Source: Tubulanus polymorphus (Eukaryota; Animalia; Nemertea). Taken from it: 64,000 nt of DNA. Position 1 is the stretch's first letter. Every line of letters begins with the position of its first letter. Below are positions 1 through 64,000 of the stretch, in pieces. A program made the position numbers and the translations under genes. The notes under the pieces were generated by a model. It worked only from the letters and a program-made list of their open reading frames with translations. It was not told the DNA's origin and ran no database searches. Location of the stretch: assembly GCF_964204645.1 (NCBI RefSeq), contig NC_134028.1, forward strand, positions 26,904,345 through 26,968,344. Reading direction: 5' to 3'.

Positions 1-2337
1 CCGATCGATCGTCAAGTAACAGGTGCGCCGTGGCTTGATGATTGGAAATATACATCCGTGCAGATTAGGCGATAGAACACCGTGCGATTATACATAAGAC
101 AGTTAATAGAGTTCTTCGCCATGTTGTTCTGCGTGCATTAATTTTTCAGGGTAGGAGGTTTGCAACCATTGAAACTTCACCGATAACCTCAGTGTCTGAT
201 AAAACCACGGACACGAACGATATTCTCTCGATACTTTTTAGATTAACTGTGGCTTCAAACCACCAGAAATCCAGTTTCACCAAACCGATTGTTATAGGTA
301 CACTAGGGTCGTAGAGCGACGGAGATCTCTGTAAGAGACAATCACTGCCAGGAATGGGTGATTCGAAAACGTGCTTTCCGGCACGTTTCGTTACAGGTCA
401 TCGATGGTCAGCTCGATGTCGTGAATAGGCGCGTCGTCGATGTAAACTCATTTATTCATGAAGAAAAAAGATGTATCTACTACCAAACAGGTAGAAAGAC
501 AGATTTTTGATAAAACCAGGCAGACGGTACCGACAAGAACTGGGAGATCTGTAACCCATGGTGATGATGTCGAGCTGATTTTGCTTATCTTTAATGGAGT
601 ATAGGATTATAGCGTGGAGGCCCGTAAACATGTTTACTTTAGTGTTCCAGGTTAAATCTGTCGGCGGCCGACGTTTAGGGGAGCGAGCACTGAACAAACA
701 TCGACGTCGTCATATCAGCCGATAATTATCTGCGTCCAGAATTTACATTGCTAGATCATTAGAAAATGTTCCAGCAGAGATTGATGTTTAAAATACAAAC
801 GACGATGCGTGCCACGGTTGCCGTGCACTTGTTCACCTCTTAAGACTGTTCGTTTTTATGAGAAAAGTTCGATAGACAAACATAATTCCAATTTACATTC
901 AATTTGGTTTCCGTGGACTTGTCGCTGTTTATCTTCGATTCGATGAATCATCCAGAATATTGTAAGAAGAAAAAATATCTCTTGTTACGAACGTTTTGGA
1001 AACTGAATCAGATTTGATAAAATACTATGAATCCGTGTTTGGTGATATCGTGAAGACGATTCCACAATAATGACGAATAACAAAGTCCGAAAATGTTTTC
1101 TAGAACTAGGAGTTTATTCCACGTTTCGAATAGTCATCTTCAGGTCAAGGAATCATCTTCGGACTTAATTTTGTCGTTATCATTTCGGGATTCTCTCTAC
1201 ATGACCCATTGAATATTTGAAGTTTGGAGTTTCTTTTTATGTATAACATAACCTACAAACACGATATTATTCGACCTGAGACCATTTCGAACAGAAGACA
1301 AATAACGACTTATTTCAAAGATAATGAGTAACTGTAGGAATTGTGAAATTATCATTCATTGTGACGTCTATGAATACTTCATTGTATTCTACTTAGATTC
1401 CGATTGATTTTGAGACATGTTCTGTATAGATAAACGTCAAAGGCGTTATTTCATTTCTAACAATATTCATCGCAATACTTATACGGATTCTGTTGGGATA
1501 TTTATTGCGCTGTATAATAACGAGATACATTGAATTATACTTACTGTCTCCAGATTAAGTTAAAAGAACATTAAAAGAGGGCAGGTCTGTAGGATGAAAC
1601 AGGGCACTTTTGCAAAATATCTGGGGGGGGGGGGGCTGTAAACTATACTACACAGATCTACACACGTAGTTGAATAGTTGATGATTTAGAATAGTTTGGT
1701 TTGAAGTCTCGAAACGCTGAGAGGAGTGTGCACGTCTAATACCTGTTGCTTGTGGTATTTCTGTCCCGAGCAGGTGAAGATTTACTTTCACCTGTTCTTA
1801 TCTTTGCACTGATTAGTTATTGTTTCCGTTCGTTTTTGTTTAGATGTTTTTTATTACCAGCCGCAGGGTCGACCAGAGTTTAAACGCTATCCATCATAGA
1901 CTAACCCTTTTCACCTCTTCGCCCCTCTGTGCGATTACATGAGATATGCGCTAAAAAGAGTTGAAATTTTAGATATTTATACTACGCCATCCTGCAGCGG
2001 TGGGGATTCGAACCTGGAGATATCGCGAGACTCTTTAGATACCAAAATAGACTCGAAAATACTATATTAATGGAGAACCAACAGTTAGCAGCTAATCCCG
2101 TGAAATATCAGAATTCTGGAATCAAAATTCACTAAGATATCGATGATTCAAAAGTGGGCATTTCCTCCGAACCGGTTGGGGCCGCAATAAAACACTTAAA
2201 GGTCTTCAGATTTAACTTCGAATTTCATATATAAATCCTACAATAGGTCCCTTGAATTATACATGACTTAAAAGTGTACAATTTCCGGTAATATGCCTGA
2301 TAAGAGGTGTTGTGAGAGGGCATGTACCATTGTTGAA

Positions 2338-2555
2338 TAGTCTCGACCACACGTGACTGGTCACCTCACTGACTGGCCATACTTCCAAACTCAGTCATAT
2401 ACTAGAGTTCAGTGGCCTAGTGGTTAGTGTGCACGGCTGGCATGCTAGAGGTAGCAGGTTCGACTCCCGCTAGGGTTAGGGTTACGGGTGAGCTAGGGTT
2501 AGGGTTAGCCAGCTGGTTAGGGTTGGGGAAACGAGTGACCTAGAGCGAGGGTTCC
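2338..2555 (+). mobile_element. Interspersed repeat with ~70-nt head + tRNA-like module + TTAGGG-containing tail (copy 1)
   Basis: A-box TGGCCTAGTGG, B-box GGTTCGACTCC, then tagggttagggtta repeats. Homologous along its length to 52471-52711 in the opposite orientation. Confidence 0.75.
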
Positions 2556-3889
2556 GTGCGATCTACAGCGAGGTTTAGTGTTGGGATTGGGACTGATCTT
2601 TTGGGCCGGCGACATCTTGGAATGATAATCACCTCCTTTGCTCGGATAAGAGGAAAGATAGAAATTAATTTTAATCTCCAATATACACTAAATAACTATT
2701 AGATATATTAAATAACTTCCTCGTTGTCAATATCAAACAGTCCTCGTGAAGCTCACGCGCCTCTGCTGTAAGTCACGGTGGGTTTCAGGTTAGGCAGGGT
2801 TCATTGATAATTAGTGGAATATAACGTTAATTATCAACACCTTCAGTCGAGTTTAAACAACAGTTTAATACAGATTCAGGCATTTCCGACTGTGCCGGCG
2901 TTAATTTGAATGAATTATTGATTAATGAAAGGCAGCTGAGATGTGTTGCGCATCGGTGATCGTTTAATGTGACAAATGTCACTATAGGATGAAATAACAG
3001 TATGAACAGTTCGACAATCAGCTGCGGTTTGTCGAGTGAAATTAAAAGTTTATCGATGGTAAATTTGTTTAGAAATTCGACAGAATTTGTAGCAGATGTT
3101 GCTGTACAATGCGATTATGGTAATACGTAGGATTCATAGATCGGTAGGAAGCATCATGATGTGGCTAATTCGGATAATTACAAAGGCAGTTCTAAATGAA
3201 GTTCTCTTGACAACCAAACGGGCAACTTTAGGGGTTTAGTCCTTAGAACACTTAACTTCTGAACAACTCCGACCCATAGTTAGTTAAAAGAGCAGCTTGG
3301 ATATTGTGCCATGATAGATTTTTCCACATAAAATGCCAAAACTGTAATCACTGGATACACCAGATCCGAGACGCCGAAATAATAACAGGCTGAAATAAGA
3401 GATTATAAAAATATAGAGTCAGTGATGAACTAACCGAGAATATAACTGACCTTACTTCATACTTATAATACACATCGTCACCTTCACCCGCTTGACGACC
3501 AATCGCTGAAATACGAACCCATCAAAAGCCATTCGACCGCGAGCAATAGAAAGCGCAGGTTTCCGACATTCAAGGACGCGCTGTTAATTGGAAAATTGCA
3601 TCATTTCGTCGCCAGCGCGCGTTCAGATATTTCACGTTCCAAAACGCAGGGAAAACAATTTCATACTCACACGACTCGGGATTAATTACAAATAGATTTA
3701 TAGCGAAAACAGCCGAAGAGCAAGATGTAAATCAACATCGCAAGATTAATGAAATATCTAACTACGGTTCGTTTATATCTACCGTTCAATCATTGACATC
3801 AATATCGCGTGACGACGTTCTGTTCGTTTGCGCGCTGTGTGAAGTGTTAATTGTTTGGATTGGGTTTTTGTTAACGAGAATTAAACAGT

Positions 3890-4180
3890 ATCCATGATAC
3901 ATCAGTATACACCAGTGTATCAACGAGTTCGACCTGATACACGTGTATCAACGAGATACATGATACATCACGTGTCTATCAGTGAGATACATGATACACG
4001 ATCGGCATTAACTAGATTCATGAGACATCGGCTTAAACTATAGATTCATGATACTAACTATAGATTCATGATACATCGGCATTAACTATAGATTCATGAT
4101 ACATGATAAATCAAAGACATTTATGATACATGACAATCAATGAGATACATGATACAATATGAAACATCGGTTTCACGATA
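3890..4180 (+). repeat. Degenerate CATGATACA-based tandem repeat
   Basis: Recurrent catgatac / gattcatgatac motifs. Confidence 0.7.
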
Positions 4181-4340
4181 CAGCAGTTGTGGGACCCAAG
4201 GCGCACCCAGTGGCAAAATCTGAAGGTCTAAACAATCTTTTAAAAGAGTATCTGGCAGCGACGAATGTCCCTTTGTTCCGTTCGATTTTTAAGTATCTAA
4301 GATGGTAAGTGTGATCGGTAACAGTGGCTAAGGTCGATCA

Positions 4341-4894
4341 CTCAGGTCGTATACAATCAGATGGGGGCGTTGTAAGAAATAGAACATGTCCGCGATCAGC
4401 TTACGACTGGTCTGCGATCAGCTTACGACTGGTCTACGATCAGCTTACGACTGGTCTGCGATCAGTTTTAACGTTTTTACGTAAACTCATGCCGCGTCCC
4501 CGACTGAGAAAAATCGGCGACTTGCTGTCGATTCCGCTTACGACCCGACCATCTGGCCGGATCTTAAGCCGACGAGATCGTCGAGTTGCGTCACAAGTGG
4601 CCGCGCAAGTCGGTTGCGATGCAGTTGTCAGCGACTGTGTGCGACTAGTTGCTCCCAGTTGCAACAGCACGCAGGTCGGTCGCGACGGTCGCGTCGTGTC
4701 GCAGAAAGTAGAACATGTGCGACTCATTGCGACTGGCGTCGCCAGCAGTCGCAACCCTTCGCTGGCAGTCGCAAGGTAGCGTAGGTCGGTGAGTCGTTGC
4801 GACGCGATCGTCGCTGGTGGTCGCAGTGAGTCGCGTCGCAGTGAGTCGCAAGCCGTAGCAAGGCCGACCTACGCCCGCCTTTAGACGACCTGAG
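4341..4894. mobile_element. Non-autonomous TIR element (PIF/Harbinger-like) rich in tcgc/gcga motifs
   Basis: Ends ctcaggtcgtata / tagacgacctgag form an inverted repeat. Internal tandem gatcagcttacgactggtct and a repeated agaacatgt motif. High GC explains the spurious ORFs here. Superfamily is a guess. Confidence 0.6.
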
Positions 4895-5674
4895 GCAGTG
4901 AATGAATCCAACCAACGTTGCTACTGTTCGCTTTAGAGAACGAAGTCTATATTTATTTTCAGTAGGCTGACGCGATAATCGATCGCGCACTGATTCTCAC
5001 CAATTAATCGACAACTTTCATTTTCAAAGCGTTGATTTGATTATCAGATTTTTAGAAATCTCGACAACTGAGAAATCTTTTCATCCGCAAAATACGATCG
5101 TTATCTAGATCGGGTTTATCGACTTTACTGATACAATATGCGACGTGTGTGAACTCAATATCGCGAGAGTTCGATTCGATCGCGTCGTTTATCATCGGGA
5201 ATTTCATCATCAACTGATGAACATTGACGGTTATTTTGAAAATCTATAGACTCGATAATGAATATGACGCTGCAGAAACGGAAAAAAATGCATTAAAGAT
5301 TTTCGTTCATTTCTATTGAGATTGGAGTCGTGCGCGCGCTGCGTATACAATATCACAAAATCAGGACTCGAACCTACTGACCTGTGATAACATCATCTCA
5401 TCACGGCTACGGTTTTGTATGAAATAAGCCGCTTGTCGAGTATTATATAATATGAATATTAATCACATAAGCCGCTTGAAGTAAAACGGACGGCGACGAC
5501 AAGACTGCCACCCGGATTGACTAAGATGCACCGTTCAAAAACGAGACTATCTTCTAAAATAAGAAGATATTTGTTCATCGGTGTTGAAAAGTATCGAATC
5601 ACGAACTTTTATCACATTAAATAGTTTATGGATGTGGAAGTTTATAAAGACATATGAGTTTATTTATAATCATG

Positions 5675-6092
5675 GGAGTTTATAGACAGGGGTGTTCAAA
5701 GACAGGTAGTTTATAGACAGGGGTGTTCGAAGAGAGGGAGTTTATAGACAGGGGAGTTCAAAGACAGTGAGTTTATAGACAGGGGTGTTCAAAGACAGGG
5801 AGTTTATAGACAGGGGTGTTCAAAGACAGGTAGTTTATAGACAGGGGTGTTCAAAGACAGGGAGTTTATAGACAGGGGTGTTCAAAGACAGGTAGTTTAT
5901 AGACAGGGAAGTTCAAAGACAGTGAGTTTATAGACAGGGGAGTTCAAAGACAGTGAGTTTATAGACAGGGGTGTTCAAAGACAGGTAGTTTATAGACAGG
6001 GCTGTTCAAAGACAGGTAGTTTATAGACAGGGGTGTTCAAAGACAGTGAGTTTATAGACAGGGGTGTTCAAAGGCAAGGAGTTTATAGACAG
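5675..6092 (+). repeat. 31-bp minisatellite (GAGTTTATAGACAGGGGTGTTCAAAGACAGG), ~13 copies
   Basis: Direct reading; the unit is a 15+16-nt dimer. Confidence 0.92.
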
Positions 6093-9000
6093 GCGCTTTG
6101 AAGCTATATGCGAAGACAGCCTCCATTCTATCGAGTGAACACGTCGAAGGCGTGTTTGTAATTTCTGTAATCGTGTTAAATTCTAACGATGTATCGAATT
6201 ATCACAAACTGAAGGCAGAAATTTAGAGCAGAATTCAAACTGGCGGAAACAACATCGAAAAATAAATCGAACGCAGGTTTCAGAGAGAATGAACGCACTT
6301 TTATGACTTCTTGTAAAATGGTAATGATTTTACCCCCGATAAAATGGTGAATATCTAAATAAAGTGATGACGTCTACAGAAGCGTCCTGAGGAAATAGAA
6401 ATTTAAACTTTGACATTTCAGAAAAAGAAGTTATATCTTAAAACATAAAATGAACTACGATCTATAAGACGCAATCCCGATTGTATTTCAGATATAAATA
6501 AAAATGCTTGCCGAATTTATGTCGAGTTACAATTTCTATATAAAATCAAAAATATTCTTTCTTTAATTCAAAATTCGATCTTTGTTTCGAGATCTACTAC
6601 CACCTTATGGGGACATCAATGATGAAAAAGATGAATGATCATCTGAGTATTGATTCATTAAAAGGTTTTGCCCAATTTATGTAGAAATATACAAGAAGTT
6701 GTTTATACATGAAGCCTATAATGATTGCAGTATGTGTTTACATTATTAGTTCGGTATTACTATAAACCGTATTGGTTCTAGCGTCCCAGTAATAAAAACA
6801 AATTATGGCATTTTCCTATTTACTGAACGTGATAATGATAATGCTGTTATTCAATTCTCTCTTCTTCAAAAACGTGTCTATGTAATCTATATAAACTAGG
6901 GGCAGTTACTATAAAAATGATCTTTTATTGATCATCCATTTCTCGCGGTTAGTTCCGACTTTCAGCATAGTTTCGTTTAGTTCATTAGAATAAATCGTTT
7001 AAGCTATTAATGGTAAAATGTAGAAAACTGGGTGGAAGGAATCTTAATAGTTTCCAAATAATTTGTTTAGTAAGTTATGATTTAAGTACAATCGAAAAGA
7101 ATGCGCAAGAAATCTGACGATAATTTCAGCCAAAGGTGTAAATTTCTTACAGTAAATGGTTTATATTTCGGCTATAATCTAATAGTGAACACCAGGCGCA
7201 CTGATGCTGTTAGATTATTAACCCAACGAATGACAAATGAAAATTCTAAATTGTAAAAATGTATTGACGCCTCAAAATTGTGGCTGTTTCATTTTAAATA
7301 CTAATAGACACCATAATCAAGTGATAAAATGGACGAGGCTTGTCATGAAATAACCGAATCGTCGTGGCGTAAAAAAACAGTTTTATTTCTGAATTTCCAA
7401 TAATCGTGCCATTTCACTCTAATTGCGTTATGAAATATGATCGCTTTATCAAATTGAAATATCGCGAACGATTTCGTCATCGCAGCGAAAAATATCACGT
7501 CGTCAATTAGAATCACGACAGCGACGCTGATAAAATGGGCGTGTGTTTTAATTAATGTTTACCGCGTTTCGGCAGCGATTGTTCAGCGCCTGTATTGGAA
7601 CTGTATTTACCGGAGGTAAACATTTTTTTACGATAACAACAAACACCGGTACCGACGAGACCGATCAACTCTACATAGATTCTGCTAGCAACCCGAAACG
7701 TGTTCGATATAATTAGTATTCCGTTCAACGAAGATAGAAAAGAAGGTGAACTAACTTTCAGACACGGAACTCTGTAGTTCTGCAGCCAATAGCGCAGGGC
7801 TTTACTTCATTAATTCACCGTCATTGAACGGATTTAATCCGCTTTCGCGTGTTTAATTCTATATTGAGTCCGCATCAAATGTTTTTATTTGGTTTTCTAA
7901 CTTTCGCGTTGAAAAATGGGAAACTAACGATTCGTAAAAATCGATAAATATCAAGTTGGATCCGACTTTTATAATCTGCGATATCGAACTTTCGGAATGC
8001 GTGTGTCCTATCAAATGTTGATCAATCTTTCAATTGTGTTTTCCAATGGGAAATATATACAATATGATTTAACTGAATATGATTAAAAGTATAGTGAAGA
8101 CTAGGATCTCGGGAGATTTATCAAACTGCAACGTGTCTCAGTGTTTCATATATGTATCTGAAAAAGGGCCGAACTTCCGCCGAAATACGCAGTCATTATT
8201 TGGTTTTTCTGAAAAATCAATAAGGCAATATTTAGTAATTAATAATACTTGTGTAGCGAGTATTTCAGCTGTAAATGTCGAGATTAGTGAGAATAGTTGA
8301 TACACGGATTGACATCTCCTTGGGCGCAGCTGGTTAAACAAGCTACGTGTCAACGATAACAATAACTAATCATAAAAAAATCAGTACATCTAATAACAAC
8401 CCACATGCCTGTCGTATCATACAGCTATCTATCTACGGTTTCAGACGTCGTTGTTATCTGAAGTATGGGCGATCAGTTTTTGAAAGTATGCCGGTAAAAT
8501 GTCTAATATCTGGTGTTTGTAGTTCATTTTCAATCAAAAATGTCTCGGATGAAGTTTTTTTGGTGAAATGTGGAGGATCAGTTTCTAGAAGTGAGCTGAT
8601 AAAATGTCTAATATCTGGTGTTTGTTTGCGGTGCCATTTTACCCACCAGCGGATAAGAATCCGAGGGAGACACATCATACGTCTGGACGATCCAAGACAT
8701 GAACAATAGGGGGCGCCGCGTGTAGGCTGAGGAGGTTAAAGTAATGATCTTTTAAGTGATACATATCATAAGTGATGTTCATTTCAGCGCGTTATTGCTA
8801 AATGATTCGAGGTTTCTATCGTGGATTGAACACACCGGTATTTTCACTAATCCTTGTTAAAACGTACGCGATCATATTCCTTTGTGGGTTTTGTGAAATA
8901 CTGCTCGACTGCAATTCGCACCGTTAGCTGCAAACATAATTAGTTTTGCGGCCGAGGAGCTGTAAATTAAGTAAACTGTAATGAACTTCTCGTAAAATAG

Positions 9001-10163
9001 TTTTATAGTGGTTTCTCGTACGCCTATTGACAGAACGCTTACCACGATTTAGTCTCCGTATTCGTATCACGTGAACATCTTCACGATCGCTAATATGAAT
9101 GGACATTACTGTCCCCCCTCCCCCCCCTACTTACTCCCCAAACAGCCATTCGTTTACATAGTAAAACAACTTTCCACTCACTCCCCATCGCCCTCCCTCC
9201 ATCCCCTCCACTCCCGCGTCAGCAGTCACACGTCTTACAAACGCTTGTCACATAGAGTAGTTACGTAACATTTAAGTCTGATATTAAAACTCGTAAAGCG
9301 AGGCGATAAATGCCGAATATTGCCGTGAAATTGTCTCAAATATTCGTCAAGTGCCATCATCACCCGATCTCAACTGAAGCGATCAACATACCTCCAACCA
9401 ACGCCGAGGATAGACACATTTTGTTTTCTAAGTATATTTCCGATGGATTCTTTGTAATCTGATCACATCGTAGTTAAAACATAGCAAAGCCCCAACGTTT
9501 TAATAACCAACATTGCAATAAATTCGATTAAGACCCACGCAGTCGTGTTGTGTGTTTACTACACCCAGTATCAAATCTACGTCCTAAACCTGAAAAAAAT
9601 ATCATCCGCGTAGTAATTTGCTTACTGGGCAGATTATAGTAAGTACCTGGCGGAATTGTACCCAGTTTGCCAATAAAACCTGACGTCAGCGACTTGAAAT
9701 GCCGACCACGCGATCAACGAATATTAGATTGAATTTTTTTAGCGTTCGATTCGATGAATCATGTCGGGTCACCAGCACCCTCGTTAACGTGACAGGTTTT
9801 TTTATCCGCTGATGATTCTATACCTAAATAAATGTGTACAGTATTTCACTCGTACTAGGAGCTGCATGAATATTACAATTGCTATGGGTTTTTTCTTTTC
9901 ACGAATTTATCAAACGCGGTATTTGATTACGTCATCACCCCGGTGTTCTCGGCACACCACACCGAGACCGCACGTGCTACGGGTTCACAGTACCAACAGA
10001 CTCGTTCTCGGATTGGATCCAGTTCCACGGATTTTTGCTATGTTTGATTCAAAAGTTAAACTCACGTAGTTGATTCCTTGCGTAAGAGATTCTACTGGAG
10101 AACTATAGTTATGGTAGTGGCTGCTAGTGTTTTCAGTGTTGTTGAGGCAGAAGGGTTCTTGCG

Positions 10164-10261
10164 TTAAGCCAAACAAACGACACTGGAAAACAAGAAAACA
10201 GATGACATGAACTGGTTTCTGGGAGTTCCGTGTTTCCCTGCGTCGTGTGCGTTGGGCTTTA
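10164..10261. mobile_element. Short palindromic MITE (family C), TTA-flanked
   Basis: Ends ttaagccaaacaaacgacac / gcgtcgtgtgcgttgggcttta. The same end motif occurs at 24657-24823 and ~56672-56853, with a more distant relative at ~54900-55058. Confidence 0.55.
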
Positions 10262-13200
10262 TCAGGCAGTACTCGGTGGTGAAATGTAAATAAAACTGTA
10301 TCTTACCAGATCCAAGGTGAACGGAACACGTGAGATTGATAGATCGTTTTCTTTCAAGGTTTTAGGAAGATTCTCACTCACAATCAGAGTAACCGCGGAC
10401 TTCAGGGTTATATAAACCAAGGTTGTGGCTCTGGTGACACGTTCATCATTAACCATCATTTTACAAATTTTACCACATTTCAGCTTCATGTCAACAAACA
10501 TCAATGATACACTTATGTTACAACATGGTATCAGGCATACAAGTATCAAGCGCGGTACAGCTCGTAGTTCAATACCAAGCAGTACAATACATACCAGTTA
10601 CAACTACGAAACCCGAAGTAAATTACTTAGTTTTACGCTAATCTGTGGTATTAAGCGGAATTAAGAGTTACTAAGTATATTCATATGAATAAATGTAACA
10701 TGCTGTTTTGCAGTGGAAGATGAACCGGTTTTTAGCGTATTACGGGCGCATGTTTCAATATCTACCGCTACAGAGAATCAGACAGAGACGACAATACCAG
10801 CTCAATGAATGCACCGGGGATTATCTTCCTAGGCGTTAATCCCTTTCTCCGTTCGAGGGCTAATCTCTTGGTTAAGAAGGGAACCGAACACGTGTTCGAA
10901 TAAGATGCAGGAGATTTAATTCGACTGATTGAAAACAAAGCGCGGCTAAATATGCATATAAATCGTATTCCAGTTCCAGTTTCATCCGCGAAGGTCAAAT
11001 TCATACATTACATTAAGTTAACTGAAAAGGGGTACCAGCAACGCTACTGCGGTAAGCGAGAATTTCGCGATGATACGCCAGGTGTCGCTAGTGGTTACTA
11101 GTGGTTACTAGGTGACTGCACATTAACTGGTTTACACGTCGTGAGACCAGGGGGCTGGTGGAAGCGAGTTCGGGGAGCGATACTGGACCCCTGGCAAGCG
11201 AGGATGTTGCAACAACAAAGTTATAGCCCTTTGATTATTCAGACAATATCTAAACTTACCTATGTATATGAATCAAATGTTTTTACTCCCCACAGTGACC
11301 GATACACTGATATCACTTCAAGATTAAATAAATTAAGGTAATCAGGCAAAATTTATCCCCTGATTTGAAATTGGAAATGTCGGTTGCAGAATGTGACGGA
11401 AAGAAGTGTCTGTGATTCTCTCGAATGACTAGTGGTTTATCTCTGGGGTGTTTGACCCGGAAATTAAACTTTCCTTTCACGTTATAAATCAATGTAAATA
11501 TTTTTCAGTTCGATCTACACAAACTCTTCTACTCAATATCTAATCTGAAAATATCGATTTAACCGATTTCATCGGGTGCAAAGTTCCTCAAATAAGTATT
11601 CGTTTTCTGAACTGTTTATATATTGAACTGGTGCTTAATGAATTGGGCGTAAGATCTGAGGATCTCTGTCGATTCTGTAGATACTACAAGTGATCTCAAC
11701 TATAATGACATAATCTCAATTCTATGGTGAAAATTCGAATTGAGAAATGGTTTAGTTTTTATTGAAGTGTCATTTGGGTTTTGTGGATGAATATTTAACC
11801 TTAAAATGACATGTTGTTCTTAGTCTCGTTTCTATCGTGCTTTACCGGAAGACGCAGAATTCATCTCACTTGAAAATTTCTGCCGTCGCAGAAACGCAAG
11901 GGGCAATCGAATGAGAAAGTAAAGATAAGTCTTTTTTCCCGGAACAGCATGATCGGGAAGATGTGGAGTAAGTTGGTCAGTTTGTACAGGAAACCCACAT
12001 ACAACAGGATGACAGTACTACAGACCCGTTGTGTGATCAGAAGACAGCTCGTTATTCCAATAGCATCCCATCTTTTTAAAACTCAGAACTCTTCTCAAAC
12101 GTAACTAGCATACTCAAGCATTAACTATAAATTGCCCATAAACCTAACTAGACTAGAGACTGGATTAGAACCTGGGCCATGTTGTACTCAAGCTCCTATG
12201 TACTAACCACCATTGAGTGACGAAGTTGGTCCGTGGTCAGTGTAGTGATTTGTAGTGACTAGTCTGTAGTTACTAACAGTACCGTGTCATTCAGTATCTA
12301 CGAGACCAGTTTCTTATCCGTTGGTTACTTATTCACTTATGCGGGTGTTTCTGCTGACTTACCAGAAATCCTTATTCTAATTGTCGCGTAGACCGTTCGT
12401 TTGTAACGCCATCTTTGAGTCAAAGAAAGAGGATGGCTCCAATGGTATCCGAATTAGGCATCGATTTCAGTAACATCCTCCATTCAAGATATCAAGTTCG
12501 AATCCCCGGCAAGATTTTTTATCGTTCGATTGGAAATTATGCAGTGAACTCGTTATCGCTGCTTTGTGGCCATATTTACAAAATATTCGTTTCATATGCG
12601 CAAATCTAGGTGTCAGTCGCGCGTTTGAAGCTGTGAAATGTTACATTATCCCAGTATGTGAATCAAACTACTATACATGAATGCGACAATGAATTCAATC
12701 TAATTGAATACCGATATGTCACCTGATAACTAATAGATAGCGTAATTAATCGAAGTATTGCTACATTACTAAGTAGTTCGTTCTCTAATCAACAACAACA
12801 TGATCACAAACTGGATTGATATTGAACGCCTCGGGACTTAATTAGAATACTTTGTTCGTCTGGTTTAATGTTTCATTTCAACAATATTAAACTCCGTATA
12901 TCGAGTTGATATCAATAATTATAATGAAACGTGTTCGTTCTATTCGGCAGAATATCGACGACGATATTGATATCACGAATTGTAATTAAGAATCAGACCG
13001 TTTTCAAATGTCGTAGTTAATGTCGTCGTATATTTATTTGATGAATACTTGAGATTTGCAATTTTATTGACTCGTATTTCAATTTCCATTTGATTGCAAG
13101 AGCTTCTAATTTTAAGTTTATTGATATGAAATCTGAAATTCCACCCTTTTTTATTTTTCTACATTATAAAAATGATCAAACTTCTGTCAGAATCACCTGA

Positions 13201-16200
13201 GTTTATCGGAAAAAATCTAACGTGTAAAAAGGTAAATGTCAAACGTACGCGATGAATTGGTCCGGGTTTATGCGTGAAGCGTACAATCTATTAACGCAAA
13301 AAAAAGAAAAAGGTAGACTGTAATGTCTGATGTGATATTCACAACGCGACCAGACCCCGTCTTAGGTAAATGAAATAGTTTGCGCTGTGCGCAAATTCCT
13401 GTTCGTCTGAATGATAATTTTTCGCGCATAAACTCGCGGCTTCAAATCGGATTTTCTCCCCGCACACGGAGCGAGCGCCGCTGGAAAACACTAAATAGGT
13501 TTCAGACGCTTTTTTACATCATTTCTCGTCGTAGTTTCATTAAAATATGAAGACGAATGAATTGCTATCGAATCGTGATTTGCCTGAACGAACACCGACA
13601 TCCAGCGCAGTCTATGCGCAGTGTTACATGTTTAGGTGTCGCAAAAAAGAAATGGCCTCCATAATGGTTTGTTCTCCGTATACCGCGATCCCTGTGACTT
13701 TAAAACAACTGCTTTATTGTCGACGTGTTGATTGCGGCACCGAAACTTATGTCAGCAGTTGAAATTGCCCAATTTTGCTTGCGAATCACACATACGTGCA
13801 ACACGAGTCGGTGTCGAATACGATCAATCGACGTATTGCGGTGCGGATATGAAGTGGTACAACATTGAAAACGGAACATTTTTACAAACATCAAATCTGA
13901 TTTCAAACTAGAATAACTTTTTCTTATATTCGAATGGTTTTCTAAAGATTATGACGTCACTTTCCCTCAGAATAACCGACTATTATAACCATAGATAATG
14001 CCATTCTCTATACAATTCCTACCAAGTATTGTCTAATTAAGAACGAATGGGCCACTGAGGATACTGTGGTGTACTGGTTACAATACGTCGTTACAAAATA
14101 TCATGCATGAATGAAATAACTTGAATTCGATCGGAGGATTGAGATATGGGGGCCTTATAAATAAGCATCTACGACCCGCGTTTTGTACCGGGTCTCAATG
14201 CTTCCTGCATCCGTATTGCGTATAAGTATAAGTACGCAGTTCCTTGTATTAATATAGTGTAAGTAATGTGATTAATCCAGTCTCTGACAACCATAGCCGC
14301 AAACATTCGCCTTGTCCGGCAATTCATAAAACAAACCCTTGAATCTACGATCTATTTCATCAGTCATGACTGCGTAGTCGGTATAAACACTTGTTATAGC
14401 GGCGCCATTTGAACGCGTTTGAGTCGTGCCTGGTCATTTACAGCACGAATAAATAGAGAGCGCATTTAATCGTTATTTACTGGACGTGTTTTATTACAAT
14501 TTGCAACACGAGGAAAAATACCGTATAAAACCAGCGAATATTCGCCCAATCAAAAACTATCAGAAAAACTGCTACCGTTACCTAATACACCACTCTCCTC
14601 TCCAGCCCTGAGTGACCGATACATAACACCCTAACTCATTCATTTAACGACTAATACAACACGTGAGAGTCGAGTCCATACTATACGCAGAAAGTAACGC
14701 GGTTATTGTTCCAAACTGCATTTTTTCTATCACAGCAAACATGATGTGACGGTATTCATCATCACCAGCTACAATCGTCTACATAAACTCGGGAATAAAC
14801 GGAATGTCCAGAAATGTTTGCAACGTATATGAAATGCGAACGGCTTATTGCGGGCGGAATTCGAACAGTTTAGTTTGGAGGAAACATAACTTTTAGAATG
14901 TTTCGGTTTATTTCTACTGCAAAATAGACTGAAATGATGAAAACCAAGGTCACGACCTGAAAGAAATAAAGGAATTTAATTAAACGCGTCACGGTTTTCT
15001 AAAAACGAGAGTTTCGAAGAATAGGCTTCGATCTAAGATGGGTGTTACTGTGGTGGTAGGGTTAGTGTTATCGGCTGAGATAATTCTCTGTAATAAGAAA
15101 GGGATTTTCTCGGATTTCGTTCATCGTGTCACTTGAAGGTCATGGACATAAAACACGCGACTGTAGCAAGCGTAATTCAACTATAATCTACCAGGTGTCA
15201 CTAGTGTGCAGTACGACGCTAGTTCCGAGAATAGTCTTTATTTCACACTGTAGTTATAGTTCAATGAACCGAAAATGATATACATCATTTAAACGAAATG
15301 ATCAGATCATGTGTGATACAGGTCGTACTGTACTAACTGAACTTCAGTGGCAAACATCGGCGAGTAATTCTACAACAGGAACGCGTCGTCTCATCGGTAC
15401 CGTTTCACGCGTTTAAAGCTTCAACGACCGGCGGGTTATCACTCTTCCGAGGCCTGTATACCGTCAATGATAGGCAGTCGAGTGTAAAAACATTCCAATC
15501 AAACCAATACTACACAATCTGCGTCAAACTGTTAAACCAGGTCACCGTGTAAGTGAATATATAATCGTGCGGCAAATTAGCAAAAATCAGAAGGCGACGG
15601 CGGAAACTTCATTAGAGATTGAAATAACGTCTCGAGCGAATAATCGTGAATACCATGCAAAAAATAAAGAGAGAAAGAATTGTTTTATTTATTGCCTTAG
15701 GCTCAGTATTTTTATCGAAAGCGTTCACAATCAAGCGTGTAAAAAGATGGCAATACTCTGGTTATTCGGAATGTATAAGAGTAGACTGAGAATGTCGATA
15801 TCAGGGAACACGGATTCTCGTTGTCGTACAGCGCCGTACAACCGCCGGCGGGTACGGTTATCAGGCCAAAACCGTGTTTTAGCGCAGACTCCTTACACTA
15901 TTTAACCACCAGGTGCGCTCGGCCAAATCCATTTCTGTAAGAAGAAGATTAAAGTAATAAAACACCGCTCCTGTTACTCGAAGTAAGAAAGAAGGAAGAG
16001 CAAGAAAAACGATGTCAAATTTTGTGAATAGGAATCCAGTGTCAACACATTCACAATTAGACAAAGGTTCTGACTTCGATTGTCGAAATAGGGAGGTCAT
16101 GGTATAAGCTCAATGGCCCTCGATAAATCAACAACTTTTTAAAATCAACATATTCTATCTTTAAGCGTATTTACACATCTTCGTAATAAGAATTGGTACT

Positions 16201-18290
16201 TGTAATGTTATAAACCCTTACAGTGTATACGGTAAACCTTATTATTTTTGCTTTATCGGGTTAAGAAAAAATTTTGTTTTTATTCCTAAGTCTAAACCCT
16301 CGTGGACTATCAACAAACGCTCATTTTATCAGCATTCGCTTTGTTATTATTTTATCCATACTGATATTGGAAGGTATCGTTTTTGTCGACTAAAGAACGA
16401 TCTACTTTCCATTCATCTGTATTTTCATAAGAGAAGATTCCGTGATTCGCTCGCGCTTTTGTCAATAGTTTTTTCACGATATCGCTCTTATATCGGTAAT
16501 ACTTAGTCTCGCAATTGATTTATGATATTGTAACTGTATTAAACTACTCTTGTATGTAACAAGATTCGGACGTAAATCCTACCAATATTTTATACGTATG
16601 GATTTCCGATGGTTGAAATCAAACGGTTGCCGATCTCTGCAGCAGCGGCAGCAGCAGCAGTAGCAGCATTAGCGCACTAATAAATCTAGTTTGTTAGTGG
16701 ATTTTATCCTATTTCGGCGTCATCCCGACCGAATGAGAAATTAGGTTTGGACAAGGATCAAAATGTCGAATGTATTCGGGTTAAGTATGAATATTTCACA
16801 ACGGCAAATTCTTGATTAGTTTCGCTTGATTGATTTGTCGAAAAGTGACGATTCGATCAGAGAATTTCAAATACAACATCGACCAACAATACTAGCACCC
16901 GACAAATTACTGTATTCAACAACATCAGGCACGGAATGTTTTTGCTTCATAGATCGCGTTTTATCGAAAGAATACTCGATTTCGTCGTTTGAGTCTTTGT
17001 TTTAAATTCTATACGACGACATTGAATAAACATTGCACAAAGATCTTATTCTAACATTGACCTCGATTAGACAATCTCAGACACCATAAACAACAATAAA
17101 ATCTCGTTTCGAATTCCATTTCACGTTAATTTACATATTATTGTACAAACTTAATTTCCTTTACAGTTTTCGAGATTTACCGAACGTCGGTAATGCGTTC
17201 AAAGAAAAGCTTTATTGTAGCTCTTGATGTTCGCTACTAGCGCTGTATTTAGTTTTATGGAAGACCTTGTTACCAATCTACGATGTCGTCAATTTTTATC
17301 GGTAGTTCGTCCGTCTCGAGGGTACGGTCAGCGTGACTCTAAAATCCGGGATACACACGATGAACTGTATTACTATCAGCTCGTGATCGCATCACAACTC
17401 GGTGAATAATTCATGACTGCGCGCGACACTGGCCGAGCTCGGTGAAAGTCACCAGATACCATTCAGGAAGTCGGTTTCATATTTCTGGTCACAAACATGA
17501 TAAAGTTATTCTAATAAATCATCGAGATACATTTGAATAAAGTTGTTCTCCACAGTCGAGCGCGGCGACCTCCTCCGCGTACAAACAGAACAACTTAAAC
17601 ATTAATTTTGATGTACGCAGTTTCTCAAAAACAAGCCGACAACCGCAAGAAAGAAAGATTGAAAAATATAATACGATTGAACTAAAAATGGTTCCCATAC
17701 AAAAACGAATTAAGAATTTCACGAATATCTACTTTAAATGTACGTCGCCATTATCGACTTGAATTCCTCAGATTCTCCAGGAACGAGGAGGTGCCAAATT
17801 CAACATGAAAGGCCTTTGAATGAATGCAAAACTGGACCGTAGAGGATATCACAACGACGATTCATACATAAGAAAGTAATAAATTCATAAGTATCCAGAG
17901 TATCGCTGTGGTCCGTGAATGTGTCTCATTCTGTTACGATGTGTGATCGGTCCTCGTCTAAACCACTGCGTCACGCAAATAAAATGAGTAAAAAGTAACT
18001 TCAGATGTACTGTGCAGTAGTAGATAGACGTAACGCCGCCGTCCATTTCATGAATTCTACCCATGCAACTTCTCCTTTAGCGGCTTAATGTTTGTGTCAA
18101 ATCTAACACAATCGGAATATCATCTTTCGTAACGCCAACTAATCGAAATAACGCAAGTTTTTCTTCTTCCAAAAAAACTTACGTTATTTTAAGGACTGGA
18201 ATTGTATAATAGAGGTATTTCCGGATTTTATACAAAACTCAAGCCGTTTGATTTTTAATGTTATATCATCTATTCGAGAAAGACGAGACG

Positions 18291-18321
<31 letters not shown>

Positions 18322-19127
18322 TATATGTATACTTAATTAATACCCAACAGTGGAAGCCAAAGGAAATCAAATTAATCCCATAACAGCGAACGTAGCTTAT
18401 TAAATACGACATGTCTGTGTATAGTTGACCGATTCTTACTCCCTGTAATTCTCGCACCGGTCAACTCGACAGTAGACTCTTCTGTTACCCCTGTTAGCCA
18501 TGTTACCCATGTTACCCCTGTTTCCCATGTCACCCCTGTTAGTCCTGTTACCCTGTTACCGCTGTTTGCCCTATCGCTTGTCTCGCCATAATAAAAACGA
18601 ATAAAAAGCCTTATACACGTCAAAGTTCTCATTAATCCTGTTATTTGTAGAAGGTATCAGTGAATTAGATTCAGACGGATTTCTTTATTGACTCAGAACT
18701 TCACTGTTTCCTATACTCATAGTTCAGGAAGCTCTAGTTATTCCTAATGTAAACACTATATGAGATCCGCAGATCTTTTCTAGAAACGATGTTTTTAATA
18801 TCGGAGTTCACACTGGAAGGTCTTAACACGACACCTTTCCCGCGCCGTACACGGACACGATTGGGTCTCCATATCGTATCGTCGCCTAGTGCTTTCAACG
18901 AAAAAAAAGATACGCGAATATTGCGTTTGAAAGATGCGTCTGATGTGACCCGGTGATACGAGATTCGTGAAGCTAGAATTGATTTTCCTAAAGAGGAAAA
19001 GAAAAATCGCGTTCGTGGATTAACGACTACTTAAGCGCAGCTGCCGAAACATAGCTCGTCAGATCTGGGGTTGAATTCGCGTCGGTAAATTGAAAAATTG
19101 TTACAACAGCAGCAACATCCATCCTCA

Positions 19128-19128
19128 C

Positions 19129-19181
<53 letters not shown>

Positions 19182-19198
19182 GCAACAACAGCAGCAGC
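19128..19198 (+). repeat. (CAG)n microsatellite
   Basis: Direct reading, with a few CAA/CGG interruptions. Confidence 0.93.
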
Positions 19199-20624
19199 AT
19201 CTTTTAAGGGATTTTCTTTTATTCGTCGTTCTGTTTGTTAGATCTGGACCCGGTATTATCTGTCGTCTATCCGCAGAAAGACGTTGTCTTTGTGATTGCG
19301 CGATATTGTCGTCAGTTCGTCGAGTAAAACATAGCAATTTTTGCCATTAAAAGTAATTATACGAAACGAAGGACTGTTAGCATTGACGTGGTCTTCCGTG
19401 AAGCGGTTGAACCTTTTCTATTATCCGTCGACGGAAAGAAGGGATGTTCTATTCGTTAGAAGAATACGAGCCGAATTCGAATGTAAATTGCTGTTTCTGA
19501 CTGTTATACTAATTAAACTTTTATAGCGTCGACTATTATTTCGAATTCTTCTCATGATTCGCTGATCAAAGTTGTAAGATGTAGAATTTTTTCCATCCCC
19601 GTTTGTCTCTTTCGGCGTGTAATTTCTGAGAAGCTCGACGAATTCTTAAGTTAAGATGGCCGGGTATGTAAGCTAGCCATTAAAGGGAATGCCTTGAATA
19701 GGAATAATTCTTCAAAAGACAGACGGACAAAGAGATAGATGAAGGATAAAATAGATAGCCGAGGTTAAAAAGTCAAACTTGTAAATTTTGTTTAAAAGCC
19801 AATAGGAAGACAGTAAACAAAAAGAGGATACGAATGAAAGGCTCGTTGCATAACGCTAGCATTAGTTCAGAGTTAAAACAGCTATAGTTTAAAGAGAAGA
19901 AAAAACGTCTGAAGTTTGAATTCAAATCAATACGTTGAATATTCAGAATATTCAGGCCTATACGTTCACGGCAAGAACGAGTAAAAATCGATACGAAATG
20001 CCGCTAAACTCTACTGAGATTAGTTTACGTACATATTTTGATGTCGGGTCGATCGATGTCCAGTACTATAGCGCCAGACCACTGCGGTCAGCGTGCCCGA
20101 ATGGTTGAGCCGAGCACGTCCCAGACCGGTCTCATAAAGAATAAGATGCCCCCACCCCCTCCCCCAAACAATAGATTTACGGATTAAGTGGAGAGTCATA
20201 ATGGTACTGCTGACCCCTAACCCCCACCTTAATCCTGAGATCTATTGTAAGGAGGCTCATGACACCGGCGGCACTGTACGACATCGAGCTTTTGCGAGCA
20301 TTTTTCTTAATGATTTATTATTTTCCAGTAAAACCCGGTTAATAAACTGTTGGTATATCGTATTTCACGTGATGAAAACGTCAGGCTCCGTGATTATTTA
20401 AGATGTGGCCCGCGCAGACTGTAGCCCGATAATCTTGAACTGTAAACTCGAATGCACAAAACATAATCATCATTTCCCTTCCGGGACTTAGTAAAGTTCA
20501 CATCAGTTCAGCAGTATCTATTATTGAGTAATGTTTATATAAATAGATTGCAGTCGATTCTCTTAAAAAGTGGATCTGGTCATTGCAGTGGAACCAAATA
20601 AACTAAACAACAGTGGTACTATAG

Positions 20625-21135
20625 TTATTGTGGTGGAACAGGCTCAGATTGTGGTTCAACAGGGTCAGATTGTGGTGCAACAGGCTCAGATTGTGGTTCA
20701 ACAGGGTCAGATTGTGGTGCAACAGGCTCAGATTGTGGTTCAACAGGGTCAGATTGTGGTGCAACAGGATCAGATTGTGGTAAATCTGACTGAGATTGGA
20801 GTGGAGCTGGCTCAGATTGGGGGTGGAACTGGCTCAGATTGTGGTGTTACTGGCTGACGCTGGTACCGTATAGCAGCCTGGTGGTACCGTATAGCAGCCT
20901 GGTGGTACCGTATAGCAGCCTGGTGGTACCGTATAGCAGCCTGGTGGTACCGTATAGCAGCCTGGTGGTACCGTATAGCAGCCTGGTGGTACCGTATAGC
21001 AGCCTGGTGGTACCGTATAGCAGCCTGGTGGTACCGTATAGCAGCCTGGTGGTACCGTATAGCAGCCTGGTGGTACCATATAGCAGCCTGGTGGTACCGT
21101 ATAGCAGCCTGGTGGTACCGTATAGCAGCCTGGTG
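20625..21135 (+). repeat. Two adjacent 21-bp minisatellites (CAACAGGCTCAGATTGTGGTT-type; TGGTGGTACCGTATAGCAGCC x ~13)
   Basis: Direct reading; junction at ~20850-20860. Confidence 0.93.
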
Positions 21136-22285
21136 GTTAGTTAAAACTAAACTATAACATATGTTGTTGCTTACTCGAATCCAACTGATGACTATAAATT
21201 CATCGGGAGCCTCCACATTTCCTGCATTTCATTGAATGACAGTAAAACAAACTACTGCAAAATGAATCATTCATTCACAATCACAGACTCAGAACGGAAA
21301 CCGTACTGATCTAATGACAGTCCCGCGACGAGAGATTACGTTACTCTACGAGAGAACACGAGATCGACCGACTGGTCTGTTTAGAACACGTCTATCCTCG
21401 CCGCCAAATTGGCACCCGATCAAACATATCAGAAACCTTAAAGATAAATTAACGTCGGTTTTCACTCGCTGCATAAACATCCCTCGGTTAAAAATCAACT
21501 GTTTAGATTACTACTCGCGTACAGGAAATTCGATTTCAACCACTCCTGAGGTCTACACAGTCGCTTTCTATTAGTTTTATTCTGGTTTTCTGCGTCCAGA
21601 ATCCCGAGTTGTTTCTTAGCTCGCACGCGCCGCGCGGTATTCAGTCGTCAAGCCGTCTGCAAAACATGATCTCTTTTTTGTAAGAGCGGGGAATACAAGA
21701 AAATTGAGTCACGAAATGGCGAAAAAATTTTGGCTCGACGGCGTCAGCGACGGCGATGATATTACCATAGATTCTTGTATTCCATCTATAAACATGACTT
21801 AAACAGCGATGAAGTAAGACGCAGGAGGTATTGTTGCCGCTATCAGGTGACACGCACACACCGGGCCGAATGTATGACATGATCTATAATAACATTGTTG
21901 CACCAAATAATCTCCACATACTCGATGACATCTCGGAGACAATAATGACAGTTACAAATCACCGAGCTATACACTGATACATGTAAAATGATTGATGATA
22001 CTTTCATCTGGTTCGTTACAATTTCTCGACTTAGATGAAATCGTTGATATAACCATACGCCGCAGATAGTCTGTCTGAAAATCACTGAAAGATTGTATCA
22101 TCCATTAGTTCGAGTTTTCAATCCGATGATAAAATGTCTGCCATTTGTTTTACGCGAAACATTTCATAATTTGTCCTTTTCTCAAAAAGACGACAATTAA
22201 TGAACCGACTGATCTGACTGAAATGTACAAATGGTATCAGCAATGTGAAATGTAAAATTGAAATGAAAAGATCGTGAAAAGAAAT

Positions 22286-22358
22286 GGGTTCCAGTGGGTT
22301 TCGAACCCGCGACCTTCTGCGTGTTAAGCAGATGTGATAACCACTACACCATGGAACC
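22286..22358 (-). tRNA. tRNA-Val (anticodon AAC)
   Basis: Reverse complement: GGTTCCA TGGTGTAGTGGTTATCACA TCTGC TTAACAC GCAGA AGGTC GCGGG TTCGAAA CCCAC TGGAACC C. Perfect acceptor and anticodon stems, A/B boxes, and TTTT ~6 nt downstream. One T-stem mismatch. Confidence 0.88.
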
Positions 22359-24656
22359 AGTTGTCACGGTCGCAAAATTCAATGAGTGCAATATTGAGTG
22401 AGTGCAATCAATCGCAGCCGATTGACAGATTTACACTGAAAATGTATCGACGTCTCCCTCGCATTCCAACAATTCGTAACTTTTCTTAAGTTATTTTTGT
22501 GGATCCATTAATTTTGAAACACATCAAGTCAGAACGTTATAGTGTGGTAGGCCTATAGCGCTGCCAGAATCATGATTGATGGTTATTACAACAGGCCCTG
22601 TTTGGTTTTAGATCATTCAAAGCTCATTTTTGTTCATTAACCGAGGTAACAATTTAATACCAGTCTTAGTTGATTTTAGTTCTATTAAGGTACGAACTAA
22701 TCTAGACCCAGGTTTGTATTTAAGTTGGCTCGAACTGGACCCAGGGGCTGAATCCATTATCGAGACGTGAAAGTCCAGAAATGTTCTTAAATTATTTGAA
22801 AACTGGTTCAAGAGTTGTTAGATTGGTAATTACATAACTAAGTTGGTATTATACTGGTCGTAGGTCTAAGCTACGGCTGTTGAACTGTGGGCCCACGACT
22901 CTCACGACATTCGCACCGGCATGTTTCAATGAAGAATGTAAGTCGACTACTAGCTCTGAATGCTAGCTCTGAATACTAGCTCTGATCTCCGATCTCTGAT
23001 ATTTGTGTATTAACTTCTGTTATTTTCGGATCATTAATTCGCCTCGATCTCTGGAACAGACACTGTATATCATATATCACAATCAACCAAACAACTGCGG
23101 CGTGAAGATAAATAAACTATCACTGCGTGAACTCATCGAACTGTGATGTTTGTTATTTCAGTTAATTTTGACCGTACAAGAAAAACTGTACAAACATTCA
23201 GTAACATCAATCTTGGAATTCTGATTACTCCGAGCATCACTGGTTCTAACACCAAATCCTTATAAATATTCTGTCAAATACGTACATCTCAAAATTCAAT
23301 AACAAACTCAAATGAGCGACTTGTGGAACTAAATTCGAATCTTCTATTTGCCGATCAAAAGCCACAAAAAGAATATTTGCATATGATGCGATGCGTTACT
23401 TATTGAATTTATTCCGGTTTCCTGGTTTTTGTGAAGCCTATGCGAGTAATGAAATTTGTCATGTATTTTGTACTGACAACAAATATAATAAAGAATCGCT
23501 TTTGAAGTGTTGTATATAGCATTTGACGAAGAATGCGCACGACCGGCGCAACTGGAAAAGGTCTGACTGTGTGGGGGGAGAGTACGTGCAGTGAGTGGGA
23601 GAGAAGAGGGAGATGGGAAGAGGGATAGTTGAGGACAGGGATAAAGCGCTAGGGAAAGATGGAGTTTGGATGGAGAATGAGAGAGACAGGGTCTTTTATT
23701 CCAAAACCCTTAATTTCAAAATAACTGTACACACTTATTAGTTACAAGCTGCTATAATGTTTAAATGTTTCAGTCTAATGTAAAGTGTTATGACTATGTT
23801 TCTATAGAGTTGTGCTGTTTAAGCAAATATATTATTGTTATCATAATTAACGAACTGCGACGAACCGCCTAAAATCCGAAAAAAAGTTCGCATTGAAAAC
23901 TAATAAAAGAAATCTATTGAAGTTGTGAGCTTGTGCTACTCCAGGTCCAGTTGGCCTACATGTACTCATAAATAGCAATGAACTACATCGGAAGTAAGCT
24001 TCGAACTGCGAGAGTATTTGCGCCATCACAAATTGACGTTTTACCTTCGAGCGCAGTTTCCACCAAACTGTCCGTATTATTAAAAAGGAAAGCGAGCAGC
24101 CCGTAGTGACGCTACTGCACGGGCTAGGCTGGAGACCAGTGCGCGTGTGTGTAATAATTCATTATTATAAAAGCTCAGGACTCGGATTCGAATCGGCGCC
24201 AACTCGACTATGATAATATCCCGGATAGATTCTCCATTAGTTTATTCAGCGGATTTCGTAAATACGAATATCGCGCTGTATTCGTTTAATCACGTTTTAT
24301 CACTGGTATACTACGTCATCGAGGAAAGGATTACTAATGATGGAGGGAGAAAAAATTATAGAGATTGTCAGATTTGCGAGCGGCATGTTCCCGCTACCTC
24401 GTACACACTGTATTTATTATTAATAGACGCTTTAACTCAGTGTTGTAACAATAACCGTTCATATCTTCGCAATTTTGTGCATGCTTCCAGGTATCTTAGC
24501 AAACTGGTGCAACAAAACTATGCCTATCCTCCGATGAACTTACATTCGACCACTTGTTGCAGTAAATAGAAATCGCATGAAGTCGCTCCAGCCCAGTAAG
24601 AGTATTCGATTGAAAATCGGGCGATTTTCTTCCTAGAAAAACCTACAGGTATATTT

Positions 24657-24823
24657 TTAGCCCATAGACACGGCACCTGGAGACAGAAACATGTTTACGG
24701 GCGTTTCCCTGTGTCACGTGCCTTAATGAGAAACGTGAAACGTGGTTTCGGGAGGAGTTTTTGAGATGAAACATGTTAATTTCCGTGTTCCTTGTTTCGC
24801 TGCGTCGTGTGCGTTCAGCTTTA
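24657..24823. mobile_element. MITE family C copy
   Basis: Ends in gctgcgtcgtgtgcgttcagcttta; internal gaaac/gtttc motifs. Confidence 0.5.
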
Positions 24824-27800
24824 CAGTTATCCACTCAGAGTTTTCTTAACCCACGTTCACATAAGTTTTCGGGAAGGACCCGAATGTAAGTACGGAAATT
24901 AAAATATTGTGCTCAATACTGAACGGATAACGATCGCAGAAATTAGAAGTTTCTTAGCTATAAAATACTCGACGATATGATGGGTTTACACACAAACACA
25001 ACGCGTTATGACGCGGCACTTTTCATTATCACATACTCAACTATACATGCATCACGAAACATGACTTGTGCATTTCGACAGACATTAATAACCAACACGG
25101 CGACCGTCGCTAAAAAATCAACGGGAAAAGTTTGTTCTCGGTAAACACGTGGAAGGCGTGTGTGTGTGTTGAATATTAATCGGCGACTATCACTGATTTC
25201 CGGCGAGACTTGAGTCAATAAAGAAAGAGGTTGTTATCGTGATGAGGTGTACTTACGACACTTTCACCTACTCTCACTGTTTTTAGTCTGATGTTTTCCT
25301 CAGTTTCTTACGTCTTCAAACGATATAAAAATGTCAGAATTGATGAAATGGATTGTTTATTCTTTAACGATTAACAGCACTCAGTAGTTTGAGAAGTAAT
25401 GACGGTGTTGTTGGCGAAAAAAATTCAGAAAATGTTGGAAAATAAACACATATTTCATTAATTCTGTGATTTGTAGTTTCATTTCGTATTCAACAAACAA
25501 ATGGAAATTCCCAGCCAGGAATGAGCGTGATTATAGAATTTTGGTTAATGAACTTTTTTTGTAAGTGAAAGAATATTCATGATTAACTTTTAACGTAACA
25601 TTTTAAATACTTGTGAAATATCTTCCATGGAGATACAGAATAGATCCAAAACTTAGAATTGACCCCGGCCGGTCATAACATCTAGTCCGATATCGCTGGT
25701 ATATGACTTTTCAAATATGCGGCGCTGCGCGCACTCGGATCAATTAAAGATTGTATCTAAAAGATTAATATCCGTGAAAATTGAGTGAGTGCATATGATA
25801 CTTTTTATCGTTCAATGTATCAAGCCGCTAATCACGGGTCTAATCTACCAGTAATCTGCCGTCCCTGAACGTCGGGGAATCGTTAATAAAACATTAGAAA
25901 ATATACATCGGTCATGGACTTTCCCGTAATAAATCTATTTTCGCTGAATTGCTAATGATAGTTTCGCAGTTTATTCGTGTTAATGGAGTTTGAAACTTTC
26001 ATGACACGTTTTTATAACATCTTTATTTGGCTTAATTAAATTATTGATTCAAACGCCACCTGTTTTACCACTTTGAATACGATTCTAAGATATGAAATGT
26101 TCCCAGGGCGTTTAGCGTTTTGATATAGTTGAGTAGAATTCGCAATGCTGAGGGAGGAATACGGCGTACGATGCAATGAGAGTGAAATCCCTGGCGGGGG
26201 TGGAACGTGACAGAGTCTCGCGATGTTTTTTCCAACTCGACCGCTGAAGAGGGCGGAGAGGAAAGTTACATCTTTAGGTAAATCGTTAATCTAAATCACA
26301 GGAGAAAAGAACACGAAGTTTATTTTCAGGTCCTAAGTGAACGTTCCGTCAAGTCTATACCTTATTTCTGGAGCAGTGAAATCTGCGGTAATGGCTTCCA
26401 TCCGCTCTCGTCCGTCTGTCCAACGACTAATGGGCAATTTTCGAAATTCGTCGCAAATTGATGTTATCGGATAGAGGATTCAACAGTCACTGATGATAGC
26501 CAGCACGACAATAATACGCCAGCCTATTATGATTTATCATAATGGCGGGAAATTCTATTCATGTATGGAAAGGTATCATCTACACAAATCATCGCCGTGT
26601 ATTCGTGGGTTTAGAAATATTCGAGATGGAACGCGCGCGCGGGAGGGAGGAAAACTTTTAGCGGGCGGGAGGGAGAGAAACTTTTACCGTTTGATGTCGA
26701 CTTCGTACGTGTTTTTCATTATTAACGTCAATATTTTAAATCAGACGGATCCGAGCCGATATCGGAGGGAGTCTCCATTAGTAAATCCATTAGGAATAGA
26801 TGTTCATTGAATTAATTCAAGAAATAGACAGATTGATGAGACGCCGACTTGGAGTCCATCAGCAAATGGCCAAACATTCTATCGGTTGAAGGTAATGTAT
26901 TGGTTGAAGAATTAGAGGTAGTTTTCTGCGCGTAAAGCTGCAGTAAGTTGCTGCCGCACGCAGTCGATTCATTCTCGTTATATCTGTCACTGTCTGATCA
27001 ATTATTCTTCGTAAACTCGAGACGTACGTTTAGTTTTTATACACACCAGAAGAAATCGCTAAGATTGCAGCGAAACGTACCGTATAAAGTACATCCCGAT
27101 TGAGAGACTGGAGTTGTTTAATTAAACGGCGCCAAGTTTAGGATTGGTCAACTGAAATTAGATTAATCAGTTAAATTAGTTTTTTTTCCTGATGATTGAA
27201 CGTGTTTTAAAGTTTCGAAGAAAATTAATGCCATAAAATGCCTAAACATCTCGAAATAGATTGGCTATGATCCTGTACAGAAACAGGTATTAGTTGAACA
27301 AAAGTAAGTAAAAGTTAGGACAGAGTGAAAATTCAAAGTGCATTTGCCCTGCCTTGACTTAAGTATACATAAAATGCGGTCTTGGATTATGTTGTTAGGT
27401 CCAAGCATGACTAAGCATTCTACCCCAGTTTGACCGATTGATTCCTGTTCATTTGGATTAGACTTTGAGTTTTCAGCCGCTATTTTACAATAAATCGAAT
27501 AAGCAGAGTTTATATCTTTTTCTATATAACTCTGGATCCTGATGGTCGAATGTTCTATCGTGTTTAAGAGTTGCTCGCAATGAAGACCTACTATCTGATT
27601 TTCAGATCAAGTTCTTTTTCAGCAGTTTTATTCCCCAGAACGTGAGTTGCATGCCGTACCTGATCTTTTGAAGGCGATAGAGAGAGAGTATATGTATATG
27701 TATATGTGTTTAAACCGATCTTCTTTACATCTCCAAGAAAATACATTCCTTCCCAAGTCGGAGACCTGCACAAATCAGTTGGTGTTAAACAGATAAAAAA

Positions 27801-29005
27801 TGAAAGGAGAGATTTTCTATAATGTTCAAGCGCAGATGATATCTTTTTCTTATAGCTATGGGGAATAATACAATTCAGTCTTTGAAGTAAAGTCATATCT
27901 GAGGAAATCTATATGAAACGCCCACAGGCAGCCGCGGCCTGAACCCGTCACGTTTGCTTCTGACACCGGACTTATGTTTGGATTGCGTAGCCATTGAGCT
28001 GACAACGTCAAACCGGCTGGAAAATCAGTGTCAGTCGATGTGGCTGATCTAGTCCGGTCAATCGTTAACAATTCATAGAGGAACCGCGATCTTTTTTAGA
28101 CCGTCGATTACGCGAATAAAAATCGTTCTGTGCCGCGATACGACGTATCGGATTTGTGGAAATATTGTTTGTTCAAACAGTGATAGATGTTCGTTTGAGA
28201 GCGCGCGCGCTTTCTATACACAGTGCGGGATTATTGAAAGACGAGAGACGTTCATCCCTGATGCGCTCGAGCGAAAACAAATCCGTTCCACTTTATTGAT
28301 ACGGATATAACAACCCGAAACAACAAAAACAATTTTTAAACGATCGACATACTTTTGATATGTTCGGTCGATATGACAAATAATGCATCATATATTCATC
28401 GATTTCTGTTTGATGAAGGAAGCGCCTGCTGTGATGTATGGATTTTCGATGTAATTATATTAAGTCGGCGCAAAATCCGTCGAACCAAAAAAAGAATCAG
28501 ATGGAACTCTCTCTCTCTCTCCCTCGGTTGCCGGCTCTGTTTATGTATATTAACTGCGGAAAATCGATGTTCAATTTAGCACTATCGATAGCCGTATATA
28601 ACAAACACGTCGAAATAGTGAGTTACCCAGGATAATTGAGATCAAGCCATAAATCAAACCATCGAAAAAAATATCTCCCTAGCTATAAATCAATGGTTTT
28701 ACAAATCAGATTACGTATTGTCAATTTATTGACGACGCATTGGTCGAATTGAATAGAAGGCTCGTGTAGTAATTACCTTATGGCTCTATCGATTACCTCT
28801 CTGAAAGTAGTGTATATTTCAGAGAAACTTATGAAACTATCTAGTACGCCTCTTTCGCAGTGGTTCTTTATCCAGAAAGCGGCGTGCGCCGGAAATAACA
28901 GAACGTATCGCGTGCATACTGGACAAACAGAACGTATCACACACAGACTAGACAAACAGAATAGTGTTCTTGAAGTATAAAACCGGTTTAGGTCACTAGC
29001 TGCAC

Positions 29006-29037
29006 AGCAGCAGCAGCACCAGCACCAGCACCAGCAT

Positions 29038-29069
<32 letters not shown>

Positions 29070-29120
29070 GCACCACCACCGCCAGCACCAGGAGCAGCAG
29101 CAGCATCACCAGGAGCAGCA
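29006..29120 (+). repeat. Compound CAG/CAC/CAT trinucleotide repeat
   Basis: Direct reading. Confidence 0.9.
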
Positions 29121-32100
29121 CTACCCATCCAATTGTTCGCCTATAAACTATTTATATTACCTATAAAGAGACGGAACACAAGGCAAATGATGAACGATCG
29201 TTGGACGGAAACAATTACCGCCCGTTTTAGCGCCAAATGTCGTAAAAGCGAACTGGTGAAAGTTCACATTACGAGTTCGTCAATCATCGTCACGCTTAAC
29301 ATTCAGATCACGTGTGGGAGGGCAGTGCACCCATATACGTGAAAAAAACAGAGACAGTATGTAAGTAAATACTACTTGAAATACTGCATCTTTTTCGAGC
29401 CGATTTCACAAAATCTATCTTAAAGGTTTATTTACTACTTACTTCTTGCAGAGCTTACAGGTTTTACAACAACTCGAGACAAATTGGAGTTCGAAATCTC
29501 CCAAATTATCTCAGAATAGAATTTTCGATACGTTGACCAGTTTGTTTTCATGAGCAGAAAGATGAATAGTAAATGTTTTAAAGGTACTGACGTTTTTTAT
29601 ACGAGTCATTTTTTAAATCAGATCTTAAGGTTATAAAAAGACGGGCTTCACGATGACTCGAACAGCGTCCGAGCTTAGAACGAGCTGCCATTATTTGCTT
29701 TTACATTTATATAAGAGTGCCTACGTTTCCGGAACAAAACTTATTTATTGTTATATTGAAATTGGTCGAAGAAAACCGCTACCGTCGTCGCAAACAATAA
29801 ATGGATTTGCACACGGTAGAAATAGATCTAATCACAGGGATGAAGAATTGCGCGGAAATGATCTGCAAACTTTTTTTTCTGCTGTTGCGGATTCGTTTCC
29901 GTCAGAGATGTGAGAAAAACTTATGTTATACTTTGACATTTTCGGCGCGGATAAATCTGGATTTTTGTAGCCTAAAAACCGCACCGAGACCGGATGCGAC
30001 CGACGGCGGTTTATAACGGATTACACTAAATCATGGTAACTGGAATAACTGTCAGGCTTAAATCATATTGAATCCAACACAAGGCGATTATCATAGACAG
30101 TATAGAATATGGACTGGTGTTTAAATCACTGCAGGCGATATATAAAAAAGACGCTTTATGTTTTTATCCCCGGCAATAGATAAGTCATTATGAAATAAAG
30201 TTAATCTTGTAGTTGCCTCTGGTCTGGTTTTAATGCGTGGTCCTGGGATTAGTCTTACTTAAAACTCTAAAAAAAAACTCTATTTCATCATGATACATTA
30301 TTCGTAGGGCGCCGCCGCGAGAGAAATAGTGCCCTTATGAATATTATGAAGCGAAAAAAGTAACAGTTGTTCCCCTGGCGTATCCAATATCTTAGCGGAC
30401 TTGCATTTCTCGACCGTTGGTGACCTTGACCGGATAGACAGACGACAAGTTAGTTCTGAGCTTGGCGCTAAACCCTTTAACCATTACGACGACACAAATA
30501 AGGTATTTATTTTGTCTCCCATTGCTGTCATCTGCTGGATGTATAATTAACCAAGTCAGCAACACACCGCCGTATATTAGCCATTCGAACAACCCTGAGA
30601 TGATGTCCAGGAAATTGCACATAATTAGAACAAGTGTGGCGTAAAAGGCATAGACCACTGCAGTCTCAAGCTGTACCGGGCGTTTATTTTACTTCCCTTA
30701 CATCCGGCTCGACTTTAAAAAAAAAACTAACACAGCCCACTTTCAGGTTGTGACGTGTATGCTATCGTCTTGGAAAAATAGAATTCCAGTCGTTCTTCTC
30801 TTCTCCTTATTGTTAAATGAAAACATAAAATTCGAACCGACCCCAAAACAATAGACAAACCATCATCATCATGATAATCCTTACAAAACTTATCGTCAGC
30901 ACTTCACTATAGCTCTCCTAGCACATTTCGGTTGCTGTGTGAATTAGATTTGCCTGTTTTACAGTTACCCCGCCCCTCTAATCTAACTTCAACGTAATTC
31001 CATATTGTAGCCTGAACGGCAAAGTATGGCCACTTTCTTAGATATTTTTGAGAGAAATATATTTTCGAGCTCGTCCCTTTTTGCACAAACGACACCATTT
31101 ACACAGCATACTGATCAAAGGCAACTCGTCTATACTAGATACCACACGATTTATTACGCGTATTTTGCTACGACCATATTTTTCCTGGCCTTGTAATCTT
31201 TGTGACAGGATGATAGGAACGCAACCGCGTTCAGTGAGAAGATAAAAGCTAGAAGAGACACGAAAAGCCACAGTCGTGCTCTAATTGTGTTGACGTTCTC
31301 AGTTATACCGCGTAGTTTGTCGATAGCTATAATTCAGTGACACTCTTCGTTTCAACTGTGGGTTTGTTATTGGTGGTAATTACACTCTCTACTGTCTCCA
31401 TCGAAGGTAAAATGTAGAACCATCGGGAGGTCTCAGCGGCGCGTATAGATTCTGAAGTGTTTCTTTGTGATAGCAAATAGCGCGCCTCGGCCATTTCAGA
31501 TCCTAACGCAATCCCATTTCAGCTATATTGTCGCGATATCTCGACCTAGTAGCACCTAGAAGGTCGATGGGAAAACTTCTCCTTTGTGGCAAGTGAGGAT
31601 CCGCTAGGTTCGCTACTAGTACTGTAACTCGGTCTTTCGCGTTTGATTTCTGGGGGCAGTTGATGAAAACCTGTTTTAAGATGTTTAACTGCTTAACTGT
31701 TTTTATTATCGCCGTATCAATCGTCGCCTGGTTTATCTAAGCCAATTCTATTTTTACTACGTCAAGTTTAACGCTTAACCGGATTTGAAGGCCACGGATT
31801 CGCTTCTGGGATTGTTCATAGTTCACAGAAAGTTCCACGTATCTAATTATCTCTATAATCATATTTCTTGTAAATGGGATGTTTTTTACGGGAAACTGAT
31901 TTACGTAGAGCATGAAATAAATGGACGCATCGCCAGCAATCTACATTCATGGAAGTAGACGCCGGGACGATTTGGTGATTGTTCTTCTTTACGCCGAGAA
32001 GTGCCTGTCATCTTCAATATCATATCAATATGAGTATGTTTGGCCGACTATTAGTTTGCGTTCAATTTCCAACCAGGCGCCGCTTGTCTCTCTATCTACG

Positions 32101-33363
32101 CAACAATCCAGTGATTGCAAAATACGAATGAGGAAACGGATTTCCAAGAAAGAATCGTATGTTATGTTATTGACAAGACATATCGAATTATTTGCCTATT
32201 TGTCAAGTGTTTTTGTACTTGTATTCTAGTATCTACTGTGATTTTGAGTGTGTTTGGGGATGGGTTTTCCTGTGAGAGAATTTATCACATAAAATCGGTT
32301 TTTGTGGCTTGATTGTGTGATAAACATGAACTTACCATTCTGAAACATGGCCTCCTCGTGTCAATAATTCGTTAGTAATAAATTGATTTAGCCAACCTAT
32401 AATTACACAATATGACGTATGAGTTTTGTGACCATAACAACAATAGCCCCACAATAATTACTTTTTATAAGTTTATACTTTTTTATAAACTTTAGATAAA
32501 CTTTAAATCAAATCCTGGAGAAAAAAAGTTCACGTGGGTGGTCTACATGTAGTGGCTCATCTTGGACAACACCCCTCCCGCTGAAGAAATCGTTTCGGCA
32601 TCTTGGACGTACCATACGAACCAATTTCCACAGAAAGTGAATCAGCATTGGACTACAGTGACTACGAGCATGCGCTACACAGTCCGAGGCCTAAAAAATA
32701 AAGGAAACTCCTGTCAGTATTTATACATCATGTTTCTGAGAAACTTTTTATTACCGTTTACAGACAAAAGAAACGGCATGTATATTTAGAATCATTTTAC
32801 CGCAAATGTTTCATAATCTTCAAAACAGATTCGTTTCTCGTTTCTTGGAAAACTGTGAAACCTTTTGATAGCGCGTGTTCAACTGAAATGACCGTTTGAA
32901 CGCATCGGAAGATCTACCGAAAAAAACCTTCTATAAGTATATTCATATGTAATGTGATAGATATCATCGAAACATCATCATCGATTTTTCAAGGCGGCAA
33001 TAAACTTTCAAGTTAGTTTTCTAATTCGGGGACAACGACATCACAACCACGACATCACAACCACGACATCACAACCACGATATCCCACTGCGAGCAACAA
33101 AGCTTTTTCGCTATCAAAGGAATACATAAAATGTGCGCGGAAAGTCGTAATTGAATTTCGGTGCTGTGAAACAGCGTGAATATTGCGTAAATTAGATTCG
33201 ATGATATGTAATAATTACATGATGAAAGAGACGCCAACGTAGACACCATTCAACGCAATTACTATCGATACCAGTCGTCTTACTGTGACGTCATCGTTCT
33301 CATTTTCAAACCGCGCCGATCAGTGCGCGAGTCACGAAACTGCAAGTGGCTTCCATTTTCCAC

Positions 33364-35111
33364 GGTAGAGGTCTAGGTAAAGTGTTGGTAGAGGTCTAGG
33401 TAAAGTGTTGGTAGAGGTCTAGGTAAAGCGTTGGTAGAGGGCTAGGTAAAGTGTTGGTAGAGGTCTAGGTAAAGCGTTGGTAGAGGTCTAGGTAAAGTGT
33501 TGGTAGAGGGCTAGGTAAAGAGTTGGTAGAGGTCTAGGTAAAGCGTTGGTAGAGGTCTAGGTAAAGCGTTGGTAGAGGGCTAGGTAAAGCGTTGGTAGAG
33601 GGCTAGGTAAAGCGTTGGTAGAGGTCTAGGTAAAGCGTTGGTAGAGGGCTAGGTAAAGCGTTGGTAGAGGGCTAGGTAAAGCGTTGGTAGAGGGCTAGGT
33701 AAAGCGTTGGTAGAGGGCTAGGTAAAGCGTTGGTAGAGGTCTAGGTAAAGCGTTGGTAGAGGGCTAGGTAAAGCGTTGGTAGAGGTCTAGGTAAAGTGTT
33801 GGTAGAGGTCTAGGTAAAGCGTTGGTAGAGGGCTAGGTAAAGCGTTGGTAGAGGTCTAGGTAAAGCGTTGGTAGAGGGCTAGGTAAAGCGTTGGTAGAGG
33901 TCTAGGTAAAGTGTTGGTAGAGGTCTAGGTAAAGTGTTGGTAGAGGGCTAGGTAAAGCGTTGGTAGAGAGCTAGGTAAAGCGTTGGTAGAGAGCTAGGTA
34001 AAGCGTTGGTAGAGGTCTAGGTAAAGTGTTGGTAGAGGGCTAGGTAAAGCGTTGGTAGAGGGCTAGGTAAAGCGTTGGTAGAGGGCTAGGTAAAGCGTTG
34101 GTAGAGGGCTAGGTAAAGCGTTGGTAGAGGTCTAGGTAAAGCGTTGGTAGAGGTCTAGGTAAAGCGTTGGTAGAGGGCTAGGTAAAGTGTTGGTAGAGGT
34201 CTAGGTAAAGCGTTGGTAGAGGTCTAGGTAAAGTGTTGGTAGAGGTCTAGGTAAAGCGTTGGTAGAGGGCTAGGTAAAGCGTTGGTAGAGAGCTAGGTAA
34301 AGCGTTGGTAGAGAGCTAGGTAAAGCGTTGGTAGAGAGCTAGGTAAAGCGTTGGTAGAGGTCTAGGTAAAGCGTTGGTAGAGGGCTAGGTAAAGCGTTGG
34401 TAGAGGGCTAGGTAAAGTGTTGGTAGAGGTCTAGGTAAAGCGTTGGTAGAGGGCTAGGTAAAGCGTTGGTAGAGGGCTAGGTAAAGCGTTGGTAGAGGGC
34501 TAGGTAAAGCGTTGGTAGAGAGCTAGGTAAAGCGTTGGTAGAGGGCTAGGTAAAGCGTTGGTAGAGGGCTAGGTAAAGCGTTGGTAGAGGGCTAGGTAAA
34601 GCGTTGGTAGAGAGCTAGGTAAAGCGTTGGTAGAGGTCTAGGTAAAGCGTTGGTAGAGGTCTAGGTAAAGCGTTGGTAGAGGGCTAGGTAAAGCGTTGGT
34701 AGAGGGCTAGGTAAAGCGTTGGTAGAGAGCTAGGTAAAGCGTTGGTAGAGGGCTAGGTAAAGCGTTGGTAGAGGTCTAGGTAAAGCGTTGGTAGAGGGCT
34801 AGGTAAAGCGTTGGTAGAGGTCTAGGTAAAGCGTTGGTAGAGGGCTAGGTAAAGCGTTGGTAGAGGTCTAGGTAAAGCGTTGGTAGAGGGCTAGGTAAAG
34901 CGTTGGTAGAGGGCTAGGTAAAGCGTTGGTAGAGGTCTAGGTAAAGCGTTAGTAGAGGTCTAGGTAAAGCGTTGGTAGAGGGCTAGGTAAAGCGTTGGTA
35001 GAGGTCTAGGTAAAGCGTTGGTAGAGGTCTAGGTAAAGCGTTGGTAGAGGGCTAGGTAAAGCGTTGGTAGAGGGCTAGGTAAAGCGTTGGTAGAGGGCTA
35101 GGTAAAGCGTT
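33364..35111 (+). repeat. 23-bp minisatellite (GGTAGAGG[G/T]CTAGGTAAAG[C/T]GTT), ~76 copies
   Basis: Direct reading; variation is largely confined to two sites of the unit. Confidence 0.97.
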
Positions 35112-35609
35112 CCACGGTAAAAGTCTGTCAGTCGTGTCTACTCATTCTAGTCGGCCACCAGTAACGACCTACCGACATACGCTCAAATATGAGACGATAA
35201 ATTATTAGGTTGATGGAATTAAATCTGTCAGAAATCAATTTTCTAAGGTTTCTTTTTTCCATGGTACTTTTGTATTATTATGCGATAATTTGTAATCGCT
35301 CGAACTGATGCGCGATCCTGACATTTGCGATATAATTATTAGCATAATAAGAACTGATTAATGATAATGGCAGCTAGTGCCGAGTAGAGTTGATGAGTTC
35401 TAATTGAAGGCTATTAAGAATATTCCGTACGAGGAAGAGGAAAAATCCGTCATTAGATTAAATAGAGAGGAGCAATTTGACGTAAGACGATTGTGTGTTA
35501 AATTCAATTCGTTATGACGTCACCGTTGAGAAAAATATTCCACCTAAAAGAGCGATTTTTTTTTTTATTAATTAAACGATCGAGACGAGATGAACTTGTG
35601 AAAGTTAAA

Positions 35610-35752
35610 GTTAACTCTGAGTTAGAATTAGTTTATTCTCAATGAGTTAACTCTGAGTTTATTTTCTATGAGTTAACTCTCAGTTTATTTTCAATGAGTT
35701 AACTCTGAGTTTATTTTCAATGAGTTAACTCACAACTGTCGAACTGGGTCCC
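35610..35752. repeat. GAGTTAACTC-containing 26-bp tandem array ending in a MITE-like terminus (aactgggtccc)
   Basis: Repeated tgagttaactctgagtttattttc. Confidence 0.65.
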
Positions 35753-36183
35753 GGGTTAAAAATCCTCGACGTTTCTATGGGAATTATGCTACTGGTTAAG
35801 CTCATAAGATAAATAGATGATTAATTGAATTGTGTAAAATCACTGATTTTATTTCGGACGGAATTTAGTTTTATACCGAATAAACGACGTGAACACAAAT
35901 ACTGCTGACTATCCCCGCAACATCAGTGCGCCTGCGCATACTACAATCACAGCCAGTGACGTCATCAATCTTGTAGCGGTATTTCCGGTGTTGCACTTCT
36001 CCGCCTGATTACAACAGGAAGTACATCGTAAATAGGTCAAACCGAATCCGTTATAGCGACATCCCCAGTAACACTTATCAGCGCAGCCTCGTTCTATATT
36101 GATGACGACTCCTTGGACCTCTTGACGTTCAACCTGAGAGTAATAAAATCAAACTGAGTTTTATCAACTCATATCGAATTATG

Positions 36184-36465
36184 CAATATCGAACTGCAAA
36201 CAATACAATACGGAACTGCAAACAATACAATATGGAACTGCAAACAATACAATATGGAACTGCAAACAATACAATATGGAACTGCAAACAATACAATATG
36301 GAACTGCAAACAATACAATATCGAACTGCAAACAATACAATATCGAACTGCAAACAATACAATATGGAAGTGCAAACAATACAATATGGAACTGCAAACA
36401 ATACAATATCGAACTGCAAACAATACAATACGGAACTGCAAACAATACAATATGGAACTGCAAAC
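36184..36465 (+). repeat. 22-bp minisatellite (CAATATGGAACTGCAAACAATA), ~13 copies
   Basis: Direct reading. Confidence 0.95.
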
Positions 36466-39400
36466 GCAGATATAGTAATCGAGGTTTGCACTTATCAAGG
36501 TTAGCAATAAAACAATGATTTATGAACGATACGAAGTAGCATAAGTAAATAAAAAATGGCGCTGGACGACGGTTGAAAGATCCAGTCGCCCATAAACTCA
36601 CATTCACGCGCATACATACCCCGTTCATACACCTACTCATTACAGGAGACAAAACGTGTCACATCAGATATACATATATCATACTTAAATTCAATCAGAT
36701 GAATGAGATCATTTCCAAAAGATGTGAGAACTAATTTTTCTATAGCGAGTTCCAGCCTTTCGGGTCTTTATAGATTATTGTATTGTAAAGGTAAACATCT
36801 TATTTCTTACATTATGGCTTCAACTTTGCCAGGTTTGCTGGTAGTTACTCCGTCTTTCGTGTTCAATCTTAATCAATGATTCAGTTGAAATCGAATGAAC
36901 GTTTCTCATAATGAATCGATGAAATATACAGCTATCAAGCTCTTTACCGCAGACCATTTTATCATTACCAAAAAGGGTACAATCGTAGCCAGCAAAGATA
37001 TTTCACATGGGACTCGACCATGTTATTGACTCACTCGAGGTTTTGGTCGATTTTGGACACGAGATTTAGAGATAATAAAACCATTGAACCAGTAAAAATA
37101 TCGCGTCATCCAAAATAGCTGTTTTAAAGGCGAATTGAGAATTAAGGGCCACCAGAATATGTTATTTGCATTGGATTCATGCTCCTTACAAAAACTGTAT
37201 CAACCAACTGAAAAAAATGACCGAACCTTCACTCTTTGAAATACAATATAAATCCAGCTAAGGCTGGTCAGTGAGACAGAGGGTGTAACCTGATTGAAAG
37301 TCTAGACAAATCAGTTTAATCTAACCTTGCAATACTTGTCTCTTTTGCCGCATCGAATGACGTCAATGTCTGAGAGGTTAAAAAGACATTCGCTTTTTGC
37401 GTTAAATTTCAATTTAAACGCATCCTTACAAGTGTAACACGACAGATTCGTTCCATCAAATACTTCACCAGTGACGCTTGAGAAATCTGTAAAAAAACCA
37501 TCGAAAATAGCCTTCGGAACAACAGCGATGATATCAACGAGTTAAAAACCACAGTGTTGGAAAGTTAGTTGATAAATGTAACAGTTTCGGGGTCTATACT
37601 TCTAAATCACGTGACACCGGACCTACCTGATATCAAAAACAAGACGACTAAATACATATAGTTATTTATGATACAGTAGTTCACCATTCTATTCATAACA
37701 CAATGCACGTATAAATGCACGCTATGTTGACTATAAAACACGTGTTAATATCTTCCGCATAGTTCAACGACATAAAATCCCGATTTACTTTCGATTTGTT
37801 TGTAAAATGTACAAACTCTAAGAACAGTCTTCATCCTAGTGAGCCTTTAACTGCGTATTGTATATAATCGTTCATAAGGTTCGTTTATACGTAATCGACA
37901 GAATACCATCACCCAGCATTCACGATAACAGCCTTCACGAATTCAGAATCCTATCGAAGTTTCAAATTCCAATTATAATCCGGAAAGATTTTTACGTAAT
38001 TGATAGTAAACCCACGATTATGAAACAAATGGTTATTCAGACTTCGACGACGCACGCAGTTACCGTAGATGTATCTGTCTTAAAAATGTGCAAAGTTCGA
38101 TCTGAATAAAGATTCATTCAATATAATTGTGGGTTTCTATTATCATTACAAACAGAATCGTGCTTATGTCCAGTACGAGTATTAGATCTCACACTATCTG
38201 CAGCATACAGCCGCAGTAGCAGTATAGTATATCTGTATGAAAGGTTTATTAGCTCCAGTTTATTACGAGCAGCCACGAATCGATATACGATAATTTCACG
38301 TAACTCGTTTCCCATTTCCGCTGACAGGTAAATACCATTATTCCCATCACATAAACGAGCGTCACTCGAAAACTTATTAAATTCGCCGTTCGAGCAAATC
38401 CGCCGTTGCCTGGAGACGACGTATACAAAGTATTATACGCAAATTGAAAAGTAATTTTTTCTGTAGGTTGAACAGAAACGACTGTGACCGGATCTCGTGG
38501 TACATTTAAACCCGCTTGAGTCGTCACATTCTTAAAGTCATCTCCTCACACGTCGTATTACAGTGAAATTCACTATATGTCATTGTGATGATCATTATGT
38601 TTACGACTTATCCAAAAGATCACTTAATATACATCTATATTATGTATTAAGTAACTGAATTAGAAAAAATACACGTGTATAAATTCGAACTCAAAGATAC
38701 AGACACGAGTAATGTTGAGTAATTTAACGACTTAAATGCGATGACGATTTCACAAAGTCATATTGTGCCATTTTTTATACGAATTGCGAAAAACACATTT
38801 GGGAAGCGTTCGTCGTTGTGTGACGATTGTGAGATTATTTGTAATTGTGAGCTTTGGTTTGTTTGTTTAAACTGTGATCTATATACGTTATGAAAACTAA
38901 TGGGAATGAGTACCATTTTATTCTGGAATACCCTTTAGAATCTTCGCAACCCGATTCTCAAAACCAACGAGAATTTTTATTATAAAGCGCAAATCGAACT
39001 ATCCTTTAAATCTGTGTCTTATTCAATTAAGGTAAATACATGATTCTCACGCGCATAAAATTGATCCTTATAATATTAGACAATCATTTTCCAACCGTAG
39101 CCTCAGGACTTCATTAGGTCAAACTGTCAGGCGGTGTCGAGCTGGCCGATTATTTTTTTCGCATGCCGCTCTTACAACTGAAAGAACGTTCGAATAATTT
39201 GGCGATATCGTGTACATCCAATTATCAGTTACAATATACGGCTGAATAGCATAATGTTAATGATGAGAAAATATTCGTTTGCTTATTGCGTGCAGCAACA
39301 ATAAACGTCTAGATATACGCGAATATAAAAGATCGGAACCACTTTTAAACTTTACCGAGAATGTACGAACGACATGATTTTAATCGATGACAAACTTGAA

Positions 39401-39849
39401 TGGGAATTTAGCTATCAAAATTCTAGTGAATAAATTACCTTCGCGTTGAAAAGGTAGCCTCACTTCTCGATATATTCATTGAATTCTGTTTTATAGTTGT
39501 TATATTATATATGTTGTACGACACGAGTTTGATATATCAGTGTTTTTTGGGTGACGACGGTGTCTATGATCACACGCGCGAAATAGAATGTGGAATTTAT
39601 ACGCAGTAGTACATCAGAATAGCAGCGATAAACAATACAAAAACATTTAATCTATATAAAGGTATGGAATAATTAAGTTATTTTTTAGAATATCGTATCG
39701 TTTTCAGTAAACAAAAACAAATAAAGAATAGATTCGTACTGTGTCAGTGTGTGGAGGTTACTTTAGGAAACCACATCTCGGGTAGATGTTGCGCAATATC
39801 ATATTATATTGATGATGATGATGAGATTCGTGTCTGGAATATAGCAATT

Positions 39850-39918
39850 TATATCATATCATATCATATCATATCATATCATATAATATCATATCATATC
39901 ATGTCATATCATATCATA
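39850..39918 (+). repeat. (ATATC)n microsatellite
   Basis: Direct reading. Confidence 0.9.
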
Positions 39919-40929
39919 ATTTAACATCAAATAGGGCTATAGGCCTATATACAAACTGATAGCCTCTTGGTTTTGATATTTAATGTTCCTCTCGTGAAGT
40001 AGGTACTCGATTTACACTGCGATCTCATAAATTGTACTTCCTTAGGTTCCTGCCAAGAAAGGTCCTATTTTTGTCTCCTGTACGTGGTTTTTTAAAAATG
40101 ATTTTATAAAATCAGTTTTTCTCTTATTGCAAGAAAAACATCAAAGATGTCTTTATCCGTTTTTGTGGTGTGGATTTATGATTCAAGTTCACATTTACCC
40201 AACAAATTTCAGCTACTAAAATTTCGGGATATTTTAGGTCGAACTACATTTCTTTTCATCCATAGTTTGCTTATTGTAATTGTTTTTTCGGTAACAAAAC
40301 CGATAGAAAACTTGAGTGTATCGGCTTTAGTTAGAAACTCACGAGCTTCCTTACCTAGACTTTATTGACTAGAAAACGATTTCGAAATAAGCAAAAATGT
40401 TTAGAAAATATTTTATAGTTTTTATATATATATTTTATGGTAGAATATATTGACGCTCCTGTCTTAAGAACGTATTATATAACTGAATATAAATCTAGAA
40501 ATTGTCGCCAACAGAAAAACCTTCCTCGCGATTCAACATGATTTATGTCAAATTTCAAAGAAGTGCTTGGGAATTCTTTTGCTATTGTGCTTTGTGCCGT
40601 TATATAGCCTTTTGACTAGTTTCATATTGAGATTACGCTTTAAAAACCAATTTGAAAAACATTAAATTCAAGACGCGCTTATGATTTTTATATTCATTTC
40701 AAATAAAACTCGACGAACGCGTGTGTATGACGTCACACACACGCGTTGCCACGTCACACACACGCGTTTTCAAACTGACCACGTTTTTATCCTATATGAA
40801 CATATAACCAAATGACGTCAGACTGTATTTGAATATGCGTATGTATTTTAGGTAGATTGAGAACGGTTAGAATACATCATCAGAATACTGCGACAGATTC
40901 GGCAGACATTGTTTGAGTCGAGACCGAGA

Positions 40930-43900
40930 ATGCATTTATTTTCAATCTGCGCAATAATTACTGTTATATCATCTAGTCACTGGATCACACTAACTACGAC
41001 GAGTAAGTTACCGATATTTAGTCATGAGTTGCTGTTATGTGTTTGATCTTGACAACTCTGAGCCTGGTTTCCCATTTTGTGAGTTTGATGTAGCTCACAG
41101 CTCCACGGAAGTTTGTATAACTCGTTGTAACTTTGATAAAACGCTGGGTTGCATTCAACTTTGAGAGTTTAATATAACTGTTTGGCTAATTCCACAGTTT
41201 AGGGCTATGAGTCGACGGGTTGAAGGGTTAAAACATTGATTAACTTAATTAAGACTTTATTTCCAACTTATTAACTAGGACCTGTTAAACTATTGGCTCC
41301 GATTAACAGTTGGTAAACTTAGAAGTCAAATTCTGACTCAGAAAACAGTGAAACTAGGTCCTAGTTATCAGCTAACACTGTTGTAAGCGTCACCAGCCCC
41401 GGATCTAATTGTGTGAGTAAATTTCACTGTTGTTTTGTTATGGATTTTAGCAAATACCTGCGTGGATAATGTAGCTCAGAAGTCTGATTGTCCAGAGTCG
41501 GCTGCCAGAGGTGACTGCGACACAGATACGACGCACGTACCTACTAATTGTCCACTATCCTGCGCTGAATCGTGCCGATGTCCGAGTAAGTTCTAAATCG
41601 GACATTTATAGATGCTTCATCAATAAAAGGTTTCTCTTATGACTTTCAATGAAATCCGTTTAGGTAACGTAGTCGGAGGTCAAGCTCAAGATAATAATGA
41701 CTGTAATTGTGCGCATTACATACACGATGGCAAACTAGAGAATGGAGAAAGCTGGATCAATAGTTATTGTCCATCATCAGTATATCGCAGGCTAAGTACG
41801 TAGGTCGGTTTTATATTAGCTGTTGTCACATACAACGATTCGCGTATGTTCTACTTTCTCTCTACTATTCGACAGTATTTCCCTGTCACAATCGACCTAT
41901 GCTGTCTTGAAACTGACCTTTACTCGCCGTACAGCGTCCCTGACAATCGTAACCGATGTACACCTGCTTTTCTAGATTAAAATCATGACTTACATCTGAA
42001 CCCATTCTAGGTTCACCTGTAATCATGATAGGGGTTGCAAAATAGGCCTACAGTCTGATGACTGAAATGCTAAAAGATATTATAACATGACAAATTCTGG
42101 TTTGCTTAAACAAGAACATTCAATTTTTCGATATACTTAATTTTCTATGTCCTATTTCTAAAAATACTCGAGAACGCAGCCGTGGTATGACGTAGATATC
42201 ATATTTTGTAGATATGCCATGCCCTGATCCACCGGCAATACCGTTGACTAATTACACCACGACTTTCGGCAATAAATGGTTATCTGAAGTTATCTATAAA
42301 TGTCAACCAATAGCAGAAACAAACCTTACCGCAAACGATAACGGCAGACGTATTTGTTTGCGCAATCAGACCTGGCTATTGCAGAAAGACCACGGAGAAA
42401 TCAATTGTTACCGTAAGCATTCATTTGTTTGTTTGTTTGTTTGTTTGTTTGTTTGTTTGTTTGTTTGTTTGTTTGTTTGTTTGTTTGTTTGTTTGTTTGT
42501 TTGTTTGTTTGTTTGTTTGTTTGTTTGTTTGTTTGTTTGTTTGTTTGTTTGTTTGTTTGTTTGTTTGTTTGTTTGTTTGTATTGTTCTGTGTCGTTTCCC
42601 AATTTTTAAGACCTATTGGATTGTTCATCTAAACTTGGCGATTGGCTTAATTAACTACCGGGTATTTGATGATCATCTTTCTATATTCAACATATCATAC
42701 ATGTCTGTATTGCACCTCGACACTGACGAGGACTGCGGCTAATGCGCGTCATCATTTTTAGTTAAAACCTGCACAGACGCTCCGGATACCATCGACAATG
42801 CCACGTGGTCTGTGAGCGTACCAATCAACGAACGTGGTTACGAACACGGGACCGTCTTAACCTACACGTGCTTACCCGGATACGAAGTCATATCCGGTGA
42901 CGTCACTAGAACGTGTGAAGCTAACGCGACGACTGTGATGTGGACTGATTGGACGCCACCTGTATGCGTGAGTACGTACTAAATAGAAAGATAAGATTAT
43001 AGTATTAATCGATGAATTGTAGTCGGGAATTAGGATGATATTTTTGTACGGCGATTTAGAAAAGGATTGCGGTGCAGCCTCGAGTATAGCTCACGGTACA
43101 GTCGACTTCGATATGACCACCTACGATGAAATAGCCACATATACCTGCGACGAAGGCTACATTTTCGAAAATGAAAACGACACAAAAAGATGCGACGAAA
43201 ATGGAAAATGGATCCCGGATTTAGTTTGTCTCGGTAATTATTCACACCGGATACTGTTAAATGATTATCTTATGGCCGCGGAATGTACAAGAAATTCTAA
43301 AGAAAATAATTGATTTTTGTCACATGATGTTCAGATCATATAACCATCATAATGATCATTAAAATGATAGATTTGTTTGTGTTCGATTATAATTTATTTC
43401 TAAATTCAATATACAATTCATCTTTTCGATACATCGTCGATATGTAATGATCGTCCAAGCTAAAAACTGTATTTACATACGAGCTATCAGTTTACATATC
43501 AATAGAATTATGATTTATGTCGTATCAGGTGTCGATTGTGGGGAACCGCTGTCGTTAGAGTTTGCGACGTTTACCTCGCTATCGACCAGATACCCAGCCG
43601 TGGCCACCTATACATGTCAAAGTGGTTACAAGTTGAAGAACAGCGCCAACGATAAATTATCCTGCGCCGAAAATGGCACGTGGGAAGGAGAGAAACCGGT
43701 TTGTGAAGGTGAGAGAATTAATCATTCAACGTTTTGAAAGGCGCCGGTATGTGTTACGACTAAGTAGCGATATTAAAATAACGATCACTCACCGGGTGTC
43801 GAACCCTATATTTGTGTCATATACATTCGTGATTAAGTCGTTCGTATATGCGTAACACGATACTAGATATAGGTTTTAAAAACGGGTTGAAAAAAGAACA

Positions 43901-44889
43901 AAATCAAAGATGCAAAATGACCAATTTCATAGACATTTCACGGATAGTAGAAACAACAGCCGCTGTTTCACACTTTAATCGTAGCATCCATTATTGTATC
44001 ATCTTTTCGTGATTTTATGCGACAAGCCCTTGAATCCCCCTATACAGCATATCAGCTCTCTACCGACCGCTTCTATCAGACTCTCTACCGACCGCTTCTA
44101 TCAGACTCTCAACCGACCGCTTCTATCAGACTCTCAACCGGCCGCTTCTATCAGACTCTCAACCGACCGCTTCTATCAGACTCTCTACCGACCGCTTCTA
44201 TCAGACTCTCAACCGACCGCTTCTATCAGACTCTCAACCGACCGCTTCTATCAGACTCTCAACCGGCCGCTCTTATCAGACTCTCAACCGGCCGCTTCTA
44301 TCAGACTCTCAACCGACCGCTTCTATCAGACTCTCAACCGACCGCTTCTATCAGACTCTCAACCGACCGCTTCTATCAGACTCTCAACCGGTCGCTTCTA
44401 TCAGACTCTCAACCGGTCGCTTCTATCAGACTCTCAACCGACCGATTCTATCAGACTCTCTACCGACCGCTTCTATCAGACTCTCTACCGACCGCTTCTA
44501 TCAGACTCTCAACCGACCGCTTCTATCAGACTCTCAACCGGCCGCTTCTATCAGACTCTCAACCGACCGCTTCTGGTTACGCTATTTCGGAATAGTTTAA
44601 AATGTATTCTGATCGTGACGAATGCGGTGGAACAGTATTAAAAAATCGGTAAAGACGATCCATAACCTGCCTCCAGTATATGAATGAAAGTGATGCACTG
44701 TGGTTATGTATTATTTTTTCAGCGAAACCCACTTCCGAAAAAAGTCGACCGGTATTGATTTATATCGGTGTCGGTGTCGCGGTCGGTGTAGTTTTGATCA
44801 TTATAATAACAGGGGTAACAATACACTGTCGTATAAAGCAGCGCGCGAAGAATCGAATAGCAAAAATACAAGTGGCACCATCCGCCTGA
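40930..44889 (+). CDS. Type I membrane protein: signal peptide - ShKT - ShKT-like - 4x sushi/CCP - TM - short tail (isoform A, ~423 aa)
   Basis: Exons 40930-41002 (MHLFSICAIITVISSSHW, signal-like), 41451-41585 (CVDNVAQKSDC-PESAARGDC-DTDTTHVPTNCPLSCAESC, ShKT Cys spacing), 41664-41795, 42212-42412, 42762-42971, 43060-43233, 43529-43708 (the last four each have the sushi C..C..C..W..C pattern), 44723-44889 (IYIGVGVAVGVVLIIIITGVTI TM). All introns are phase 1 GT-AG. Confidence 0.88.
42424..42580 (+). repeat. (TTTG)n microsatellite in a sushi gene intron
   Basis: Direct reading, ~39 units. Confidence 0.97.
44050..44575 (+). repeat. 25-bp minisatellite (CCGACCGCTTCTATCAGACTCTCAA), ~21 copies, in the last intron of the sushi gene
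   Basis: Direct reading; explains the 25-aa periodic ORFs. Confidence 0.95.
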
Positions 44890-44990
44890 ATGTACGTGTG
44901 GTCTGAGGCCCCGAGCAGCCTGCGATTGGTGGAGTGAACTATCCGATCTGAACAACCGAAATAATAGATATGTATATATTTATTTTTCAG

Positions 44991-45160
44991 CGATCCAACC
45001 AGTGACGGAAGACAGTAATAACCAAGCTATTTATATCGGGGTTGGGGTCGGAGTTGGTGTGGTGGTGATCACAGCAGCCTCTGTCGGCGCGTATTTCGGC
45101 ATCAAGCATCTGAAAATGATAACTAAAATCCAAAAAATAAACATCGCGCCGGTGGCTTAG
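44991..45160 (+). CDS. Alternative terminal TM/cytoplasmic exon B of the ShKT-sushi gene
   Basis: Acceptor tatttttcag|cg, phase 1. Encodes AIQPVTEDSNNQAIYIGVGVGVGVVVITAASVGAYFGIKHLKMITKIQKINIAPVA*, paralogous to exon A. AATAAA follows at ~45168. Confidence 0.75.
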
Positions 45161-45471
45161 AATGGAAGAATAAATACCGTAGAACCGACTTCATTCAGAT
45201 CCATCGAGCGATGCGGAATTCACTGATTAACGGGAAAAAATTATCTTACATACATTACGGCTTGATGGACAGTTGCAATGAACAATGAGTTTGTCGGCAG
45301 ATGTAAAAATAAGGGGTCCGGGGTCTTTACGTGGGCGCCGCGTCCCGTTGTTCTTTTGCGATACCCCGGACCCACGCCTGAGATCAAAATCCGGATTGAA
45401 CTGATCTGAATCGAGCGGTGAAATTTGATCATACCTTAAAGTGATGCACTGTTTATGTATTATTTTTTCAG

Positions 45472-45572
45472 CGAAACCCACTTCCGAAAAAAGTCGACCG
45501 GTATTGATTTGCGTGTCTGTACAGATGATTAACTGTTATGAATACTCGCTGTGTTATACTGACTGTAAATAA
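45472..45572 (+). CDS. Putative third terminal exon C (no TM) made by partial duplication of exon A
   Basis: 45439-45510 is a near-exact copy of 44688-44761, including the acceptor. Reads AKPTSEKSRPVLICVSVQMINCYEYSLCYTDCK*. AATAAA overlaps the stop codon. Confidence 0.35.
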
Positions 45573-45938
45573 ACTCTAATGCTGTTTTTGATTGTATAAA
45601 TAAAATATATTATATTTTTTACACAACAACAAATTGATGACGTAGTAATATTTTAAATGCCCGACACAAAAGTATTAAATAAGGTAAACGTTTTGTTTAT
45701 ACGCTTGAATAGAAAGATGTGAATCATTTGAATAAATGTTTTTTACAAAGTTTAGTCTAAAAACAGTTCAACCGTAAGAAAAACTGTAGTAGCGGGGATT
45801 AATTCTACATCGTTTCATTTTACGCCTAGTGACATTTTTAATCGACGACAGTTTTGTAATGAGTAAGTCAACCTCGCTCGACAGCGTGTGTGAATACAGT
45901 TACCAGTCTCTTCAATTCATCACTTTTTAATCAACCTC

Positions 45939-46215
45939 TTCGAACCTGATGGCATCGAGACTACCTTGACCCGGAAACCTACCTGATTGGTCGAGTGCGC
46001 AGCTTAGAGATGATGTCATTATGAACCAATCAGAAAAGCCTTTTTATTTCAGCCTGGATTTTCCCATTTGTAATTTATCCGTGAAATCTGCTACAGCGAT
46101 TATGGTTCCTTGCGCAGGTAGCCCCTGCGCACTCGGTATAATAATGGAAGGGTTTTGTGCCGTGTCTAAGTCTAGCGATGCTGCGATCAGGTTCGAACCC
46201 CTGCCGTAGGAGAAT
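45939..46215. mobile_element. MITE family B copy between the convergent 3' ends of the sushi gene and AOS-LOX
   Basis: ttcgaacctgatggcatcgagac...gatgctgcgatcaggttcgaacc; internal gcagcttaga-gatgatgtcatta..accaatca shared with the 59151 and 62280 copies. Confidence 0.7.
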
Positions 46216-46387
46216 ACCATTTCAATGGGGGGGGGGGGGGGGTATGTCTGAGGAGCGGTTCATTTCACAAAGTATCGACGATCAGTTTTTGTAAGGATGG
46301 CGACTAGGGGGTTGTCGAGTATAGAACAGCAGATTGAATGTGTTGAATAGTTCGGATGAAAACACTGAATCCTCCTCAGTGTTATCA

Positions 46388-49300
46388 TTAAATAGCGATA
46401 CTACTTGGAACCCGCTCTGGTAGTAAATAAACGTACGGCACTTCTCTAGTTTTATTCCGTTCGTGTATCGTGGCGCTTATTTGTTTTACGGCTTTACTGA
46501 ATTTCTTCATCAAATCCCTCGGTTCCAGATCGGTGAAATAATCATTCGGATATTCACCCAGAAATATCTGAAATAAAAAACGAATTTGAGTTATTTCTCG
46601 ACTTGAGAACAAGCTCTTTAGATAGATGATGAGACAAATTACCTCTTCCGAACTGTATTGCGATAGCGGATAAACAGCGGCTAATGCATTAGCACTGAGC
46701 AGCCAATTAGGTAGTGATTCTATAATTAGATCCATATTGACCACGCCTTTCTCTGTTGGTGGAGGTCGCAGCATGGTCAGTGGATAGTTGGGTACGAATG
46801 CCATATAGTCCATTTGATTGAAGTTGACGGCTGCGTGTTGACACGATGCTGAGAATATCAACATTGTTATCCACTCGTCTAGTAACCTCTTCGTTTCAAA
46901 TCTTTCAGAAAACAAATCATTATTAAATCATAAAGCTACAAATTCATTTCATTACTCAAAAGTTCCCAATAAAGTAATTTAAGATGCGTCAGTCTATTTA
47001 TTAATCGTTACTGAAAATACTTGACTGACAGTTGAGAATTCTTTAAATTCCAATCTAACAACTCAAGACATGTCGGAACTCTTCAGCTTTATCCAATCTA
47101 ACAACTTACTTAGAGGCGTTTACCAATTTTGGTTCTATATAGCCAAACAAAAAACCTAATGCCAGTGCACGATCATATTTCTATAGCGAAACTTTTAACT
47201 TAAGACCTGTCAGTCTTAGCTGATTTTGGTTCTAGAGGCAATGTAACTACCATAACCTGTCATTTAAGACCATTTCTGGACATTCTGTTGTTAGAATACA
47301 AACCGTTCTGGGATTCCATGGTCCTCATGGCCTTCGTATTGACGGAATCCATTTTCGCGAAGGTCAGCCAGCCAGGCCTGTATCTCTTCATCGGCGACTA
47401 CATCATTATCTGATTTATAAAACAATGACGTCATCTCGACGACGAATGCGTGAATGGCGTCCCAGATCAGGTAGCCATCTTCCCGGAAGTGGTAAAACGG
47501 AAGTTTCTCGGGGTCGTCGACTCCGCGATTTTTCATATCTTGTTTGAGGAAAAGTTCGCTGATGTTAAATCGTGAATACAGTTTTGATATATACTGAATG
47601 TGGCCACCTCCTATAATCAATAAATACATCTTTAATTCAATGATATGAATAAACTGAGTTTTACACAAGAATCTAATCCGAAAGTTCACCAAACAAAAAC
47701 CATAACGCCAACATCTATTATCAATGAATTTCATACTTTTCGAATTATCACTACTTCTGCGGGACGTTTTACTTCCATCTAAATCACTAGTTATCTCGGA
47801 CTAGAGTGTTTGATTAATTAATGCGCGATTTATAGTTCCTTGTTGCCAGTTTAAAGATGTGTTAATGGACAATACTCAAATAACAAAAAAAAATATTCTT
47901 ATTTTTTCCTGATCCCTTCTGTTTTGACACGCCTTTTACCAAAAGATGCTTTTGGAAAATTTTATTCCACCCCTTCGCTCTTCTATTTTTTCTTAGAAAT
48001 ATCCATGCTCTAAGTAACAACAACAAAAGGCCTCAAAGAGATATTTCTAAGAGAACTCACCGCCGATCGCCATTGTATTATCGACGACCTTCCCTTCACC
48101 TGTAAGCGCAACTCGACCAATCGTATTGATAGCGATCGTGTGACGCATGTGTGGAATCAACATCTTGAATACTGGATGCGCAGACGGTAACTGTCTCATA
48201 GTCGCTACTGCTATAGCTTCTATTATGAAATGAGTCCTGGATAAATGATAGTACATCTGATGTATCTGACTATCGGCGCATTTCACGTGTATCTTAGCCA
48301 GAGTCCAGTCATCCTGGGAATCAGAGGGAAGGAATACGGGGTTGTTCGGTCCTGGTGTTTGCTGTAGTTGTATCGCTATCGGTACTAAGTGTCCTGATTT
48401 CCTCACGTACAGTAACGCGATAGGTTCGGCCACGTATCGAGTCTCACCGGACACGTTATAACGCGGAATACCGGTCAGATCACTGTAGTCCAGAATATAC
48501 ACGTGACCATCCTGAAATTACATTCATCGTATTTACATATCATCCACGAGATTGGCGTAAACAGATTGCTCATAGCCATTATCTATTTGGCTAAGAAATT
48601 GACAGCTTGTTTGTCTTTTCTGCTAAGCTCAAAAATCGACCTGGCCAGCCACCTATTTACCCTGTATTTTATTTAAAATCATGATCAAGCTAACAATAAC
48701 AAACCTGCCAGTAATAGAAATGAACTGATTTCAAATCTTAAGTGAACCGCCGATTATGAGAAAGAAAGAAAGGTATCATTTTTCCATGTATGAGGCGGCC
48801 CATATTGGATCAAGCGAAGTTTTGATCAGATTTCTGAACAAATATTTTTAGATAGTCAAAAATGGACGCTTTAACATGAAACAGGTGACGAATCAAAAAT
48901 GTCAAATATCAAAATTTCGTCGATGACACAAAAAAAGTCATTCTCACCTTGATTTCTTCATCAAGAGATTTACCTCGATCCAGAAATGGTTTCAGCATAC
49001 CATCATCTACAGCGAGTTTATTCGGTAGTTCCGTGCATCGTCGCAGGTGATGCGGGTTCGTTCCGGTCAGAAAATGGCGTCCATATTCCGCGTCATCCCA
49101 GAAATGATCGTAGAAATAATCGTAGACGCCTTCCGATTTTTGACAGATGTTCGCGAAATCTCGATAGTCTTTCAGCGACGTGAATCCGTGCGACATCAAC
49201 GCGCCGACCGTCCTGTATCTTAATCTTGCTTGTCCAAATAGTAGAAAGAAATCTCGTGATTTCTCGTCGTTGAATTGTACATCTCGCGGGAGTTCGTTGT

Positions 49301-50832
49301 GTTTGTCGTGGTCGATAGATGACGACAGCCCGGGTAGATGGCGCCACGGGAACTGTTCACGGCGCCATTGAACTTCAAGTTTTCGGAAATTTCGTAAATG
49401 CGCGTCTTTTTCCTGGTAGCACAGTGACGCTATTGAAAATTACAAGTTAAGAATCGTTATATTCTATACACGTGCTGGTAGCCGAAGTCTTCGTAACTGT
49501 CACGTAACCACATCATAGCCACCCAGCTGGCTATATGCCCACATCATAGCCATATTCAGATAGCTATGTCCACTTCATAGCCACTCAGCTGGCTATGTCC
49601 ACATTATAGCCATACTCAGATAGCTACGGCAAGATCATAGCCATCTAAACATACCAGATATCGAAACTATGACTTACCGTCTCCTTTCTGAAATATGGCG
49701 TTTGTTCTGAGCCAACTGTAACAGGGGAATTCAACTGACTTCTTACGGCTACAGTCGAACACTATGACGTAATCGATAGCGTGGTCATCTTGACCACGTC
49801 CTCGTAAACTGACCTCTATAGCCCTGACTTGACCAACGTCTCGTTCATTCGACACCTTCAAGAATTAAGATTACTATTATATTTGGCGAACCTACGAAAC
49901 ACACATTTATTTTCGAGCATCCATAACTTTTTATTTCTGGTCCAGGCCATCCTCCGCGTTTCGTTCGATATATTATATTCCTTACTCATACCAGGTCTAC
50001 TGACTGGTTCTATCTATATCCACACCTCGTGGTCTCCTATCAGTTGCATCCCATTCCTTACATCTTTTGAGCCACAGGGAAAAATAGGTATAACTTGGGA
50101 TATGAACAATCCACGCAATATCATTGAACCGATCAATTTATATTGAAATACACTATACCGCCACGCGCGTGGCTGTTTCAGAAAAAATGAAACTGAATAT
50201 CTATTTGTCGATGTCGTATGGTCGTATCGTCAGGACAGCGTCACGAAAAATCAATTTATTGCGACGAGAAAAAACCGCGGATGGTGTTTAGATCGCGTGA
50301 GAATTTCTAAACTAACAACATCTCAAGTGATATTTACCTTATAAGCATCGACTCGTCCTTTCTTGAAGTCATCGTGGAACGTATGGTCCAGTTTTATAGA
50401 CTTAGTAACAGCCTGCGTACCTAAACAGAAGAACAAGAAAACTAACTTGACAGAAGAGAAATAACGCGAGATCATTGTTAAATGGTATACTTGTATCTTG
50501 CATCTGCAGATGATAACTAATGACTGATACCAATCACATTGGACAATGATTAAGGATTTTAGAGCCCATTCCATGATACTCGAGGCTTTGAATTGATCCA
50601 TTCACATTTCAAAAGGACTTCTTTTAAGGACTTCAAGAACTTCTATGAACCCAATTATTGTAATGTTTTAACGGCGTCAAAACAATAGCGTCTAGAAATA
50701 TAACATGTTTTATTGATAAAAGTAGATGGTACCGTTGAGCGATATAAAGAAATCCCTATCGGTCCCCGCTGAACCCATATCAGCCGTTTTAACCAGTAAG
50801 ATATAATCGGAAATATCGAAATTTCCGTCATC
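46388..50832 (-). CDS. PLAT + lipoxygenase catalytic domain of the fusion, exons 6-13
   Basis: All expected non-heme iron ligands are present: two His in HLSRTH, His and Asn in QHAAVNF, and a terminal Ile (PSSIAI*). Gly at the stereocontrol site (INTIGR). Confidence 0.95.
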
Positions 50833-53800
50833 CGTTAAACAGATTCTGGACGTGGCTTGTCGTGATCTCTGGACAGCTGGATAGATCTAGTTTAGAAACA
50901 AAAAACAATATACGATAAACGACATTCAATATACGACACGCAATACGTGATAATAACAACACATTTTTCAAGGTCGGTTAAAAGTTTGACTCAAGACGTA
51001 AAAGTAGTTCATTTCCAATGGCCTCAAATTTTTAGCTGAGAACAATTTCGTGCTTTTACTCTGAAACATGCGATAGTTTTGATTCAGTTTCTGTAAAGGA
51101 AAAGCTTCATAAAAAGTAAATCGTTGAATATGATCGAAAATTAATGGTTGACTTACCTTTTCTCGAGCATAAGAAACTGACGTGAACGAAAATACAGAAG
51201 CTGGTTTATGATAAGTGAGGATTGGCGGCCGGTTAGCCAGATCAAACGTCATCGGTTCGCTAATATCGAGCGGGAGAGGGGTAGTCAGTACGACATCCGC
51301 TAGGGGACGCCACGGATGGAATTCGGAATTCCATTCTAAACCGACGTTGAAGTAATCATCCGCGTGACCTTCACGGATCTGAATTTGAAGGTCGAGGTCG
51401 ATCGACCCGTCTGTTTCAAAGCGTTTGATGAGTTCGTTATTGAGGTAGCTTTCATCGCGGTTCTTGTGTTCATCGCGAACTTTACGATTCCTTCGAATTG
51501 AGATGAAAATATAGATATATGAGTCGTCATGATGCTATTGTATAACTGTCATGGGAAAGCCCAGCAAGATGTACCAAATCATAGGGGCGATAAATCTTAC
51601 AAAAATTACTTTGTATCCCCGACAAGATAATATCTAGGGGGGGGGGGGCAATGCTTGAAAGGTAGGGTGAGGATAGGCGGACCTGTCCCCCTCCCTCAGC
51701 AGGGATTCGATTCAGATACCATTGCTAGGCTCAGCCACGGCACGAAACCCGACCCGACTAACCCGAACCGGTTTTATGCTACAACAATTTGTGGATTCGT
51801 TGAAAATACTTTCTTCGAATTTTAAAGCTGAGCTTTGTTTGTTTAAAAGGTTAATACAACATGGACACCGTATTGAGGCCGGTTCACATCCACTACACAT
51901 ACATACCACGGTTCTCGTTGATCTTGCTCATCAGTGAGACCCGATTCAACATCGAGATCTTTCGGCACGAATCGGAATCTGACCGTTCTTGTCATTCCAT
52001 CATTAGCCTGGTAAGAGTAGGTTGTGTGACAGTGGTAGATCATCTTAGCGAATGAATCAGGAGCTCGTCTGTGACTGTCTACTATAGATCTATACCTTAA
52101 ACACACAACATCTATTCATATCAATATCTCTGACTGATATTGAGTATATCAACGCATTCTTCACAGATACGATTAACATTTTAAAGTCCATTTTCATCAC
52201 AGTAATGAAATAATTCATGTACGCGAGTAGTAGAAATACTGAACAGTTATTTGTGGATGCGAGAAAAGAAAAAGAGAACTGTAGATGACGCATTCTCGAG
52301 AAAAACAAAACTGAACTATTTAATAATCAGGCCACTCGAATGTGATTTAAAGAAGAGAGGTTACATTAGTGGAGTCTCCATTAAAATGTTTGTTTTGCGT
52401 CACACTGCCGAGTCTTTGTTTAAATGTGAACAAATCTAAAATAAAATCCTCTTTTTTCGCAAAAGATAGCTGGAACCCTAGCTCTGGCTCGGTCGAAAGC
52501 CGAGCTCACTCACAACCCTAACCCTAGGTGGCTCGTTTCCCTAACCCTAACCCTAGGTCACTCGTAACCCTAACCCTAGCAGGATTCGAACCCGCGAACT
52601 CCAGTATGCCAGCCGAGCATGCTAACCACTAGGCCACTGAGCTGTAGTGATTTGACCGGTTTGTAAATATGTCCAGTCCTTGTTGTGACCAGTCAAGTGT
52701 GGTCGACACTAAAGGTACCCCTCGTATAAAATAAACAATAAACGATGCATATGTAGTGATCGTCGCGTGTGAATAAACCGCGGAAGAGACGATTCCCATC
52801 TCAAAATCTAGACGAAAAGTATCGATGAGTTTTCCACTGATCTATGGCAGGGTTCGAACTTGATCGCATTGATTCGACTGGCTTGAATCTGTATATCAGT
52901 AACAGGATTGAGCGTCGAGTCGTTTAATCTAACATCGTATAAAGCCTATGAAACTAACGCGAACCTAGTTAACAATTCGCTTTTTCAAATGACCATTATA
53001 TTATCGATATTTGTATTCTTTTCAAAACACGATTTATGATTAAACGATTTAAGATTAATGAGATGCTATCCATATACGTTTCAGTATAAACACGGGTATG
53101 GATTATATCGTTAATTACGTATGCGCACCAGACAGACAGACAGACAGTGGTTTTATCTATTTTAGGTTCATGTGGCAAGCTGTCACCGTATATAATCAAG
53201 AGTAGATGGCGAACTATTTACGAGTCGAAATATAGAAATAAATATCTACATATAACAAATCTCTTTTTATTGTATAATCGATGAATTTTCTAACCGAGTT
53301 TGAACTGAAGTCGTTTACTGTGCGACTGACATTTTTGTTCACAATATTAACAAGTTACAGTTCTCTCTCCGTGGAATCTTATGAATCGGTCGTGTTCAGG
53401 TCATAATACGGAAATAGTCATATATTTTCAGTAGCAACGCATTAGAAATGTATGATTTTTACCTGAATGGATATGCAAGGCAATAGTTCTTCATTTCTTC
53501 TTCATTTTCGACCGGAAATGCATCGGCAAAATCACCGAACTCGCGCAGACAGATGAGTGAGTTAGTGGAACCAGTAGAACAGATCAGATCAAAAGAGCTG
53601 ACGTCATCACTGACACCATCAGTGAACCTGATCGTAAATCCGCGCGAGCATTTAACAGCATCGTGTTCAGGACTATCCGACGAGAAACGACCTCTTAATT
53701 GAAATATCTTACCCTATAAACATCAAACAATACAATATTCATTTACATTCATTATTCATCTTGATAAAAATGTCTAAAGGTTTCCTTTTACTGATCGAGA

Positions 53801-56800
53801 TGGCGGGAACCCGGGGGTTACTGATCGAGATGGCGGGAACCCGGGGGTTACTGATCGAGATGGCGGGAACCCGGGGGTTACTGATCGAGATGGCGGGAAC
53901 CCGGGGGTTACTGATCGAGATGGCGGGAACCCGGGGGTTACTGATCGAGATGGCGGGAACCCGGGGGTTACTGATCGAGATGGCGGGAACCCGGGGGTTA
54001 CTGATCGAGATGGCGGGAACCCGGGGGTTACTGATCGAGATGGCGGGAACCCGGGGGTTACTGATCGAGATGGCGGGAACCCGGGGGTTACTGATCGAGA
54101 TGGCGGGAACCCGGGGGGTTACTGATCGAGATGGCGGGAACCCGGGGGTTACTGATCGAGATGGCGGGAACCCGGGGGTTACTGATCGAGATGGCGGGAA
54201 CCCGGGGGTTACTGATCGAGATGGCGGGAACCCGGGGGTTACTGATCGAGATGGCGGGAACCCGGGGGTTACTGATCGAGATGGCGGGAACCCCAGGGGT
54301 TACTGATCGAGATGGCGGGAACCCGGGGGTTACTGATCGAGATGGCGGGAACCCGGGGGTTACTGATCGAGATGGCGGGAACCGGGGGGTTACTGATCGA
54401 GATGGCGGGAACCCGGGGGTTACTGATCGAGATGGCGGGAACCCGGGGGTTACTGATCGAGATGGCGGGAACCCGGGGGTTACTGATCGAGATGGCGGGA
54501 ACCCGGGGGTTACTGATCGAGATGGCGGGAACCCGGGGGTTACTGATAGAGATGGTGATTTGAATGAAACAGATAAATTCGCGTATTCGGAATATGAAAG
54601 CCGGTGATTGTTAATATAACATTATACTATTTCCTTTATTGATAGATATCGATATTGTTTTGTAAAGACGGCGGTGACACGTGTTTATAAGCCGCAACAC
54701 GACCTCGATCAATTCTTGTCACTTTACATTTCTACAAGTGACAAGAAAAAAACGTATTTCTATAGTTTGATTTATTAAATCAATCACAATCAGAATTCAG
54801 AGAAATCTACACAAACATGACGTGAAAAATACGACACAAAATCACATTAAAATATTGAAATGGAATGGAATTTTTGCTAAAGTAGTTAATGCATTTCTGT
54901 CTAAACCCGATGCACTCGGCAAAACGGTTGTTTCATCAAAACACAAAACACGTTTTTTCATAAAACGTTTTGAGTAAAAGTTTTACTCGCAAACGATGAA
55001 AACGTTCAGCGCACGAGGCATAAAAACGATCTTTCTTTACCGTGTGCGTAAGGGCTAAACCACTGTCCTGTAGTGATGTCAGAATTGATTGACGAGTTAT
55101 AGGAAGCTACAAGTTTATTGCATACATTTACTCCGCTAAAATTGTGTTTAAAAGTGATGCTAGAATACTATTATGATATACATGTATTTTATATTTCCGT
55201 GCCTTGTTAGCTGTCACCCTGATTTGACTGAAGTCCAATGCATCAACTCCATAAACATAGGACTAGTTTTCTAAGCCTTAGCTCGAATATATAAATGAGC
55301 GCTCATCGAAACCTACCTCCGTGAAAAAATCGTCTTCAGGAAGTTCTGGATGTTTTCGAATCGTCACGAATCCAGAAACGCCGATTCCTGATCGATGAAC
55401 GGGTCGCCGACCCGAGGCAGCTATTGCCGAAAATGCGACCTTCCATTTATAGGATTCGAACCATAAATTCAAACCACTTCCGAAACCGGGTTTTTGAAAC
55501 TGAAATATTATCATAAATCAACGATAAAGGATCAAATTTGGACGCGAAGAAAAAATCGATGCACTTCAGTTTTGATGGGTAAAACGTGAAAGATGAATAT
55601 CGTATATTTGAGAGTTCCCTGTTTCTGAAGCATCCTACTTTACGTGCTTCGCTATTGTTTGCGTAAAACTAATTTCTACTCGACTAAACGCACAGAAAAT
55701 ATGTGACAACTATTTTTTAGATTGCGAAAAATATTCTAAAAAAAAAATCGATTTGTTCGCCGTTAAAAAGTACCATGTGTTACAATGATAAACAATAGTC
55801 GTCAGTTTGGGTTCGGTTTTTTTTAATATAGTATTTAATTAAGTGAAATGTATACGGAAATCATCATTAAAAACGAGCGAACTGTAGCTTTTTGTGAATT
55901 TCAACCGGTAGCTCGACTTAAGGACAATACTGAGGCGTTTCATGCAGAAGAAAGGTTTCCTCCTTGGAGCTCCAGTTAAAATAATGATTATTATCATACT
56001 ATAATCATTATTTATTATTATTACAGTTGTATCAAATAATCATGAATACACGATAGGAAGAACACAGCATAGACTCGGCCTATAGCAGTCCGTGTGTATT
56101 CGGTAAACCGTTGAAGGCGGTCGAATAATAAAAAAAGATTTTCTTCTGAAAAGCAAAGCATTTTATAATGTGTAAACAATCTGATTCTGCAGGTCTGGAC
56201 GCTGCCGCTATAAGTAGAGTGTCAACTGTATCAAAATGTTCTGATTCAATCGATTTCGAATAAACTCCTTAAAAAGCTCTTCGGTATGTACGTAAGTTTG
56301 CAAGCATTTGGCTGAACAAACAACCTGTCGTTATTTCTATCATAAAGTCTAAACAAAACCCTATATACTATGTATATATATATGCACGTAACAGTAGGTT
56401 TTTGTTCAATCCTGGAAAGAGATGCGAAAAAATCGATCGAATTATTTTGGTAGATTTAATCCGATCAAAATGACCTTTTGAATAATTGCGTTTTCGCTAT
56501 TGCGGATACTCGGGTCATGAACTTTATCATTATGACTAATGGAAGTCGTTCTGTCAAATGAATCCCAGTTGATTCAAAATAAACGAGTTGATTGTTAATT
56601 GTAACTCATATATTGGGAAGTGTACCCGAGTGTATCCCCGAACAACAAGACTCTCTCCAAAATAAATCAAAGCTAGGGAAAACATGGAAACACGGAATGA
56701 AACATATTTGACTTGGAAACAAATCCCAAAACCATTTTTTCTAATAAACGCCCACGATACGGAGAAATTCTCGGAAACATGTTTCTGTTTCTTCCTGTTT

Positions 56801-56970
56801 CCCTACGTCATGTGTGTTTGACATGTTTCCGTGTTTCGTGTGCGTTTGACATAAACTCGTACCTTAAACTGTGTTTCAGATTTCAGTTTGAAATCCTCGT
56901 CGCCATTGATTTCTCTATAAAACTCGTCAGCTCTGTTGATCCACGACGAATCGCTGCCATTCGATGACAT
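46388..56970 (-). CDS. Catalase-related allene oxide synthase-lipoxygenase fusion protein (AOS-LOX type), 13 exons, ~1052 aa
   Basis: Exons in transcript order, all GT-AG and phase-consistent: 56970-56863, 55499-55317, 53713-53463, 52095-51907, 51490-51157, 50886-50733, 50420-50338, 49855-49678, 49429-48948, 48511-48061, 47610-47304, 46901-46643, 46567-46388 (3159 nt). The N-terminal domain resembles coral cAOS: WINRADEF, GRRPVHRSGIG, RRAPDSF, ESGLTDEQ, LQIQIRE, WNSEFHPW, AREKIYPAVQRSR. PLAT domain: VKTADMGSAGTD...FPCYSW. LOX domain: WTLAK, HQMYYHLSRTH, INTIGR, QHAAVNF, C-terminal PSSIAI. Confidence 0.95.
50833..56970 (-). CDS. Catalase-like heme domain (cAOS/cHPL-type) of the fusion, exons 1-6
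   Basis: Distal His in RRPVH (codon 55397-55395). Proximal R-x-x-x-Y (REK|IY) spans the 51157/50886 junction. Collinear with the recalled Plexaura cAOS sequence. The domain boundary is approximate. Confidence 0.9.
52471..52711 (-). mobile_element. Same tRNA-like/TTAGGG repeat (copy 2), in AOS-LOX intron 3
   Basis: Reverse complement: tagtgtcgaccacacttgactggtcac...cagtggcctagtggttagcatgctcggctggcat...gggttcgaatcctgctagggttagggttacg... Confidence 0.75.
53787..54555 (+). repeat. 30-bp GC-rich minisatellite (TTACTGATCGAGATGGCGGGAACCCGGGGG), ~25 copies, in AOS-LOX intron 2
   Basis: Near-identical units with a few single-base indels or substitutions. Confidence 0.97.
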
Positions 56971-59150
56971 TGCGTGTTATTGATATAGCAGTATCCAGTA
57001 ATTCGTCGGCAACTGTTGAACTCTGTAGCGTGTGTGGTGCGTAGATGGTTTAACTTGATTCTACAGCGCGGGAACCAAGGTTTTCCTCGTCACAGCTGCG
57101 TCGATATCTGTTCGCAGAAAATGTTATATTCCTAACATTATTTGCATTTTCCATACATCTTTATTGCATAGTTTTCAATGGCGTAATTAAACGGTAATCA
57201 TGTATATGTAAACATGTTTATGATTTATATCAACTATTGATATTTTATTTTGAATTCGTAAAAGAATTACACCTATACTTAGAAATATGCATTACACGTT
57301 AATTCATTAATGATATCACAAAATATACTAAGAATTATATTCGATGTGTTTTAAAATGAAGTTTTGAAATACGAATGATATAAATATATAACGTTAACAT
57401 GCTACATAATGTAGGTCATGATTTTGCAGCAGATAATACGTGGTCACAATACATTGTAAAAAAACAATTCGTAGGATTCCGTAGCTGACGTCACAACTCC
57501 AAAAAGAAAAAGTAGTTTCAGAGCGAGTGTGCGCCTGAGTGTATTTCAGAACGAGTGTGCGCCTGAGTGCATTGCAGAACGAGTGTGCGCCTAAGTGTAT
57601 ATCGAGTATCGTTTAAGTGCTGTTTGTATCTGCGAAAGGAATTGGTGAATTTATTTTTTGAAATATCTAATCGTTGTATTGAAGTGTCATTAGCTCCAGC
57701 TGTTGTTTGTTCACCGCTTTAAGAATAACCACAACCAAACATTGTTTTTAATTAAGCAGTATTATTGATTGAAGGGTTCTACAAGTGTTTATTTGGACGA
57801 GATATCAATCTCAATACATTTCCATACATATTTTAGGTTTATCGATTTGCTGAACAACGATGGAAGTTGATTTGGACGATTGGTCAAACTACGCCGACTC
57901 GTTTCTGGCACAGGCTATGAATGAGGTTTGGAGGCTGTTTGAATCATCGGATGATTCCTCTTAAGAATCCATGGTCAATACATGGTTGCGCAGAGTATAG
58001 ACAAACACGTAGTGTACCAAATCACCTCTAAGAACGGAGGTCTGACAGCAAACAAACCTCTTCACACGTTAACATTGTTTTTTTTGCAGTAATCGGCAAA
58101 TCTATTATATAAAAGTATGATCTTTCTTTTTTTCTATGAAATAGGAAAATTCATGTCCCAATAATCGTTTTACTTCGATTGAAGAGTTTTTTCTTTACTT
58201 AGAATGTTAGACCGACCCTAACCCACACGTTTCCGTAATGTTGGAACGTCGCGAGAGAAGATATCGTGTTTCACATGAGACTCCTTATAAAGCTGATTTC
58301 CGGTTCATAAAGTCCCTCAGTATTTACCTGAATATGTCAGTAGTTATACCGCGGGATTAAAATGCTTCAGCTGTCAGTCAGAACTGACAGGGTAATGATT
58401 AAAAAACTTATCGAGTAAATTGATGAATTTCAAAGACCCAGGGTTTACTCTGTCCACAGATCCCATTAAACTACCTACTGTTTGTAAGTTGTCTAAAACA
58501 AAATACTTAATGATTTCAAATGGAGCTATCTATAAACTTACCTCCGGGTAGGTTATAGTTTGATGTTAGTCGGTGTTGTCGGTGATGATGTGACATGTAA
58601 CGACTGCGCGCGTGTTTTACGCACAACTGAATTCGTTTAAGTAGCATAAACACACAGATGTATCCGATTAAATCAATGAACACCGATTATCGACCTAAAA
58701 ATCTCGGCAATATTCACAGCTGCGGTAGGAGGATAGGATTATATCAAGAGAGGAAAGAGAAAGGCCCGATATTTGCCGAGCCGCAGCTTGAGCGTTTTTT
58801 TGACGAAATCCTCGCGTTTGAAAAATTTAAAACTAGTTTTCTTACACGATGTCCAAGTTTTCTTATTATTGCGAGAACTGTTACAGTGACGGCGGTCTGT
58901 CAACAACGTGACTCACTGGAAATCGTAGGAGGGCGTTATCTTGTTGTATCTTCGAGTTGAGATCGTTGTTCGTAGGTTGTTTATCTTTGAACAGGTCGAT
59001 TTGGCCTCCGTATAGGCGGAGTCCAGCCAGCCTTGGGAGAATAATCTCTCCGGCAAATATATCTACCCCCGGTAGAAATCCTACAAAGTAAAATGTCCCC
59101 GGTAAATATCCCCCGTGAATTGTGCCATACTAAGACACAATATAAGCCAT

Positions 59151-59520
59151 CCTCCCCCGGCAGGGATTCGAACCTGATGGCATCGAGACTCGCCACGGTA
59201 CGAAACCCTGCTACACTAGACCGAGTGCGCAGATACATGAGCAGCTTAGATGATGTCATTATTGACCAATCAAATATCCTGGTGTTTTCTATTCATATTT
59301 TATCGGTAAAATCTGTCTCAGCGATTACACAACTAGCAATTGATTGGTGTCGCACGAAAACCTTGCTTGCCAGGGGTCCGGTATTGCTCCCCTAACACGC
59401 TTGCACCAGCCCCCTGGCCTCACGACGCGTGATTTATTAACTGGCGCATTTGCGCATGACATCATAATATTAACTTGCGGTGGGTTTCGTGCCATTAGGT
59501 TTGAATCCTTGTGGGGGAGG
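59151..59520. mobile_element. MITE family B, full copy with ~30-bp imperfect TIRs
   Basis: Left end cctcccccggcagggattcgaacctgatggca; reverse complement of right end cctccccacaaggattcaaacctaatggca. Confidence 0.75.
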
Positions 59521-60240
59521 GTTGATTATAGGTTAATACCACTGGAAGACCAAAGACCCATTAAAAGAAAACGAACTATTTATGATAAATATAGAGATAT
59601 ACATTTTATTTACATAATGTTTCCATAAAACCATGAAAGACGTGGAGGATTTATTCATTTTTACGCAATAATTGACTGACTAAATCACAGTAAATGCTCT
59701 CGTGCCCAATAAGGCTAAAAATAATTGATACCTTGTTTCTCTCTTCTGGTGAGCTTGTAAAATGACCCGGTCGGCCGCCTAATGTACCCTGTGCGTCACC
59801 ATGTGAAGCACTGCATTACTTTTTTATAATCAAGATCAAGTTAACGTGAATAGACCCGACAGCTGAAGATCTAAACTGATTACAAATTTAATTGCAATTT
59901 ACAGAAGTGACGCGACCGATTAGGAGAAACAAGGTCTCATTTGTTAGCCTAAAACCTGCCTGGAGTTAGCAGCAGCCCACTGGATATGAGCTGTTAATAC
60001 CAGCCTAGAATATTAGTTACCAGCCTAAGATATCGGCGACCAGTCCAGGATATCGGCTACGAGTCCAGGATATCGGTGACCAGTCCAGGATATCGGCGAC
60101 CAGTCCAGGATGTCAATACCCGTGACACAGAAATAAATCTCGCCACTTACAACTAAATCTAGTACGAAATACGACTATGAGCATTTGAAGATTATGATGT
60201 AGTCACGTAGATGACGTCACAAACGATGTCACGTTGTAAC

Positions 60241-62802
60241 TCATTGTAATTTGTTCGAAGAAACGTCAAGTTGAAGACGATTGTAACTGTCTTTATAGAA
60301 TATCATGATACATATAGCCAATATCAGACTGACAGGTATGGACCAGGTTAACCAATGTACACCTACAATAAATAATATACATGAAGAAACTTATAGAGTA
60401 ACTTAAGATATGCGTCATTACTTTATTTGCATTGCAGTGAAATGGCAACCTAGTAGGATCCAGTTCTCTAGGTGGAAACAGAGGAAATGAACTGAATAAA
60501 CTAAGAACTGGTGGAACTCGGATTTCTTCTAACGTTACCAGTTTCATAGTTCCAATCTCAACACGCTGTGGAACTTGTTCAACAAGAACATTAGTGTCTG
60601 ATGTACCACAGTGGGTTACACTAGGATCGTAGAGCAAAGGAGATCACTGTGGATACAACCACTGCCAGGACTTAACTGGGTGAATGGAACTTGGTGCAGC
60701 ATGTTTATCACTAATACCTTGATTATTATCGAACTTACCTATACTGGGTATCCATAATAGGAATAGTATTATCGAAGCGAGGAAATTGACGAGCAGAACT
60801 AAAAGACCCGTAGCGACACTTTCAGCTACCGGATAAACGGTTTCACAGGTCATGTCTAGAAACAACGGGATACAACCGTTCTGTAAAGCTGTGCCCATAA
60901 TCACTGATATGAATAGTAAAACTGAAAAATATAGATTTGAATTAATTGCTTACATTCATGCGGGTATTAATCTGATATCCATCCGCACGCAGACACAAAC
61001 TGCAACCTAGACCCTGCACCCCTTCAGACATTAAATCTGTTGTCTAAACCTTGCAACCCTTTAGACTATATCCGCCGACAGTATCAAATATTACAGAATC
61101 TGATCGAAAACCGATCGTCTGTCTGGACCAAAGATGTCCTCACTTAATAAATCGTTGCTTTTTGTCATAGGTTAGACACGATCGACCGTCGCACGAACAC
61201 TCTGAGGTTAACAGATGGGAGATTGCAGTACCCTAAAACGATCACCAGTTATCCCAATGAACGATGATAATTAAACTCTAATTGAACACTTACCGACACT
61301 AGGTTCAACAACTGAAGACGCCATTAAAGCGTAATGAGTAAAGAATATAGACGCCGCACCGTAGACTGTTATAATCATTATCTTCATGTGTCCCAGAAAC
61401 CGATCACTAACTCTATAGCAAAAAAACATGATGAACGTTATTTTTAGATTTTCCCCGATCTCTACTGTGAGCGAGGTCTTACTTACAATCCAGCTATAAT
61501 TCCAAATACGCAACCGGCTTGTATTGCACCGAAGCCCAACCAACCCGCTTCAATCTATAAGAAAATAAGGTTGTAGAACGTGAATCTCGATAAAACTTAT
61601 CATCACAAAAATGAACGTTCCATCCACAGGAGGCCATCGGTATAATACTATATCCGCGAGATGTCGCACACGCCACATGCTTCCATCGTACCTGACTAAT
61701 CGCAAATGGTTCAAGAGTCAGCTCTAAAACGTTTCCCCAAGCCAGGTTTACCGCATTAGTAAATGCAAATGGTAATACCACCAACCACATGTTATAATTA
61801 CTGGAAAAAAATAATTAAAACGATTTGAATTGTAATTTCTCTAGAAATCTCTGAAGGCAAATCATTTGGTGGTGGTAATTATCCCAGGTAAAAGACTTTG
61901 AGGTGCTAAGTTTAGCCAATAATTACTTACGTTAATATATCTTTGACACCCTGAGTGAAGCTTTCGCGTTCCTTTGACGCTGAGACACTCGGAGGATGAG
62001 ACGGTTTCGACGGAAAGTGAAATAAAGTCATCATAAATATCACACAAGACAAAGAGAATGCTGAAACAGAAACACAAGTATTGCTAGTTCATTGACGTGT
62101 GGAAAAGTGGGCTTTGACGGGGAGAGATATCTCGCGACCGCAACCTACACGGAAATTTTGAGTGTTACAATTTGTGAAAGTGCTATTTCGTAATTTCTTC
62201 AGCACCGTGGAAAAGGCGACTTTTCAGATGAGTAGAAAATAATATATCACAGATCAGAGCCCAGTTCTCCACATCTGACCTCTGCGGGAAATCAAACCTG
62301 ATCGCATCGAGACAGCAACGGCCCTAAGCCCCAGTACGCAACTACATGCGCAGCTTATAGATGATATCGTAATTAGCCAATGAGAAATCCTGTTTTATTT
62401 TAGCCGGGGCAAATTGCCTCGAGCGATTATACAACATACAATCTGATTGGGGCCGCGAGTCTTCTTGCGGCAAACCTGCGCATATAACTGCGCACTCGGT
62501 CTATTGCGGTAGGGTTTCGTGCCGTGGCTGAGTGTAGCGATAACATCAGGTTCGAATTCCAGCCGAGAGAGGATGAATTCCACGAGTCAGGAAGTGATCA
62601 ACTACTGAATACTTACTGACATACATCAGATTCATGATACCATATTTCTGATCTTCATATATCGACGCGAATACTGAACAGAATGATAAAAGTGTGAAAC
62701 GAGTATTCATCAACAGCTTTTAAACGAAAAAGATCATCGTATGCGAAATGTTTCAGTTGAGACTTACCTTCCTTTTGACTCCCAGAAGAGATGTTCACAA
62801 GG
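60241..62802 (-). CDS. SLC49A4: SLC49A4/DIRC2-like MFS transporter, 3' part (5' exons not found in window)
   Basis: Exons 62802-62768 (tentative micro-exon), 62673-62617, 62060-61931 (FHFPSKPSHPPSVSAS), 61800-61692 (WGNVLELTLEPFAISQ), 61554-61487 (EAGWLGF), 61412-61294 (VSDRFLGHMK), 60921-60739 (NGCIPLFLDMTCETVYPVAE), 60362-60241 (WLTWSIP...YKDSYNRLQLDV). Phases are consistent and motifs match recalled SLC49A4 (FPPRPPLPPS, ETVYPVPE, ESYDRLYLDV). Confidence 0.88.
62280..62576. mobile_element. MITE family B copy in SLC49A4 intron
   Basis: aaacctgatcgcatcgagac ... gggtttcgtgccgtgg...catcaggttcgaattcc. Partial ends of the same family at ~1986-2033, ~51684-51760 and ~52846-52871. Confidence 0.7.
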
Positions 62803-62964
62803 CTTTAACGAGAACGAGAAAATTGCGATAAAACATTTGATAAAATCTGGATCCAGTTCCACAGTTGTCACTTCAGATTGTCTCAAAACTTTTATATCTA
62901 TCAGCCAGAAAGGAATATAAACCTGGTCACCCGCAGTAGATGTTTCTTAAGTGTCCCCGGGCAA

Positions 62965-63130
62965 GATACTTATCCTCGTTGCCTCTTTCCACCCACGAGT
63001 GAATGAGTATCTGCTCGGTCGGGGGTTACTTCTCTCCACGGTGAGATGACTGATAAATGGTTAGAGTTACAGGTGGGGGGGGGGGGGGTTATGATTGGAA
63101 AGCGCCGTTGAACATTGTAGCACATTGTAA
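62965..63130 (+). mobile_element. SINE fragment with CORE-like central domain
   Basis: gtgtccccgggcaagatacttatcctcgttgcctctttccaccca..gtgaatgagta resembles the recalled CORE-type SINE body; aaagcgcc..tgaaca resembles a LINE-derived tail. Confidence 0.5.
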
Positions 63131-64000
63131 CACAGAGAAAAGGGTGCAAAAGAAATCAGAATACTATTTTTATATTATTACGCGTAGATTCATTTGGTTG
63201 AAGTGTTAAATCAATCCATGCATACCCGTCTATTCTTTCACTGGATCTTTTATCCAAACCAACTATCAACGGTCCTGTAAAATAGTTAAACATCGATCTA
63301 ATTTGTTTGACGTCATCGATGGAATTCTAATTTAAGCATTTATTGTACCTTATTTTCATAAAAATAAAATGTTCATCCAGGGCGTCATAAAAGCTAACAA
63401 GCATAAATACATCGCGTGCGGGTAATAATAGTATAAAATACTGAATCTATTATGTTTGTCTTTTTGGAATTAATTGCAACAGGTTGACTTAATTGCGCGC
63501 CGTCAACAGCGAGTCAAATTAATCTAAATATATAAATTTTGATACGGGCGACTGCTATATACAGTTGCAGTCGTTTGACCTTGGCGAATTGGAAGGAATT
63601 AGGTTTTAACAGCCTGACGGTTGTTCTGCTGGTGCTCTGTACTTCCATACATTTATAAGTATCGATTTGTAGACTAGACAATCCACGTCCTCCATACATT
63701 TAAACTCTATCCAATTTTTGAGTGTTCACACTTCACACATATGTTCAGTATTCGCCTGAGGGGACATGACATTTCTTACAACTGACAAACACCAAACATC
63801 AGGTATTTAAAGGTAGAATAGAATATTCCCTTCTTTTCTTACTTCTTCATGCCTAACTGACCGATAATCTACTCACTCAGTGAGTAGATTATTAGTAGCC
63901 CCCCCCCCCTACCTCAAACCTGAGTTCAAAACGTCGTGCATTTCTATTTCAATTCTTGATGAAATTCGATTTAAATCTTTCAATGAATTTTGTATATAGT

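What the first reader, a model, noticed from the sequence alone, without database searches (positions are those of the whole stretch)
46388..56970. Intact catalase-lipoxygenase fusion with a re-tooled heme pocket: candidate new oxylipin-forming enzyme
Seen: a complete, phase-consistent 13-exon ORF with a catalase-like domain, PLAT and a LOX domain retaining all iron ligands. The heme domain keeps the distal His and proximal Arg/Tyr, but several pocket positions differ from coral cAOS. Established: biochemically characterised animal fusions of this type come from corals (Plexaura/Gersemia AOS-8R-LOX; Capnella HPL-LOX), where the heme domain converts the LOX hydroperoxide to an allene oxide or to aldehydes. 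Inference: this is a probably non-coral member whose heme domain does different chemistry (peroxidase/catalase, lyase, isomerase, or a non-catalytic role), i.e. a possibly undescribed two-step oxylipin pathway in one polypeptide.
Basis: partly seen in the sequence, partly recalled or inferred. Interest (0 to 1): 0.85.

Follow-up and report, generated by a model that had tools for sequence, protein, structure and literature searches.

The report
Ribbon-worm lipoxygenase fusion with catalase-like pocket
An intact 13-exon ribbon-worm gene joins a lipoxygenase to a coral-type heme domain that keeps its heme-binding residues but has replaced the threonine and asparagine found in the coral enzymes, so it likely handles fatty-acid peroxides as a peroxidase rather than making the coral allene oxide.

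Summary
Confirmed: a 13-exon minus-strand gene (56970-46388, all introns GT-AG, 1052 aa), identical to RefSeq XP_074649222.1 of the nemertean Tubulanus polymorphus, annotated only as '5-lipoxygenase-like'. It aligns end to end with coral AOS-8R-LOX (3dy5), and the modelled heme domain matches cAOS (1u5u, Z 46.4, 1.6 A). LOX iron ligands and heme His71/Arg353/Tyr357 are kept; Thr66 is Val70 and Asn137 is Ser143.

Non-coral fusions are not new: they are annotated in lancelets, a brachiopod, bivalves and a leech, and pocket changes are common. What stands out is that only 1 of 16 named bilaterian fusions examined, this one, keeps both active sites, and it is the only one of 7 doubly intact fusions lacking both Thr and Asn.

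Best guess (0.4): an R-lipoxygenase feeding a slow hydroperoxide-dependent peroxidase. Rivals: slower AOS/HPL (0.3), since coral Asn137 is dispensable; or a decaying heme domain (0.22), since a paralog keeps an intact heme site with a broken LOX. No transcript bridging the two domains was found; a spliced close homolog supports one LOX intron. The scan noted related fusions in algae, bacteria and a giant virus before, not this gene. New variant of a known kind.

The parts
56863..56970 (-). Exon 1 (aa 1-36), start codon at 56970
55317..55499 (-). Exon 2 (aa 37-97): R68, V70 (55400-55398; cAOS Thr66), distal H71 (55397-55395)
53463..53713 (-). Exon 3 (aa 98-180): R106-F107-S108, S111 (cAOS K107), S143 (53578-53576; cAOS Asn137), F156 (cAOS L150)
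51907..52095 (-). Exon 4 (aa 181-243), heme domain
51157..51490 (-). Exon 5 (aa 244-355), heme domain, proximal R353 (51165-51163)
50733..50886 (-). Exon 6 (aa 356-406): proximal Y357 (50883-50881), R364, linker and start of PLAT; this one exon bridges the heme domain and PLAT
50338..50420 (-). Exon 7 (aa 407-434), PLAT
49678..49855 (-). Exon 8 (aa 435-493), PLAT
48948..49429 (-). Exon 9 (aa 494-654), LOX; helix alpha-2 with F554/F558 aligned to the Phe/Tyr pair of 5-LOX, not to the Tyr/Arg of 8R-LOX
48061..48511 (-). Exon 10 (aa 655-804), LOX: iron ligands H743 and H748, Coffa-Brash G786 (R-specific predicted)
47304..47610 (-). Exon 11 (aa 805-906), LOX
46643..46901 (-). Exon 12 (aa 907-993), LOX: H929, N933
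46388..46567 (-). Exon 13 (aa 994-1052), C-terminal Ile ligand and stop; preceded by a 75-nt intron that is in frame and stop-free

Best explanation
The gene encodes one 1052-residue protein with a catalase-fold heme domain, a PLAT domain and a lipoxygenase, in which the lipoxygenase likely makes an R-configured fatty-acid hydroperoxide and the heme domain likely consumes it as a slow hydroperoxide-dependent peroxidase (giving hydroxy, keto or epoxy products) rather than as an efficient allene oxide synthase. Shown: gene model, fold, iron ligands, heme His/Arg/Tyr, and the Val70/Ser143 substitutions. Inferred step 1: the LOX is active, R-specific (Gly786) and probably not a copy of coral 8R-LOX (Phe558 where 8R-LOX has Arg). 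Inferred step 2: heme is bound through Tyr357/Arg353. Inferred step 3: without the Thr66 hydroxyl, and with Ser108 beside Arg106, His71 takes the catalase-type orientation, which favours two-electron O-O cleavage; loss of the Asn and of the aromatic pair (cAOS F144/W145 -> L150/I151) widens the pocket and slows turnover, so high catalase activity is not expected.
For: All six heme-binding residues (R68, H71, R106, R353, Y357, R364) are kept although the heme domain's end branch is long (1.23 against a median of 0.74), whereas 13 of 16 named bilaterian fusions lack the His/Arg/Tyr core. This points to selection for heme binding. It is the only one of 7 doubly intact fusions with neither Thr nor Asn. 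Solved relative 3e4w has Leu-His and RFS where this protein has Val-His and RFS; that 3e4w is an organic-peroxide-dependent peroxidase is recalled, not read. [quoted passage not shown] A LOX-linked catalase acting as a hydroperoxide peroxidase with keto-epoxy products exists in Fusarium (Fg-cat; PMC11719350 passage). LOX domain model matches 8R-LOX/5-LOX at Z about 51.
Against: No activity was measured. PMC5617202 (whole text read) says N137 is not important in catalysis per se, and wild-type Capnella cAOS splits H2O2 about 30-fold faster than Plexaura T66V, so Thr/Val does not simply set the chemistry. I recall that T66V keeps about 14% AOS activity (paper not held). The domain keeps 49 of 60 family-conserved positions, at the low end of intact homologs (0.81-0.93), and several ligand-less lancelet domains keep 0.87-0.93, so an intact fold says little about catalysis. 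If Thr-His is needed for reacting with fatty-acid hydroperoxides at all, the domain may be near-inactive on them. No RNA evidence joins heme and LOX exons.
Confidence: 0.4

Rival explanations
1. It is still an allene oxide synthase (or a hydroperoxide lyase) fused to a LOX, only slower or tuned to another hydroperoxide.
For: His, Arg and Tyr are kept and the fold is cAOS-like. N137 is dispensable (PMC5617202). Ile185 matches cAOS Leu176; P69 and F156 match cHPL P65/F150 (PMC5617202). T66V keeps part of its AOS activity (recalled).
Against: Thr and Asn are lost together, with further pocket changes (H103->F107, N105->S109, F144->L150). 5 of the other 6 doubly intact fusions keep Thr and 5 of 6 keep Asn. 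F156 and P69 are common in the family, so they do not indicate a lyase.
Confidence: 0.3
2. The heme domain is decaying or has become non-catalytic, and the protein works as a plain lipoxygenase; the hydroperoxide is processed by the paralog XP_074652621 (P0012), which has Ser-His, Asn, Arg and Tyr but a broken LOX.
For: 15 of 16 named bilaterian fusions lack one site or both. In this gene the heme branch is long (1.23) and the LOX branch short (0.47); in P0012 it is the reverse (0.74 and 2.33). The two are sisters in both trees with moderate support (91/88 and 88). P0012 lacks LOX helix alpha-2, has Lys for the Asn ligand and lacks the C-terminus. A third paralog, P0010, has an intact LOX and no heme ligands.
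Against: All six heme-binding residues survive a long branch. P0012's LOX defects could be partly gene-model errors (not checked; no genome held). Branch lengths next to a long sister branch are unsure.
Confidence: 0.22
3. The domain has regained true catalase activity and removes H2O2 beside the LOX.
For: Val-His and RFS resemble the catalase pattern (catalase residues recalled; 3e4w seen). Atlas feature neighbours at 0.93-0.94 are catalase-domain clusters.
Against: The catalytic Asn is lost. The Pfam Catalase family does not hit. T66V gives only weak O2 evolution (about 10 per second, inferred from PMC5617202).
Confidence: 0.05
4. The fusion is an annotation artefact or a pseudogene.
For: No listed RNA run holds this exact gene, which the tool says is no evidence either way.
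Against: Phase-consistent GT-AG model identical to RefSeq; exon 6 itself spans the heme-PLAT boundary; full-length collinearity with 3dy5; indels avoid exons; spliced homolog.
Confidence: 0.03

Closest known systems
Plexaura homomalla cAOS-8R-LOX (PDB 3dy5, 1u5u; also Gersemia and Capnella AOS-LOXa)
   Same: Same domain order and full-length alignment (E 5.4e-219); heme-domain model Z 46.4, rmsd 1.6 A; H67/R349/Y353/R64/R102/R360 equivalents, LOX iron ligands and Coffa Gly kept.
   Different: T66->V, N137->S, K60->A, K107->S, F144/W145->L/I, H103->F; LOX alpha-2 has Phe where 8R-LOX has Arg; 31% (heme) and about 40% (LOX) identity; nemertean host.
Capnella imbricata cHPL-8R-LOX
   Same: P65 and F150 equivalents (P69, F156).
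   Different: cHPL keeps T66 and N137 (PMC5617202); its YS176-177 corresponds to SI184-185 here; P and F at those sites are common family states.
Small catalase-related protein 3e4w/3e4y (recalled as MAP2744c, an organic-peroxide-dependent peroxidase) and Fusarium Fg-cat
   Same: Catalase-fold heme proteins; 3e4w has a hydrophobic residue before the distal His and an RFS motif as here; Fg-cat acts as a peroxidase on the product of an adjacent LOX (PMC11719350 passage; title in PMC6085349).
   Different: Stand-alone proteins, not fused; 3e4w is distant (E 0.0028); Fg-cat's pocket residues were not seen.
Annotated AOS-LOX-like fusions of Branchiostoma, Lingula, Potamilus, Mya, Helobdella, and Tubulanus paralogs XP_074652621 and XP_074651699
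   Same: Same architecture; this gene groups with the lophotrochozoan copies in the heme-domain tree (96/93).
   Different: None of the 15 others examined keeps both the heme core and the LOX iron ligands.

Membership tests
Catalase-related heme domain-LOX fusion (cAOS/cHPL-LOX family) | N-terminal catalase-fold domain + PLAT + LOX in one ORF | tested here: met
Catalase-related heme domain-LOX fusion (cAOS/cHPL-LOX family) | Distal His, proximal Tyr and Arg, heme-binding Arg64/102/360 | tested here: met
   H71, Y357, R353, R68, R106, R364
Catalase-related heme domain-LOX fusion (cAOS/cHPL-LOX family) | One spliced transcript carrying both domains | tested here: inconclusive
   Only intron 9 (LOX) is seen removed, in a contig of a close homolog; nothing bridges the heme exons; the RefSeq model agrees
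Coral allene oxide synthase (cAOS) proper | Thr before the distal His (Thr66) | tested here: not met
   Val70, codon GTT
Coral allene oxide synthase (cAOS) proper | Distal Asn137 | tested here: not met
   Ser143, codon TCT; not essential per PMC5617202
Coral allene oxide synthase (cAOS) proper | Allene oxide formed from 8R-HpETE | not testable with these tools
   needs enzyme assay
Coral hydroperoxide lyase (cHPL) | F150 with YS176-177, on a T66/H67/N137 background | tested here: not met
   F156 present, but SI184-185, V70 and S143
Typical catalase | Val-His plus distal Asn; Pfam Catalase match | tested here: not met
   Val-His present, Asn absent; no PF00199 hit at E<=1; catalase residues recalled
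Lipoxygenase | Iron ligands His, His, His, Asn and C-terminal Ile | tested here: met
   H743, H748, H929, N933, I1052; ligand list from PMC5793058
8R-lipoxygenase | Coffa-Brash Gly (R-specificity) | tested here: met
   G786; rule stated in PMC3925239
8R-lipoxygenase | Arg on helix alpha-2 that binds the substrate carboxylate (role recalled) | tested here: inconclusive
   An ungapped register gives F558, as the Tyr of 5-LOX; HMMER puts a one-residue gap there against 8R-LOX. PMC5793058 says LOX specificity cannot be predicted from sequence

The most novel reading that the evidence does not exclude
This is a natural version of the Thr66Val/Asn137 double change in the only bilaterian catalase-LOX fusion found here with both active sites intact: a one-polypeptide, two-step oxylipin pathway in a nemertean whose LOX makes a non-8R hydroperoxide and whose heme domain turns it by peroxidase-type chemistry into a product not known from corals, while its two paralogs have split the ancestral job into heme-only and LOX-only halves.
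Probability: 0.3. Interest if true: 0.7.

Novelty: new variant of a known kind. Interest (0 to 1): 0.45.

Why it matters
The characterised animal catalase-LOX fusions that I found in the papers read are from corals, and each change of pocket in this fold has given new chemistry (allene oxide, aldehydes, epoxides). This gene is a natural test of the proposal that Thr-His marks fatty-acid hydroperoxide chemistry, and it is the best candidate found here for a working two-step fusion in a bilaterian, where most annotated 'AOS-LOX' genes appear to have lost one site. That pattern also warns against reading 'AOS-LOX' labels in mollusc and lancelet transcriptome studies as allene oxide synthesis. It is one cheap expression experiment away from an answer.

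Tried and rejected
No genome is held for this window, so paralog positions and gene models could not be checked. No RNA holder was listed for the gene. X7 and X10 gave nothing laid; X8 and X9 gave only short, divergent pieces outside the exons. No joint across the heme-domain introns was seen. The word-indexed homolog search was insensitive: 3, 2 and 3 hits. My first two exon joins had donor sites off by one and missed exon 6; corrected. Alignment A3 paired the heme domain with fragments that turned out to be LOX pieces and was discarded. NCBIfam gave nothing relevant. K60, K107, L150F and A65P were rejected as diagnostic because most non-octocoral homologs differ there too. Whether V70 and S143 are fixed in other individuals could not be read: those rows were cut or outside the stretch laid; each codon is two bases away from Thr or Asn, so a single base error is unlikely. 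No second copy lies in the window. Not held, so not read: Tosha 2006, Mashhadi 2016, Gao 2008, Gao 2009, Oldham 2005, Teder 2015, Teder 2017 (BBA), Brash 2014 and the 3e4w paper. Complex prediction was not used because heme cannot be the scored partner.
Full report
Observation. Reading the minus strand in three frames and fixing splice sites gives 13 exons from 56970 to 46388. All 12 introns are GT-AG, phases are consistent, and the 3159-nt CDS encodes 1052 aa with no internal stop. The product is identical to P0001, which is RefSeq XP_074649222.1, 'polyunsaturated fatty acid 5-lipoxygenase-like', of the nemertean Tubulanus polymorphus. So the gene is already in public annotation, under a name that ignores its N-terminal domain; Pfam finds PLAT and Lipoxygenase but not Catalase.

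Is it a real, maintained gene? DNA of other individuals covers the stretch 45800-53770 (X1 and X5 in 30 of 30 bins). None of the 12 indels shown lies in an exon (exons are 36% of the stretch; 30 rows not shown). Of the 40 substitution rows shown (208 not shown; the shown ones end at 49236, so only LOX exons are covered), 13 are exonic: 7 synonymous and 6 not, against 22% synonymous expected (p = 0.012). A contig of run X6 (library not on record) matches pieces of exons 9 and 10 at about 86% with 525 letters between, exactly the spliced distance. This is a spliced close homolog, not this allele, and it says nothing about the heme exons. No contig bridges the heme domain and the LOX. Exon 6 itself carries the proximal Tyr, the linker and the first PLAT strands, which makes a chance join of two genes unlikely.

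Anatomy. The best solved relative is Plexaura AOS-8R-LOX, aligned over residues 9-1052 (3dy5, E 5.4e-219). AlphaFold2 on a 40-sequence alignment gave mean pLDDT 89.7. The heme domain matches cAOS 1u5u (Z 46.4, rmsd 1.6 A, 356 residues) and the PLAT-LOX part matches 8R-LOX and 5-LOX (Z about 51). LOX ligands H743, H748, H929, N933 and I1052 are intact, and G786 sits at the Coffa-Brash position, predicting R-specificity (rule in PMC3925239, passages). On helix alpha-2, F554 and F558 align without gaps to the Phe and Tyr of 5-LOX, where 8R-LOX has Tyr and Arg (the carboxylate-binding role of that Arg is recalled). The position of oxygenation is therefore open; PMC5793058 (passages and section 2.1.2) says it cannot be predicted from sequence.

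Heme pocket. Against 1u5u, with the residues named in PMC5617202 (whole text read, supplements not): H67->H71, Y353->Y357, R349->R353, R64->R68, R102->R106 and R360->R364 are kept; T66->V70 and N137->S143 are changed, each two bases from the coral residue. Also K60->A64, K107->S111, A65->P69, L150->F156, N175/L176->S184/I185, H103->F107 and F144/W145->L150/I151.

How unusual is that? A phmmer scan of 1.84 billion representatives (best 150 listed) and cluster look-ups show fusions in Branchiostoma, Lingula, Potamilus, Mya, Helobdella, Acropora, a protist transcriptome, a gammaproteobacterial cluster and unnamed records, plus two more in Tubulanus. Mollusc transcriptome papers use the AOS-LOX label routinely (listing; PMC7098371 passages). 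Being non-coral is therefore ordinary. Of 279 proteins held, 91 had a heme-domain hit spanning both ligands; one (P0019) was dropped for a long insertion and 26 remained at 80% identity. Ten of the 26 keep His, Arg and Tyr; before the His they have T5, F2, V1, S1, A1, and at the Asn site N6, S1, D1, H1, K1. Pocket variation is thus common, and stony corals vary at T66 too (PMC5793058). K60 and K107 are not conserved outside octocorals, and F150 is the majority state, so these are not diagnostic.

What does stand out comes from scoring both sites in 29 fusions that I picked from those held, one or two per cluster. Among the 16 named bilaterian rows (3 Tubulanus, 2 Lingula, 8 Branchiostoma, Potamilus, Mya, Helobdella; some redundant, some partial models), 3 keep the heme core, 8 keep the LOX ligands, and only this gene keeps both. 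Among all 29, 7 keep both; the other 6 have T, T, T, T, T, A before the His and N, N, N, N, N, H at the Asn site. This gene is the only one lacking both. The sample is limited and is not a census.

Paralogs. P0012 (XP_074652621) has Ser-His, Asn, Arg and Tyr but a LOX lacking helix alpha-2, the Asn ligand and the C-terminus. P0010 (XP_074651699) has an intact LOX and no heme ligands. P0001 and P0012 are sisters in both domain trees with moderate support (91/88; 88). End branches are 1.23 (heme) and 0.47 (LOX) for P0001, and 0.74 and 2.33 for P0012. That mirror image is what division of labour after duplication would give, and it is the main evidence for the decay rival. P0001 keeps 49 of 60 positions conserved in 8 intact homologs (those score 0.81-0.93 on the same test), but four ligand-less lancelet domains score 0.87-0.93, so fold conservation does not show catalysis. 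Against decay, all six heme-binding residues have survived the long branch.

Mechanism. Step 1 (inferred, likely): PLAT-assisted membrane binding and iron-dependent dioxygenation give an R-hydroperoxide. Step 2 (inferred): the hydroperoxide reaches a Tyr-ligated heme. In cAOS, T66 and H67 lie within about 3 A of the hydroperoxide in docking and N137 at 5 A (PMC5617202). I recall from Tosha 2006 (not held; title seen) that the Thr66-His67 bond turns the His relative to catalase, and that T66V gains modest catalase activity and keeps about 14% AOS activity. With Val70, and Ser108 beside Arg106, His71 would take the catalase orientation. The distant solved relative 3e4w shows Leu-His and the same RFS and is recalled as an organic-peroxide-dependent peroxidase. 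Fusarium Fg-cat, next to a LOX gene, is a hydroperoxide peroxidase with keto-epoxy products (PMC11719350 passage; title). I therefore put 0.4 on slow peroxidase-type turnover, 0.3 on slower AOS or HPL, 0.22 on a decaying or non-catalytic domain, 0.05 on true catalase and 0.03 on artefact. Against my reading, PMC5617202 reports N137 as not important in catalysis per se, and wild-type Capnella cAOS, which has Thr, evolves O2 about 30-fold faster than Plexaura T66V.

Literature coverage. Ten searches listed no paper on a nemertean lipoxygenase or on a natural Val-His catalase-LOX fusion; 'nemertean' + 'lipoxygenase' gave one unrelated paper. Most of the key enzymology is in papers that were not held, including the 2016 review of the Thr-His motif, which may already list natural exceptions. 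Seen as passages only: PMC10864609, PMC11719350, PMC10813956, PMC8124189, PMC6085349, PMC13049297, PMC3925239, PMC7098371. No supplements were read. The scan's own notes hold nothing like this sequence but several related fusions in algae, bacteria and a giant virus (unchecked AI notes).

Verdict. The gene is a new variant of a known family: it works like a coral catalase-LOX fusion in architecture, and it fails the cAOS membership test at Thr66 and Asn137. New chemistry is a fair bet but unproven. Interest 0.45.

Noticed in passing
P0012 (XP_074652621) and P0010 (XP_074651699), Tubulanus polymorphus: Two paralogous fusions with complementary losses: one keeps the heme site and has a broken LOX, the other keeps the LOX and has lost the heme ligands.
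   Followed up: partly
P0008, P0013, P0015 (Branchiostoma) and P0007 (Lingula): Fusions annotated as AOS-LOX that lack both the heme ligands and the LOX iron ligands, yet the lancelet heme domains keep 88-93% of family-conserved positions, suggesting a maintained non-enzymatic role.
   Followed up: partly
window 42196-45535: A plus-strand gene with Sushi (CCP) domains (E 1.5e-10 at 43393-43734) ends just downstream of the fusion, tail to tail; a hydrophobic transmembrane-like exon appears twice (about 44760-44890 and 45030-45160), with a related piece near 45430-45500.
   Followed up: partly
window 53788-54555: A 30-bp minisatellite, 25.5 copies at 98% identity, inside intron 2.
   Followed up: no
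window 52514-52641: Telomere-like AACCCT repeats beside a high-copy element in intron 3 (depth about 3000 against 40 in X1); it looks like a tRNA-derived SINE by eye, untested.
   Followed up: no
window 46568-46642: The last intron (75 nt) is in frame and stop-free, so its retention would insert 25 residues into the LOX C-terminal region.
   Followed up: no
P0016, P0028 (unnamed, about 1900-1950 aa) and P0004 (1825 aa): The same heme domain occurs behind about 850-900 extra N-terminal residues in unnamed fusions, and in a plant protein with AMP-binding and carrier domains and no LOX family listed.
   Followed up: no
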